The notes below the pieces were generated by a model. It saw only the letters and a program-made list of their open reading frames with translations, had not been told where the DNA came from and searched no databases. DNA of 61,297 bases, filler included, from Stramenopiles sp. TOSAG23-3 (Eukaryota): NCBI GenBank assembly GCA_900128585.1. It is 18 parts of 18 records of this genome, joined end to end, with 100 filler letters (N's around TTAATTAATTAA, not from the genome) between each part and the next. Parts side by side here need not be neighbours in the genome. Positions count along the whole stretch, not along the records: positions 44,404 to 47,710 come from LT644301.1; 17 more parts are not named here. One strand, written 5' to 3'. Below, in pieces: positions 1 through 61,297 of the stretch. The translations under genes were made by a program, and so were the position numbers. Each line of letters starts with the position of its first letter. Position 1 is the first letter of the stretch.

Positions 1-100
1 AGGTGCTCGTTGTCTGACTTGTAAATCGGTCAAGGGGTTGTTATCTGTGGGTTGAGATGTCGGGGGAGGGTCGTTTGCGATATTTTCGATCGGCGGTAGA
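1..100 (-). repeat. Partial copy of dispersed repeat family 1
   Basis: GTTGAGATGTCGGGGGAGGGTCGTTTG is shared with 23964-23990. The reverse complement matches 24862-24935 (CGACCCTCCCCCGACA...CAGACAACGAGCAC). Confidence 0.9.
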
Positions 101-364
101 TTAAACTAAAAATGCTTTTTGTTAAATACACAGATCAGATCAAAACAGGAGGTAGGGTGATGTTGATCTCCTCATAACTCACATAATCAGATATTTAGAA
201 ATAAGACCATATTTTTGATTTTTCTACACTTCTACGTGCTGAAACTGTGATCTATTTCAGTTTCTTTAAAACAAAATACATGGGACTGAACGTGTACACA
301 GCTATTTACGAGTAACATTTTTTCTATATACTCCAAGCTGCCAACACAAGTACTCTTAAGAGTA

Positions 365-3307
365 CTAATCAGTGCGAACACGTTTTGACGGCCCTTCATG
401 GCTTCCCAAAGCGCGTTTTTCGCCCCCTCGATTTACCGATGGTCCTGGATTTACCAATGGCCCTGGTTGCGATCTGACTTCCCCTTCTTCCCCTTCATCA
501 ACGCTGACAGCGCATTGTTCATATGCGGAAACCCAATTCTCTTTAAGAGACTCTATTGCGCCGTGAACATATTCCTTTCTTTCACTTACCGTTTTATCTA
601 TGAGAGCAATTAAATCGTGGTCCCACAGCAGCTTCCGCAAATCGTTTGCATCATTTTCCCGACTAGCGATGATCAGATCTTGTTGAAGCAAAATTGAATA
701 AAACAAACTTTCCCTTTCTCCTACTCCCGGACGCAGTAATTCTCGCGCAACACCCGATGGAGACATTTCATATACAAATACCTCTCCCATTGCTTGCTTA
801 AACTTGACAAACAAATGTTGGGGTGAACACCCCATTATTTTTGCTACCCGGAGTCTTATTTCCGCAGCGATAACGTCGGCTATCCCTTGGTCCTTCACCT
901 CGCCGTTTAAACCACTCCACCGCCACCCATTAACTTTAATAACAGCAGGTTCGAAGAAAAAGGGAGGGATATCATAGTCTCGTTTTAGTTCCTCTACAGT
1001 TATCTCCGAGTCGGCAATTTTTTGAAACGAGCATGGGTGAATGTAATGGAATCCATTCCAAGTTATTTTCCTCGATAATGTCCCGTAACAGACATTAGAA
1101 TTACTTCTAACTGGCTCAAGTATGTTATCGTAATTTTTTTCTATTTCTTCCGTCTTGTCTCCACGTGTTAAATACAGTTTCTTCTCCCGTAGTTTGTCTT
1201 TGCATTTAATAGCCTTTAATTTTTGTAACCAACAATTTGCAGACAGTCCCGTTGCATAACCGTGTTTGTAGCCTGTCACTTCGACAATTTTTCCATGGGG
1301 TTCTCTGTATATAGCCATTGGGTGTAGTTGCGTGAAAATTTTTAAGCGGTCTACATTCGCCAAAGCGTAACGACGTTTTCCCTGGGCTCTCATGAGTAAT
1401 TCGTTTTCAGAACATCCAACAGGGTACAATGGAATCTTTTTGGACGAAATACCTCTAGCATTCATATGCTCGTCCGTGCACGCAGGGCTTTCCTTTACCA
1501 GCGCTGCTTTCACCTCAGAGACACTATTCAAACCAGCAAGACCTTCTTTGCTCTCGATGCCTTCAATTAGAGTGGCGCTACTTTCGTATCCAAGAATTTT
1601 GGTATTATTCAAATACTTGCAATACCCATCTAGTATCAATAAGGGCGTCTTTGTGATTTTCAAAACTCCTCCTGGGTCTTTTAGGTACTCTGATAGTGAA
1701 ATCGAACCGGTGTCCAAGCCAAGAATAACAATACAGGGATGCCTTTTTTCTCTGCCACCTCTTCCGATTCGCTGAACCAGAGACGGTTGGCTGCATTGAC
1801 CTGCGTCCGGGACAATGACCATGTCTGTTCCTCGGACATTCACCCCTGCCTCGAGCGCCGATGTGGCAATAATGATATGCATGCAATTATCTTTCACATA
1901 ATTGCTCATTTGCTTTTCGTAAAAGCGTCGTGCAGGAGCGGTCAATTCTCCGTGGTAATGAGTTTTGATTATTTTTTCCGGTTTATTGCCTTCTTTTGAT
2001 TCAAAAATTTGGTTGGCTACACCAAAGACCTGTTTTCCCAAGACTTTTCCCGCTTCAACATTGTCCAAAAATATAATTATTCGCTTTATGCAATTTTTCT
2101 CTTGGTTTATGGCTGTTTCAACAATATCGCAGACATCGCGACGACTCAGCACCGTCCCATATTGGATCAAAAAACGATTCAAGCACTCTGCGCCTTGATC
2201 TTCAGGGTCCGTAAAAAGTTCTTCTAGATCTTTATCTTCGTAGTCGTTGGGATCAACGGATTTCCATACGTTGTCCACCCCCGTTTCATCGGCATCGTTC
2301 GCAACACTTACGGGAAGAGGAGCTACGTTGAAGACTCTTTCTCTCGTTAGTTCTGTGGATGCAAGCAAATCCTTCGCAAACGTTAGCGCGTCTTCTTGTT
2401 TCCCCATTGTGGCACTTGCAAGAAGCACCGACAATTTTTTTTTATTGTGTTGCAAAAGAGCTCGCATTCGACGGATAGTTTCCCTTTCGGTTCCACCAAA
2501 GATACCTTCGAATTTGTGCGCTTCGTCTATCACTAGCAGAGTGTTATTTGCCACAAAAGCTTCTTTAAATGTCTTTACGAAAGAATCGCAACCTTCCGCG
2601 GTTGGCCAAGACCACTTATCGGGTGTTGCAAGTACGATATCTGCATGTTTCATCCTTCTCTCATTACCAGTATGGTATCCACCCCTCCAGACAATCCAAG
2701 TTATTTCCTGAGAACCATTCCCTTCATCGTCAGACGGCACAGAGAACGACCCACCCGTAGGCAAACCGTATGCTTTTGCATTCTTTGTTTTTTTGTCCAC
2801 AAAAGACTTTCTCGTAACGATTCCTCCCAACTTTTCTGTCAATTGCGCAAATGTCACGGCTATGTCTGACATTAATGCTTGGTATGGAATATGAATTACT
2901 GCCTTTCCACCCTTTAGAATGAAGTAGACAGCTGCAAGAATGTACACTGCCGTCTTTCCGTAAGCTGTCGGGACGGCAAGCACTAAATCTTTGTCTGGAT
3001 CCTGGACAAAAGCCTCCAGGGCCTCTTGCTGCTTCTTACGAAGTTGACCTTTGTACTCAGGAAACAACTGTTCGACCAAAACTTTCAGCATTGCCTTCCC
3101 CCCACCTTTGTCTTCTGATAGCGCCACAGGGTTCTCTACTGGACTGCTCCATTTGCAACACAACAGAAGATCATCACTGCAGTCGTACTCGCCGTCCATT
3201 AGTGTTTTAGCTACCTTCTTCCACTCTTCAAAATAGTTGGAAGTGTTTGGATTTGTCGTTGGCCAATCTTTTATTGTTTCTCTTTCGCCGTGGAAAGGCT
3301 CATACAT
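365..3307 (-). CDS. Divergent SF2 DEAH-box helicase of the Hrq1/MrfA(YprA) type, possibly 5'-partial
   Basis: Motifs: PTAYGKT (I), PYQAL (Ia), ATPD (Ib), LVIDEAHKFEGIFG (II), ASAT (III), ATSALEAGVNV (V), QRIGRGGR (VI), plus Hrq1/MrfA-like LHPMAIY. The frame stays open to the contig edge at 3323. Confidence 0.85.
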   Translation of the reverse strand: MYEPFHGERETIKDWPTTNPNTSNYFEEWKKVAKTLMDGEYDCSDDLLLCCKWSSPVENPVALSEDKGGGKAMLKVLVEQLFPEYKGQLRKKQQEALEAFVQDPDKDLVLAVPTAYGKTAVYILAAVYFILKGGKAVIHIPYQALMSDIAVTFAQLTEKLGGIVTRKSFVDKKTKNAKAYGLPTGGSFSVPSDDEGNGSQEITWIVWRGGYHTGNERRMKHADIVLATPDKWSWPTAEGCDSFVKTFKEAFVANNTLLVIDEAHKFEGIFGGTERETIRRMRALLQHNKKKLSVLLASATMGKQEDALTFAKDLLASTELTRERVFNVAPLPVSVANDADETGVDNVWKSVDPNDYEDKDLEELFTDPEDQGAECLNRFLIQYGTVLSRRDVCDIVETAINQEKNCIKRIIIFLDNVEAGKVLGKQVFGVANQIFESKEGNKPEKIIKTHYHGELTAPARRFYEKQMSNYVKDNCMHIIIATSALEAGVNVRGTDMVIVPDAGQCSQPSLVQRIGRGGREKRHPCIVILGLDTGSISLSEYLKDPGGVLKITKTPLLILDGYCKYLNNTKILGYESSATLIEGIESKEGLAGLNSVSEVKAALVKESPACTDEHMNARGISSKKIPLYPVGCSENELLMRAQGKRRYALANVDRLKIFTQLHPMAIYREPHGKIVEVTGYKHGYATGLSANCWLQKLKAIKCKDKLREKKLYLTRGDKTEEIEKNYDNILEPVRSNSNVCYGTLSRKITWNGFHYIHPCSFQKIADSEITVEELKRDYDIPPFFFEPAVIKVNGWRWSGLNGEVKDQGIADVIAAEIRLRVAKIMGCSPQHLFVKFKQAMGEVFVYEMSPSGVARELLRPGVGERESLFYSILLQQDLIIASRENDANDLRKLLWDHDLIALIDKTVSERKEYVHGAIESLKENWVSAYEQCAVSVDEGEEGEVRSQPGPLVNPGPSVNRGGEKRALGSHEGPSKRVRTD

Positions 3308-3323
3308 AAAGCGAAAGCGAGCC

Positions 3324-3423
3324 NNNNNNNNNNNNNNNNNNNNNNNNNNNNNNNNNNNNNNNNNNNNTTAATTAATTAANNNNNNNNNNNNNNNNNNNNN
3401 NNNNNNNNNNNNNNNNNNNNNNN
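3324..3423. other. Artificial contig spacer (N44-TTAATTAATTAA-N44), first of 17
   Basis: The identical 100-nt spacer starts at 3324, 6747, 10168, 13588, 17007, 20425, 23840, 27252, 30664, 34075, 37485, 40895, 44304, 47711, 51112, 54510 and 57905. It carries stops in all six frames, and the flanked pieces are in descending length order. Confidence 0.99.
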
Positions 3424-4040
3424 TTCTTCTTCTTTCTTCTTCTTCTTCTTCTTTCTTCTTCTTTCTTCTTCTTTCTTCTTCCGCTTTTTTCTTTCAGCAT
3501 CAGCGAAGATTTCATTTCCGGCGTTTCGGGGATATGAGAGATGACGGCGGTGTGAGGTTGATCGTTTCATTGATTAATATAAATATAGCATTGAATTGGA
3601 TACTCACCCACCATTTTCATATTCTTTCTTTTCCATTCCTTCCTCTTATTATGATCCTGTTATTTTATTTTATTCATATTATTTATTTTAGAAGAAGAAG
3701 AAAGAAGAATAAAATCAATTATTATTATTCTTTCTTTTTTCCTTTTGTGTTGTGTTCTTGTTCTTGTTGTCCTTCTTTTCTTCCTCTTTTTTTTTGATTG
3801 TATAATACGATTAAAAAGTGCGCGCGACTTGTTTGTATGTGTAATATTTATAACTTAAAAGTTACAAAAAGGAAACCTGTCCTACTCATCGATATAAAAT
3901 TCTGCATAAAGAATAAACATTCACAGAAATTATTTACAATTAACAAATAAATAGTTTTATACAGTTGAAAGCGATTGTTTTTTTATTCGTCCGAAGCAAA
4001 AGTAACCACCCCAACGAAAGTTCACGCGCGCGCGCAGCAA

Positions 4041-5939
4041 ATGGCAGAGTCTTTACCCTTCTTAGACTTGGAAAATATTCCGGGGCAGTCTGCAGAGACG
4101 GGCTGCAACATGGATGAGACCGCGTCGTCAATTGATTTGGACTGCTCTTCAATGTCTGAAGAGTCCGTTTCCTCCGAAGAATCGACCTCTTTTACAAGTG
4201 ACCTTGGCTTATCCCCGGTAAAGGAAGAAGCAGAGACCGGGGCAGACGATTCGGTGGTCCACTATAGCGATTCCTCGGACTCCGAGGACGAGGAGTCCGA
4301 CATTGAAAAGTTGTTAGCTCTGCGAGCAGAAGAACTTGCTGCAGCGAATAACCTAGGACTGACCTTTAGGTGTTTAGAAAAATCCGCAGAGGCCAACTTT
4401 CGAGCGTCAAAGAAGGTTCAGAGAGTGAAAAGTGCTGTCTCGAACCCAATGCAATTTGAAGCTGTTAGACTGCGAGTGAACAAGGTCCGGGCCATGACGA
4501 AACACCTCACGGCCCACGTTCTGAGCGCGACTGCAGACGCTGTGGACGTTGCAAAAAAGACCTATGAAGGGTATCAAGTCACGGACAACGGTGACGGCGT
4601 GCGCACGATCACAAAGATAGACATGTTAGAGCAGGAATTGGCAGAGTTGAAGGCAATGATGAAGCAGATGGCGGTGATGAACAGCAACTTGGGGAAGCAG
4701 AGAGAAATGGCCGGGGGCGGTGGGGACGACCGCGAAGCCCGTGAACCATTTCACTCTACCATGCAAGAGGCCAGGGATAAAAAAACGATTGAAACTCCTG
4801 TAGAGAAAGCCATGGAACAAGCGAAGCCGTCAAACAAAGTCCACCCCTGTGCGGCGCTTTTGCGAAACATCGGCTCAAAGACCGCTTTGAAAAAGGTGAA
4901 GGGTCGCCGTTCCCTCGGCGGCACTCCGAAAGTTGCAGTGAAGACCCACAAGAAGTCAGGATCATTCAACGCTTCCATGCTGCAACAGGCACTAAACAAA
5001 AAGTTTAAAAATGCCCACTGCGACAGTAGTAGTGATGAAGACAGCGACAGCGACAGTTCCTTTTCCAGCAGTAGCAGCTGCAGCAGTTATTCGAGCGATG
5101 AGGAGGAAGAGAGCGAACAACGCCCAAAGGTTGTACGAATTCCATTCAACAAGCCTGCCAGTCGGCCTACCATTAAACAGGCGGTGAAAGTGACGAACGC
5201 TGTTGGGCAGGCTTCCAAAACGAAAGCACCGAAGGCTTCACTTGCGTTTCTGGATGGCATCAAGAGCTTCGACAAAAAGAAGACCTTGACTCCGGTGAAA
5301 CATTCGGAGAGCAAAACCGAACGCAGGTCACCCACCGGAACGAAAAGAAACAACGGCAACGTGAGCACGGCGAAAGAGAAGATAGTCAAGAAGCAAATGC
5401 CGACGGGCTTGCTGGGAAGCATCAAAGCGTTTAAAAAATCGCGTGGGTTAACCCCTGTGAAGAAAGAGGAGAAACCGAAAGCAACGAAAGAAGACATGAG
5501 CGCTGGCCATCGCCTCAATCTCCTGAACGAAATCAAAATTTTCAAGAAAAAATCTTCGTTAGCGCCAAGCTTGCCAACGAAACAATGTTCACTAGACTCC
5601 CCGGGTCCGTCCAAGAACCATTTTTTGAGTGCAATACAGAATTTCAACATAAAGAAAAATTTGCGGAAAACTCCCGTGAGAGAAAAGAAAGCGAAGGAGA
5701 GCAAGCGCATTGCGAAGAACGCCGGGCCAGTCGCGGGCAACGTTTTTGCTGACGCCATTTTGAATCGCAGGAACATGTTAAGAAAAACCCACAAACGCTT
5801 CGAGAAAAAAGAGAGGAACGAGAACTCCATCACGGGCATGAACAGCGACCAAAGTTCGCCACAAAAAAACCCATTTTTGAAAGTCCAGCTGAAGAAAGTT
5901 GTTAGATCCACTTCCAATGCGGAAAACGCATGGGTTTGA
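4041..5939 (+). CDS. MTFR1/PRR11-like protein with tandem WH2-like repeats
   Basis: KIDMLEQELAELK coil, LKKVKGRRSLGGTP and LQQALNKKF resemble MTFR1/PRR11 blocks. Four to six C-terminal helix+L(R/K/T)xx repeats follow. First ATG is at 4041. Confidence 0.6.
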   Translation: MAESLPFLDLENIPGQSAETGCNMDETASSIDLDCSSMSEESVSSEESTSFTSDLGLSPVKEEAETGADDSVVHYSDSSDSEDEESDIEKLLALRAEELAAANNLGLTFRCLEKSAEANFRASKKVQRVKSAVSNPMQFEAVRLRVNKVRAMTKHLTAHVLSATADAVDVAKKTYEGYQVTDNGDGVRTITKIDMLEQELAELKAMMKQMAVMNSNLGKQREMAGGGGDDREAREPFHSTMQEARDKKTIETPVEKAMEQAKPSNKVHPCAALLRNIGSKTALKKVKGRRSLGGTPKVAVKTHKKSGSFNASMLQQALNKKFKNAHCDSSSDEDSDSDSSFSSSSSCSSYSSDEEEESEQRPKVVRIPFNKPASRPTIKQAVKVTNAVGQASKTKAPKASLAFLDGIKSFDKKKTLTPVKHSESKTERRSPTGTKRNNGNVSTAKEKIVKKQMPTGLLGSIKAFKKSRGLTPVKKEEKPKATKEDMSAGHRLNLLNEIKIFKKKSSLAPSLPTKQCSLDSPGPSKNHFLSAIQNFNIKKNLRKTPVREKKAKESKRIAKNAGPVAGNVFADAILNRRNMLRKTHKRFEKKERNENSITGMNSDQSSPQKNPFLKVQLKKVVRSTSNAENAWV

Positions 5940-6098
5940 AGAACCGTAAAATCCGACGTGGGTGTTATTTTTTCCCCCTTGAAACACTTCAAGCCTACAG
6001 TAAAAAACGTAAGAATATGTACGTACCAATTTTATTTTCTATTTAAATCCTGTGTACTGTGTACCTGTATATTACCGAAACAAAACGAAACTGAAGAA

Positions 6099-6593
6099 AC
6101 ACGACCGTCTTTTTTTTTTTTACAGTAAAATGCAGTGGTAGACACCTGTTCTATAAAGTGGTCAGTGTCCTTGGCGCGAAAAAAAATCCGACTCGAATTT
6201 CAAAGTATGAAAGAAATACGTCATAAAATGACAAATGAAAGGTAGGCGGATTCCTAACTGTATAAGTTTAGCCCAGGCAATTGTTGCGCTCAAAACTTTC
6301 GACCGTCAACAAATGTTTATAAATTGTTTGTCCCCAATTGACTTGGAATTACGGTTCCTAGGGACAATTTTTTGTGAAATGGACGATTTGGACCAAATAT
6401 CGCCCGGACAAACACTTATTCATTTGTGGGATTGGGAAAAACGAATCATAGGGGCACAATTTTATGTATCTGAAAGGGCATTTGACTTTTTAAAATTATG
6501 AAAATTATCCTTTTTTCATAAACATCTCTTCGTTTGAAATAGTTAACACAAAGTCCTTTGCACTTTTTCAATTCCGCGCCAAAGATACTGAAC
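6099..6593 (+). mobile_element. Non-autonomous ~495-bp element (family 2), copy 1
   Basis: Colinear and highly similar to 58767-59262 on another contig. Imperfect inverted repeat 6162-6178 / 6575-6591. Confidence 0.8.
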
Positions 6594-6846
6594 GGGAGGA
6601 GGATGTCGATCATCATCCTCGGCGATTTTTTTGCTCTGCAATTTTACGAACAAAATTTGTGCGATTTGTAATGCTGTGTTGATGTTATAATTTTTTTGTG
6701 CGAGAAAGAAACAAAACAATGCTGTATTAATATTATTAGGAATTATNNNNNNNNNNNNNNNNNNNNNNNNNNNNNNNNNNNNNNNNNNNNTTAATTAATT
6801 AANNNNNNNNNNNNNNNNNNNNNNNNNNNNNNNNNNNNNNNNNNNN

Positions 6847-6965
6847 AAACAAAGAAACAAAGAAACAAAGAAACAAAGAAACAAAGAAACAAAGAAACAA
6901 AGAAACAAAGAAACAAAGAAACAAACAAAGAAACAAAGAAACAAAGAAACAAAGAAACAAAGAAA
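6847..6965. repeat. (AAAGAAAC)n microsatellite
   Basis: About 14 tandem 8-mers at the contig start. Confidence 0.97.
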
Positions 6966-7488
6966 TGCAATAACCCTAATAATAAACCCCATATGCACAA
7001 TAAATAAGGTGTGTATTTCTACATATAATAAATAAATTCGTCTTTTTTCTTATATCGATTTCTAGCTCTATGTATCATTAGTTGAATTATTTATTCTCAA
7101 AAGGATGAATCTAACTCCCTCCCGAAGGGACAAACCTTAATTATGGATTATGTCGAAAACATATTCATCATAGCATTGAAACGAAGCGACAAAATTATTA
7201 TTTTTTCTTCTTTTTTTCTTCCCGAAAAAAAAAAAGAAGAAGAAGGAAGAAGAAGAAGGGAAGAAAAAAAAAAAATAATAATAATTTTTTAGTATTTTCA
7301 GAAAGAAGATTTATTGTTATGTCTATTATATCAGGGAATGAGAGTTGAAAAGAAGAACCTATTCTTTTTTCCATTATTATCAGAATGATTATTTACGGTT
7401 CACTGCTATTGTATAGAGTTATATACAGAGGTTTCCCGATTATGTTTGAAAGCAATTGTGTGTACTTTAGAATTGAATTGCAAAGCAG

Positions 7489-8049
7489 ATGATAAAGTAC
7501 ATTCCGAGGGTGCGTCGCTTGCCGTTGGCCGTTTGTTTGGTGGTACTGAGTCTGGTGGTAACGGTTCGGGGTTTTGGAGGTATGTTTCGGCTCGCAGAGC
7601 GTATTGTGGAAGATCATGATCCCACGTTTAGGAAAGGGTTGAAGCTGAAAGGCGGGATGTACTGCGCGCAAAAAGAAATTAATCTCTTGGTGACACGGTA
7701 CGTGGTGGTGGTTACAGCAAAGTTGTTGTTGGAGAAAAATGAGTTTAGTTTCCGCTTAAACGGTGACGCACACCTTTCTTGGTGCCACCACTCGTGGTTT
7801 CGTTACACTGAAGCAACGGGTGAAGTTGGGATCCGACCGTCTCAATGCTTCGAGAACGTCCTGAAGAATTACATGCTTCATTCCCCGGTCGTAAAGGTGA
7901 TCGATGAGGGTAGCTTTCGGGTGGATGTCTCTGGAACGCTCGCTTCTGCAAGCGTCTTGTTCGAATCGTGTTCAAAGGAAGAGGCACATAAATACGCGAC
8001 AGAATACCAGACATTGGATTTCAGCTCTTCTTCAGTAGAGGAATTGTAA
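7489..8049 (+). CDS. Hypothetical secretory-pathway protein, 186 aa
   Basis: Hydrophobic N-terminal segment LAVCLVVLSLVVTV. GC-richer island in AT-rich flanks. Ends in VEEL (KDEL-like). Confidence 0.65.
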   Translation: MIKYIPRVRRLPLAVCLVVLSLVVTVRGFGGMFRLAERIVEDHDPTFRKGLKLKGGMYCAQKEINLLVTRYVVVVTAKLLLEKNEFSFRLNGDAHLSWCHHSWFRYTEATGEVGIRPSQCFENVLKNYMLHSPVVKVIDEGSFRVDVSGTLASASVLFESCSKEEAHKYATEYQTLDFSSSSVEEL

Positions 8050-8707
8050 GTTATTTTTCTGGTAGTATAAATAATATCCCAGTATATGTACATTTTATGA
8101 CAACCTTTGTCGCATTTTTCCGTCTTCCGAAACATCAGATTTCGTTCTAAAACCAATCTCCTCTTTTTTCTCCTCCTATTATTATTCGCATACTACAATT
8201 TTACATAATTTTGGTCTTTTTTTCACAAAAGCTCCCGCCTGCACATGCCGGCGAGAAAAAGTACATTTTTGTGGTTCTTACTCCGCGCTATACGACCTGG
8301 CCACCGTCGCGTCGCCAACGCCACACCGACGACCGTCGCAATCCCTCTGAACAGGTTCATGTTGAATGGGAAAAGAAGAGCTGTACGGGTACGCCTTATC
8401 GTACTTACCTCTATAAATAGCAGCTAACTAGCAGCAGCAACAAACAAGAAGCCCTCTCTCTCCTCCTCTCTCCTATCCTGCTCTCCTAAATTCAACATTC
8501 AACATTCAATATTCAATATTTTTCGTATTCAATGTGGTGACATATTATAAAGACTAACAGGGCATACATGTGTAATTATAATAACACTCAAAAGCACAAA
8601 GGGGAATGATTGTATTTGGTAAATGAACAGAGGAAGGAGAAATTCTCATTTCATCGGTTAGTTGTACCCCTTTTCAATGCATACGGGCGAAAGAGGCTTG
8701 CCACCAC

Positions 8708-10063
8708 ATGCTTTCCCACGCAAGAGCTCTGTGCGCGTTTGCATTTTTGTTTCACTGCGGTTGGAGCGTTTGGGAAAGAAATATTTTCCCGATATGGCTT
8801 GCAAATGTGACGGGCTCGACTGTTAGTGTTGGTTTAATTCAGAGTGTTCAGGGTATAGTGGCGGTACTGGCGGGGCCGATTGTAGGCACAGCAATTGATG
8901 TTTTTTCTAGGGCAAGTATCAAGAGGTTCATGATCATCGAAGGAATGTTCAGCCTAGGCTTCCTATTTTTCTCCCTGTACACTTTCGATGTGAACAGGAG
9001 CTGGGTTCTATATTTGGGCATGGGATTTTGGGGCATTTTGCTCTCTACCCAAGGGACTCTGGTTGATACGTTGATTGCTGACTACACTGAGAAGGGGAAA
9101 GAACGAACAGAGATGTATGCTATCAAGAGTACATTTTGGAGAATGGGAGGGCTCTGCGGCCAGATCTTCAACTTGGCATATTTCTACACGTCAGGTGATT
9201 CGTGGTCGGTGATAATATTGGAAAAAATTATGTACGTTGGGCTGGGCATTATGGCCCTATCGCTTGGTCTAGTAGCCTGCTGCCTGGTGACAAAACTTCC
9301 GAGTGAAAGCAAACCGAATGAAAAATCCCCGCTGTCCCCGACAGCACCGTTGCTAATTCCTGACGATCTTGACAAGCAGAACGTGGATTCGCGCCGTCAG
9401 CCAGAGCCCGGAATGGCGCCGCCAGGCAAGCGTTGTCTCCAGCCAAAATGGGTGATTTTTTGCTCGGTCCTGTTGAGGGTTTTTGGAAAAGGAATCGCAA
9501 TGCGTCTGATCCCTATCTACTTTCAGCAGCACTACCTTGTTGCCCCAACCACGTTGACTTGTAAGTATCCTCTTCTCCAGATTTAGCGACCCTCCGTTCT
9601 TGTCCTACTAACAACAATTGGGATCACACACACAGGGATAGTTATTGCTGGGCAAACCTTGTCTGTATTTTCCCCCACTCTTTGCTTGAAACTTGCGTCG
9701 CTATTCGGGCGACCAAAAACTATCGTACTGGTTCGGATTGTTGAACCTGTTGCACTGTTTGTTATGGGATTTATAACTGACAATGTGTACTTTGTTGCGG
9801 GAACATTTGTAGTATTTCTTGGACTACCCATTGGTTCGAAAGCGATTGAAAAGGCAGTCTTGATGGATTACAGTCCGAAGCGATCACGAGGCAGGTGGAA
9901 TGCCCTGGAAAGCGTAAATCGTGTGTCGTGGGCGGGAAGCGCTGCTCTGGGCGGGATATTGGCTACATATGCTGGCTGGATCCCTGTGTTTGCTAGCAGT
10001 GGTTTTTTTGTCGGATTGTCCGTTCTAACAATGTCAGGATTGCTAACATTTGTGATCAAATAG
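8708..10063 (+). CDS. MFS transporter; exons 8708-9560 and 9636-10063
   Basis: Multiple TM helices and MFS-like loops (GTAIDVFSR, SLFGRPK, DYSPKRSRGRW). Intron 9561-9635 (GTAAGT...TACTAAC...CACAG) joins the two ORFs in frame (..TLT-W-IVIAGQ..). Confidence 0.88.
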
Positions 10064-10385
10064 TTCTTCCCTTTTTGATCGATTTTATAACACAGCATCT
10101 TCTTCGCTGTGGTTCTGCTGCTTCTTCCTTCGATTTTTTTATTATTAATAATGGTCGTTCTAGTTTTNNNNNNNNNNNNNNNNNNNNNNNNNNNNNNNNN
10201 NNNNNNNNNNNTTAATTAATTAANNNNNNNNNNNNNNNNNNNNNNNNNNNNNNNNNNNNNNNNNNNNGTTCATTCTGTCCGTGGAAAAGATCGGAAGGAA
10301 AAAAATCAACGAAGAAAGGTGTGGCTTCTTTCTGCTATTACACGGCGCAAATAACTTTGTTGGTATCTCTTCCCGGAGAAGCGAT

Positions 10386-13244
10386 ATGGCCGAGATTGCG
10401 TCTGGAGCAACGGGCCCAAACGTTGATGGGGAGAAAACCGTTGGGGAAGGAGAAAATAGCGCGCTTTTTTCCATTGGCGACTTAAATGGTGCCTTGGAGT
10501 CGTTTGAAGACGGGAGTGTTGGGGATGTAGGAGGCGAGGACGCGAGCGCTGCCAGCGCCGTTACCGTACCTGCCCCGGCAGCCACCCTCCTAGAGATGGT
10601 GTACACTGACGAAGAAGTTGCGACGCTGCAAGAAATTCTGGCGAGTGGGAAGAGCAAGTTAAAGCCGCAGCAGCAGCAATCGTACTACGCGTTCCTGTTG
10701 GACATGCACACCGAAAAGAACGCGAAGGGAACCATTAAAAACAAGAGCAAGGAACTGTTTTGCCAAGCGCTCGTCAGGCTGTACCAGGCCCTCACCCCGC
10801 GCGAGAAGCTAGCACGAACGGTCGTCGAGGTCATGCACGAAACCGTGTGCCTGTTCAGCCGAAAAATAACGAAAGAATTGCGCCGAGGGCTTGAAAAATT
10901 TCAAGACGAAGAGATGGTGGCCCATATTCGGGACTGTCGGGACATGTTAAAGTCCAACATAGAGGAGATTACATGGAAGGAGGGGGAAGATGCACCGGTG
11001 GGGGTAGTCTCTAAAAACGTTTTGAAAGTGCTCAACGACAACGTCCTCCAATGCTTGCGGCCCTTCCACTCAAAGTGGCACTACAGCAGGGTCTTTGACC
11101 TCTGCATCAGCGTGCTGACAGCCGCAATGGACCACGGTTGCTCCTCGATCGAGACTGCGGAGACGCTCGTTTCCATCGTCGCCGGCGCCGACAAGTCATT
11201 TTTCTCCATAAACCAAACCTCAAAATTGCACGGGATGGTTGCGGAAATGGGGGATCTGTTCTTGGCCAGGGATTACGTCGCTTTGTCAGAGTCGTTGTAC
11301 TCGAAAAGTTCTCGGTCTCCCATAAACGCGGAACTGGTGATCAAGTGCGTCGGCAACATGAAGCAATCGTTGGCGTTCAAGAGCTCCGCCAATAGGGAAG
11401 GCTTGGGGGATGTTGAGAAACGAGAAGCTAACTTTGCAAGGCGTACCGTGGAGCAGATGGTCAGAGTAGGAGGGCTCATCCACGAACGTTTGTTGCCCCG
11501 CATCAGGGATTCGCTTTGGGACATTGAAGTCACGAAAGGCATCTTCAAGCTTGTGGAGGACATACACCTTTACTTCGCAGCCGACCACTTGGACGGGCTA
11601 AAGGACCCCAACGACGCGGAGCTGGTCAGGGTGCAAATGGACATCAAGGCCGCGCACGAAGACATGGCTGAGGCGCTGCAGGGCGAGATGAACGGCAAGG
11701 GGCACGGCGGAAACACGTTGGAGCCGGTAGCCCTCGGTGCGTGGTGTTCCAAGCTGAAAGAAACTGTCGGGGAAGATTGCTTGTTGCAGTGGACGAAGGA
11801 GCTGACGTCCATTACGGGGGGATTGATCCCGACAGTGGACGAAGAGCAGGAGAAAAAGGACCTGTTCAAAAGGTTGGAGAAGACGTTCCGCAGGAGGTGG
11901 AAGAAGTCCCAGCTGTTCATGTTTGGCAGCAGCGGGAACATGTATGGCTCGCCGTCCTCCGACATGGACTTGTGCCTGCGCTTGAACGTAGACGACCAGA
12001 GCAAAGCAGTGTATCAAATTAGATCAGCGTTGCGCGACTACGGGGTTGGCATGGAATTCGACGATATCCAGGTGATCGCCCACGCGAGGGTGCCCCTTGT
12101 TAAGTGCAAAGAGTTGGTCACCGGGATCGAGCTAGACATTTGTGTGGACAACAACCTTGCGGTCTTCAACACGCGGCTTTTAAAGTCCTACGCGAGCCTG
12201 GACGATCGGGCCCGGCATTTAGGCTTGTTTGTAAAGAAATGGGCAAGCACACGGGGGGTAAAACGTTCCGATCAAGGGACTCTGAGCAGTTACGCTTGGA
12301 TACTGTTGGCGATTTTTTGGCTTCAAATGAACGATAACATCCCATGCCTGCAAATCGAGCCGTACGTCACCAAGGACACAAAGCGAGAGGTCCACGAAGA
12401 GTACGACGTTACCTTTTGCGGCATCGATGGCAAAATGTGGCAGGCAGCAAGGGAGAAGTGCAGAAAGTCCGAGAGTGAGTCGTTGGGCGAATTGGTGTAC
12501 GGCTTCTTTTACTTCTTCAACAACGTTTTCAATTTATCACGGGCGTGCGTGTGCCCCAGAACAGGGCAGTTGGCGCCAAAGAACCGGGTCTACGCCAACG
12601 CACGAAGGTGGCGTGTTTGCATCGAAGACCCGTTCGAGCTAGAGCATGATTTAGGCACTACGGTGTCTGAAAAGGGCCAAAAGGAGATTTTGAAGGAGTT
12701 GAAACGGGCAATGGATATGCTCGAAGCCGGAAATTCTCTTAACGACATCATCGCCGCGCGAGAAGACGGGGAAGACAATTTCCTGTCGGAAAAAATTCGA
12801 AATCGTAGGAGTGCGAAAAAAGGAAAGAAACCAAGGAAAAACCGCGTCCAGGAAGAGGAGTGGTACTGCCCCCAATGCAACACGTCTAACTTCTTGCGAA
12901 AGACAAAGTGTCGTAAATGCCAGGCACCCCGCCCCCAAAACGCGACGAACGGGGAGTCCCCCAAAATGGCTCCACAGCAAGGATTGCCCGCCGACGCCTT
13001 CCCTGGATTGCCGACGGGGAAGCCGAAACCTACTGCAGGTGTATGGGGCGCAAAAAAAAAACCCGGTTTCAACCCTGGGCCGGGGGGGGCTGCAAAGAAA
13101 CCCGCGGAAAGAATTAAGAGGATGCCTCTGACCCGGGGGGGTGGCCGCCCGGCACAAACGGGAAACGTCGGGGGGGGCACAAACCGTAGGAAGAAACGTC
13201 GGAACAAAAAGCCCAAAAATTCGGACACGAATGCAAAAAAATAA
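10386..13244 (+). CDS. Cid1/TUT-family terminal uridylyltransferase with a C-terminal RanBP2-type zinc finger
   Basis: FGSS..SSDMDLCL, ARVPLVK, LDICVDN, GTLSSYAW and IEDPFELEHDLG (PAP-associated domain). Finger WYCPQCNTSNFLRKTKCRKC at 12861-12920. First ATG is at 10386. Confidence 0.9.
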   Translation: MAEIASGATGPNVDGEKTVGEGENSALFSIGDLNGALESFEDGSVGDVGGEDASAASAVTVPAPAATLLEMVYTDEEVATLQEILASGKSKLKPQQQQSYYAFLLDMHTEKNAKGTIKNKSKELFCQALVRLYQALTPREKLARTVVEVMHETVCLFSRKITKELRRGLEKFQDEEMVAHIRDCRDMLKSNIEEITWKEGEDAPVGVVSKNVLKVLNDNVLQCLRPFHSKWHYSRVFDLCISVLTAAMDHGCSSIETAETLVSIVAGADKSFFSINQTSKLHGMVAEMGDLFLARDYVALSESLYSKSSRSPINAELVIKCVGNMKQSLAFKSSANREGLGDVEKREANFARRTVEQMVRVGGLIHERLLPRIRDSLWDIEVTKGIFKLVEDIHLYFAADHLDGLKDPNDAELVRVQMDIKAAHEDMAEALQGEMNGKGHGGNTLEPVALGAWCSKLKETVGEDCLLQWTKELTSITGGLIPTVDEEQEKKDLFKRLEKTFRRRWKKSQLFMFGSSGNMYGSPSSDMDLCLRLNVDDQSKAVYQIRSALRDYGVGMEFDDIQVIAHARVPLVKCKELVTGIELDICVDNNLAVFNTRLLKSYASLDDRARHLGLFVKKWASTRGVKRSDQGTLSSYAWILLAIFWLQMNDNIPCLQIEPYVTKDTKREVHEEYDVTFCGIDGKMWQAAREKCRKSESESLGELVYGFFYFFNNVFNLSRACVCPRTGQLAPKNRVYANARRWRVCIEDPFELEHDLGTTVSEKGQKEILKELKRAMDMLEAGNSLNDIIAAREDGEDNFLSEKIRNRRSAKKGKKPRKNRVQEEEWYCPQCNTSNFLRKTKCRKCQAPRPQNATNGESPKMAPQQGLPADAFPGLPTGKPKPTAGVWGAKKKPGFNPGPGGAAKKPAERIKRMPLTRGGGRPAQTGNVGGGTNRRKKRRNKKPKNSDTNAKK

Positions 13245-13414
13245 AATATGTTTTTACGTATGATAGAAGTAAGACATAAAAACAAGAAAATTGGCTGCTA
13301 TTTAAGCAATTAAAATAAACTCCAATGTTTTTCAATTGCGAAACAAAAATTTAACGAAGTTGATCGGCGAAGGCACTGGTCTAGGTAAACTATTTTTGTT
13401 TTTTTAAAAAGTAT

Positions 13415-13587
13415 TTAGCAGCATATACACAGCCTGTCCGCGTTTCTCTGCGTGCACTCACAGATCCGCCTGGACGTCCTCTTCTTTTCGCCACCGGCGA
13501 CGTCCATGGTTCGAGCAAGGGACCGGAAAAACGCTCGTCGCAGGACTTTCACCGTCTTCGGACTCAGCGACTGCCACTTGTACGCGG
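13415..13587 (-). CDS. 3' end of an unknown gene, cut by the contig edge
   Basis: GC-rich stretch open from the edge: AYKWQSLSPKTVKVLRRAFF...RLCICC*. Confidence 0.35.
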
Positions 13588-13687
13588 NNNNNNNNNNNNN
13601 NNNNNNNNNNNNNNNNNNNNNNNNNNNNNNNTTAATTAATTAANNNNNNNNNNNNNNNNNNNNNNNNNNNNNNNNNNNNNNNNNNNN

Positions 13688-14295
13688 CAGATCCTTTGCT
13701 GGACTGGGTCTACGGCAATCGCGCCGAGGACGTGTACAAGCCACTCCCGGCAGAACCCACGGCGCACAGATTGGGGTGGTTTCGGTTCTTAGCTGACTTC
13801 ATGGTCCAGTTCGGGTGTTTGCGAGGCGGAACGTACGCGCTGGTGGACCCGGAAACCCGGAAAGTCGTGGCTGCTACTGTTACAGCACCACCGTACACTG
13901 TACATAGTTCAGTCCTGACGTGTCACCAGAAAGACCTTCGCAAGGCGGGCATGGGGATGGCTGTCGAGGTCTTAACTCATCCACGGATGAAAACACTGGG
14001 AATTTGGCAAGACAACATGCAGAACAAGCTTGGCCTTGGGAATAAACACTTGAACGTCATCATGTTTGCCACGGCACCCGAGAGCCAAAACCGTGGCTGT
14101 GGGTCAGCGCTGCTTCGCTTTCTTGGCGAGGTGGCGGATGCTGACGGCGTCCCGAGCCTTCTTGAGACGGCGGGAACAAAAAATATGAGTTTTTATGCCA
14201 GTAAGGGTGGGTACGAAGAGTACGCACGGCAGCCCGTAAAATCATTTACGTACGAGGGTGGCGGTGTCGGAATGCGACGCCCAGCACGAAAATGA
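13688..14295 (+). CDS. GNAT N-acetyltransferase, 5'-partial
   Basis: FATAPESQNRGCGSALL (acetyl-CoA-binding motif A) and LET...NMSFYASKGGY. Frame open to the contig edge. Confidence 0.85.
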
Positions 14296-14746
14296 CCCAC
14301 GAAAAACGCTTTAACATTTTCGCATAATTGTATTAGATAACACCCCGACCCTATGGAACAAAGGAGCGGTTGTAAAACCATTGCGAAGGGTACTGTTCCA
14401 ACACCAAAATTCTTACAAAGCGCTTTAAGAATTATTAAATTGTTTTGTTTTTAAATTAAAGGGAGCTGTACACTTGGAAGAGGACACCTGAATGTTTAGC
14501 TTTTTTCCAAATGCATTCTTTCCTGCTTAGATTTCCGTACAGAAAGGGATTTGGACATAAAAAATCCCTTCTCATAACGTACCATGCATTTCGTACTTGA
14601 TGTAAAGAATTAAGAAGAATTCTTGAATTTGTTTTAATTATTTACGATTTTTACGATTTAAGAAGAGGAAAGAGAATGATTATTATTGTTCTTTATTACT
14701 GATGAAGATGCACACATCGTTAATGCGGTGAAAACTGCAGTTATTT

Positions 14747-15424
14747 TTAAAATAACCGACCAGTCCACTCGCCACTCAAGCACATCGCCAGCATGATCGC
14801 TGAGGTTCCAAGAAAGTAATGGAACCAGTTCTCATTACGAACGTTCAACAGAAAGCTGTCACGGGCATCACCGATTACCACCGTTCCGACCAGGAAAGTT
14901 GCAATCGATAAGAGCTGGTAATGGTTTTCTTTCCTCATTGCATCCATCCCCAGAAGGGCGACAAAGAAAAATACATTTACTACTACCGGCATGACTTCCT
15001 TCATTGTCCCATGGAGAGATTGTGCCATGATGTGGCATAGCGACAGCCCAACAATCACAGCGCCGTCCGATGGTAGCTCGGCACCATAGTCCCCAGCCCT
15101 CCACGTGGACAGACCAATTAACGGCAAACCAACGTACGCAGCGTACTCTGCCAAACTACCGTTCATTTTTGCAAACAAAGACTCCGAGAAGCCGAAACGC
15201 AAAGTTCCCACCAACGAGGCGCACGCAACGATATAAAACCCAAGGCTAGCACGACCACTGCCGACTAGCGACGCCGCATACAGATGGGCGACCCCATTGT
15301 ACAGGTCCGATATCGCAATGCTAGGGTACAACCCACCTTGGACCGACGACGCACCTTTACGAGGCTTGCTCACGGACTTTTTCGTGGGGGTTTTACCCCT
15401 CTTTGAAGTTCGTGTGGTAACCAT
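14747..15424 (-). CDS. Multi-pass membrane protein, 225 aa
   Basis: Basic N-terminus followed by about 7 hydrophobic segments, with a C-terminal NENWFHY motif. Confidence 0.75.
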   Translation of the reverse strand: MVTTRTSKRGKTPTKKSVSKPRKGASSVQGGLYPSIAISDLYNGVAHLYAASLVGSGRASLGFYIVACASLVGTLRFGFSESLFAKMNGSLAEYAAYVGLPLIGLSTWRAGDYGAELPSDGAVIVGLSLCHIMAQSLHGTMKEVMPVVVNVFFFVALLGMDAMRKENHYQLLSIATFLVGTVVIGDARDSFLLNVRNENWFHYFLGTSAIMLAMCLSGEWTGRLF

Positions 15425-16154
15425 CTTTGTAAAAAAATATTTACCTTACTGAACGGAACTTTCTTCTTTCGTGTAATAATCCTATTGTAATATTCAACGG
15501 TCCAACTATTCAACATTATTTCGTTTTGCTTTACAATTTCATTCTCTTTTAGAATTAGTGGCAAGCAAGCTCTCAACACTCCTCTCTCAATAATACCGGT
15601 ACTACGGCACGGGTATGGAACTTCTTCTTCTTCTTTCTTCTCCTCAAAAAAAATAAAAAATAAACACAAGAAGAAGAAAGAAGAAGAAGAAGAAGGAAAA
15701 AAAAGAAGAAGAAGAGAGAAAAATAAATATAGGAAATATATCAATATTAAGTACATTAATAATGTATTATTCTTTAAGATGATAACGAGGAGGGTGTCCT
15801 TGTGGTCCTGTGCTTTCTTGACGAAAAAAAAGGAGGGACCTAATTTCAATCAAGAAATACAAACAAACCTTACTAATAATATAATAATAATAAAATAACA
15901 ACAATGTCGTTTGCTAGTCTACCAGAATAACACAAGAAAAGTAAATAGGAGAATCGAACAAATTGAGAGGAAGAATTAAGAAAGAGAGAGAGTTTATGTG
16001 TGTGCACGTGAGTTCGTTTTGTGTTACTTGCATACAGGTTTGTTTGTTTTGGTAGACTTAGCCGTTCAACAAAGCAAGCCAGCCGTTTAGCGTCCGCCCG
16101 TCCGCCAATCAACCGTTTCCTTCGGCGAGTCCAGCGGTCCGTTATTACGACAAT

Positions 16155-16844
16155 ATGCCGAGAGTGAGGAACAATTCGTTGTCCTCTTGTACATTCGCCT
16201 TATTTTTGATGAGCGTTGGTTTAACGTTCAATTGCGTGAAACATGCGGGCGCGGTAGGAATTAGAACACATAGTAAAAGCGGTAGTCTCCTACGCGCCCA
16301 GGCGGCCCAGCGTGCTAAGTTTGGCCCGGCGTTCCACGCAGACCCCGGGTCGTGGACGGCATACAGCGAGCCGTCATCGGTTTACGATGGGGGCACAAAC
16401 ACAGAGTGCCCGTACCCACCATGTCGGCAATTGCGTTCCGATTTGATCAAGTCCCAAACGCACAAGTTTAAGCGCAGAGAAGTCTTGAAAGAAGATGTTC
16501 GGGACGGCTCGAACTTTGGCGACGAGCACGATGTAGTCAGGGAAGATAGGTTGAAGCCGAGCCCGTTGAACGCGGTGGAGGGGGGGGCAAATTGTTTGAC
16601 GTGCGAGGAGGTACTGGTCGGGGAGGGGTTGAACCCCCGGAATGTCAAGAGCATGAGCGAAAAGCTTGCAAAATACCTCAAGTTTATGAACGAGAAAATT
16701 TTAAAGAGTGAGCCGAAACCTTCCGCAAATCTGAAGAAGCATATGAACAATGTGCGCCTGTGTGGCCAAGCATTTAAAGACCAGCGCTGTACAATCAAGG
16801 GAAAGATCGAAACCGTCAAGCCCGTTGCGCCAATACTGGCGTAA
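16155..16844 (+). CDS. Hypothetical secreted protein, 229 aa
   Basis: Signal-peptide-like N-terminus, several Cys, coding-like GC content. Confidence 0.7.
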   Translation: MPRVRNNSLSSCTFALFLMSVGLTFNCVKHAGAVGIRTHSKSGSLLRAQAAQRAKFGPAFHADPGSWTAYSEPSSVYDGGTNTECPYPPCRQLRSDLIKSQTHKFKRREVLKEDVRDGSNFGDEHDVVREDRLKPSPLNAVEGGANCLTCEEVLVGEGLNPRNVKSMSEKLAKYLKFMNEKILKSEPKPSANLKKHMNNVRLCGQAFKDQRCTIKGKIETVKPVAPILA

Positions 16845-17991
16845 GAATTAAAGAGTAATGTAATGCCACGCATTAAATAAAAAAAAGCAAATTATATAGT
16901 ATGTTTTAAGACTCTCATTTTATATCAAATACGCATTAAATGAAATGTTTTTATCTTAAACTGTCTTGCATTTTGTCCTTTTCCCCTCAGAATTAACGAT
17001 TGAATTNNNNNNNNNNNNNNNNNNNNNNNNNNNNNNNNNNNNNNNNNNNNTTAATTAATTAANNNNNNNNNNNNNNNNNNNNNNNNNNNNNNNNNNNNNN
17101 NNNNNNCTTGTACTAACGAGAGATGCATATATAAAAATATAAGGTTCCAATCCTTTCACCTTTTGATCTTTTACTTACTCTTTTACCTTTGGTATACCTT
17201 TGGTATATGGTATACATATTCTTTTTTCTTCACGAACGAACGCCACGATGGCCCATGCCCCACCCCAAACAATGCCAAAAATTCAATTTGTAAAAACATT
17301 ATTATTATTATTTTTTCTTTTCTTTTTTTCTTCTTTTCTTCTTCTTCTTCTTCTTCTTTAAAATTCGCCTCCCGCCGCCGGCGCCTATGTAATTATTGTA
17401 GTATATTATGTATGAGATTATGAAAAGGAGAAGAATGGAGGAGAGATGTTTTACTTTAGTATTGTGCTTGAGGTAATCTAAAAAAAAAACAAATTATAGA
17501 TAGTATGTTTTAAGTCAAAAAAGAAAAGAAAAAAGAAGGTAAAACCGTTCTAAATCATACTGAGAAGACAGTAAATCTTAAAACAAGACATCCTGGTCTG
17601 GGTGTAAAGCGGAACGCTTTTAGAACCAGTCTGATTGCGTCCCCTGACAAGAAGTTGTTTGGGGCGAGTGACGGTAAGGCATCTGCATGACTATCGCTAC
17701 CATCGCACCCCCATTTGGATGGTACCGCGTTGAACCATTCCACTAAGCGGTGCCGGTTTATTTATTAAAAAACAAGAAAATTGGCTGTTATTTATTATTT
17801 ATTTAAAATCAAATTTTTTCTTTTTTTAAATTTAGCTTCCTCATATACCGCGAAAATGAATCTACTCAGCTTTTGTCCACATTTGAGGTTTACATTTTTC
17901 TCTTCGCCTTTATTGCTCGCCTCTGTCTTTTGGTGTATGCGCACTTGCAATGGAGTCGAAAGACCTGGAGAAAACAGCGCATAAATGCAGT

Positions 17992-19461
17992 TTATTTTGC
18001 ATCTTCTACCACAACAACTCTGCCTGCGGGAACAACGGCAGCTACTACCCCGCCATTGGCACCGGCATCGCCGTTGTGCGGGACTTGTTGCGCTTTGAAC
18101 ATGAAATACGCACTCATCAATCTCAGCACCGTGCACAGTGCGTGGAATAATGTGCATATCAGGATGGTCGTGGCCAGGGCTTCAATAATAGCCGACAATT
18201 CCGAGGACAGCCCAGTATCATCGCACACTTCTTTCACGGCGATCAACGCCCCATGCAGTTGAGCGTGCAAGATGACTTGAACAAGGCCCCAAATGGCAGC
18301 GATAACGCTGAACATCATGCCAATTTTGTTCTTTTCTCGGTAGCCACCGCAGCACCCCTTGCAGCAGTTGCATGCAACCATGGAGAAAAAGATGACACCC
18401 AACAGTGCGAACAAATTGTTGGGCCAGAACATACTGAGAATCGTCGTCGCGGCTTGGCACCCTAAAATACCAGCTTTCTTTAGTTTGGCACAATTTTCAT
18501 CATCATCGCAGGCATTTAAACGACGGCCCGCATGCCTCGTGTGGAGAAGGCTTTTGATTTCTGCTTCGTTGATTACTTTGCTGTCGTATTCAGGAATGAT
18601 GAGTTTTGCATATTTGTCGAACCAACGGACAGGAGTGGCCTTAGTCAGTCCCGTGATGGCATGGGTCCCCTTGTTGCTTTCTCTCAACAGCCGGCGATAC
18701 GCCTTTTTGCAAATTCCCATGTTGTTCGCCGTTGGTGTCCTGTAATAGGCACATTGCATGATTTGTACGTTGTACTGGGCATTGTTCGTGTGACCACCTG
18801 TGTTAAAATACAACGAAGCAGCGCCTCCTGTACTGTCGCAACTACAACCTGCTGGCTTCGAGATGTCGGACACTTCCTCCGCTGTCGTATTAGCACAGTT
18901 CAATGAGGTCGCTGCTGCCTCGCAGTCTGCTTTTGTTTTTGGATTTTCATAATTAGTACCTAGAGTAGAGCACTTCGTTTGGCTCTTATGGTATTGCGTT
19001 TGAGCACCATCCGGATTGTATCTAACCATGGCATTGCTGTTCATACTGTTAAAAACCAAATCGTCGGAACCAGTGAGTTTATCGCATATGCAACCCTTGG
19101 GTAATGTTGATGATGTCACCGTCCTGGCACTCTTATCATCACATAACCCAGACTTCGATGATACAGCAGTAGCACACTCAGCGGCGGTCGAGATGTCGTA
19201 AGCACCTTCATAGCTGCAAGTTAGCCCTGTAATCTCGATATATTTCCAATTATTACCGGAACTTCCTTCTGTCGTCGTGGCCCCTTCTGTCGTCGTGGCC
19301 ACTGCAATGGCGCACACAAGTACCGCGCAAACAGCCACTGCAACATACAGGATTACATTTATGACCAACAAGATAATCTCCGTGGTCAAAGTGCAGCATG
19401 CTGCCGACCGAGATTTCTTGTAGGGAGGATCTTCATTATGTTCGTCTCCGCAGCAACACAT
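17992..19461 (-). CDS. Membrane protein with a Cys-rich repeated ectodomain
   Basis: N-terminal TM, two Cys modules (ECATAV..LPKGCIC and DCEAAA..KPAGCSC), then about 3 C-terminal TMs. First ATG is at 19461 (MCCCG). Confidence 0.8.
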   Translation of the reverse strand: MCCCGDEHNEDPPYKKSRSAACCTLTTEIILLVINVILYVAVAVCAVLVCAIAVATTTEGATTTEGSSGNNWKYIEITGLTCSYEGAYDISTAAECATAVSSKSGLCDDKSARTVTSSTLPKGCICDKLTGSDDLVFNSMNSNAMVRYNPDGAQTQYHKSQTKCSTLGTNYENPKTKADCEAAATSLNCANTTAEEVSDISKPAGCSCDSTGGAASLYFNTGGHTNNAQYNVQIMQCAYYRTPTANNMGICKKAYRRLLRESNKGTHAITGLTKATPVRWFDKYAKLIIPEYDSKVINEAEIKSLLHTRHAGRRLNACDDDENCAKLKKAGILGCQAATTILSMFWPNNLFALLGVIFFSMVACNCCKGCCGGYREKNKIGMMFSVIAAIWGLVQVILHAQLHGALIAVKEVCDDTGLSSELSAIIEALATTILICTLFHALCTVLRLMSAYFMFKAQQVPHNGDAGANGGVVAAVVPAGRVVVVEDAK

Positions 19462-19872
19462 GGTGTGAGTAGTTGGATGTTTGTTGGGTGTTTTCGTCGC
19501 GTTCAAATGTAATTTTGTTGTGCCACTTGCCACGCATTCTCCCTACATCCGAACTTGCCCACCACTAGTACTTTGCATGGCCAATAGTCAAGTGCATGGC
19601 CTGCCAATGAGCAACGTTGAGGGGTTGCAGTGGACGAATATATATATCATATATATCGTTGCATTAGTGCAACGACCACAAAAAAGACGTTTCACATTGT
19701 TGGATAGTCAATTAATATTACAAGGTCACAGCGTTTGTAATGATCGTTTTTCCTTTCCTGATACATGATGATTTTATGAAAGACAACATAACGTGAACTA
19801 CGATAATTGTTCGTATAAAAAAAATAATGGTGGCAGCTACGTGCGTGTTAGTAGTGTTCGTTATACAATTTC

Positions 19873-19954
19873 GTACCCTATTCCTAACCAAATTTATATT
19901 AGAGTTATAATTTGGTACCCTATTCCTAACCAAATTTATATTAGAGTTATAATT
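19873..19954. repeat. Tandem duplication, 42-bp period, two copies
   Basis: GTACCCTATTCCTAACCAAATTTATATTAGAGTTATAATT occurs at 19873 and 19915. Confidence 0.95.
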
Positions 19955-20524
19955 AGGGTTAATTGAACTCCTTTCAGTCCTCTTACTTTTGAAAACCATT
20001 TTAACAGGGAATAGTGGGTGGATGAGGCATCGTTTAACAGTCACAGTCAGTAGGATGAATGGAATACAATGCTATTGAATGCTTTTTAAAATTTAACCGT
20101 CAGTTAGACAAGTTTGTCATCAAAAATAATTTATCAAAAATCCATTCATTTTAATATATACACAGCACCTATAAAATACCACGCACAGCTATTAACAACA
20201 TAATCAAGAATAATAAAAAATATGCTAGACTACGAGGATTATGTACTTGGTGAGTACGATCGTACTCGTAACTAAAATAATTAGAACTATAATAATAACA
20301 GGGATTTTCATAACAATAGATAGGGGGAGGGAGGGAGGGAGATTCGTACAAGTGTATAATAAATTAACATTGAGATAGTATGCAGAAAGAAAGAAAAAGA
20401 GAAGTTGCGAAGAAGATGGAAACANNNNNNNNNNNNNNNNNNNNNNNNNNNNNNNNNNNNNNNNNNNNTTAATTAATTAANNNNNNNNNNNNNNNNNNNN
20501 NNNNNNNNNNNNNNNNNNNNNNNN

Positions 20525-21756
20525 ACGATCAAGTTTGGAAGGACATTTGTGGGAAAAGCCACGAAGGTTTGGAGTTCAATACGATGGACAGCGGTTTCTG
20601 CGGAACCATTCCGGGAACAAGAGAGGCGTACTTTGAATGGGGTGCCATGGTATCGAACACTAAAGATCCAACGTTCGGCGCGTTCACCATCGGCGGCGCA
20701 TCGGCCCAAATCGCCATCCCCCTTTTTACCGACAAGGCTGTGGCAGAATTCAAAAAAATGAAACATGAGGTCAGAGATCAGTTCAAAAACTGCGCAAACG
20801 TTTTCCTTCCCAAAGAGTGCAAGGACAAAGAGAGGAAAAATTGCGAGCCGCAGAAGAAGCTGGGATGGTTCAACAGGAAAAAGACCCATAACCCTGATGG
20901 TTCAGTTAAAAGCGTGGCTTTAGGTGACTGCCACAGGGATTTTGTCAACTTCAAGAAACGAGCGCAACTCGAGCACATTGTCGATGCAGCGTCCCTTGGA
21001 GATATCAAAGGGCTCGGTGTCATTTCCTTCCTAGGACTCAAAGGTGAAGGAGGATCCGATTACAGCGGTGTTGCTGGTGGCCTGAATGAAATCGGGCACT
21101 GGGCCGACGTCAACAATTGTGGCGCCAACCTTTGGAATAATCAAACCCAGCCGCACAACACGGAACTATTCAAGAGTTGCAAAAAGAAGTTGGAAGTTGC
21201 GCTGAAGGGGGACTACCTCTGGGCTGCGGTGTCCAAATTCTTCAAGGCGTCCGGGGTCAACGCCCAGTCTTTCTCGTACAACACGCCATCGGCCATTCCG
21301 TCCATGACGGGGTTGAAACACAACGGTGCAAAGCCAAAGACCGGCCACTCCTTAGCGACTGCGGCGGAAGCCCACTGCAGCAAAGCACTGGGCGACAACG
21401 AAGGCAACAGGGGCACATACGGGCACGGTGATTCAGGGTCGTGCGTTAAATCGCTTTACACTTCGATGTATATCACTAGTTTTTTTGATAATTCAGACGT
21501 AGAAAACAAGGAGAGCACTATGTTTCCCACGAAGCAGGGCGGAGAAGTAACCTATGACTGGGCGGATGGCGCCAAGGCCGATCTCGAAGGCAATGCCATT
21601 ACCCGAAAGCAGAAGGCCACACAATTGCGTGGGCAAGGAAAGGAACCAAAAATTGCGTTCGTTGAAGTCGATACCTCGATATACCAGAAACCACTTCGAT
21701 GGCACAGCAATTCCTACGCTGAGGGTGTACTGAGAATGCAACAAAACATGGATTAA
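20525..21756 (+). CDS. Divergent GDA1/CD39 NTPDase (apyrase)-like protein, 5'-partial
   Basis: ACR3-like GTREAYFEW, ACR4-like TIGGASAQI and ACR5-like DWADGA. Frame open to the edge. Confidence 0.7.
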
Positions 21757-22391
21757 AATTAAATATATTTAAAAAAACTAATGATATTGTATAAAAATAT
21801 ATATATACTGTTCTCGGAATACGAGCTCTTAATCAACACTTTGGTTCCTCTCTAACGTTAGTTTAAATTAATACGTTTGTTTCTCTTCTTGTGAATCATA
21901 TCCTAACCTTCAAGATATAAATAATTTAATATAATTTCTCCTTCCTTCCTTCCTTCCTTCTTCTTCCTCCTCAATATTTTAAAATAAATAATAATAATAA
22001 TCATTATTATTATTTATTTTATTTACCGGTTGACTACACACTACACAGTAGTAAAATACCGTAGAACAGCAAACAACAACACAACAACAACAAAAAATAA
22101 TAATAATTTTAAAAAAATAATAATAATACACTGTTATAATTTATTTAGTAATAATAAATAATTATTATAATTTAAACTCTACAGTATTATTGGAATTATG
22201 AATTTAGAAATTTTTTAACCGATCATTCTTATTTATTGTGGTGGATGAAAATAAACATAGAATGAACATGTGTTGAATTGCTTTTTGAAACATTGCGTGT
22301 CTGTGATTGTGTGTGTGTGTTTGGATTCATTTCAAAGTTGTTTCTAGTGAGTAAGGGTTTCTTTTCTGCCACACATTTTTTACGTACGATA

Positions 22392-23402
22392 ATGATTGGT
22401 GGTGACTCGGCCGAGCCTAGCAAGGGTCTGCTTATTTTGTTGGTCCTTGCCGCGTACTCCCTTGCGCCCTTGCCGGCGATTGTTCCGGCGCCGATTTTGT
22501 CGGTTGTTGTTGCTGGTGCTGTCATTTACTCGGCGTCTGCGAATGTGGCTGTCTCCGTTTCGGAAGGTAAAACCACCCTGTTCGAGGGCAATTTTGGCGT
22601 CTGCTTGCTCCCGGTGGCGGCAGTGTTGGTGGTCCTTGGGATATACGGTTACTTGTCCGTCTTTGGGAAAAGCAGCTTTACGGAGGTGGCGACTGGGTAC
22701 ATCCTGGTGGCCGGGGCTTACGCCATCTTTTCCACGTTTCGGCCGCTGTTTCGTCAGTCGTGGCTCGGAGACATCGTTACGGTGGCGCTTGTGGCCGGAT
22801 TAGGGTTTTCCCTGTACCTCCGAGCCTGCGGGACCGTGCTTTTCGGCATTGTGTTCTCCTACCAAGGAATAACTCAGCTCCCCGTCTCCAGCTTTCGGAC
22901 CTCGTTTATCATCTTCTTTTCCATGTTCCTGGTCGAATGCGTGGAAAAGAGTGGGTTTGAGGTAGACAACTTTGGGACGGTTATATTCCAGGGCACCATG
23001 CTCGAAAACATGGTCCTGTTCGGGAAATCGGTCAACTTGCACGACCGCGACACTTTGAACCTTGGGCTGAAGGATGTCGTGCTCCCTGGCCTGTTCGTGT
23101 CGCTGATGCTTCGCTACGACATGTACAACGCCGACTCGAAACGGACCATTGGGGCGTCAAAAAGGAGGCCGGGAGAGTTGCCCTCGGCCCCGTTCTTTTG
23201 GGTGTCGTTCGTCACGCTGCTGCTTGGGTTTGGAATGCACGGGGTCATGTCGCACTTTGAGGACTCGCCCATGCCCACCTTTTTGTTTAGTTTCCCTGCG
23301 TGCGTAGGGTGCACGCTCTCGTTTGCGATGGCCAAGCAGCAGTTCTCCTCTTTGCTGGGCTATTCGGACGCCGAAGAGGCGGCCCGATCGAAAGACCACT
23401 AG
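22392..23402 (+). CDS. Signal peptide peptidase (A22B)-like protein with degenerate catalytic motifs
   Basis: LGLKDVVLPGLFVSLMLRYD aligns to SPP LGLGDIVIPG..LLRFD. Multi-TM. The YD and QPALLY motifs are altered. Confidence 0.8.
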   Translation: MIGGDSAEPSKGLLILLVLAAYSLAPLPAIVPAPILSVVVAGAVIYSASANVAVSVSEGKTTLFEGNFGVCLLPVAAVLVVLGIYGYLSVFGKSSFTEVATGYILVAGAYAIFSTFRPLFRQSWLGDIVTVALVAGLGFSLYLRACGTVLFGIVFSYQGITQLPVSSFRTSFIIFFSMFLVECVEKSGFEVDNFGTVIFQGTMLENMVLFGKSVNLHDRDTLNLGLKDVVLPGLFVSLMLRYDMYNADSKRTIGASKRRPGELPSAPFFWVSFVTLLLGFGMHGVMSHFEDSPMPTFLFSFPACVGCTLSFAMAKQQFSSLLGYSDAEEAARSKDH

Positions 23403-23939
23403 GCATTGTGCGTTTGTGCGTCGGTACTGCTCCGAAATGTTAAGGTGTACCTTTTTTGTAAAAGTTGAAAACTGAAAACGGGTCAGTGCTGTGTCTGCAA
23501 GCCGTTAACACTCTTTTTCTAACATTACGTAAATTAAAAGAAGTTCAAACGTTTCAGGATGATAAAAAATATATTACCGCATTTTGCAGACGTAAATTAT
23601 GAGAAACAGAATTATATTTTAATGATATCTCAATACTGACCAAGTTAACGAAGCGTATCCTATCGCACCCCTCTCGCGCTTCGTATTTAGTAATACTATA
23701 TAATTAGTGTTTTTTAGTAATATTTTTAGGCGCGCCCTGTGCTTATATTGAATTATATTTGATGTTGGGAACGCTGTAGTTCGGCAAGGTAGAACACTTT
23801 CCAGTGCGAGCTTTCGCAACTATCCCCCCCCCCCCCCCCNNNNNNNNNNNNNNNNNNNNNNNNNNNNNNNNNNNNNNNNNNNNTTAATTAATTAANNNNN
23901 NNNNNNNNNNNNNNNNNNNNNNNNNNNNNNNNNNNNNNN

Positions 23940-26900
23940 TAGTCATGGGATTGTCATCTGTGAGTTGAGATGTCGGGGGAGGGTCGTTTGTGTCATTTTC
24001 GATCAGCGGTGCGGTAGAATAAAGCATACCATATTATTTGTTTTTTAATAATATAGGCGTATTTTTCAAAAAATACAAATTATAGTATGCTTTAAGACTT
24101 TCATTTTAAATCAATTACTATTTCAGTTCCAACCCTCATATATTCTTAATTTTACATCCCTGATGAGTTCAGAATTTACGACATCTCCTCCCCTTTAATA
24201 ATATGCGTCAGGTAAGCATGGAATGATTTCAGAGAAAACGTAACAACGCGGAAGCGCTTGACATCTTGAGACACCTGAACCCTGCCCGCGATGGCGCGCC
24301 CAAAACAGCTCTGTTCGGGATGATTCTCAGCGGAGCCTCTTCAGAGGGGGGCCAAGCCCTCCTTGACCGCCTCGCGGAAATAAAGTTCTCCACCCCGATC
24401 ACCGGTGGTACCCTCAGTTACCTAGCAGCTACCCAGAGATGGGCGGACTGGCACATGCGAATCTTCCCCATGTGGTAGCCAAGACTATAGCATCAAGGTT
24501 CCGGATCTTCCATGCCTATGTCCCAACAGCCGTGCCAATGGACTATGCCAAGGAAGCAGCCAACAGCGCGCCCCTCGTTAGGTACTCCCAACCCAAGGCC
24601 TTGGATTTCTTGGACTCGGAGGTCGAGATAGAACCGCAAAGCTCGGAGCAATCCAATAACGCCCCGACCATAATAGTGTCACCCTCGGATAACGACACAG
24701 AGGTACAGTCCTCAATACAGTCTTCAGAATAAGGGGAACAGAGCATTGCCAGCAGGACGAGACTCCAATTGGCGCGCCAATGACCCCCCACCATTGCACT
24801 GCTTACCGAATCTTCACCATCGGAACATCACCCACAAACGCCGATTACACACACTGACTTAAGCGACCCTCCCCCGACACCTCAACTCACAAATGTCAAT
24901 TCCCTGCCTGGTTTACAAGACAGACAACGAGCACTTCTAAAACATTCACGCCGCTGCTTGGAAAACCACACAAGGAATATTTCATCTATGAATGAGATAT
25001 CGGATGAGGAAGTAGATTATGGGTCTTATGGCGTTAACGCGTTTTCACTCACCGATTCGGATTATGCATGGAATACATTTTAAAATGATAGTCAAGACTA
25101 AGTGACAAGGATATATTGATCACTAAAATCTCACCAGTAGAGTTCACTTCGCAGTACATTAATTTTAATTACTTAAATAACAGCCAATTTTGTTTTATCT
25201 TAAGTAATCACAAGACAGACAACGAGCACATTTAAAACAATCACACCGCTGCTTGGAAAACCGCACAAGGACTGATTCATTTACGAGTGAGACATCGGAA
25301 GAGATAGTTGATTACGGGTCATTTGCCATCTACGCAAATCCCCCTACCGATTCGGATAATGCATGGAGTAAGTACAAATGGGAATGATAGTCAAGGCTAA
25401 GTGACAAGGGTATATTGATTAGTAAAACCACAAGAGCAGAACTAAGTTCGCGCAGTACACGAAGGAACGTAAACCTGTAATGGACAAAAGGAGCAGATTC
25501 ATTTTCACGGTACATAGGGAAGATAAATTTTAATTACTTAAACAACAGCCAATTTTTTGTTTCTTTATGTAAGTAATTAAAAGCAAAAATTTGGCTCTTA
25601 ATTTAAGTAATTAAAATTTATCTTCTTCATGTGATAATCATTTTACACACAAGTTGACAAATTTTCCTATAATGTGTGCGAATATAAGTACTAAACCAGC
25701 AGTTTCAAGATACTAAAATAGCTCTACTACATGTACATAGATGCACTAAACGATAGAAATTGGTTGGTTTGAACTAAATATTTTGTAGGAAAAAGGAGTT
25801 TGCGCCGAAAAATCACAACACTACTTGGAAATTATCGTGATTTTGCGCCCAGAAAAGAGAAAAAATCCAGCCTGTGTGATGTAAAAATTATAAAGTATAT
25901 AATATTTTGTGAAACTTCGTGCCTTCCTCACATCTAATTAGAAATGACTAAGATCGAAATATTACTCAAAAATATTATAAATTGATCGAGATAATAGTCT
26001 TTGGCATCCGGAAATTTCTTGCTGACTTGCACCTTAGCTATTTCAGTTTATCTAAATTATATGATATGCATAAGTACATGTTTCCAATTTGATGTTATAC
26101 CATTCAATTTTAAACCTTTAATGGGCAAAACGAGCAGATTCGCTTTCGCTGTATTATGAAGAAGAGGAATCAAAAACAAAAAAATTGGCTGTTATGTTAC
26201 TAATTACTGGTAAAAGGCAAGATAAATTAAATTAAAAACAAAAAATTGGCTGTTATTTAAGTATCATAATTAGAATTTATCTCCTTACTTAAAATTTAAA
26301 AACAAAAAATTGGCTGCTTTTTTTAGTGATTAAAATTTATCTTCTTCATATACTGCGAAGTTATCTCTGCTCCTCTGAGATTTTCCTTATCAATAATACC
26401 CTTGTCACTTAGTCATGATTATCATTCTCATGTGTACCCCATGCATGATCCGGATTGGTGTGTGGAATTGCGTCGATGTCAAAAGACCTGTAGTCAACTT
26501 CCTCATCCTATGCCTCACTCGTAAATGAATCAGTCCTTGTGTGATTTTCCAAGCAAGCGGCGTGAACTTAAAATTAACAGCCTCCCTTTTGTTTTTAAAT
26601 TTAAAAAAAACAAATTATATAGTATGAGTTAAGACTCTCATTTTAAATCAATTACAATTTCAGTTCCAACCCTGATCCTATCTTGATGTTTTAATTTGAT
26701 TTTTTAATTTGATTTGATACCCTAATTTCGTTTCGTTGATTGTCAATCACCGAGGAATTATAGTACTGATACAAAGTGAGAGTCTTAAAGCATACTAAGA
26801 GTGTAATTAAAAAAACAAATATATAGTGTGCTGTCTCAAACAATTTTATGATTAGTTTGAATGATGAATACCAGGAGTCTTATTCTGGAACAAGGAGGAG

Positions 26901-27251
26901 TTTGGGTTCTTGAACGGTATTACCTTCTTTTTTCTTTTTTGACTTATTAAAACATACTATATAATTTGTTTTTATAGTGTATATATACGATTTTCGGAAA
27001 TAAAGGGAAGATTGATTCTCCAAGTGACTCTGATGAGTTCGGCGAAGAAGTGATCTACTCACATGAGTCTCCAGAGACGGCTGAATTTATCACGGACTTG
27101 GACTGGGATTTGGATCGAGTTGTTGCGTACAGATCACCTTTAACAAGAAAAAAAATATTAACACTTGGTGGAAATTCTTCTCATTGGAATATAAATAATT
27201 CCTCAGTGATTGACAATCAACGAAACGAAATTAAAAAATCAAATTAAAACA
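23940..27251. repeat. Contig made largely of direct and inverted fragments of repeat family 1
   Basis: Copies at 23940-24015(-), 24860-25195(+), 25210-25563(+), 25580-25632(-), 26120-26165(+), three tail copies in 26170-26335(-), and 26335-26567(-). Motif B occurs at about 24020(-), 24070(+), 26605(+), 26775(-), 26810(+) and 26950(-). Inverted pair 26690-26760 / 27197-27250. Confidence 0.85.
24230..25200 (+). pseudogene. Degenerate ORF plus 3' tail forming the longest copy of repeat family 1
   Basis: Coding-like sequence runs from about 24230 through a frameshift near 24470 and in-frame stops at 24730 and 24781, continuing as ..DPPPTPQLTN..LQDRQRALLKHSRRCLEN..SDEEVDYGS..TDSDYAW. It ends in the ACTTAAATAACAGCCAATTTTGTTTT tail. 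Confidence 0.65.
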
Positions 27252-27351
27252 NNNNNNNNNNNNNNNNNNNNNNNNNNNNNNNNNNNNNNNNNNNNTTAAT
27301 TAATTAANNNNNNNNNNNNNNNNNNNNNNNNNNNNNNNNNNNNNNNNNNNN

Positions 27352-27514
27352 CTGCCGACACTGCGCCAGTAAAGACGACCAAGAGAGCAAGCAGGATGGC
27401 CTCTTGACCCCACAGAATTCTACATTTTTGAAAGGGCAATAGTCTGTCGCGGATTTCCGGTTTAACCGCCGCGCTTTCCGTTCCCCCCGGCGAGCCCTTC
27501 CCTTCCAGTTCCAT
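27352..27514 (-). CDS. 5' end of an unknown membrane/secreted protein, cut by the contig edge
   Basis: MELEGKGSPGG...AILLALLVVFTGAVSA runs open into the spacer. Confidence 0.5.
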
Positions 27515-28569
27515 GCTTGCCGTGCCTCTTTCGGCAGACGTTTTCGAATGCAACCGTTGTAAAAATGCCTTGATCGTCCCAGAACTCTTCTAGCAGCAGA
27601 GCAGAAATCAATCTCAGTATTGACGTTGTATTTACTGTATACAAACCTTGGCTTATAAACTGCTCAGAATATAATAATAATAAAACAACAAATATTCCAC
27701 ACAATCATCAATCATCACCATCCTCCATCCTCCATTCACCCTCTCCTCTCCTCTCTCCTGTTATTATTAATAGCTAAGCAATTATTATAGTCTTCTATAT
27801 TCTCAATACTAAGCTACCGAATCTAATTAGCTGAAGGCTCTAGAACCTTTCCTTTTCAGAGCCTTTAAGCTAGTTAGATTAGGTACCTGGTACGGTACCT
27901 TAATGCCCATGCCATGCCATGCCATGCCTAACCCTGACCAAGAAAGTGGAGGCATCATTTTCAAATGAGAGCTATAATGCTAGTAGTTTTTATAATTTAA
28001 AATGAGGAAACATTTTAGTTGTTTAACTGTTCTGGAGTTTCGTGGGGGGGGGGGAGGACGGAAGGAAGACTGAGTAAATTGCCTAGACTAGCGGGAAGAC
28101 TATAATAGTCTCTATCAATATATATGTACAAATTCAGCAATCTACACTTTGGTAGACCTACATTAAGGATAAAGGCTTAAGGCTTAAGGCTTAAGCTTAA
28201 ACTTAAACTTAAACAGACACTTTTATTTGATTGTTATTAGATTATGTATGTTAGCTATGGGCTTAAAGTTAAAAACAATACGCTGTACGATTAAATCATC
28301 CCTTAAAAAAGAAGAAGGCCAAGAGGCGGTGCGGTGATGGGCACGGAGCGAGGTAAAGAAGGAGGGCGTGTTGCATGTTGCATACTTCTGTAACTATTTG
28401 ACCAACCAGTTTTCGTGCACGCGGGACGATGCAACAGAGAAACGAAAAGCGCAGTAACTCTCATCTGTAAGGATTCAATAAGTTCATCGTGAAACTATTG
28501 TCTCTTGGAGCAACAATTGTATTAGTGCACTGACTATTCGCGCTTATCCCACAGTTGCTTCGTTGTACT

Positions 28570-30663
28570 ATGGGTTGGTACCGCTCGGTTCTTCTGGTTG
28601 CGCTATGTGCGGTGTTTCTATCCGTGGGCGTGCTTGGGACTTTGCAGGAGGAAATCGCTTCCCGTGCCGGCGCAGAACGGCGGGGTGAGAAAGTGGAAAC
28701 GCCGTCTAATATGGGGCGCATTATGAGTCTTAAAAAGGCCGGGAAAGTACAACTCGCTATGCGTCTTAAGAAAAGTCAAAAAGAGGCGGTAGTGAAAAGC
28801 CTGACGAAGTATAAGTATACGGAACTGTTGGCGGAGGGGGCGTACATAGTGACGGAAATTCGTCGAATGCAGAGCCTGTCAAAAGAGCTAGGCGGTGGTG
28901 CGGATGCCATTTTATTTGTTGACGTATCGAACAAGGTTAACGACAACGCACACCGGTTGACGGGAGGAAACAATGGAAGCTCGCCAACACGCCCGGACGA
29001 GGACGATCAGGCTGTCGTAGGCAGCGGTGGCAAATCATGGAACGTTACGGGCGAGGACGACGAGGATGACGAGGACGACCAGCAAAAATCTGTGAACGTT
29101 ACAGACGATGGTGAGGATGAAGAATACGAGCCGGAAAGCCTCGGTTACAAAGCCACGAATGTTACAGCCGACGGCAACAATGATGACGAGAATGACGACG
29201 AGAGTGATGACGACGACGAGACAGAAGCGCTAAACACAACATCGTTGGATTCAGTGACTGGTGCGGCTTTAAAAGGTATCCGTGATGCAACCTCGCGAGC
29301 AATGCCCGGAATTGTAACCAACGCCAATAGTACGAAACCAGAGAGCAAAATGCATCGATTCATTGCAACCCGTACATATTTGAAAGTGCAGAGGGGACGC
29401 GGAAGACGGAGACGGAGAAAGGCAAAACGAGCGCGGAGAAAGGCAAAACGAGCGCAGAGAGCGGCGCAGAGAAAGGCAAGAAGAGCGGCGCAGAGAAAGG
29501 CAAGAAGAGCGGCGCGGCGAGTAAAGCGGGCGCAGAGAAATGCAAGAAGAGCGGCGCGACGAGTAAAGCGGGCGCGGAGAAAGGCCAAAACCCAATCTAA
29601 ACAATTGAAACGAGCACAGAGAAAGGCAATAAAAGCGGCACGACAAGTAAAGCGGGTACAGAGATCCAAAACCCTATCTAAACAATTGAAACGAGCACAG
29701 AGAAAGGCAATAAAAGCGGCACGACAAGTAAATCGGGCGCAGAGAAAGGCAAACAAAGCGACGCGACGAGTAAATCGGGCGCAGAGAAAGGCAACAAAAG
29801 CGGCAATGAGAGCCAATAACGATGCAGGCAGGGGCAAGAGAACATGGTTCGGGAAGGGCAAAGGAAAGACGAAGGACCGCAGAACAGGCGGAGTTAAGGA
29901 CCGTTTATCGGAGAGGGTATCAAGTATACAAAAAAGACTGGCTGCGAGCAAGAAGCGAGGAAACAAGAAAAGCACCGCTAGGCTCAGATGGCGCCTGAGG
30001 ATAATGCAGCGCAACCAAATCGATTTAACGAATATCGAGAAACTGAAAATCAGACGGAAAGACAGCAAAGAGAAGGGGGATAAAAAAACAGCCACGAGGT
30101 GCGGGACGATGATAAAGCAGCTAAACGTTCACAAGACAAGTAGGACCATCCTGTTGATGGAACAGAGAATGAAGGCATTGGAACGAAAAGGTGATACGCG
30201 AGCAGCTTTGTTGTGGAAGTCCCGGATCGACAAGGCCAAAAAGCGACTTGAAAAGAGAAAGGAACGACTTGAAACCGCCAAGAGAAAGGAGCTTGGTACC
30301 GCCAACGAAGAAGAAGAGCAGAGTGGCGATGACAACGAGGATACCGCCGATGATGATGCTCTAGCCAGCGATGAAGCGGCAGCCATCAAAGACGAAGAGA
30401 GTTTCGGTGGCAGCGACGACGGGCTGGGGTTGGGCAGCGGCGACGGGCTGGGGTTGGGCAGCGGCGACGAGTTGGGCCTTGGAAGTGGCGACGGGTTGGG
30501 GTTGGGCAGCGGCGACGAGCTGGGCCTTGGAAGTGGCGACGGGTTGGGGTTGGACAGCGGCGACGGGCTGGGCCTTGGAAGTGGCGACGGGTTGGGGTTG
30601 GGCAGCGGCGACGGGCTGGGTCTTGGAAGTGACGACGAGCTGGGGTTGGGCAGCGGCGACGAG
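28570..30663 (+). CDS. Secreted low-complexity protein with acidic, Arg/Lys/Ala-repeat and (GLGLGSGD)n blocks, 3'-partial
   Basis: Signal peptide, D/E tract at about 29000-29220, RAQRKA-type repeats at about 29390-29810, and 24-bp tandem repeats from 30421 to the edge. Confidence 0.85.
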
Positions 30664-31044
30664 NNNNNNNNNNNNNNNNNNNNNNNNNNNNNNNNNNNNN
30701 NNNNNNNTTAATTAATTAANNNNNNNNNNNNNNNNNNNNNNNNNNNNNNNNNNNNNNNNNNNNAGCGGTCCAACATTTCAGTTACTGCGGGGAGATACGC
30801 TCGTTCAACAGGGATTACTTTCTCAAAACGCTTTAAAGTTTCCGGCCTAAGATCTGTTGGGTGGAGGCATATCGGATCAAGCACTAACAGACGGGGAATG
30901 CCGTCAATCGTGAAATTACGGGTGTCAGTCATAAGGCCAAGCAATGCTAGCGGTGGTGCTAGGTACAGGTAATACCTCGGGTAGTTATCATGATTCCTCT
31001 AAAAAGAAAGAAGGATCCTATAATAAGCGTGTGGTTGTTCATTC

Positions 31045-34000
31045 TTAACTTTTCGTTATTGTGAAAAACTTCAAAGCAAACTTTGTTAGACGATCAACTT
31101 CTTCCTTGTCCTTCATAACGAAATGCAGCAGGTTTTCCAGCAAACCTCGGAATATCTTGCTTGTTGCCGTGTTACAGCCTTTGCGAACATCTCTGAGCAG
31201 TATATATTCGAATCCTTCAACATCATTGCTTCCCAATATGTCATGCTCAAACAAAACTTCTATGATGGGACGAATATTCTTCACCAAAAATTTTTGAACA
31301 TCATGCTTTAAAAAATGTCCATATTGCTTTAGTGGATTGTCCCCCGGGTCAACATTGCACAAATTAAAATATTTCCAAAATATTGGTAGAAACCGGATGA
31401 CAATCCCTCTCCCTATGGGATGCAGTAGTATCTCGAACTTTTTTTGTTCAGTTTGGGGTATAACATCCTTTTCCTCTTTGCCTAGTAAATTTGCATCTCG
31501 AATATATCCCCTAGTCAATGGCCAAAACGCCTCAATACTATGCCTCACCTTCTTACTATGCCATTTATATTTCCACCTATATCTTCCTTTCTGTTCAAAA
31601 AGGTTGTAAAGAGGTTCATCATATTTCAGTAGATACCGTTTCGGATGATATTCTTTCAATTCGATTTTCTTACCGTCGTCTAAAGTCAGAGTATCTCTAT
31701 AGTAATCATCCAAACGATGTTCCCTATAATTTTTATCCAGGTTGTTACAGCGAATATACTTTCGGATGATTGCATATAATTCCTCGTAGGACATACCCCT
31801 GTCAACATCAAATTTATCTTTTGTGTGTTTCTCAAGGAAGTTTTGTAATTCTTTCTTCATAGGTCGCAAAGCATGGTCCCCAAAATGTTCGGGCGATAAG
31901 GAAGTGTAGAATCGTTCATTCCACGGTACAAACAGTTTTCTTGTAGTGTTGGTGTTCTGTGGCGTCTCAAAGTCACGAAATGTGACATTGGCTATTTCGG
32001 CCAGCTTTAGGAACTTTTCCGCTATGATCATCTTTATTAACGGAAGGCCAAAAGCATGTGCACCCCAACGTAGGGTACCGTACCTCCAGCATTTCTCATT
32101 TTTTGGAGAAAATGGCTTGACAACTTTCTCATTTTTGTTTGCCATACATGTACCGTCCTCTTTCAAAATCTGAATAAGGCGTTCATTATAAGGATTTTCT
32201 TTGCCATTTAAAACCTTGGAAATTGCATTAGACCCCTTCAACTTCTTAAACGCACTTACATATTTATCTTTGGAGGATTTTACTGCTATTATTGGCAGTT
32301 TTCTGAATCCAACAGGCAATATAAACTTTATAGTAAATTCATGGCCTTTTTCGATACCAAAATATTCATTATCAATAGTTTTCACGGTCATACTGCGAGA
32401 GCAATAAAATTGTCCACATGTTGCCTTGCTCAACCAATCTTCTTTGCTTTGTTTTCCCTCAAAAATTTGGCGATCGTGAAATTCCAAGAAAAAGTATTCA
32501 TCGCTGTTCTCAAAAAGCGAAAAAAGACTTTGTCTCGCCGCTTCAAAATCATCATGAAGTAGGCTTACAATTGTTGGCTTTTTATCTTTCTTTTCATACT
32601 TTTGTTGAAGGTAAAAAACACTAGCAGCAATACCAGTATTGTCTGTGTAACCACCATCGATCAGCACAACCTTATCGTTTGGGCTATCAGCTTCGTCTGT
32701 GGCTTCACCTAGGTGCGGGTTTGGAAAGTGAAAACTGTATTCTTTTGGATTTTCAAATATTCTCCTCTTCGCCTCAATAAACGCCTTATTTACAAAATTC
32801 TCCGCAAGATCGTGCATGACCCTATCTATCTCGTAGGTTTCCTCTTCTGTGCATCTTGTACATGTGAACATACCCTTTGAACTATCGTTGGAAAAGAAAG
32901 TGACGTTACGAAACATTTTACGCGATGTCGCCATACCAGCAAAAGCACTAGAAGCGGAGCTCATTGCACTAGGATCGTTTTTCCAGACGTTCAAATAGTG
33001 CTTTTTTACCATTTCCACGATATCTTTGCTTCCATTTTTACTGCTGATTTCCTTGACTTCGTCTTCTACGAATTTACGAACGTTGCATTTTCCCTTTTCC
33101 TTGGGTTCATCTAGTTTTAACCGTCTTTTCGAAATGGTGCAATCCTTATGTTTGTCAAAAAACGGTATTTCAACATCTACTTTGCTCTGCTCACCGGCTG
33201 CCTGCAGTGTAACGTACACTGGAAGCGCGGACGGGATTTTCTCATCGTCGCAAGAAATGGTGTATTCGTACAGTTTTTTGCCTTCATATTTGCCTTCATA
33301 ATATGTAGCCGCCGCCGAGGTCGCCAATGATACCTGTTGCCTCCATGCTCCACTTCTTGCGTTGTCTCTTGCCCAATGTCCTTCTTCTCTATTCATTACT
33401 CGGTGTTTGACAAAATCGCTCCATAACCTCTTCTTTGGGCCTAAAACTTCCATCAGATGATCCAGTAGAAACTCAAAAATAATTTCAGAACCCCTACCTT
33501 CTTTCTGGGACATTCCCCAAGATGCGAATTGGAGAATTGCAGAAACAAACAATTGTTGCTGAAGTCTTGGTGATTCGTCCTTTTCTATGTCCTCTTTTAT
33601 CGCCTCAATCAATTCATCCAATTTCTTTGTTTTTGCTTCATGGCCACTCATTGAGTCGTGCAGTGCCTCAAGCCATTTCTCAAATGTTTCGTCTGCTGCA
33701 TCAACGTACCCTTCTTTCAAGAAAACCCGGTTCATAGCCCATGAAGATCCTGAGTTGGTGGCAATGAATTCGACATCTTCCAATAAACTATTCAACCCCT
33801 GTCCGTTCTTGTACCCCTCAATGAACGCCAGCAAACCTATGGTGGCCCTTGTGCCCCCCCCGGAGGATGCCAGGACAAACTTTGGGACGTTCTGCGGGAC
33901 CGCTTCCTCTGGCGAGATGTTTTCCTCCGCCAAGGTCTCTTGTTTGGGAGGCAACAGTGCATTTTGTTCTAACTTTGGGACTTTCTGCGGGACCACTTCC

Positions 34001-34074
34001 TCTGGCGGCGAGATCTTTTCCTCTGCCAAGGTCTCTTGTTTGGGGGGCAACAGTGCATTTTGTTCTGGTACCGT
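31045..34074 (-). CDS. cPLA2/lysophospholipase (patatin-fold) protein, 5'-partial
   Basis: SGGGTRA oxyanion loop, NSGSSW nucleophile elbow and LIDGGYTDN catalytic Asp motif. N-terminal repeats QNALLPPKQETLAEE. Confidence 0.8.
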   Translation of the reverse strand, partial: TVPEQNALLPPKQETLAEEKISPPEEVVPQKVPKLEQNALLPPKQETLAEENISPEEAVPQNVPKFVLASSGGGTRATIGLLAFIEGYKNGQGLNSLLEDVEFIATNSGSSWAMNRVFLKEGYVDAADETFEKWLEALHDSMSGHEAKTKKLDELIEAIKEDIEKDESPRLQQQLFVSAILQFASWGMSQKEGRGSEIIFEFLLDHLMEVLGPKKRLWSDFVKHRVMNREEGHWARDNARSGAWRQQVSLATSAAATYYEGKYEGKKLYEYTISCDDEKIPSALPVYVTLQAAGEQSKVDVEIPFFDKHKDCTISKRRLKLDEPKEKGKCNVRKFVEDEVKEISSKNGSKDIVEMVKKHYLNVWKNDPSAMSSASSAFAGMATSRKMFRNVTFFSNDSSKGMFTCTRCTEEETYEIDRVMHDLAENFVNKAFIEAKRRIFENPKEYSFHFPNPHLGEATDEADSPNDKVVLIDGGYTDNTGIAASVFYLQQKYEKKDKKPTIVSLLHDDFEAARQSLFSLFENSDEYFFLEFHDRQIFEGKQSKEDWLSKATCGQFYCSRSMTVKTIDNEYFGIEKGHEFTIKFILPVGFRKLPIIAVKSSKDKYVSAFKKLKGSNAISKVLNGKENPYNERLIQILKEDGTCMANKNEKVVKPFSPKNEKCWRYGTLRWGAHAFGLPLIKMIIAEKFLKLAEIANVTFRDFETPQNTNTTRKLFVPWNERFYTSLSPEHFGDHALRPMKKELQNFLEKHTKDKFDVDRGMSYEELYAIIRKYIRCNNLDKNYREHRLDDYYRDTLTLDDGKKIELKEYHPKRYLLKYDEPLYNLFEQKGRYRWKYKWHSKKVRHSIEAFWPLTRGYIRDANLLGKEEKDVIPQTEQKKFEILLHPIGRGIVIRFLPIFWKYFNLCNVDPGDNPLKQYGHFLKHDVQKFLVKNIRPIIEVLFEHDILGSNDVEGFEYILLRDVRKGCNTATSKIFRGLLENLLHFVMKDKEEVDRLTKFALKFFTITKS

Positions 34075-34174
34075 NNNNNNNNNNNNNNNNNNNNNNNNNN
34101 NNNNNNNNNNNNNNNNNNTTAATTAATTAANNNNNNNNNNNNNNNNNNNNNNNNNNNNNNNNNNNNNNNNNNNN

Positions 34175-35236
34175 GTACCCTGTCAAATCCGGAATGGGGT
34201 GCGTAATGTCATCGTTGGGCATGGTCAGGATCGGAATCTGCGTGATGGACCCATTCCTTCCGGTCACCCGCCCTGCGCGCTCGTACAAAGTCGCCAAATC
34301 GGTGTACATGTACCCTGGGTAGCCACGGCGCCCTGGAACCTCCTCGCGGGCGGCACTAACCTCGCGAAGGGCGTCCGCATACGAACTCATGTCCGTCAAG
34401 ATGACGAGTACGTGCATTTCGCGCGTGTATGCCAGGTACTCTGCCGTCGTCAACGCTAGACGGGGGGTAATGATTCTTTCGATCGTTGGGTCGTTGGCCA
34501 AGTTCAAAAACAGAACCGTGTTCTCCATACTGCCCGTCTTCTCGAAGTCATCAACAAAAAATCGGGCCGTCTCCATGTTCACGCCCATGGCCCCGAAGAC
34601 AATCGCGAAATTGTCGGGGTGGTGGTCGGTGACACCCTTCCCTTCCACTAAGCCAGCCTGTCGCACAATTTGAGCACCGATTTCATTGTGGGGAAGACCG
34701 GCCGCAGAAAACAGTGGAATCTTCTGCCCACGAGCAATACTGTTCATGCAATCGATCGAGCTCAACCCCGTCTGTATCATTTCCTTCGGGTAGGTCCGAC
34801 TAAACGGGTTGATCGGCTGGCCTTGGATATCCAAATAGTCGGCCGCTATGATAGAGGGGGCTTTGTCGATTGGTTTTCCGCTTCCGTTGAACGTGCGGCC
34901 GAGCATTTCTTCGGAGATTGGCATCTTCAAGACATCTCCCGTGAATTCACAGTGTGTTCGGCGATTGTCGATCCCATGCGTTCCCTCGAAGACTTGCACT
35001 ACGGCACGGTTTCCTCGAATCTCCAACACCTGCCCGGTCCGCTTCTCGCCGTTCCCCAACGTCAAATTGACAATTTCAGCATACTTTGGGAACTTTACAT
35101 TGTCCAAAATTACGAGGGGGCCGTTCACCCCTGCAATTGTGCGATAATCCAGGCGTGGTTCAACTTGGTATTCACGCACCACTGCTGCGGCGTTAATATT
35201 AAACGCAGGCCCGTTCGGGTCTACCATCGAGGCCAT
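34175..35236 (-). CDS. VMA2: V-type H+-ATPase subunit B, 3'-partial
   Basis: Near-canonical segments [51 protein letters not shown] and [13 protein letters not shown]. Confidence 0.98.
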
Positions 35237-36083
35237 GGCTGGGAGTAACTATGAAGGAGGTGGGGGGTGGAGAGGGGCGGTCGTGGAGAGTGTAAAGGCT
35301 AGCGCGATAACGTCGTGGCCTAATTTATACCTTTTTCGTCTGGGACTGTGTATAAAACTGATAAAATTATACTTTTTAAGACGTGAGCTCGCGCGGAAGC
35401 CTGGTTTTATCTACATTCAATTTTTGTGGTTGGTTGATTGATTGATTGATTGACTATCATTCAGTTTTTCCAAATAATATTTTTTGCGCCAAAATAATAA
35501 AAAAAGATGAAGGAGCCTACCTCTACTTCTAATATTCATCATCATCACACATCACACACCATCATCAAATTAGAATTTTACATTAAATCATATTACCAAT
35601 ATAATGAAGCTAATAATTAGTTATAAGCAAATAAGAAGTCTTTTCTTTTTTTAAGATGATAAAAATCTTCTTTTTCTTTCTGTGCGCTCTTTGCTGCTAC
35701 CCATAGCTTGATGCTCTTCCTTCTTCGTTCGTTCTGCTTCTTCTTCTTCTACCAAGGTACTACTTGATGTTTTTATTATTATTATCTAATTATTTTATTC
35801 TTTATGCTGTGGTGATATTATAGTCGTCAATATTATAAAATAATAATAATTAATTTTTACTTTATTACTGTATTATTAATAATAAAAAAAGCGAAGACAC
35901 TTGAACTAGCAGGAGGAACTACGGAGGACGGACGGAGAACAGAGAATTGATAGGTAAAATATGTATTACTTTACTAGTTTTTTGTCGTATTGTATAAAAA
36001 AGAATAAACTCAACTCCAACACACAGCGCCACCATTATATTCGATTTGATAGGGTACATACATGTATTTACTGCTTGTACTTA

Positions 36084-37460
36084 TTACAGAAATGGATATT
36101 TTTGTTTCAACAGTTTTCGCATCGACGCAATGTCTTCAATTCCCCGCTTCTTCATTTCTTTCAAAATATCATCCACCCGAGAGATTTTCTGTTTGAAAAA
36201 ATTCGCGGCGTTTATGTACCTTTTCTTTAGGGTTTCCAGGCCAACGATATCTTCTTTGCCGACCTGCGTGTTCGAGGCCGTTTCCATAAGGGTAACCTCG
36301 TTCGTGGACCCAATAACATGCCGACACTTCGGCAACGGTTCGGATGAATGGTTGAAGCTCGCATGCTCGTCTGATGTGTCCCTGTGTATATGCATTGTGG
36401 TCCGTGGTGGTATGTTATAAAATGTCTTTGATGCTGTTGCAGACCATACCACTCGAATGCGGTGAAGGGTGTTTGCCGTACCACGGAGGCCGAGGCCGAA
36501 GTGCGCAGCAGATTGCGATTGGCCAAGAAACGCTGACTGTGAACCAATCTCCTGGATTTGCTCCGTTCCACCACTGCTCTCGGGGCTGCTGTCGCTCATG
36601 AGGTACACTTTTGCGCCGATGCTTTCCCTGCCGCTCTTTTCATAAACATAAACCCTAAGATAGTCGTAGTAGTTTCCGCCGTCGTTTCGGTAAAACGACG
36701 GCGTCGAAGCGTGGTTGATGACAAGGACGTCGAGGTCGCCGTCATTGTCGTAATCTAATGTCATTGCCCCCCTGTTCTCCGCCGTGCTTGCAATGCCTCG
36801 CATCTCTGCCTCATCATGCATGCGGAATTTCCCTTCCGCGCCTTGGTTTACGTACAATTTCATCTTTTGGTGGGCCGCCCAGTCGTCGTCCGTTGTCTCG
36901 GGGTCGTCCATGCCGTTCCCATTCAACACGTCCATGTCCCCGTCATTATCGAAATCAAAGAAAAACGCACCCCAACCCCACCCGCTCTCTCTAATACCGA
37001 CAAACTCCGTGACATCTTCAAACAATCGGTTTCCGATGTTGCGGTACAAATGGTTTCCTCGAAACGACAGTATCATCCCTGCGGTTGCAGCGACCTCGTT
37101 CAACGTTCGTAAATCCGACTCGGATATCGACGTCGATGTGAACATCACATCGATCTTCCCATCTGCATCCCAATCGCCCGTAGTCGCCCCCATTGAGTTG
37201 TCCAGCAAATCTTCGACTAGGTCAAAAAAACCGGTCGTAAAAGTCCCGTTGCCGTTGTTCCAAAAGATTTCTGAAGTCCCAAAATCTCCACTTATAATTA
37301 AATCTGGGTGGTGGTCCTCGTTGAGATCGGACCAAATTGCGCTGAACTGAAACGCTCCCACCAGAGGGAAGGAAAGGAGGTGGTTCATCTTGCGCTTTCC
37401 CTCTTGGTGCTCCCTCAAGTTTGTCGCCTCTTTGTTTCTGCTGTTTCCGTAAATTTTGAG
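36084..37460 (-). CDS. CRTAC1-like FG-GAP / ASPIC-UnbV protein, last exon(s), 5'-partial
   Basis: FG-GAP repeats GDWDADGKID, FDFDNDGDMD and LDYDNDGDLD, followed by IGAKV...SAFLGQSQSAAHFGLG (ASPIC/UnbV). The in-frame TAG just upstream looks like a splice acceptor (CATAG). Confidence 0.88.
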   Translation of the reverse strand, partial: LKIYGNSRNKEATNLREHQEGKRKMNHLLSFPLVGAFQFSAIWSDLNEDHHPDLIISGDFGTSEIFWNNGNGTFTTGFFDLVEDLLDNSMGATTGDWDADGKIDVMFTSTSISESDLRTLNEVAATAGMILSFRGNHLYRNIGNRLFEDVTEFVGIRESGWGWGAFFFDFDNDGDMDVLNGNGMDDPETTDDDWAAHQKMKLYVNQGAEGKFRMHDEAEMRGIASTAENRGAMTLDYDNDGDLDVLVINHASTPSFYRNDGGNYYDYLRVYVYEKSGRESIGAKVYLMSDSSPESSGGTEQIQEIGSQSAFLGQSQSAAHFGLGLRGTANTLHRIRVVWSATASKTFYNIPPRTTMHIHRDTSDEHASFNHSSEPLPKCRHVIGSTNEVTLMETASNTQVGKEDIVGLETLKKRYINAANFFKQKISRVDDILKEMKKRGIEDIASMRKLLKQKYPFL

Positions 37461-37900
37461 CTATGCGTTTCTTTTCTATGGTATNNNNNNNNNNNNNNNN
37501 NNNNNNNNNNNNNNNNNNNNNNNNNNNNTTAATTAATTAANNNNNNNNNNNNNNNNNNNNNNNNNNNNNNNNNNNNNNNNNNNNGCGTTTAGTAAAAACA
37601 ATAATTTGCTGCCTCGCTACGCTCATCACAGGGTCTGAAGCCCGCGCACACTAACAACATACGGACACCATTGCAAAGCCATGTTTTTCCAGTCTTGGCG
37701 GTCCCCCAATCGACTGGCATCGCGAGGGAATCAAGGACGGAGAAACGTTTACTCAAGCAATGATGCGTGAACTGAAGTGCGAAGGAAAGAACCAAGCAAA
37801 GCATCGCACCTTTTTTATGTATATAAGAGAAACAAAAGTAATCACGCTATTTTGTTATTGTAATAAATTGTATGTTGACGCGACAGTCCAGCGAGGTCAT

Positions 37901-38362
37901 TTACTCGCGCTCGGCACGGCGTCCACGGCCAAAGCCACGGTCTCCGCCATCGCCACCACGTCTGTACCCTCCGCGTTCGCCACGATCGCCACGATCGCCA
38001 CCGCGCTTGAAATCTCCGCCACGTCGGCCTTCGTAGTCTCCGTCACGTCCACCGCGTCCAGCTGGTGCTTTTGGTGCGCCCTTGGTCAAGGTTGCTGGCT
38101 GTACTTCCGCAGGGATGTGTAAATATTCACGCAGGTACTCGATGCCTTCGTCGTTCAAGTAGTAGTAGTTATACCTCCAATTATAAGTGTGGCGAACAAG
38201 TCCACGGCTAACAAAACTTTTCATTAGCCCAAGAACTTCTACGTTTGGAATATCCCCTTCGATCCTCGGGTGTTTGTTTACAACATCCTTCTTGGCAACT
38301 AATACACCTTCTTTGAAAAGGTATGAATATACGGCGATTCGGTTCTTCTTTGGTACAATCAT
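37901..38362 (-). CDS. RPS10: 40S ribosomal protein S10 (eS10)
   Basis: MIVPKKNR..YLFKEGVLVAKKD..YYYLNDEGIEYLREYLHIP..VQPATL with an RGG-rich tail. Confidence 0.97.
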   Translation of the reverse strand: MIVPKKNRIAVYSYLFKEGVLVAKKDVVNKHPRIEGDIPNVEVLGLMKSFVSRGLVRHTYNWRYNYYYLNDEGIEYLREYLHIPAEVQPATLTKGAPKAPAGRGGRDGDYEGRRGGDFKRGGDRGDRGERGGYRRGGDGGDRGFGRGRRAERE

Positions 38363-39802
38363 CTTGTCGTTTTGTGTAACTTACTGTGTTGTGGTTTGCA
38401 GTTTAAATATAAATTGTAATTCTTCTTCAGAATTGATAGCCTGGAAAATTGGAAAACATTTGTTTATACTCATCGTCAACGGCAGAAACCTATTCCATTC
38501 AACTCCTGAAGCGTGTCCCAACACTTCCTTCTAATGGACTCACTCTTTTGAGAAGAAGAAAGATGGAGTGCTGCTGCTCCTTTGCTCAATTGAATAATCG
38601 GTGGTATTTTTAGTATTAATTAACATTGGATTACTATACGTATTTCTCCCTTGTATTCCATAGTAAATCCTTTCTTCTTTTGAGATACATGCTATTCAAT
38701 GTAATTCAGTGAATGGTTCGAGACGAAATTGTGATCTATAGGTCTACAGGAGGCAATTAATTCTATTTCCTTTCTCCAGCCGAGTCGGCAAAGGAGATTT
38801 ATATTAAGTATAAATAAATTGTAGTGTATTTTAATAAATACCTATTTGTTAAAATTGGGATGATATTTTAAAGGGCCATCAAGGCTCATCAAAGCGAAAA
38901 TGGTATCGAATTTCATGTGAAATACAGCAACTTATCATATTTTAACATAGAGATAGAATAGAAAAAAAAGAAAATGGTTTCTTTTATAAAGTAAGGATTT
39001 AAAATTAAAATTAAAATCTTCCAACAGTCTTCCATCCAACAAAATAGTGTTGTGTATTTTTTATATACATTATCTATTTATATATAAATAGTTTAAATTA
39101 TATTTAAAAGGGAATATATTGATTGATATAAATTGGATCATATTTACTTTCCCTTAATTAATATAAACTGGATTCTTTCTTCTTTTCCACTAAATGACTG
39201 GTTGTCATTTGATATCCTATGCTATGTTCATATATATTCATTTTATTTTCATTCTATTCTTATATTACTCAAAATAAAATCAATCTTTTTATTATTAACA
39301 TCGACACAATATAGACAACCAATATGAACCATTGAAAGTATCATAAATTAAACCAATCCTAATTCTATGGTAGAATACATATAATATATAAATAATAGGG
39401 AAACAATAGAAAATTAACTACTAGCCCCTATATGATGATAGGATAGATTAAATTACTAGGAGAATACCGAAGGAACCAATATACAATTACACAATAAGGG
39501 CTTCATGCTATTCTATGTACATAATGATAGATTAGCTGTTTACTCCCTATGACATATATAATAATAATAATCAATGAAGGAAGGGATAGAAGGAACATAA
39601 TGGCAACAAATGAAGAAGGAATAAAAAGCAAATGAAGGAATGGAAACGAAGTGAGAGATGGGTTGAAGGAGTGTGTGTACGTGTCGTCGTTACGGCATGA
39701 AAGAAAAGAAACATTTAAAGACTCACCGGAAAACGTTTACATTAATCTAAATTAGTAGCACATTGAAGCAGAAGCAATTTTTAAGAAACACATTTTTACA
39801 AT

Positions 39803-40429
39803 ATGGGTATTTGCAGAGACAGTCGCCACAAACGCCGTGAAACCGGTGGTCGCCGGAAGATTCACATAAAGAAGCGCAAGTTCGAACTTGGTCGCCCAAG
39901 TGCCAACACCAAGCTTACTCCAGGAGACAAACGTGTCCGAGTTGTTCGCGCTCGTGGTGGAAACCTTAAGTACCGTGCCCTTCGATTGGAAACGGGAAAC
40001 TTTAGTTGGGGTTCGGAAGTCTGCACCCGCAAAACCCGTATCCTCGGTGTTGTTTATAACGCGTCCAACAACGAGTTGGTCCGTACCAACACTTTGGTAA
40101 AAGGCTGCATCGTTCAAGTAGATGCCACACCATTCAAGCAATGGTTCGAACAATACTACGCAACCAAAATCAAAGAGAACGGGAAATTGGCCAATGCCGA
40201 GCCAGAAGGAAAGAAGAGCAAGCACTCACTTCGCAACATGAAAAACCGCCAAAAGAACCGTGACGTTGCCCAAACCATGATCGAACAACTTAACGCCGGT
40301 CGTTTCTTGGCAGCTATCTCCTCCCGACCAGGACAATCCGGTCGTGCCGACGGTTACCTTCTTGAAGGTAAAGAATACGAGTTTTATTCAAGACAAATGA
40401 ACCAGAAGAAGGGAAAGAAGAAAGCCTAA
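39803..40429 (+). CDS. RPS8: 40S ribosomal protein S8 (eS8)
   Basis: [54 protein letters not shown]. Confidence 0.98.
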
Positions 40430-41271
40430 GCGCCTGTGATCAGGAGTGCCCCACCCTACCCGCTGATGGGTCGCCGATGCTACGCCGCCTTTCGAACAAC
40501 GGCGGTGGAACAGACGTGAGCATTGTTGTGGTTCTCGGGGTGCACCATTGCGAAAGTAAATACATTTGCACTTACTCGTTTATTTTTATTACATTATCTG
40601 TTTATGTACGTTACTTCTCCACCCCCCAAGCTGAACGTTTAAGTAAGGGGCAAGCCCCATTTGTCAGCTCTTACCTCTCTACTTTGGATAGACGCAGCCA
40701 GTGAGTAATATACGACCTTTTAAGGGTTGGCACTGTCCGACTCCGCCTTCAGCTTTAGCAAAAATGTTGGTATTCAAAAGAGCTGAGAACTTTACGTTCG
40801 CATTCGATGGGAATATTTCAGATTCATAGATTTTATCAGAGCAATTTAAGACACAAACACTTATCTTTTTTTCTATTAATTAAAAAGATCGTATNNNNNN
40901 NNNNNNNNNNNNNNNNNNNNNNNNNNNNNNNNNNNNNNTTAATTAATTAANNNNNNNNNNNNNNNNNNNNNNNNNNNNNNNNNNNNNNNNNNNNTTTTTG
41001 TTTCTTCTTCTGCTTTTTCTATAAAACTATACACTATTGTATTTTTTAATCCTCTTCATTCAGAAATTCCTTGTGGTTGTTTTGTTTGTTCCTTCTGTAT
41101 ATAATCAAAAAGGATTAAATGATGTTAAGACAAAACATTTTTGAACAGTTGATTAACATCTTCAGGCAATTCATTTTATTATTATAGAAATCATTTGTTT
41201 TGTTCTTCCACTGCTTTGACTCACACGGTGTTGAACTGATTCGTCCTTTAACTTCTTAACTTTCCCCCAAG

Positions 41272-42174
41272 ATGAAGCTAACAGCTGCCCTTTTCTTTGC
41301 GCTCCTTTGCGTCGGAGCTTCGGCTTCGGGAAACCAATGCTGCTTTCCTGGTGTTTGTTGCGTGAACAACAGAAACGGTGAAGATATATACGAGTGTTCC
41401 AGAACCTCAACCAGCTGTATGTTTGGGAGGAAAGCGATTACTAGAGTCCGGTGTGGGGATGGTAACAACGGTCACATCTGCGCGGCCCCAGCCAAAAACG
41501 GAGAGTCGTGCATGGTCGAGGATAAATCGAATGGCCTTCTTTGCGAGAGCTTACGCTGCGTAAATGGGCTGTGCAAAGACTCTGGTGCTGCCCATGTCCA
41601 AGCTACGGGCATCGTAGGCAGCGTGATGGGGTTCCTATGCTGCATTGCGTGCGGTGTCGGCTTGTACTTTGCGTTTCGACAAAAAAACAAAACCACCTAC
41701 GTGCAGGTACCAAACCAGCACATGATGACTCCCCCTGCTGTTGCCTACACTCCCCCAGTGGTACACCAACAACAAGCACCGGTCGTTTACGGCCAACAAC
41801 CTCAACCAGGTATGTATGGACAGTACGGTCATCCGCAAGCGATGTCCGCCCAGCAACCGCCGATGGTACAAGTCCAGCAAAAACCAAATGCGCACACCCA
41901 GCAAGCGCAAGCGTTCCACGCACCCGCTGGTCATCAGCCGATAATGGCGCCGCAAATGCAAGTGTCACAACAACCGCAAGTGTCACAACAACCGCAAGTG
42001 CGACAACCAAATATCCAAACGGTAACGGTGCCACCTGGATATGGCGAGGGGCAAAAGAAAAAGATCATTAAGCTGAAATTCAACGGGATTGAGCATAAAA
42101 TCAAAATCCCGGAAGGCAAGGGTCCTGGTAACACGTTTGCTGTTAACCTAGATTTGTTGCCAAGAAGCAAGTAA
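41272..42174 (+). CDS. Single-pass membrane protein with a Cys-rich ectodomain and Pro/Gln-rich tail
   Basis: Signal peptide, Cys-rich domain, TM (GIVGSVMGFLCCIACGVGLYFAF), P/Q-rich region and a C-terminal VTVPPG..IPEG.GPG module. Confidence 0.82.
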   Translation: MKLTAALFFALLCVGASASGNQCCFPGVCCVNNRNGEDIYECSRTSTSCMFGRKAITRVRCGDGNNGHICAAPAKNGESCMVEDKSNGLLCESLRCVNGLCKDSGAAHVQATGIVGSVMGFLCCIACGVGLYFAFRQKNKTTYVQVPNQHMMTPPAVAYTPPVVHQQQAPVVYGQQPQPGMYGQYGHPQAMSAQQPPMVQVQQKPNAHTQQAQAFHAPAGHQPIMAPQMQVSQQPQVSQQPQVRQPNIQTVTVPPGYGEGQKKKIIKLKFNGIEHKIKIPEGKGPGNTFAVNLDLLPRSK

Positions 42175-42565
42175 TTGCGGGTTGCAATGGCATTAAATCG
42201 CAAGAACCAAGTCGAAAAGAAAAGGTGTGTAATGTACCTTACTGCGCCTTTTAAAAAAATGTGAAAATAACCGTTGTGGCGTGCTTCGTGCGAACGAACG
42301 TGCAGTTTATTTTAACCTCTTCTGCTCTCTTGTTGTTTAAGAATTGTTTTAAACAAAAAATTGGCTGTTATTTAAGTAATTAAAATGTTCTTGTTTAAGA
42401 ATTTAAAATGTTCTCGTAAATCGAACGGCCCGAAATGGTCCAAGGCCGGGAAAGGGTGGAGATTTTAGAATCTTAGTTCAGCTCATAATTTTTATTCAAT
42501 CAAGAGTTTGGATTTTTTAAAAGGAACACTAAAAGAATACACGAAACTCTCTCTTAAAATTAATT

Positions 42566-44008
42566 TTACCGCAATGCGGCCAACTTTTTCCCAAGCCGAT
42601 CTCGCACACTCAAAACGCTCTTTAACGCGTCCTCTTTATGGCTGTAGTGCGGTTCATCGTCTGCGAGTAGAAAATAAGAGTGTGGCATGTTGGACGGGGA
42701 GTCCGCATACTTTGACTCAAACTCGGATCTGGCCGGCTCGTCTACGTGTATTGCGAGGGCGCTGTTCCGATTTTCCCCCTTGTGCCTGTTGCTAAAGGAA
42801 GACGGTGATTCGTGTCCTTCAGTCGGCGTGCGGTTCTGCAAAGCGGGAAAACGTTTCTTTGGCGTCCTTGTTTTCTTTCCGCTGCTTTTTGGGTTCTCTT
42901 TTCCTACACGGTCGTGCTCGTCTATTTCTGCTTCAAAACCTTTTCGAATGAGCTTCTTAAACTCTATGTTGTTGTCCAGCAGGTTGGAAATTCGTTTCTG
43001 TGGAATGTTTCGCCCAGTCCTCAACCTCGTGTTCACTATCGGATAACGAAGCGGAATGTCCTCCCCAATCGTCATTCCTTTCGACCCGCCCAAACCGTCC
43101 TGGGCTTTGAACTCAATCCTGCTGAGATTCATCCACTGGCTGTCCTTATACCCAGGGGGCGGAATATCGAATTCGAATTTTATCAAGTGCTCTTTTCCGC
43201 GTTTTCTGGAGTTGATCTTTTTTCGGCCGTAATCGTATTGGACAATGGTCGCGTCGGTCCAGTTTCCCGTTTTGTACCCCAAGTTTGGAAGCTTGATTTG
43301 AATTCGGCAGCCTTCGTGCAACTCGTCCCACCATGCGATCCTTTTTCCCCTCCAGTAAACCGCGCCGCGCTTCTTCCCCTCGCTCGTTTCTTGCACCGTG
43401 CCGTACCCGTGCATTTCGCCGTGGACGAACTCGCCGGTGTAAGTTTTTCCAGTCGAGTAGTGGAACTCCCCCCACCCATGCATTTTACCGTGCAGCCATT
43501 CGCCTTTGTACTCTAAATCGTTCCCAGGCCGCCAGAATTCCCCTTCGCCGTGAGGAGTATGGTGGAAATCTCTCGGGTCCGTTTTAAAAGGGTTTGTCTC
43601 TACGCCATCCTCCAGGAAATCCCCGAAATAGTAGGAACCAGACTCGTACCATCGAGTCTTTCGCCTCCGCTCGGCCTTTTCACGGGCGGCCTCTTCGCGA
43701 ATGCGCCGCCACTCGGCCTTTTGTGCCTCCCTCTTCCTTCGTTTCTCCTCTTCGATCGCAGCTTTTTCCGCGGCCTCCCGCGCTTTTACCGCCTTTGCAA
43801 AAGCCTCCGCTTCCTGCTCCTGCTTCAGCATTCGCTTGTAATAGACTATTCCTGCCTTTTTCCATGCCGCATGCCGCTTCTCTTTTTCTACGCGCTCTTT
43901 CTCCTCCTGTATCTTGCGCGCTTCTTCCTCTTTTTTGTCCCGCTCTTCCTTTTCCCGTCGTTGGATCTCCGCCTCGAACTCCTTGATTTTGTTCAGATCG
44001 AAAGACAT
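42566..44008 (-). CDS. MORN-repeat protein with an N-terminal E/K/R helix
   Basis: YKGEWLHGKMHGWG, YTGEFVHGEMHGYG and YFGDF..PHGEG. First ATG is at 44008. Confidence 0.88.
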   Translation of the reverse strand: MSFDLNKIKEFEAEIQRREKEERDKKEEEARKIQEEKERVEKEKRHAAWKKAGIVYYKRMLKQEQEAEAFAKAVKAREAAEKAAIEEEKRRKREAQKAEWRRIREEAAREKAERRRKTRWYESGSYYFGDFLEDGVETNPFKTDPRDFHHTPHGEGEFWRPGNDLEYKGEWLHGKMHGWGEFHYSTGKTYTGEFVHGEMHGYGTVQETSEGKKRGAVYWRGKRIAWWDELHEGCRIQIKLPNLGYKTGNWTDATIVQYDYGRKKINSRKRGKEHLIKFEFDIPPPGYKDSQWMNLSRIEFKAQDGLGGSKGMTIGEDIPLRYPIVNTRLRTGRNIPQKRISNLLDNNIEFKKLIRKGFEAEIDEHDRVGKENPKSSGKKTRTPKKRFPALQNRTPTEGHESPSSFSNRHKGENRNSALAIHVDEPARSEFESKYADSPSNMPHSYFLLADDEPHYSHKEDALKSVLSVRDRLGKKLAALR

Positions 44009-44254
44009 CCTGCCCAATGTTTGATGGATGGTTTTGTTTTAACTTCTCCGTTCCATTGTGAGATAATTTATTTGGCATTTTTTGGAACACACTGTATATC
44101 TATAGAAAGGAGTTAAGAAAGGTATCATATCTATATTCATATACAAATGGGTAAAAATAATAATAATAATTCTAATTTTTTTACCAACGACTCTGCCTGA
44201 TACAAATGCTGTGTATATGTACGAGGATATTAGATTAATAAAAAAATGAAAATG

Positions 44255-44302
<48 letters not shown>

Positions 44303-44403
44303 ANNNNNNNNNNNNNNNNNNNNNNNNNNNNNNNNNNNNNNNNNNNNTTAATTAATTAANNNNNNNNNNNNNNNNNNNNNNNNNNNNNNNNNNNNNNNNN
44401 NNN

Positions 44404-45966
44404 GTGCTATCCTTTCGGGGCATCAGCATATCGGAGAAAGACAAGCCGGGCCTGTACGAAGTCAGGATCGAAAACGCGCTGGGGCAAGACGCTGCTGCGA
44501 ACAACGGGGAAGTTGAGGAAGGTGGTGCCAGCTTGTCGCAGTCCCATGCGTCGTTGTCTTCGTCGGTCCGCTTTTCCCAGGAAGAGAAAGATTTGGTGCG
44601 AGTTGAGGGCGTTATCCGCATGTTTCTGAATGCCGTAAATCGTACCAGGAAAAGAAAGCACAGCGGTTCCATTAACGATTTGAGGAGCATTTTTGACTGG
44701 ATCGATGAAGATGGTAGTGGTAGGATGACGAAGGACGCGCTTTGGCTGGCCTTTAAGGAAAAGGGCATGACGATGACAAACACACAGATTAATGACGTGG
44801 CCAACGCTCTGTCCGAGGCCTCGGAGGGGGACGACATTGAGTTTGATTGTTTTTTGAACCAGCTGAGGGAAAAGCGAAATTTCAATAAGAATCTCAAGGA
44901 ATCGCGCCGAGCGACTTCGCCCGTGTCGTCTGCAATGTCCCATATCGTTAAATCAAAAAAGAAGCAAGAGGAAGAGTGGCGGCAGAAGCGGCTTGAAGCG
45001 AGCAACAAGATTCGCTCGTCCGAGTTGGTCGAAGAGCGGCAGAAGCTAAAGGCAAAGAAGCAGCTCGAGCTTGAAACCTACATAGACAGCACCACTCATG
45101 TTGCATATACAAACGACCCTTTGAAAGCTGCGCAGTTGTACGATGCTGCCCTTGTCAGAAAGTTTGGACACATCGCGTCTATCCCATTCATGAATTTTCC
45201 TGAAAGCTGCCCAGACCTTTGGCCAGCATTCCAACGCGTCATTCTGGAGCAGCGGCAATCACCGTACCTAAAAAGAAATTTGACTGTGCCAGAGCCCGGC
45301 GAAAAGCTCGAAGATCCTGCGTCCTTCTTTGAGACGTTAAAGAAAGCCAGCGTCTCCAGGCGAAAAAAGTACGTAGAAAAATCCCAAGCGAAAATTTCAA
45401 GCTTATCCTCCCTCATTGGTCCCTCCCCGTCAAGTCCACAAGGGAAAAAGTTCGGGACCAACGCCCGCGTGAACAAAGAGCGCCCTTTGAACTTGAAACG
45501 GTACAAAAACAGTAATGGGGTGTATGTATACTACGTTCAAAAGGAAAAACGAGCAAAACATAAGAGGAAAACTCCCCAAAAGGGCCCAGCCGCGAAGAAG
45601 GATGCATCGGAGTACAATGCAGCAGAGCGGGCACACATGGACAAAGTATTGGACCTAGTGACTGATTCCATAAAAAAGAGGAGAAGCGTGTTTGGCCACA
45701 AAATGACGTCGGTATTCGATGCTTTCGCCGCTTTTGATATTAGCAATAGCGGGCGGTTGTCGCACCACCACTTTCGTTCGGCCATGGAGCGATTAGGATT
45801 GGGGGTCAGTCATAAAGTGTTGGGCGATTTGATCGATATTGTAGATGATGATGGAAATGGAACCATCGAATACGAAGAATTTGTAAATGCATTGGACAAA
45901 CGAGCCTCCAGACGGGAGCGCGAGCGCGAACTTATGCAAAAAGAGACGGGCCCAAAGTTTAATTAA
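44404..45966 (+). CDS. EF-hand protein containing a split AP2-like domain, 5'-partial
   Basis: EF loops DEDGSGRMTKDA, DISNSGRLSHHH and DDDGNGTIEYEE. AP2-like halves SFRGIS..GLYEVRI and HVAYTNDPLKAAQLYDAA..FG..MNFP. Confidence 0.8.
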   Translation: MLSFRGISISEKDKPGLYEVRIENALGQDAAANNGEVEEGGASLSQSHASLSSSVRFSQEEKDLVRVEGVIRMFLNAVNRTRKRKHSGSINDLRSIFDWIDEDGSGRMTKDALWLAFKEKGMTMTNTQINDVANALSEASEGDDIEFDCFLNQLREKRNFNKNLKESRRATSPVSSAMSHIVKSKKKQEEEWRQKRLEASNKIRSSELVEERQKLKAKKQLELETYIDSTTHVAYTNDPLKAAQLYDAALVRKFGHIASIPFMNFPESCPDLWPAFQRVILEQRQSPYLKRNLTVPEPGEKLEDPASFFETLKKASVSRRKKYVEKSQAKISSLSSLIGPSPSSPQGKKFGTNARVNKERPLNLKRYKNSNGVYVYYVQKEKRAKHKRKTPQKGPAAKKDASEYNAAERAHMDKVLDLVTDSIKKRRSVFGHKMTSVFDAFAAFDISNSGRLSHHHFRSAMERLGLGVSHKVLGDLIDIVDDDGNGTIEYEEFVNALDKRASRRERERELMQKETGPKFN

Positions 45967-46119
45967 AAGGAAAAAAGAGGGGGGTAAAGGGCGGTGGCGT
46001 AAAATTATTAATAACAATTCTATTTGCCTAACGCCATACTATAATAACGCATTACAATGCAGAAAACAATCTAGTTATAATTATAGGACTTACTGACGGC
46101 ATAATTAGGCAGAAGCGCG

Positions 46120-46520
46120 ATATTAATCCACTCATAGATGACTAATTTCTTATGTGATTTTTCAAGCAGCGGCGTAACTGTTTTAGAGGTGCTCGTTGTC
46201 TGTCTTAAAACAAACTAATTTTCAGTTTATCTAAAATTAAAAACAAAAAATTGGCTATTATTTTCTTGTTTTATTTAAGTAATTAAAATTCATCTTCCTC
46301 GTGTACCGCGAAAATTAATCTGCTCCTTTTGTCCATTCTAATCAATACACCCTTGTCACTTCGTCTGGACTATCATTCTCAGTTGTGCATTCTCAGTTGT
46401 GCTCCAGGCATGATCCGAATCGGTAGGTGGATTAGCAGTGCTTTCAAATGATCCGTAGTCAACTTCCTCGTCCGAGGTCTCACTCATAGATAACTCAAAA
46501 ACCTTGCAAGCAGCGGCGTA
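46120..46520 (-). repeat. Two fragments of repeat family 1 (46120-46207 and 46239-46520)
   Basis: The reverse complement matches 25210-25563 (GACAGACAACGAGCAC; GCCGCTGCTTG; ..SDEEVDYGS..; GTGACAAGGG; tail). Confidence 0.88.
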
Positions 46521-46530
46521 AAGGTGCAAC

Positions 46531-47710
46531 TTATTCGTCTTCTTCCGCGCTGATGACATGATTCTTTTCTGTCAGCTCGAATTTCGATTCTATGTTTGCA
46601 ATGAGTTGGAAAAATGTATCACATTTGTCATCCACATAATAATAGTCGAAATAGTGGAAGAAATAACTTGGAATCATAGAATCTGGGTCAGAAAACCTAT
46701 AATATCCACCAGGGCATCGCAATGGGCACCTGCGGAGAGCCGGGGGAATCTTGTAGGGAGACACGTTCTCTATGTTGCTGACTGCGTATCGATACTTCAA
46801 TTTAACTTCGGTGATGGTCCATCCTGGAGCGTACAACACCGGGCTTGAAAACGTTCCTACCTCGGTTCGTAGGTTATTCGGGTCGGATGACGTACAGATT
46901 ATGTTTCCAATGAGCGCCGGCGAGGGTACAATGCCCCATGCGTTCTTGCCGAGGATTAGACTGTCTTCTGAGATTGATGTCGGAAACTTCAGTTCAATTT
47001 GTTTTGGCTCTCCGCCTCTTGCTTTTCTCTCTATCTCTTCAGCCTCCCGCTCTTGCTCCTTTTCTTTGTTCAGCTGGGTTTCACTCTCAGAAGCAAGTTT
47101 TTTATCGGCATAGACAATAGCGCGTTGCAAAATCTCATCTTGCTTTTCTCCAATTTTCTCATCCACTTTTGAAGTAACCATTTCCGTTGCCTTTATTTCT
47201 GTTTTTGGTTCTGTGTGAATTTTGGGCCGAGCGCACTTTCTGAAACTGCAATGTCGAACTGAAACAAATGTCCTGCGAGCAATCTTGAGAACGAACGCAA
47301 AAAATCTACAGAGACCGGCGAAAAAAATACATACAACCGTTCCAAGTTGTACGGCCGGAATTCGAAAGTTTGACCAATCAATGGAATAGCCAACAATTAA
47401 GTCAAACATTTCTCCCCAATCAAAATAGAAACCTTCCATTGCTGCAAACAGTTTCATGAAGAAGGAAACAACGCCAATAAAAAGCAAGCCATAGAAAAAA
47501 TTTGATGAACGGGTACAGCACGTTGCTTTTGCGCACGGGTTGAACTTCCAAGGCAAAATCAAAGGCACAAGAACTATAAGAACAAAATAAGGCATGAATA
47601 CCATGGCGCAAAAAGTAAAAAAACCCGCACCGGTCGTTGTCCAAAGCCCCTGGCCCTCGTAGTCAGTGGTCATAACGTCTTCGTTACCTAGCAAATCCAT
47701 CTTTGGCTTT
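46531..47710 (-). CDS. Hypothetical membrane protein, probably 5'-partial
   Basis: Three hydrophobic segments followed by a charged coil. Frame open to the edge. Confidence 0.65.
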
Positions 47711-48252
47711 NNNNNNNNNNNNNNNNNNNNNNNNNNNNNNNNNNNNNNNNNNNNTTAATTAATTAANNNNNNNNNNNNNNNNNNNNNNNNNNNNNNNNNN
47801 NNNNNNNNNNTCTTTCTTCTTTCTTTCTTCTTCTTTCTTTCTTTCTTTCTTCAACGGCATTTTTTTTGTTTTATTTTTTTCGTATTTTTGTTCTTCTTCT
47901 TCTTTTTGTTCTTCTTCTATCTTCTCTTCTTCTTCTTCGCTTTTTTTTTATTTGTTTGTTTGTTGTCGTTGTGTAATTTTATTATAACACACAATAATAA
48001 TTGGTAAATATACTATACATACGACAAAAAAGAAACAAATGATTGAATCGATCTGAAAGTTTTCAAATGAGGAACGAAAAGAAAGCCAGAAGATATGTAT
48101 GTCCTTCTTAACGTGGGTTGATTTAGTTTACTGTGCTCTTTCTGTTGTTTTTTGTTTTTTTGTTTAGGTTAGCTTCGTACGGTACGCTACAAAGAGAGAA
48201 GGGTGAGTTGTCCGATTTCGAACACGTATCCGTCCATAGGACATACACAACC

Positions 48253-49302
48253 ATGCGTTTCAAAGAGAGTGCAGAGATTTTGCCGTTCTATGTCCTTCAG
48301 GTATTGTTGGCGTACTTTTTGTTTTTTGATTTCCAGCGTGGCTTGCGTGGGTCGAATGGGCGTTTTGTATCGTTCATGCAGTCCGTCGAGTCCGTCTACA
48401 AGTACAAGCGTGGGCACGCAAAACCTTCGAAGAATAGACCGTGTGAGGAAAAGTTTTTCTCCGCAGTGTACATTTGTTGCGTGTGCGCCTTTTTAAAATG
48501 GGCGCCTGGAACGGTCGTTTCCTTTTGGTTGGACTTGACGCCTACGTGGATGCGAGGGTGGCGACATGCCATCTCTTTCTCCGCCGCCCTCGTGTGGATT
48601 CATTTTTCCCCAAGGAACTTTGGGTTCCGTTTCTTCCACACCTCCACGGGCTGCCGCGTCCTTCTCCACACTGCGACTGCCCTGTACAAATTGAGGAAAT
48701 TGGTGTTTTTGGTTCAGGCATCATACAATAAGCGATCGTTGACCGGATTCATGGCATCTGCCTTCTTGCTGTCGGTCTGGGAACTTGAAGGCGGCACCAC
48801 GTCAAGGAGGGTAGAATTGTACGCGACTACGAAAGTGAACAGGCAATCCACGCTCCTGAAGGTGTACCGTGACGCCAAGGCGGCGGTTAGGCTCATGCTT
48901 TACCAGACCAACGCGATCTGCTCCTTTTGCGCGGCTTGGATTTTACATTTCTCCTGGACAGAATCGGACGTGGGCCCGATTAAGTATCCATTCCCATTTC
49001 ACGTAAAATTGATCGTACTTCTCATTATTTGGTATCGGTACAATGTGGACGATGTCGGGGAGATCGTGGCGTGGGTGCGTAGTGTGATTGTTGAAGTGTT
49101 TGTGCAGATGCAGATCATTTACCGGTGGGGCTTGCACACGGGGCAAACTTGCCTGCCTTTCATATTTTCAAAACCAGCGCAGCAGCCAAAGTCTCGTTCC
49201 GTGTCGACTCCAGGCGCAACCCTCGAAAAGGCAAAACAGGCAAGCCGCGGAAGACGGCGTGGTCGCAGCCGTCGAACTGCGGCGAAGAAGAAGAAGGAGT
49301 AA
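48253..49302 (+). CDS. Multi-pass membrane protein, possibly TRIC (TMEM38) cation-channel-like
   Basis: About 6-7 TMs. PGTVVSFWL..P, VWIHFSPRN, ALYKLRKL and ELEGG are reminiscent of TRIC blocks. Basic C-terminal tail. Start uncertain. Confidence 0.5.
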   Translation: MRFKESAEILPFYVLQVLLAYFLFFDFQRGLRGSNGRFVSFMQSVESVYKYKRGHAKPSKNRPCEEKFFSAVYICCVCAFLKWAPGTVVSFWLDLTPTWMRGWRHAISFSAALVWIHFSPRNFGFRFFHTSTGCRVLLHTATALYKLRKLVFLVQASYNKRSLTGFMASAFLLSVWELEGGTTSRRVELYATTKVNRQSTLLKVYRDAKAAVRLMLYQTNAICSFCAAWILHFSWTESDVGPIKYPFPFHVKLIVLLIIWYRYNVDDVGEIVAWVRSVIVEVFVQMQIIYRWGLHTGQTCLPFIFSKPAQQPKSRSVSTPGATLEKAKQASRGRRRGRSRRTAAKKKKE

Positions 49303-49521
49303 TAGTATATAATATGACAGTAATTTATATATGTGAGAGATATGAGTTGTTAGTGTTTTAGTCAAATTTGTCTCAGTGTTGTGAGATTCTTTAGACTCCC
49401 AATTTAATATTAAAATGTGTGCGTAATTAATAGGCACCAACACATTTTATAAATTTTCTTAATTTTCAAGATTAATTTGGAGGGACAGGAGAAGACAAAT
49501 CAACTCAGCCCCCCTGTGGTC

Positions 49522-50708
49522 TCAGCGATCTTTCTTCCTCTTCTTTTTCTTGTCTTTTTTCTTTTCTTTCAACTTTTCTTTCTTCTTCTTCTTCTCTTTC
49601 TTGTGCTTTTTCGGAGATGGAGAGCTGCTTTCCCCATACAAATCCAGGGATTGCGTTTTTGCAGTTTCCCCTGGGTTTGCCCCACCTCCGCGCGCGGATC
49701 GGTTTCTTGCTTCGCGTTCAGAGGCAATTCGTGCTAGTTCTGCGGCTTTCTTCTCTTCTTTTTCGCGCTTGCTTTGTTCGCGCTCGTCGTCGTCGTCGTC
49801 AATTGCCCTCACCCTGGCCAAATATTTTTTTCGCCTACTGCAGTTCAGGTAGTACTGCACTACTCCCATTTTTCTCATAACTTGCTGCTTCTGTTGCTTT
49901 TCCGCGTGCTTGGTTGCGCGCTCTTTTTCTGCAGCATCGCCCTTCATTTTGGCAGCCCGCTCGTCGGCGAACATGTTCTTTCTGTCTATCCACCAGTTCC
50001 GACCCAAGGTTTTCTCCGCCATTTTATCCTGGACCCGAAAGGCAGGGTGAAGCATCTGGGGGAACTTCTTGTGCAACTGCATAAACTCCCCAAAGTCCAT
50101 TTTCCCGTCGCCGTCGCGGTCCTTGGGTTATCAAGTGATAAATAACAGTCAATGTTAGTCAAATGGCAGATGGTGATGGACAATGAATCGTACTTACGAA
50201 CGCCCCGACTTTGGGTTTTCATTTAAACAAAACAGAGAAGAAGAAAAAGTTAATGTTAGTTAAGGAACACAGTATGGAATAATAAATCGAACTCACGTAA
50301 GGCCTGTTTCGTATTGCTATACGCCCCCCCACCCTGCAGAACATCGACCAGTGCTGCCAATTCGTCCTCTTCAATGTATCCATTTTTGTCTTTATCAAAA
50401 ATGTAAAAACAGAATTTCATCACTTCTACCTTTCCAAACATGCAAAAGGTGCCTAGGGCCTGGACAAACTCGCTGAAATCGAGCGTTCCGCTATTGTCGA
50501 TGTCAATCAGTTCAAAAATTGAATCCCCAAAGATCGTTTGCGGTTCTCCAATCAGTTGGTAAAACTCTCGCATGTCCATCGTCCCAGACTTATCTTTGTC
50601 AAATTTATTGAACGTCGCCCACAGTTTCGATTGGTCCTTTTTCGATAGGCGTAGCTTGTCTATCATCACTTGCATCCGTTCATCGGGTACCGGCACCTTC
50701 GCGCCCAT
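49522..50708 (-). CDS. Four-EF-hand calcineurin-B/NCS-like protein; exons 50708-50297, 50208-50198 and 50121-49522 (340 aa)
   Basis: EF loops DKDKSGTMD, DIDNSGTLD, DKDKNGYIE and, after splicing, DRDGDGKMD. Both introns are GT(G/A)AGT...ACTAAC...AAG. MG N-terminus. Confidence 0.85.
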
Positions 50709-51211
50709 TTTTCAAATCTTCAATATTATGTTTTCAAATCCTTGAATGCAAAAGTGAGAAACAAACTACGAAGAGAGAACCGAAGAAGAGAAACAAGAAT
50801 CAAAATTCAACAAAATTTTCTTCTGTAATAATCATCCATATCATACATACAAATATACATAAAAATGTGCATAAAAATGTACATTATAAACTTCTATAAT
50901 AAAATATGGGACGCAACTATTAAGTATGTATGGGTCATTTACAGGTAGGTATTCGAATACATGGTGGATGTGTGGGACAAAAAAGCAAGAAAGAAGCAAG
51001 AGATATAGAAGAAAGAAGAAGAAGAAGACAAAAAAAATACGAAAAAAATAAAACAAAAAAAATGCCGTTGAAGAAAGAAAGAAAGAAAGAAGAAGAAAGA
51101 AAGAAGAAAGANNNNNNNNNNNNNNNNNNNNNNNNNNNNNNNNNNNNNNNNNNNNTTAATTAATTAANNNNNNNNNNNNNNNNNNNNNNNNNNNNNNNNN
51201 NNNNNNNNNNN

Positions 51212-52518
51212 TACGAAGTCGTGCCTGCAGTGCCACAGAGCCGCAGGGACAACCGCAACCGAGGGTCGATACCGTCGAACCTCCAAGTCACACTCTGGTC
51301 GTGCTGGTCGTCAGCGCAAGGCCGCATTTTTCCCAGAGGGAACTCATAAGGCAAACCTGGGCCAGCAAGGAAGTGCTTTCTGCGGAAACCAACCTCAGAA
51401 TGCCGAACGCGTCCTCTCCCCCAAGGTCATTGCGGGAAACCCAGGCCTACCCGTCGGCAAAGGTATTGTTCGTCGTTGGTCGCCCTGCGACCACGCTGGA
51501 CAATAATGAGAATTCGGCACGGTTGGCCGAAGAACACGAGGTTTATGGTGACATCGTCCAGGTCCCAGTGGTGGATGTCTACGCCAACCTGATATACAAA
51601 GTCTTGTGTGCCATCGACGCTACCGTCGAAGAGCATTGGCCTGCTGCTTTTATTATGAAGGTCGATGACGACACGTACGTCGACTTACCGATGTTATTGC
51701 ACGATTTGGTAAACCCCCGTCACCCTCGGCGGTTGCACCTGCAAGGCCAGATATGGACCGGCTCCCCGATCAGGAACAGAAACCACAAGAATTGGGTCTC
51801 AAAGGCCTACTACCCAATAGACACTTACCTGCCTTACCCGCATGGCGCCCACTACATCATAAGCTCGGACTTTGCAACTTTCATACATGAGAACGAAAGG
51901 TTCCTAGCGCCCTCGATCATACCTGCATCCCACCGGGGAAATTTGGAAGACGTAAAAATGGGGGTTTGGGCGTTTAGCATTGGCGTTAACATGGTCCACG
52001 ACGTGCGGTTCGTTGAAAGCGTCAATTGCCACAGTTCTGCGGTCTCCTTGTCCGACGTGCCTGCCAAAGCGTTCCGAGGAATCTACCGCGCTCTTCGAAA
52101 TGGCTCCAACAGCGGGTTATGCACCAACGAACTGCACGCTCACGCGGTCGGTTTCTTTTTGCGGCGCACGGAGAAGGACGGGTACTTACAGTACGGCACG
52201 GGAGAGGATGGCGAGGTATCCCAGAAAACGGTCGACGCAAAGAAAGCAATGGCGCACAACAACGCCGGGGTTCATCTGGCAATGCTTGGAAAGCTCGACG
52301 AAGCGTTAACCCAATTTCTCCTCGCCCGTGATTTGGACCATGGCAGGGAGTGGCCTAACCTCGACTACTTCACAAAACACGGATTGGGGACAAAGGGCCA
52401 GAGCTCCCCTTCCGCCACCGACAGCAATTGCCCCTATCACAGCATGTGTGCACAAAAACTTCGCCAAGCCATCGACCGTGGCCTTCGAATGTTTGCCGCG
52501 GCCTTATCGGAACCTTGA
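51212..52518 (+). CDS. GT31 beta-1,3-galactosyltransferase-like protein with a C-terminal TPR-like repeat, 5'-partial
   Basis: RELIRQTW, KVDDDTYV, YPHGAHY and LEDVKMGVW. AHNNAGVHLAMLGKLDEA is TPR-like. Confidence 0.88.
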
Positions 52519-52645
52519 GACGTGTGTGAAAAGAGTCAAGTGAAGGGGTACATTTTTTCCGTATATTTCAAATACTATCTTTTACTTCGTAATTTAAACA
52601 AATACTCGACGCGCACGAGCATCGTACCTGGGGTCTACGGGTCCA

Positions 52646-53827
52646 CTACTGGCCTGCGGCCGCCGGTGGCTCCCAAACCCCTGGCGTGTACCAGGGCTTC
52701 CTGTGGTTTATGGAAGCGTCCAGTGTGTCCCAAAACGCTTTCGCGGCAATGGCATCCCGATGCCTTTTCGTTTTACTAACTTCAATCACACTAACCTTCA
52801 ACTTTGCCACTTCCTTTTTCAATGGCATGCCGGCCTCGTTAAAGTGAAAGCCCGCGACGTTGTTGAAAATCTCGGCCGGGGTCTTCCAGAACCATTTCTT
52901 GAATTGCCACAAGGGGCCCAGCGCTACGACGGCCACGACGCGGTTCCAATCGTTTGGAGACAGGCGGGTCACTTGGTCCAAGACGAGGTAGGTCACCTCG
53001 CCGTTCGCATGCTTCCGGGTGGCCATGACCTTGTTCGGCTTTCGCGTCCGTCTTCTGGCAGATTGCACGTCTTCGTAGAAACCCTCTTCGAGGAACCTTT
53101 TCGCATTGAAGAGGGTCAGCAGCCCCGAGGAGCCACTGGGAACTAAAATTATCGGGTGCTTTGGGGGGTAGTCGGCCTGCGCAACAATGCGCGTGCGGCT
53201 CTTCTTCAAGGCCTCGGCGGCAACGGCAGCGCTGGAGGACCCCATGCTCTTGCGCTTCTTTCCAGACCGCTTTTCGAGCCTTGCCTTATCGTCGTTTTCT
53301 GCCATCTCGCAAAACGTCAAAACGCCCTTGAAATTGGCAGTTCTAGATTGGAGCATCGTGTTCCTTGTCAGGGCAAGCTCTTCCCCCTCGTAGATGGCCG
53401 CAACGTCGTCTATGTCGGCCACGGGGCCAGTCGCGGAAGCCACGGCTGACCCCGAGGCGTCCTTCTTCGGGGCCGCGGAGGTTTCCCTCGCGCTGTCGGT
53501 CTTTGCGTCCGGAGTCTCCAGTTCTGGCGCCGAATCTGCCAGCCCTTTGAAATAATTTGCCATGCTTTTGCGCTGTAATAGACTCACAGGGACCATCTTC
53601 CTCTCTTTGCAAGCTTTCAAATAGTCTTTGGTTTTCTTCAACACATTGTGCTGTATGAACAAGTAAAGGTCCGCGACGGTAAAATTATTCGGGCGATTCT
53701 TGCGCTTGTACGGCGTCATGGTTTTCCCTGGGAACTTCTGCCCCCCAAAGTGGAAGACCCCATCGTCGCCTACGACCACATCTGTCTTTGACACAACCGA
53801 CTGACGAAGCAAACGAACGGCCTCCAT
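52646..53827 (-). CDS. CDC73: Parafibromin, Paf1 complex subunit
   Basis: PIILVPS..LLTLFNAKRFLEEG, DWNRVVAV..GPLWQFKKW and KRHRD..FW. Confidence 0.93.
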   Translation of the reverse strand: MEAVRLLRQSVVSKTDVVVGDDGVFHFGGQKFPGKTMTPYKRKNRPNNFTVADLYLFIQHNVLKKTKDYLKACKERKMVPVSLLQRKSMANYFKGLADSAPELETPDAKTDSARETSAAPKKDASGSAVASATGPVADIDDVAAIYEGEELALTRNTMLQSRTANFKGVLTFCEMAENDDKARLEKRSGKKRKSMGSSSAAVAAEALKKSRTRIVAQADYPPKHPIILVPSGSSGLLTLFNAKRFLEEGFYEDVQSARRRTRKPNKVMATRKHANGEVTYLVLDQVTRLSPNDWNRVVAVVALGPLWQFKKWFWKTPAEIFNNVAGFHFNEAGMPLKKEVAKLKVSVIEVSKTKRHRDAIAAKAFWDTLDASINHRKPWYTPGVWEPPAAAGQ

Positions 53828-54838
53828 CTCAGTCAGGTCTCCTGTGTTGGTGGTGATACGACGTGAACGTTACCGTAGGCTAAAACCGTTGTATAAATAA
53901 AAACCACAACAAAATGTGCTTCTTCGTTTGCGCAGTACAAAACAGGTGCATCGTTTACCACCTACATCCAATTTCGGTTCTATAGATAGTATAGAACACC
54001 CTCTTCATCCATTTCTATCAATTTATATTTTATAATAATTGTTTTAGAAGATTAGTATTTATTAATTATTATTATTTTATTAATAATTTTTTTTAATTGA
54101 TTTTTTATTACAGTAGTATAGGGTTGGGGTTGATTAATAGGGTAGGGCTGGAAAGACAAAATAAACCACCTATGATATTAAGGATATATGCCTATATGGA
54201 TAACATTAGGAGACCATTTGATATCATAAGACTATTGTAATAGTAAGGATTTAGATGAAATCATTTCTTCATATTAATAATAACTAAATAGAATGAAAAA
54301 AGTGATATAAAGTAAACCTATATACATATACACAGTATATATATATTCCCTATAGATACATATCCTTAATTAATTATGACTTATTTCGTCCAGCCCTTCC
54401 TACCACCGTACCACCACCCAATAAAAAAAAATGTAATCACAAATTAAAAAAATCAAATAACATAAAAGCTCCTCCAATTCCTCATTGTAATAAAAGAAAA
54501 CAATAAATANNNNNNNNNNNNNNNNNNNNNNNNNNNNNNNNNNNNNNNNNNNNTTAATTAATTAANNNNNNNNNNNNNNNNNNNNNNNNNNNNNNNNNNN
54601 NNNNNNNNNCAAAAAGAATGAAGGGTGTTAGACCAGGTGGTGGTGATTGGATGTGTATCGAAAAACGTCTGACGATTTTAAATCGGCGGGCAAATGGGTG
54701 TATGATATAGTGTATTATATCTTAGAGGGGTTCTTAATCACTCCCTCGTTTCAGTTGGCCTCTCTTTTTCTTTGTCGTTGAGACACACTTACAACACAGG
54801 GACGACGACTTTCTTTTTCTCACAAGAATTCAAACATT

Positions 54839-55573
54839 TTAAAACACTATTGGAAATAGCTTATCCAACCAATCCCTAACAGGCTCCAGAGGACGCCCCA
54901 AGTAAGGGGGATTTTTGTATCGTAAGAAGTATTTGCCTGGTTTCCTACGATCTTTTTTGCAAATCCAACGACCACCCCCTGGTTTAAAAACATTCATTCT
55001 TTTGGTTTCCTTGAGGATTGCTACACAACGCTTCTTCGTAAGCGCTGTAGTCTCAATTATATGCATCTTCTCATGCAAACTCAGGGTCTGTAGCAGCCAC
55101 TCGTCGACTGGAAGACCTCTTACCAGACGTTCCCTCATCTCCTCTCGAAGGGGTGCCAGAACTTCTGCCCGACCCCGTAGATCGACTGGTTCGCGTCGCC
55201 GCACACCGTGATGCACGGGGGGTGTTGAAGTTCTTAACCTACGGAACATTACTGGAAATTCCTCATCGGGCCAAGCACCGGCTGGATGTAAAAAACTCTG
55301 TTTTGCTTCCTGGAGCTCCATTTTATTCTTTTCCTCTTCCCTCCTACGCTTCTCTTCTCTCCGTTTCCAGCTCCACGTTTCTTCCATAGGATCCAGGTCG
55401 CCCATCTCATCGCACATTACACAGTCATCCCCCCAACTTCGGTGGACAAAGTTCCTACTGGGCTGGACAAAGTTCCCAAGACGTCCACCGCCACCTTTTG
55501 AAGCGACACTACTTTGGAGCAAAACAGAAGCGACCAAGACAGTCAGAACACCTTTGGATATGGCCTGGCCCAT
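54839..55573 (-). CDS. Hypothetical protein with a signal-peptide-like N-terminus
   Basis: 244-aa ORF. A paralogous fragment on the opposite strand at 54610-54700 supports coding. Confidence 0.6.
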   Translation of the reverse strand: MGQAISKGVLTVLVASVLLQSSVASKGGGGRLGNFVQPSRNFVHRSWGDDCVMCDEMGDLDPMEETWSWKRREEKRRREEEKNKMELQEAKQSFLHPAGAWPDEEFPVMFRRLRTSTPPVHHGVRRREPVDLRGRAEVLAPLREEMRERLVRGLPVDEWLLQTLSLHEKMHIIETTALTKKRCVAILKETKRMNVFKPGGGRWICKKDRRKPGKYFLRYKNPPYLGRPLEPVRDWLDKLFPIVF

Positions 55574-56212
55574 TTTAGTAAGAGGTTGTGTTTAGTTGTC
55601 GTTGTGTGAAGGCTGTCTTGCCAAAATAAATATAGAAATTAATGATGATGAAGTTGTTCTCTATGCAAGGAAAGAAAGCAAAAAAGAAACAATCAGAACA
55701 CGAACTTAAATTCATTTCATTCTAATTATGTAATCATTCGATATATGTTTTAAAAGTTATTAATCTATCTATAATATCAAATGAGATAATATAGAAAGAA
55801 GAAGAAGAATATTTTTTCGGAAGAAAAAAAAGAAAAGATTTTTTTTGTTGTTTTTTTGTGCTGAAACCATTTTTAAAAATGTATTTGTACTTGATAGTTA
55901 GTGTACCTATATAAATTAGTATAGTAAAATAATTAAGCAATACACACCAAAGGAAGGTTTTCATAGTTTTTAAAAAAAGAAGAAAAGAAAGAAGAAAAGA
56001 AAAGAAGAAGAAAGAAAAGAAGTGATGATCATCGGCGGTGTTGAAATGAAGAAAGAAAGGAATCAAGCAAAGGAAGAGACAAACTTTTTAATTAATTTCA
56101 ATTTACCATTTCCAAATAATAGAGACTATTTCCATCTAATTCAATTCGTTCCAGCAGTGGGTGTAAGTTCGTTTTAATAGTTGTCGGGTTTGCTTTCCTG
56201 TACTTGTCTAAA

Positions 56213-56689
56213 ATGTCCGCCTTTCACTCGTTGTTACGAACCATGATGGCTCTTTTGGGTGTCTTTGAATTTTACAGTGCGTCGCAGTGGGTCCAGGACC
56301 CTACGGCACAGCAGGTGGAAGCCCAAGCGTTGCTTCCGAAGTCTATTTTGAGCGACGGCAGCCACTTCATCCCTGCGTGGCTTACGTTTTTAATCACCTT
56401 AGGGTGCGTCAGGATAAACTACGGCCTGGGGCCGGAGAACACTGTCACGTGGGCAAGTACCCTCGTGACCCACATTGTCGAGGAGTTGTTCTGGCTAAGC
56501 TATGCATCGAAAGCGAGCCCAGGCACCCCGGCGCTTGAGCTGATCACAAACTCGGTGAAGAACATCTCTACGGAGTTTCACACCGCGCTCGTGCTCGTCG
56601 GCCCGCTGCTGCTCATACTGTTCATCGTTTTGGACTACCCAAACAACACCCGGGGCTCGGCTGGCAAGAAGGGGGGAAAGCAAGCGTGA
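56213..56689 (+). CDS. Small 4-TM membrane protein, weakly Erg28-like
   Basis: Four hydrophobic segments, with LGCVR...PEN..W..TL resembling the Erg28 spacing, and a Lys-containing C-terminal tail. Confidence 0.5.
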   Translation: MSAFHSLLRTMMALLGVFEFYSASQWVQDPTAQQVEAQALLPKSILSDGSHFIPAWLTFLITLGCVRINYGLGPENTVTWASTLVTHIVEELFWLSYASKASPGTPALELITNSVKNISTEFHTALVLVGPLLLILFIVLDYPNNTRGSAGKKGGKQA

Positions 56690-56933
56690 GGAACGAAGCC
56701 AGCGTCTGCAGAGACGCACACCACCGGCTACACGCGCAACAACAAACACTGAACGGTTGAAGGCTTTTTGGAAGACTAGTCGGAACACGCCACACATGTT
56801 TTTCAATAAAAAGTTATGCACACGTAACAACTATATCTATATACAAAAAGAAATTATACATGTACAACACAACACTAGCAAACCACGAACCAAATGCTCC
56901 CCCGCCCGCCACTGCTCGAAATGAATCGTTTTG

Positions 56934-57904
56934 CTACATGGAAACGAGCATCTGCTCCAGGTCCGCGGTAAGGCTCCCGCCCATGTAGTCGGCGGAGCTC
57001 CTGTCGCTCTTGTGCAGCGACGTGTACGCGCCGACCATCTTCGTCTCCAAAAGCGGCTCCGGCACCTTCACCAAGCGGCTGCTCAGCGTTGCCGGGATGT
57101 ACGGGGAGACGGTCTCGACGAACTTTTCCTTGTCCTCTTCGGACGTGACGAACAGGCGGCTGTTGAACTCTGCCCCGTGCGGGACGTACCCGCTCTCGCC
57201 GTACGATTCCTCGTGCGAGAGGACCACGTTCATCCCGTACCGGTCGTTCAGCCCCCGCTGCAGCCGCTGCAAATCGTCCACCGCGGTGAAGTTGTCGAGG
57301 AGGAGGGTGTAGCACTCGAACGCGTCCCCGCTGGCGTGGTCCGTGCTCACCTGCATGCTGCCCTTGTCCAGGAACCAGTGGGCCAGGGCCCGGGGGGTCA
57401 GGTACGCCTCGATGTCCTCCGGGACGCACTTTACGAACTTTCCGCCCAGGCGCCGGACCCCTGCGGTCTTCCGGGCCCTCGTGGCCGTCATGAACTTCCC
57501 GTACAGCTCGTCCATCCGGGGGTGGGGGTGGGTGTGCACGCGGTACTGGAGCTGCCTGGAGTACCACTCCCCCTCCACGTACGAAATGTCGTTCGCGGCG
57601 ACGTACGGGAGACTGTCGTGCAAGACGTCCATAAAGTCGAGCCAGTGCCGGTCGAACTTGTGGTTTCGGTTGAACTCGTTCTGGCTGCACCTCTCCGGGA
57701 CGCGGGTCCCGAAGCTGTTGCAGGCGTACTTGAAGGAGCAGGGCTTCTTCTTGTGGCGCTTGATCAGCTCCCCGTTCCCCAGCAGGTACCCGACCAAATT
57801 CTCGAACTTTTCGTCCATTCCAAGCTCGACCCCCTTTTCCGCCGTCCGCGCCGCCTCGTCCTCGTCGAAAATGTCCCCAAAGAAACCGTGCGAGTCGAAC
57901 GCAG
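56934..57904 (-). CDS. Double-motif LAGLIDADG (I-SceI / LAGLIDADG_2-like) protein with substituted catalytic residues, 5'-partial
   Basis: LVGYLLGNG, KCVPEDIEAYLTPRALAHWFLDKG, LDNFT..D...L...L..RYG and FVETVSPYIP. The frame is open upstream of M57818 to the edge (AFDSHGFFGDIFDEDE..). Confidence 0.85.
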
Positions 57905-58004
57905 NNNNNNNNNNNNNNNNNNNNNNNNNNNNNNNNNNNNNNNNNNNNTTAATTAATTAANNNNNNNNNNNNNNNNNNNNNNNNNNNNNNNNNNNNNNNN
58001 NNNN

Positions 58005-58647
58005 CCCGCTCGTAATTGGGATGGCGGCAGATTCGCTGGCCGACATGGTCTGGAAAGGGGGAGAAACAGAGAGGACGTCGATCATAAACGCGGGTGGAAT
58101 GGAAGCCCTGCACGGGCTCGTTTCAGACACGAAGCCCCATGGAACGCAGCTGAAGGCGTTGTGGGCACTTCACACCATCGTCGGAGACAACGGTCACGCG
58201 AAGGACCGAGCCTGCACCTGCGGCCTGGTGGAGACCCTTTTGAAGGCGCTTGAGGTGACGCCAGCGTCGTCGGACGAATGGAGGCAGCTGAACGAAATCA
58301 AAGAAGTCTCGCTGTCACTGCTAGCAAAACTGATTGTTGGGCACGAAAAGAACTGCCGCAGAGTCCTTCGTATGGGATTGGACACTCTTATTCAGATGGC
58401 AGAAGAGGGTCTGCCAGAACCCCCGAGGGTTGCCCGAACGGGGAAAGCAGGTGGGGGCGGGCTGGAAAATCTGGTGGAGAAGCCGAAGCCGTGGCAGGTC
58501 TCTACAAAATCCAATTCTGCAGTGGCCCTGGATTTGCTACAAATGATCGGACCCCACAACTGGATATTGTGCAGCAACTGTGGCACTCGAAACGAAGGTG
58601 GAACCAGGTGTTTCCATTGCGCCCATTCAATAGCGTTTGTGCTGTGA
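58005..58647 (+). CDS. Armadillo-repeat protein with a C-terminal C4 zinc finger, 5'-partial
   Basis: IINAGGMEALHGL..KALWAL..CGLVETLL (ARM-like) and WILCSNCGTRNEGGTRCFHC. Confidence 0.75.
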
Positions 58648-58766
58648 GCCAGAAGAAGGTAATTATTTATTTATTTATACCACGTCTTCATATTTATTAT
58701 TAAACCATCAAGAAATTAGTTAATGCTATTCTCCTGTTTTTGTCATCTGTGTAAAAAAAAAAAAAT

Positions 58767-59262
58767 ACACGACCATCGTTGTTTTTTTTGAAGTAAAATG
58801 CCATCGTAGACACCTGTTCAATAAAGTGTTCAGTGTCCTTGGCGCGAATAAAAATCCAACTCGATTTTCAAAGTATGGAAGATTTCGGCCAGAAAACGAC
58901 AAATGAAAGCTAGAGGGACGCCTAACTACATAAGTTTAGACCAGGCGACCGTTCCTGTCACGACATCCGTGCCTGAACGAACGTTTATAAATTGTTTGCA
59001 CTCAAATGACTTGGAAATGTGGTTCCTAGGGACAATTTTTTGTGAAATGGGCGATTTAGACCAAACGCCACCCTACCAAACACTTAGTCATTTGCTGGGG
59101 TTAGAAAAATGAACCGTACTGGCATACTTTTATATATTAGAAAGCACTTTTGGCTGTTTAAATTTATAAAAATTATCCTTTTTTCACAAAGATCTCTTCG
59201 TTTGAAATAGTTAACATAAAGAAAAGAGCCATTTTCTAATTCCGCGCCAAAGATACTGAACA
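58767..59262 (+). mobile_element. Non-autonomous ~495-bp element (family 2), copy 2
   Basis: Homologous to 6099-6593. Inverted repeat TGTTCAGTGTCCTTGGCGCG (58827-58846) / CGCGCCAAAGATACTGAACA (59243-59262). Confidence 0.8.
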
Positions 59263-59340
59263 TTGCAATATTGTTACATATGCTGTGCTTATATTAAATT
59301 AAGAATATTAAAATTGTACTTATTGAATAAATTAGCAATC

Positions 59341-60765
59341 CTATCTAATTGACAGGCCCTCTGTGCAGTTGCATTCATTCGTTCGACGCCATTCATACAT
59401 TTCAATTGCAGAGTAGTAGTGAATCATGGACGCGAGCAGAATTACCAAATGCCACAACTGGTGAGACGCAAAAAAGTAATCGAACCGTCCCGATTTGAAG
59501 AATGCCTCCGGAAAAGAGTACAAGTATGCGAGGGCACCGATCAAGTAGAGGAAGCCCTCCATGATCATATTCCCCAGTTGCCTCCACGCAACCGGAATGT
59601 TGAAGAAATAGTCGTTGTACGCCAAGTGAAGGACGGGAAAAAGTGCGAACGCTCCAGAACAGATGAACCCCGCCGTTCTCAGCAAGCGGTACCGGTGGCT
59701 GTCCAAATTAAAAATCTTCCCATAATCGACGAACGAGAACGAAAACGTCAACGAGCTCAACGCGCCAAACGTAAGCAAATAAAACTGCCTCCAGAAGACA
59801 GAGCAAAACGAGTAGTATATCATCGGTACCATGGAGCCACAGATCAAAAACGAGATCCCTGCCAAATCCAACCCTTGAAACCGCAGCATCATCTCCTCGC
59901 TCAAACTGGTAAACAAATGGTACATGGCGCTCATGGTCATGCAATACGTCGCAGAGACCATGAAGAAAAACAGCGGCCAACTGGGGAGCTCGTTCATTCT
60001 GTCGACAAACATGTTCTCCGGCATATTGTTCGCCAGGATCTCTTTCATGTGACTGTTGAGGGCCGCCATCTTTTCATGCGCAAGGTTTTTCTTTTCGCTG
60101 GCGTATTCCATCATTACCGCGGACGCCTCCTTGATGCGGAGGCTCATATCGAGCGCCCGCTGGTGCGCGGCCTCGCTGGAGCTTTTCGCAGCGTCGTAAA
60201 AAAGGCCCTTGGCGTCCCTGAACTTTTCCCTGGCCTCGTGCAACTTGTCCCGAGGGGATATTTCCCCAAGCGTGCTGTAGAAGTCTTCAAAGTTTTTCTC
60301 GAACCGGTGCGACGCATCCGCAAGGGAGTTGTAGACGCCCACCTTTGTCAGCCCCTGGACGCGGTGAACGTTCGACGATAGCGACACCATCAGCACCACC
60401 ATAACCAGCGCTCCTATCAAGTGAAGCCAGACGTTCACAGTTTCGTTATGGAGCTGAAAGGCGGACCAAATGGTTTCCTTGACGTTCAGCCCAGCCCGGT
60501 AACCCCTTCTAATATACTTGTAGTGGGAGTGAAGCGGTGCGTTTTCCTTCACGTGGTCCACGCCGGGCGTTAGGCGCACCACCGGCGACTTCGCCGTGTT
60601 TCCAACGCTTTTCCTCTTCGCCACGATCGAGTTTTTCGAAGGGGGACTGTGCAAAGGCTTCTTCTTTGCCTTGGCAGGTTTAGCAGGCTTGGCGGGTGTC
60701 TTGGTTCGCCTGCGAGTCGTCGTCCCCGAAGCCTTTGCACCGCACGTCCGTTTCCCCACCGCCAT
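59341..60765 (-). CDS. PAQR / adiponectin-receptor (HlyIII) family protein
   Basis: YIRRGYR, LHNETVNVWLHLIG, SAMYHLF, LDLAGI, FPE..GRFDYFFASHQLWH. Confidence 0.95.
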   Translation of the reverse strand: MAVGKRTCGAKASGTTTRRRTKTPAKPAKPAKAKKKPLHSPPSKNSIVAKRKSVGNTAKSPVVRLTPGVDHVKENAPLHSHYKYIRRGYRAGLNVKETIWSAFQLHNETVNVWLHLIGALVMVVLMVSLSSNVHRVQGLTKVGVYNSLADASHRFEKNFEDFYSTLGEISPRDKLHEAREKFRDAKGLFYDAAKSSSEAAHQRALDMSLRIKEASAVMMEYASEKKNLAHEKMAALNSHMKEILANNMPENMFVDRMNELPSWPLFFFMVSATYCMTMSAMYHLFTSLSEEMMLRFQGLDLAGISFLICGSMVPMIYYSFCSVFWRQFYLLTFGALSSLTFSFSFVDYGKIFNLDSHRYRLLRTAGFICSGAFALFPVLHLAYNDYFFNIPVAWRQLGNMIMEGFLYLIGALAYLYSFPEAFFKSGRFDYFFASHQLWHLVILLASMIHYYSAIEMYEWRRTNECNCTEGLSIR

Positions 60766-61204
60766 GACGGATTAGAGTGCACTTGTTTATCAAACCCTTT
60801 CTACTACACAGCTCAACCCCGTCCAAAAAAATACAACGCAACCGTTCAACCAAGTTGGTGCAATGTATTATTATTTAAAAATAATGTTCATTTAATATGT
60901 TTTGAAAGTTGTAAAATGTAACTGATTACATTATTTTCTATCTAATCGTTAATCTCTTCATGAAAAGTAAACGGCAAAATAAAATATTTGCAATATAAAC
61001 AAAAAATACTACTCTACTATATACAGTACTACTACTACATGAAAAAACAATTAATAATATTATTACAGTCGGACAGAAGAAGAATATGTCTCGGCGGCGT
61101 CACACAGGAGAAGCGAGAACTGAGGAGAGAGAGAGAAAAAAGAAAGAAGGAGATTAGAAGAAGGAAGAAGAAAGAAGGAGATTTAAAAATAAAGATCCTC
61201 CCAT

Positions 61205-61297
61205 CATCCTCCTTCTTCCTTCTTCTTCTTCTTCTTCTTTCTTCTTTCTTCTTTCTTCTTCTTCTTCTTCTTCTTCTTCTTCTTCTTCTTCTTCTTC
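61205..61297. repeat. (TTC)n / (GAA)n microsatellite
   Basis: TTC run at the contig end. Similar purine/pyrimidine runs flank several other contig breaks (3424, 44260, 47811, 51070). Confidence 0.95.

Follow-up and report, generated by a model that had tools for sequence, protein, structure and literature searches.

The open reading frame at positions 44404-45966 of the window (the whole stretch of 61,297 nucleotides of Stramenopiles sp. TOSAG23-3 DNA that was analysed) makes up the 3' 45% of a gene that, in marine picoeukaryotes, encodes a protein of about 1150 residues. The best explanation of the whole protein is an assembly of four EF-hand pairs and two AP2-superfamily units, of which the first is contiguous and lies outside the window and the second is interrupted and lies within it. 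The preferred reading, to which a probability of about one half is given, sees in it a multi-EF-hand protein and putative Ca2+-responsive nucleic-acid-binding regulator, in which an EF-hand module interrupts the second of two AP2-type units in the loop between strand 2 and strand 3. The features of the region are as follows.

44304..44403, no strand: assembly linker (N run, TTAATTAATTAA, N run), the boundary of two unrelated contigs, which removes the 5' part of the gene.
44404..45966, plus strand: partial coding sequence, the last 520 codons and the stop of a gene of ~1150 codons (520/520 identity to the metagenome protein P0072).
44413..44472, plus strand: N-half, a beta-hairpin with FRG...LYEVR (residues 4-23), candidate strands 1-2 (conservation, models).
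44473..44577, plus strand: poorly conserved spacer, predicted to be disordered (pLDDT <50 at ~residues 27-57; majority fraction 0.43).
44578..44844, plus strand: inserted module (residues 59-147) made up of a helix and then an EF-hand pair, the latter degenerate in this organism (Pfam, loop inspection, similarity).
44845..45090, plus strand: charged helices leading back to the C-half (residues 148-229; long helices in the models; majority fraction 0.46).
45091..45201, plus strand: C-half, predicted strand 3 and helix with NFP at the end (residues 230-266; hhalign, HMM, AlphaFold2).
45202..45321, plus strand: conserved extension that follows the C-half (residues 267-306), in which several columns are invariant (P, L, W, P, Q and R; majority fraction 0.66).
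45493..45540, plus strand: a third beta-hairpin (RYKN...), also conserved, with a basic stretch behind it (present in 7/7 relatives that reach it; majority fraction 0.68).
45712..45897, plus strand: C-terminal EF-hand pair (Pfam EF-hand_7, 53.1 bits against a cut-off of 30).

The reading frame is cut by the way in which the window is built. The TTAATTAATTAA pattern occurs 17 times in the window at spacings that decrease from 3423 to 3395 nt, and each copy is the centre of a 100-nt block of N. These 17 linkers show the window to be a chain of 18 unrelated contigs sorted from 3323 down to 3293 nt. The contig with the reading frame covers 44404-47710, and the sequence before 44304 belongs to another contig. 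The frame is open up to the first base of its contig, and the N-half sits at the extreme contig edge. Since the contig end cuts the frame, the apparent GTG start is merely the first in-frame codon after the linker and no true start. An earlier sequence-only reading of this DNA had taken the frame for a whole protein, which did not hold: it is a fragment, and the full protein contains another AP2-like unit, which is uninterrupted.

The complete protein was found in metagenomes. The 520 residues of the window are 100% identical to residues 644-1163 of P0072, a metagenome protein of 1163 aa that is encoded on a 16.4-kb contig and was recovered by a search with residues 540-960 of a relative. The 90% cluster of P0072 includes a member of 1149 residues (P0086), a length that fits a start at the first Met. 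A tblastn search of the window with the other 643 residues of P0072 gave no match. A 4276-nt contig from another public run covers the entire stretch and extends 2555 nt further upstream with zero joints, and this spanning contig indicates that there is no intron in 44404-46100. A nearly identical contig is present in marine metagenomes from 16 studies. Of the runs guessed to be RNA, only one tiles 44404-45950, and a metatranscriptome contig covers just 46010-46100 at 90-95% identity. As a side observation, further reading frames of the window are eukaryotic, encoding CDC73, a poly(A)/TUTase-like enzyme and a MORN-repeat protein, and the data overall are those of a marine eukaryote with compact genes.

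The protein has few true relatives. A word-indexed search for them returned one real match, and an exhaustive search of 1.84 billion representatives returned 43 matches at E<=1e-3, about nine of which extended beyond the EF-hands. Full-length proteins were added through cluster look-ups and one further search, which gave five (P0072, P0073, P0068, P0009 and P0074). These five are 27-52% identical to the window protein, and their source annotation reads only 'Ca2+-binding EF-hand superfamily protein' or 'hypothetical protein'. All five full-length proteins share one plan, which begins with an EF pair, the contiguous AP2-like unit, a helix with an EF pair and a long linker. The middle part consists of a strongly conserved region, the N-half, the spacer, a helix with an EF pair and the charged helices, and the last part is formed by the C-half with its conserved extension, the third hairpin followed by the basic stretch, and a final helix with an EF pair. 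The region immediately upstream of the N-half in the full-length relatives, which lies outside the window, has a majority fraction (the measure of conservation among relatives) of 0.75.

The sequence-only reading had asked for orthologues with the same split, and these were found: the N-half and the C-half are both present in all six relatives that span the split region, and both blocks are conserved. The majority fraction is 0.77 in the N-half and 0.71 in the C-half, both of which are peaks, compared with 0.54-0.61 in the EF pairs and 0.39-0.49 in the spacers. The distance from (Y/F)RG to YD is 233-246 residues in the split units (6/6 proteins) and 49-50 residues in the contiguous units of the five full-length proteins. 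An AP2/ERF domain (PF00847) is defined as one continuous domain of ~60 residues, and the split unit departs from this definition by having its halves 233-246 residues apart. The architecture is kept among relatives down to ~27-30% identity.

The contiguous unit provides the connection to the AP2 superfamily. A profile built from six contiguous units was searched against 177,635 distinct PDB sequences, and at E<=10 it matched two of them, both AP2/ERF proteins (WRI1 and ERF096). WRI1 (PDB 7wq5) was matched at E 3.5e-5 with 27 bits over profile positions 3-67, with both of its AP2 repeats aligned, and ERF096 (PDB 5wx9) was matched at E 1. The Pfam AP2 model (PF00847), whose gathering score is 33.3 bits, gave a sub-threshold hit of 17 bits on the contiguous unit of P0073 (E 0.007, profile positions 3-52 of 54) and zero matches at E<=10 in the other five of the six contiguous units. 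Full-length relatives scanned with the same model at E<=10 gave no match, and phmmer searches of the PDB with single contiguous-unit sequences and pieces returned no AP2 protein. A region-restricted search gave one candidate, P0071, at a non-significant whole-database E of 0.68; this protein has a Pfam-true AP2 domain and a PHD finger, and hhalign of the contiguous-unit profile against it gave 93.5%. In an Atlas search, the top match of the P0072 contiguous unit was an AP2 cluster (0.91, 181 shared features). The Arg of (Y/F)RG and the Trp/Tyr of strand 2 are invariant, and the loop between strand 2 and strand 3 is already long in this unit, at ~15 residues. At the level of sequence profiles, these comparisons show the contiguous unit to be a divergent AP2-superfamily member that falls under the Pfam cut-off.

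The C-half of the window protein is related to this unit. With hhalign it was aligned to the contiguous unit at 96% and E 1e-9 to 2e-9 over 45 columns, and the match continues beyond the closing NF into the extension, whose beginning lines up with the contiguous unit's tail. The contiguous-unit HMM detects the C-half in 10/10 targets that hold it, with 12-29 bits at HMM positions ~38-79. As judged by these profile matches, the C-half is shown to be homologous to the C-terminal half of the contiguous AP2-type unit. The C-half profile itself matched only WRI1 in the PDB at E<=10 (E 0.76, non-significant alone), in register with strand 3 and the helix. An Atlas search with the C-half gave best scores of 0.84 without a family and placed the AP2 cluster at rank 6 with 0.82, which is a lead only. 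In classical AP2 domains, Arg and Trp residues on strand 3 are among those that contact DNA, and strand 3 of the split unit is without them.

In the N-half, the FRG and LYEVR motifs are invariant in 7/7 relatives. The hhalign alignment of the N-half to the contiguous unit is gap-free and pairs FRG with YRG and Tyr with Trp, at a P of only 0.07. In P0072, the AP2 strand 1-strand 2 signature occurs only at the contiguous unit and at the N-half; in the window it occurs once in 47,274 six-frame residues, and this occurrence is the N-half. A set of 41 unrelated proteins (26,766 residues) lacks the signature, and of 20,000 shuffled versions of P0072 only 2 contain it, counts that are to be read as a post hoc test because the motif was written after both copies had been seen. 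Taken in order, the split unit has the (Y/F)RG strand, the strand 2 aromatic residue, strand 3, the AA..YD helix and the closing NF of an AP2 domain, with the P of 0.07 attached to the N-half. It is plausible from this register that the N-half is part of an AP2-like unit.

The sequence-only reading had described AP2-like pieces at 44410-44469 (residues 3-22) and 45094-45201 (residues 231-266) with an EF-hand between them and an EF pair at ~45710-45895, and all of these are present by translation and Pfam. It had taken the two pieces for the N- and C-half of an AP2 domain. For the C-half an AP2 origin is supported by its homology (E 2e-9) to a unit whose profile matches only AP2/ERF proteins in the PDB, and for the N-half the register agrees and significance is lacking (P 0.07). 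Its expectation that a standard domain scan would show only EF-hands was also correct, as Pfam reports EF-hand families alone on the reading frame. Even at E<=10, the Pfam AP2 model matched neither the reading frame as a whole nor its N-half, C-half or middle region.

The interruption between strand 2 and strand 3 comprises ~190-205 residues of spacer, helix, EF-hand pair and charged helices. The helix-loop-helix pair of the insert covers ~residues 93-147 and, when scanned alone, scores 19.8 bits with EF-hand_6 (cut-off 25) and 17.8 bits with EF-hand_7 (cut-off 30); a phmmer search of the PDB with the middle region of the reading frame found nothing relevant. A canonical Ca2+ loop was defined as 12 residues with acidic or polar residues at positions 1, 3 and 5, Gly at position 6 and Glu/Asp at position 12. 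In this organism, Ala occupies ligand position 12 in loop 1 of the inserted pair, and loop 2 is without the ligands of positions 1 and 3 and has one extra residue. Relatives retain one or two canonical loops at the insert site. In the C-terminal pair, loop 1 has His at ligand position 12 and loop 2 is canonical; this last loop is the only one of the four EF loops of the reading frame that is fully canonical. Because of the non-canonical ligand positions and the sub-cut-off scores, a Ca2+ switch at the inserted pair, as the sequence-only reading had proposed, is doubtful in this organism.

The helix and EF-pair module recurs after every AP2-like element. The inserted copy is 27% identical (E 4e-9) to the helix and EF pair that follow the contiguous unit; duplication of a neighbouring module is the probable origin of the insert. 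The basic stretch that follows the third hairpin is nuclear-signal-like. This hairpin, with strands at 364-368 and 374-378 in AlphaFold2, was also considered as an AP2 N-half and was rejected after hhalign comparisons with the contiguous unit (E 0.83) and with P0071 (E 0.38).

The packing of the two halves was examined in two AlphaFold2 models. The model of all 520 residues, made with 10 sequences, is of low confidence (pLDDT 59.9, pTM 0.27) and predicts strands at 7-9, 18-23 and 230-236, a helix at 239-254 and a separate hairpin at 364-378. A second model was restricted to residues 1-299, so that the third hairpin was excluded, to find the partner of strand 230-236 (pLDDT 64.5, pTM 0.35), and strand pairing was read off secondary-structure strings and not off coordinates. 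In this model, strand 230-236 and helix 239-254 persist with a pLDDT of 77-79 (77-81 over both models), and the remaining strands are 7-11, 14-23 and two EF-loop bridges of 3 residues. Because strand 230-236 is 7 residues long and the strands outside the N-half are just 3-residue bridges, it would be able to pair only with the N-half sheet. The predicted order, read at low confidence from the secondary-structure strings, is strand, strand, insert, strand and helix, which is the AP2 order. A complex prediction of the C-half (P0072 866-945) with the N-half (632-672) scored 0.03 against a mark of 0.34, a run in which the alignment was unused and the partner fold is uncertain, and which weighs on neither side of the packing question. 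Foldseek searches with both models found only calmodulin-like and other EF-hand proteins, and this method is blind to a unit that is interrupted by 200 residues; axonemal EF-hand proteins are among the weak matches, with E values of 0.02-0.08 that are not significant. The sequence-only reading had proposed models as a check of whether the halves pack together, and these agree in that strand 3 is retained and only N-half strands are free to receive it, at low confidence (pTM 0.27 and 0.35). We infer, with moderate support at best, that the halves assemble into a three-stranded sheet with a helix.

In the preferred reading, the split halves would meet as a three-stranded sheet with a helix, the AP2-like units would bind nucleic acid, and Ca2+ on the EF pairs would alter this binding. 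The inserted EF pair may act as a hinge whose conformation sets the closure of the split unit. In this organism, the degenerate inserted pair is more likely to be a fixed structural insert, and Ca2+ sensing would be left to the other EF pairs. The stronger form of the mechanism is a natural domain-insertion switch, in which Ca2+ on the inserted EF pair would open or close the AP2-type DNA-binding fold and so directly control promoter occupancy; this form is considered unlikely.

Several other explanations were weighed against this reading. The two halves may not reassemble at all but be relics, left when an ancestral array of AP2, helix and EF-pair modules lost one C-half and the next N-half. 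The N-half hairpin would then belong to the conserved upstream region, and the C-half helix may serve, for example, as an internal EF-pair docking site. This is consistent with the repetition of the helix and EF-pair module after each AP2-like element, with the strongly conserved region (0.75) that adjoins the N-half upstream, with the non-significant likeness of the N-half to AP2 and with the existence of a third, orphan hairpin. Yet two complementary deletions would be required instead of one insertion, and both halves are retained in 6/6 relatives at a nearly fixed spacing and are more conserved than the EF pairs. The persistence of strand 3 in the model of residues 1-299, with the N-half strands as its sole available partners, also argues against relics, as does the confinement of the AP2 strand 1-strand 2 signature in P0072 to the contiguous unit and the N-half. 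On balance, a relic origin is rather improbable. Chance likeness of two short motifs in a low-complexity EF-hand protein would account for the shortness of the pieces and the missing Pfam AP2 match, and it is very improbable given the hhalign E of 2e-9 for the C-half, the conservation across relatives at 27-50% identity, the occurrence of the signature in just 2/20,000 shuffles and the contiguous-unit profile, which matches only AP2/ERF proteins in the PDB.

Another explanation accepts the fold and places its function outside transcription, so that the protein would be a cytoplasmic or cytoskeletal multi-EF-hand scaffold with AP2-like units for protein contacts. The units do fall under the Pfam AP2 cut-off, strand 3 is without the classical basic and aromatic residues, the source annotation goes no further than 'EF-hand superfamily protein', and the axonemal EF-hand proteins among the weak Foldseek matches, at their non-significant E of 0.02-0.08, point the same way. 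However, the Arg of (Y/F)RG and the Trp/Tyr of strand 2 are invariant, and a basic, nuclear-signal-like stretch follows the third hairpin. AP2-superfamily units are known chiefly as nucleic-acid binders, which also speaks against a scaffold. A scaffold of this kind has perhaps somewhat less than one chance in four in our estimation.

Compared with the AP2/ERF family (PF00847; WRI1, ERF096), the protein shares the (Y/F)RG strand, the aromatic residue of strand 2, the strand followed by the AA..YD helix and the closing NF. The contiguous unit of the relatives aligns with WRI1 across the whole domain, and the C-half of the window is in register with its strand 3 and helix. In contrast to AP2/ERF domains, the window unit is sub-cut-off, is interrupted by ~190-205 residues with an EF-hand pair and has a strand 3 without Arg/Trp, and the host protein bears four EF-hand pairs.

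The EF-hand protein DREAM/KChIP3 (calsenilin) binds DNA through its EF-hand body, and Ca2+ releases it. It resembles the protein described here in having EF-hand Ca2+ sensing and DNA binding in one polypeptide, a combination that is predicted in the present case; it differs in having no separate DNA-binding fold, whereas here a distinct AP2-like fold would bind. The CDPKs of plants and protists likewise carry a calmodulin-like EF-hand module fused in cis to an effector, with no separate calmodulin, and CDPK structures are among the weak Foldseek matches via their EF-hands. In CDPKs, however, the effector is a kinase and the EF module is appended to it, whereas here the effector is an AP2-like unit and an EF pair lies inside the effector fold. 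Engineered sensors of the GCaMP type, whose entries match the model through calmodulin in Foldseek, offer a likeness in that an EF-hand module within another fold could gate the integrity of that fold. Those sensors are man-made, whereas the arrangement found here is natural and conserved and its gating is only putative. A full-text literature search, at the level of search results, returned no paper on an architecture of AP2 with EF-hands. The parts are of known kinds; what is new, as judged by that search, is that they are combined and that an EF-hand pair interrupts an AP2-type unit.

The family is present in many marine metagenomes (16 studies) and is annotated there just as 'EF-hand superfamily protein'. 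Because the AP2-type units fall under the Pfam cut-off, Pfam-based censuses of transcription factors would miss it. If the preferred reading is true, Ca2+ sensing and a plant-type DNA-binding fold are joined in one chain, with one copy of the fold interrupted by a sensor module. Such a protein would let very common ocean microbes pass Ca2+ signals to transcription by a compact path and would be a natural counterpart to engineered insertion sensors. If the switch reading is also true, the family would represent direct Ca2+-sensing transcription factors in abundant marine picoplankton that standard annotation has missed.

The 61,297-nt window (positions 1-61297) is composed of 18 unrelated contigs and is not a single locus. 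The contigs are ordered by length, from 3323 to 3293 nt, and the joints between them are 100-nt N linkers, each with a central six-frame stop signal. Features that cross or begin at a linker are to be read with these contig joints in view. The following features are discussed here.

10281-13244, plus strand: 987-aa ORF with poly(A)/terminal uridylyl transferase domains (central and associated domains)
42566-44017, minus strand: MORN-repeat protein (Pfam MORN, E 1.3e-5)
45493-45600, plus strand: third conserved hairpin with a stretch rich in Lys/Arg after it, kept in 7/7 relatives
46531-47700, minus strand: 389-aa ORF, the second gene of contig 44404-47710

The 987-aa ORF, which also contains a RanBP-type zinc finger, has a linker directly before its start. 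The MORN-repeat protein has a long, charged N-terminal part, and its gene is located on the unrelated contig preceding that of the EF-hand ORF (44404-45966, plus strand). That preceding contig ends in a GAAA/TCTT-type microsatellite at 44263-44303, immediately before the linker at 44304, and a microsatellite of the same type (47811-47830) starts the contig after the linker ending at 47810. These microsatellites of the neighbouring contigs probably explain the assembly breaks at 44304 and 47810. The 389-aa ORF starts 10 nt from the end of its contig; its N-terminal part is hydrophobic, and no Pfam family was found for it at E<=1.

Within the EF-hand ORF, the third hairpin region showed no resemblance to any of the families tested. 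The Lys/Arg-rich stretch after this hairpin looks like a nuclear targeting signal.

P0072 is a 1163-aa metagenome protein whose residues 644-1163 are identical to the EF-hand ORF. Its residues about 585-634, which lie outside the window, are strongly conserved (majority fraction, the per-region conservation measure across relatives, 0.75) and matched no Pfam family at E<=10. This region immediately precedes the N-half, the FRG...LYEVR beta-hairpin, in every full-length relative, and the two may form one shared folded unit.
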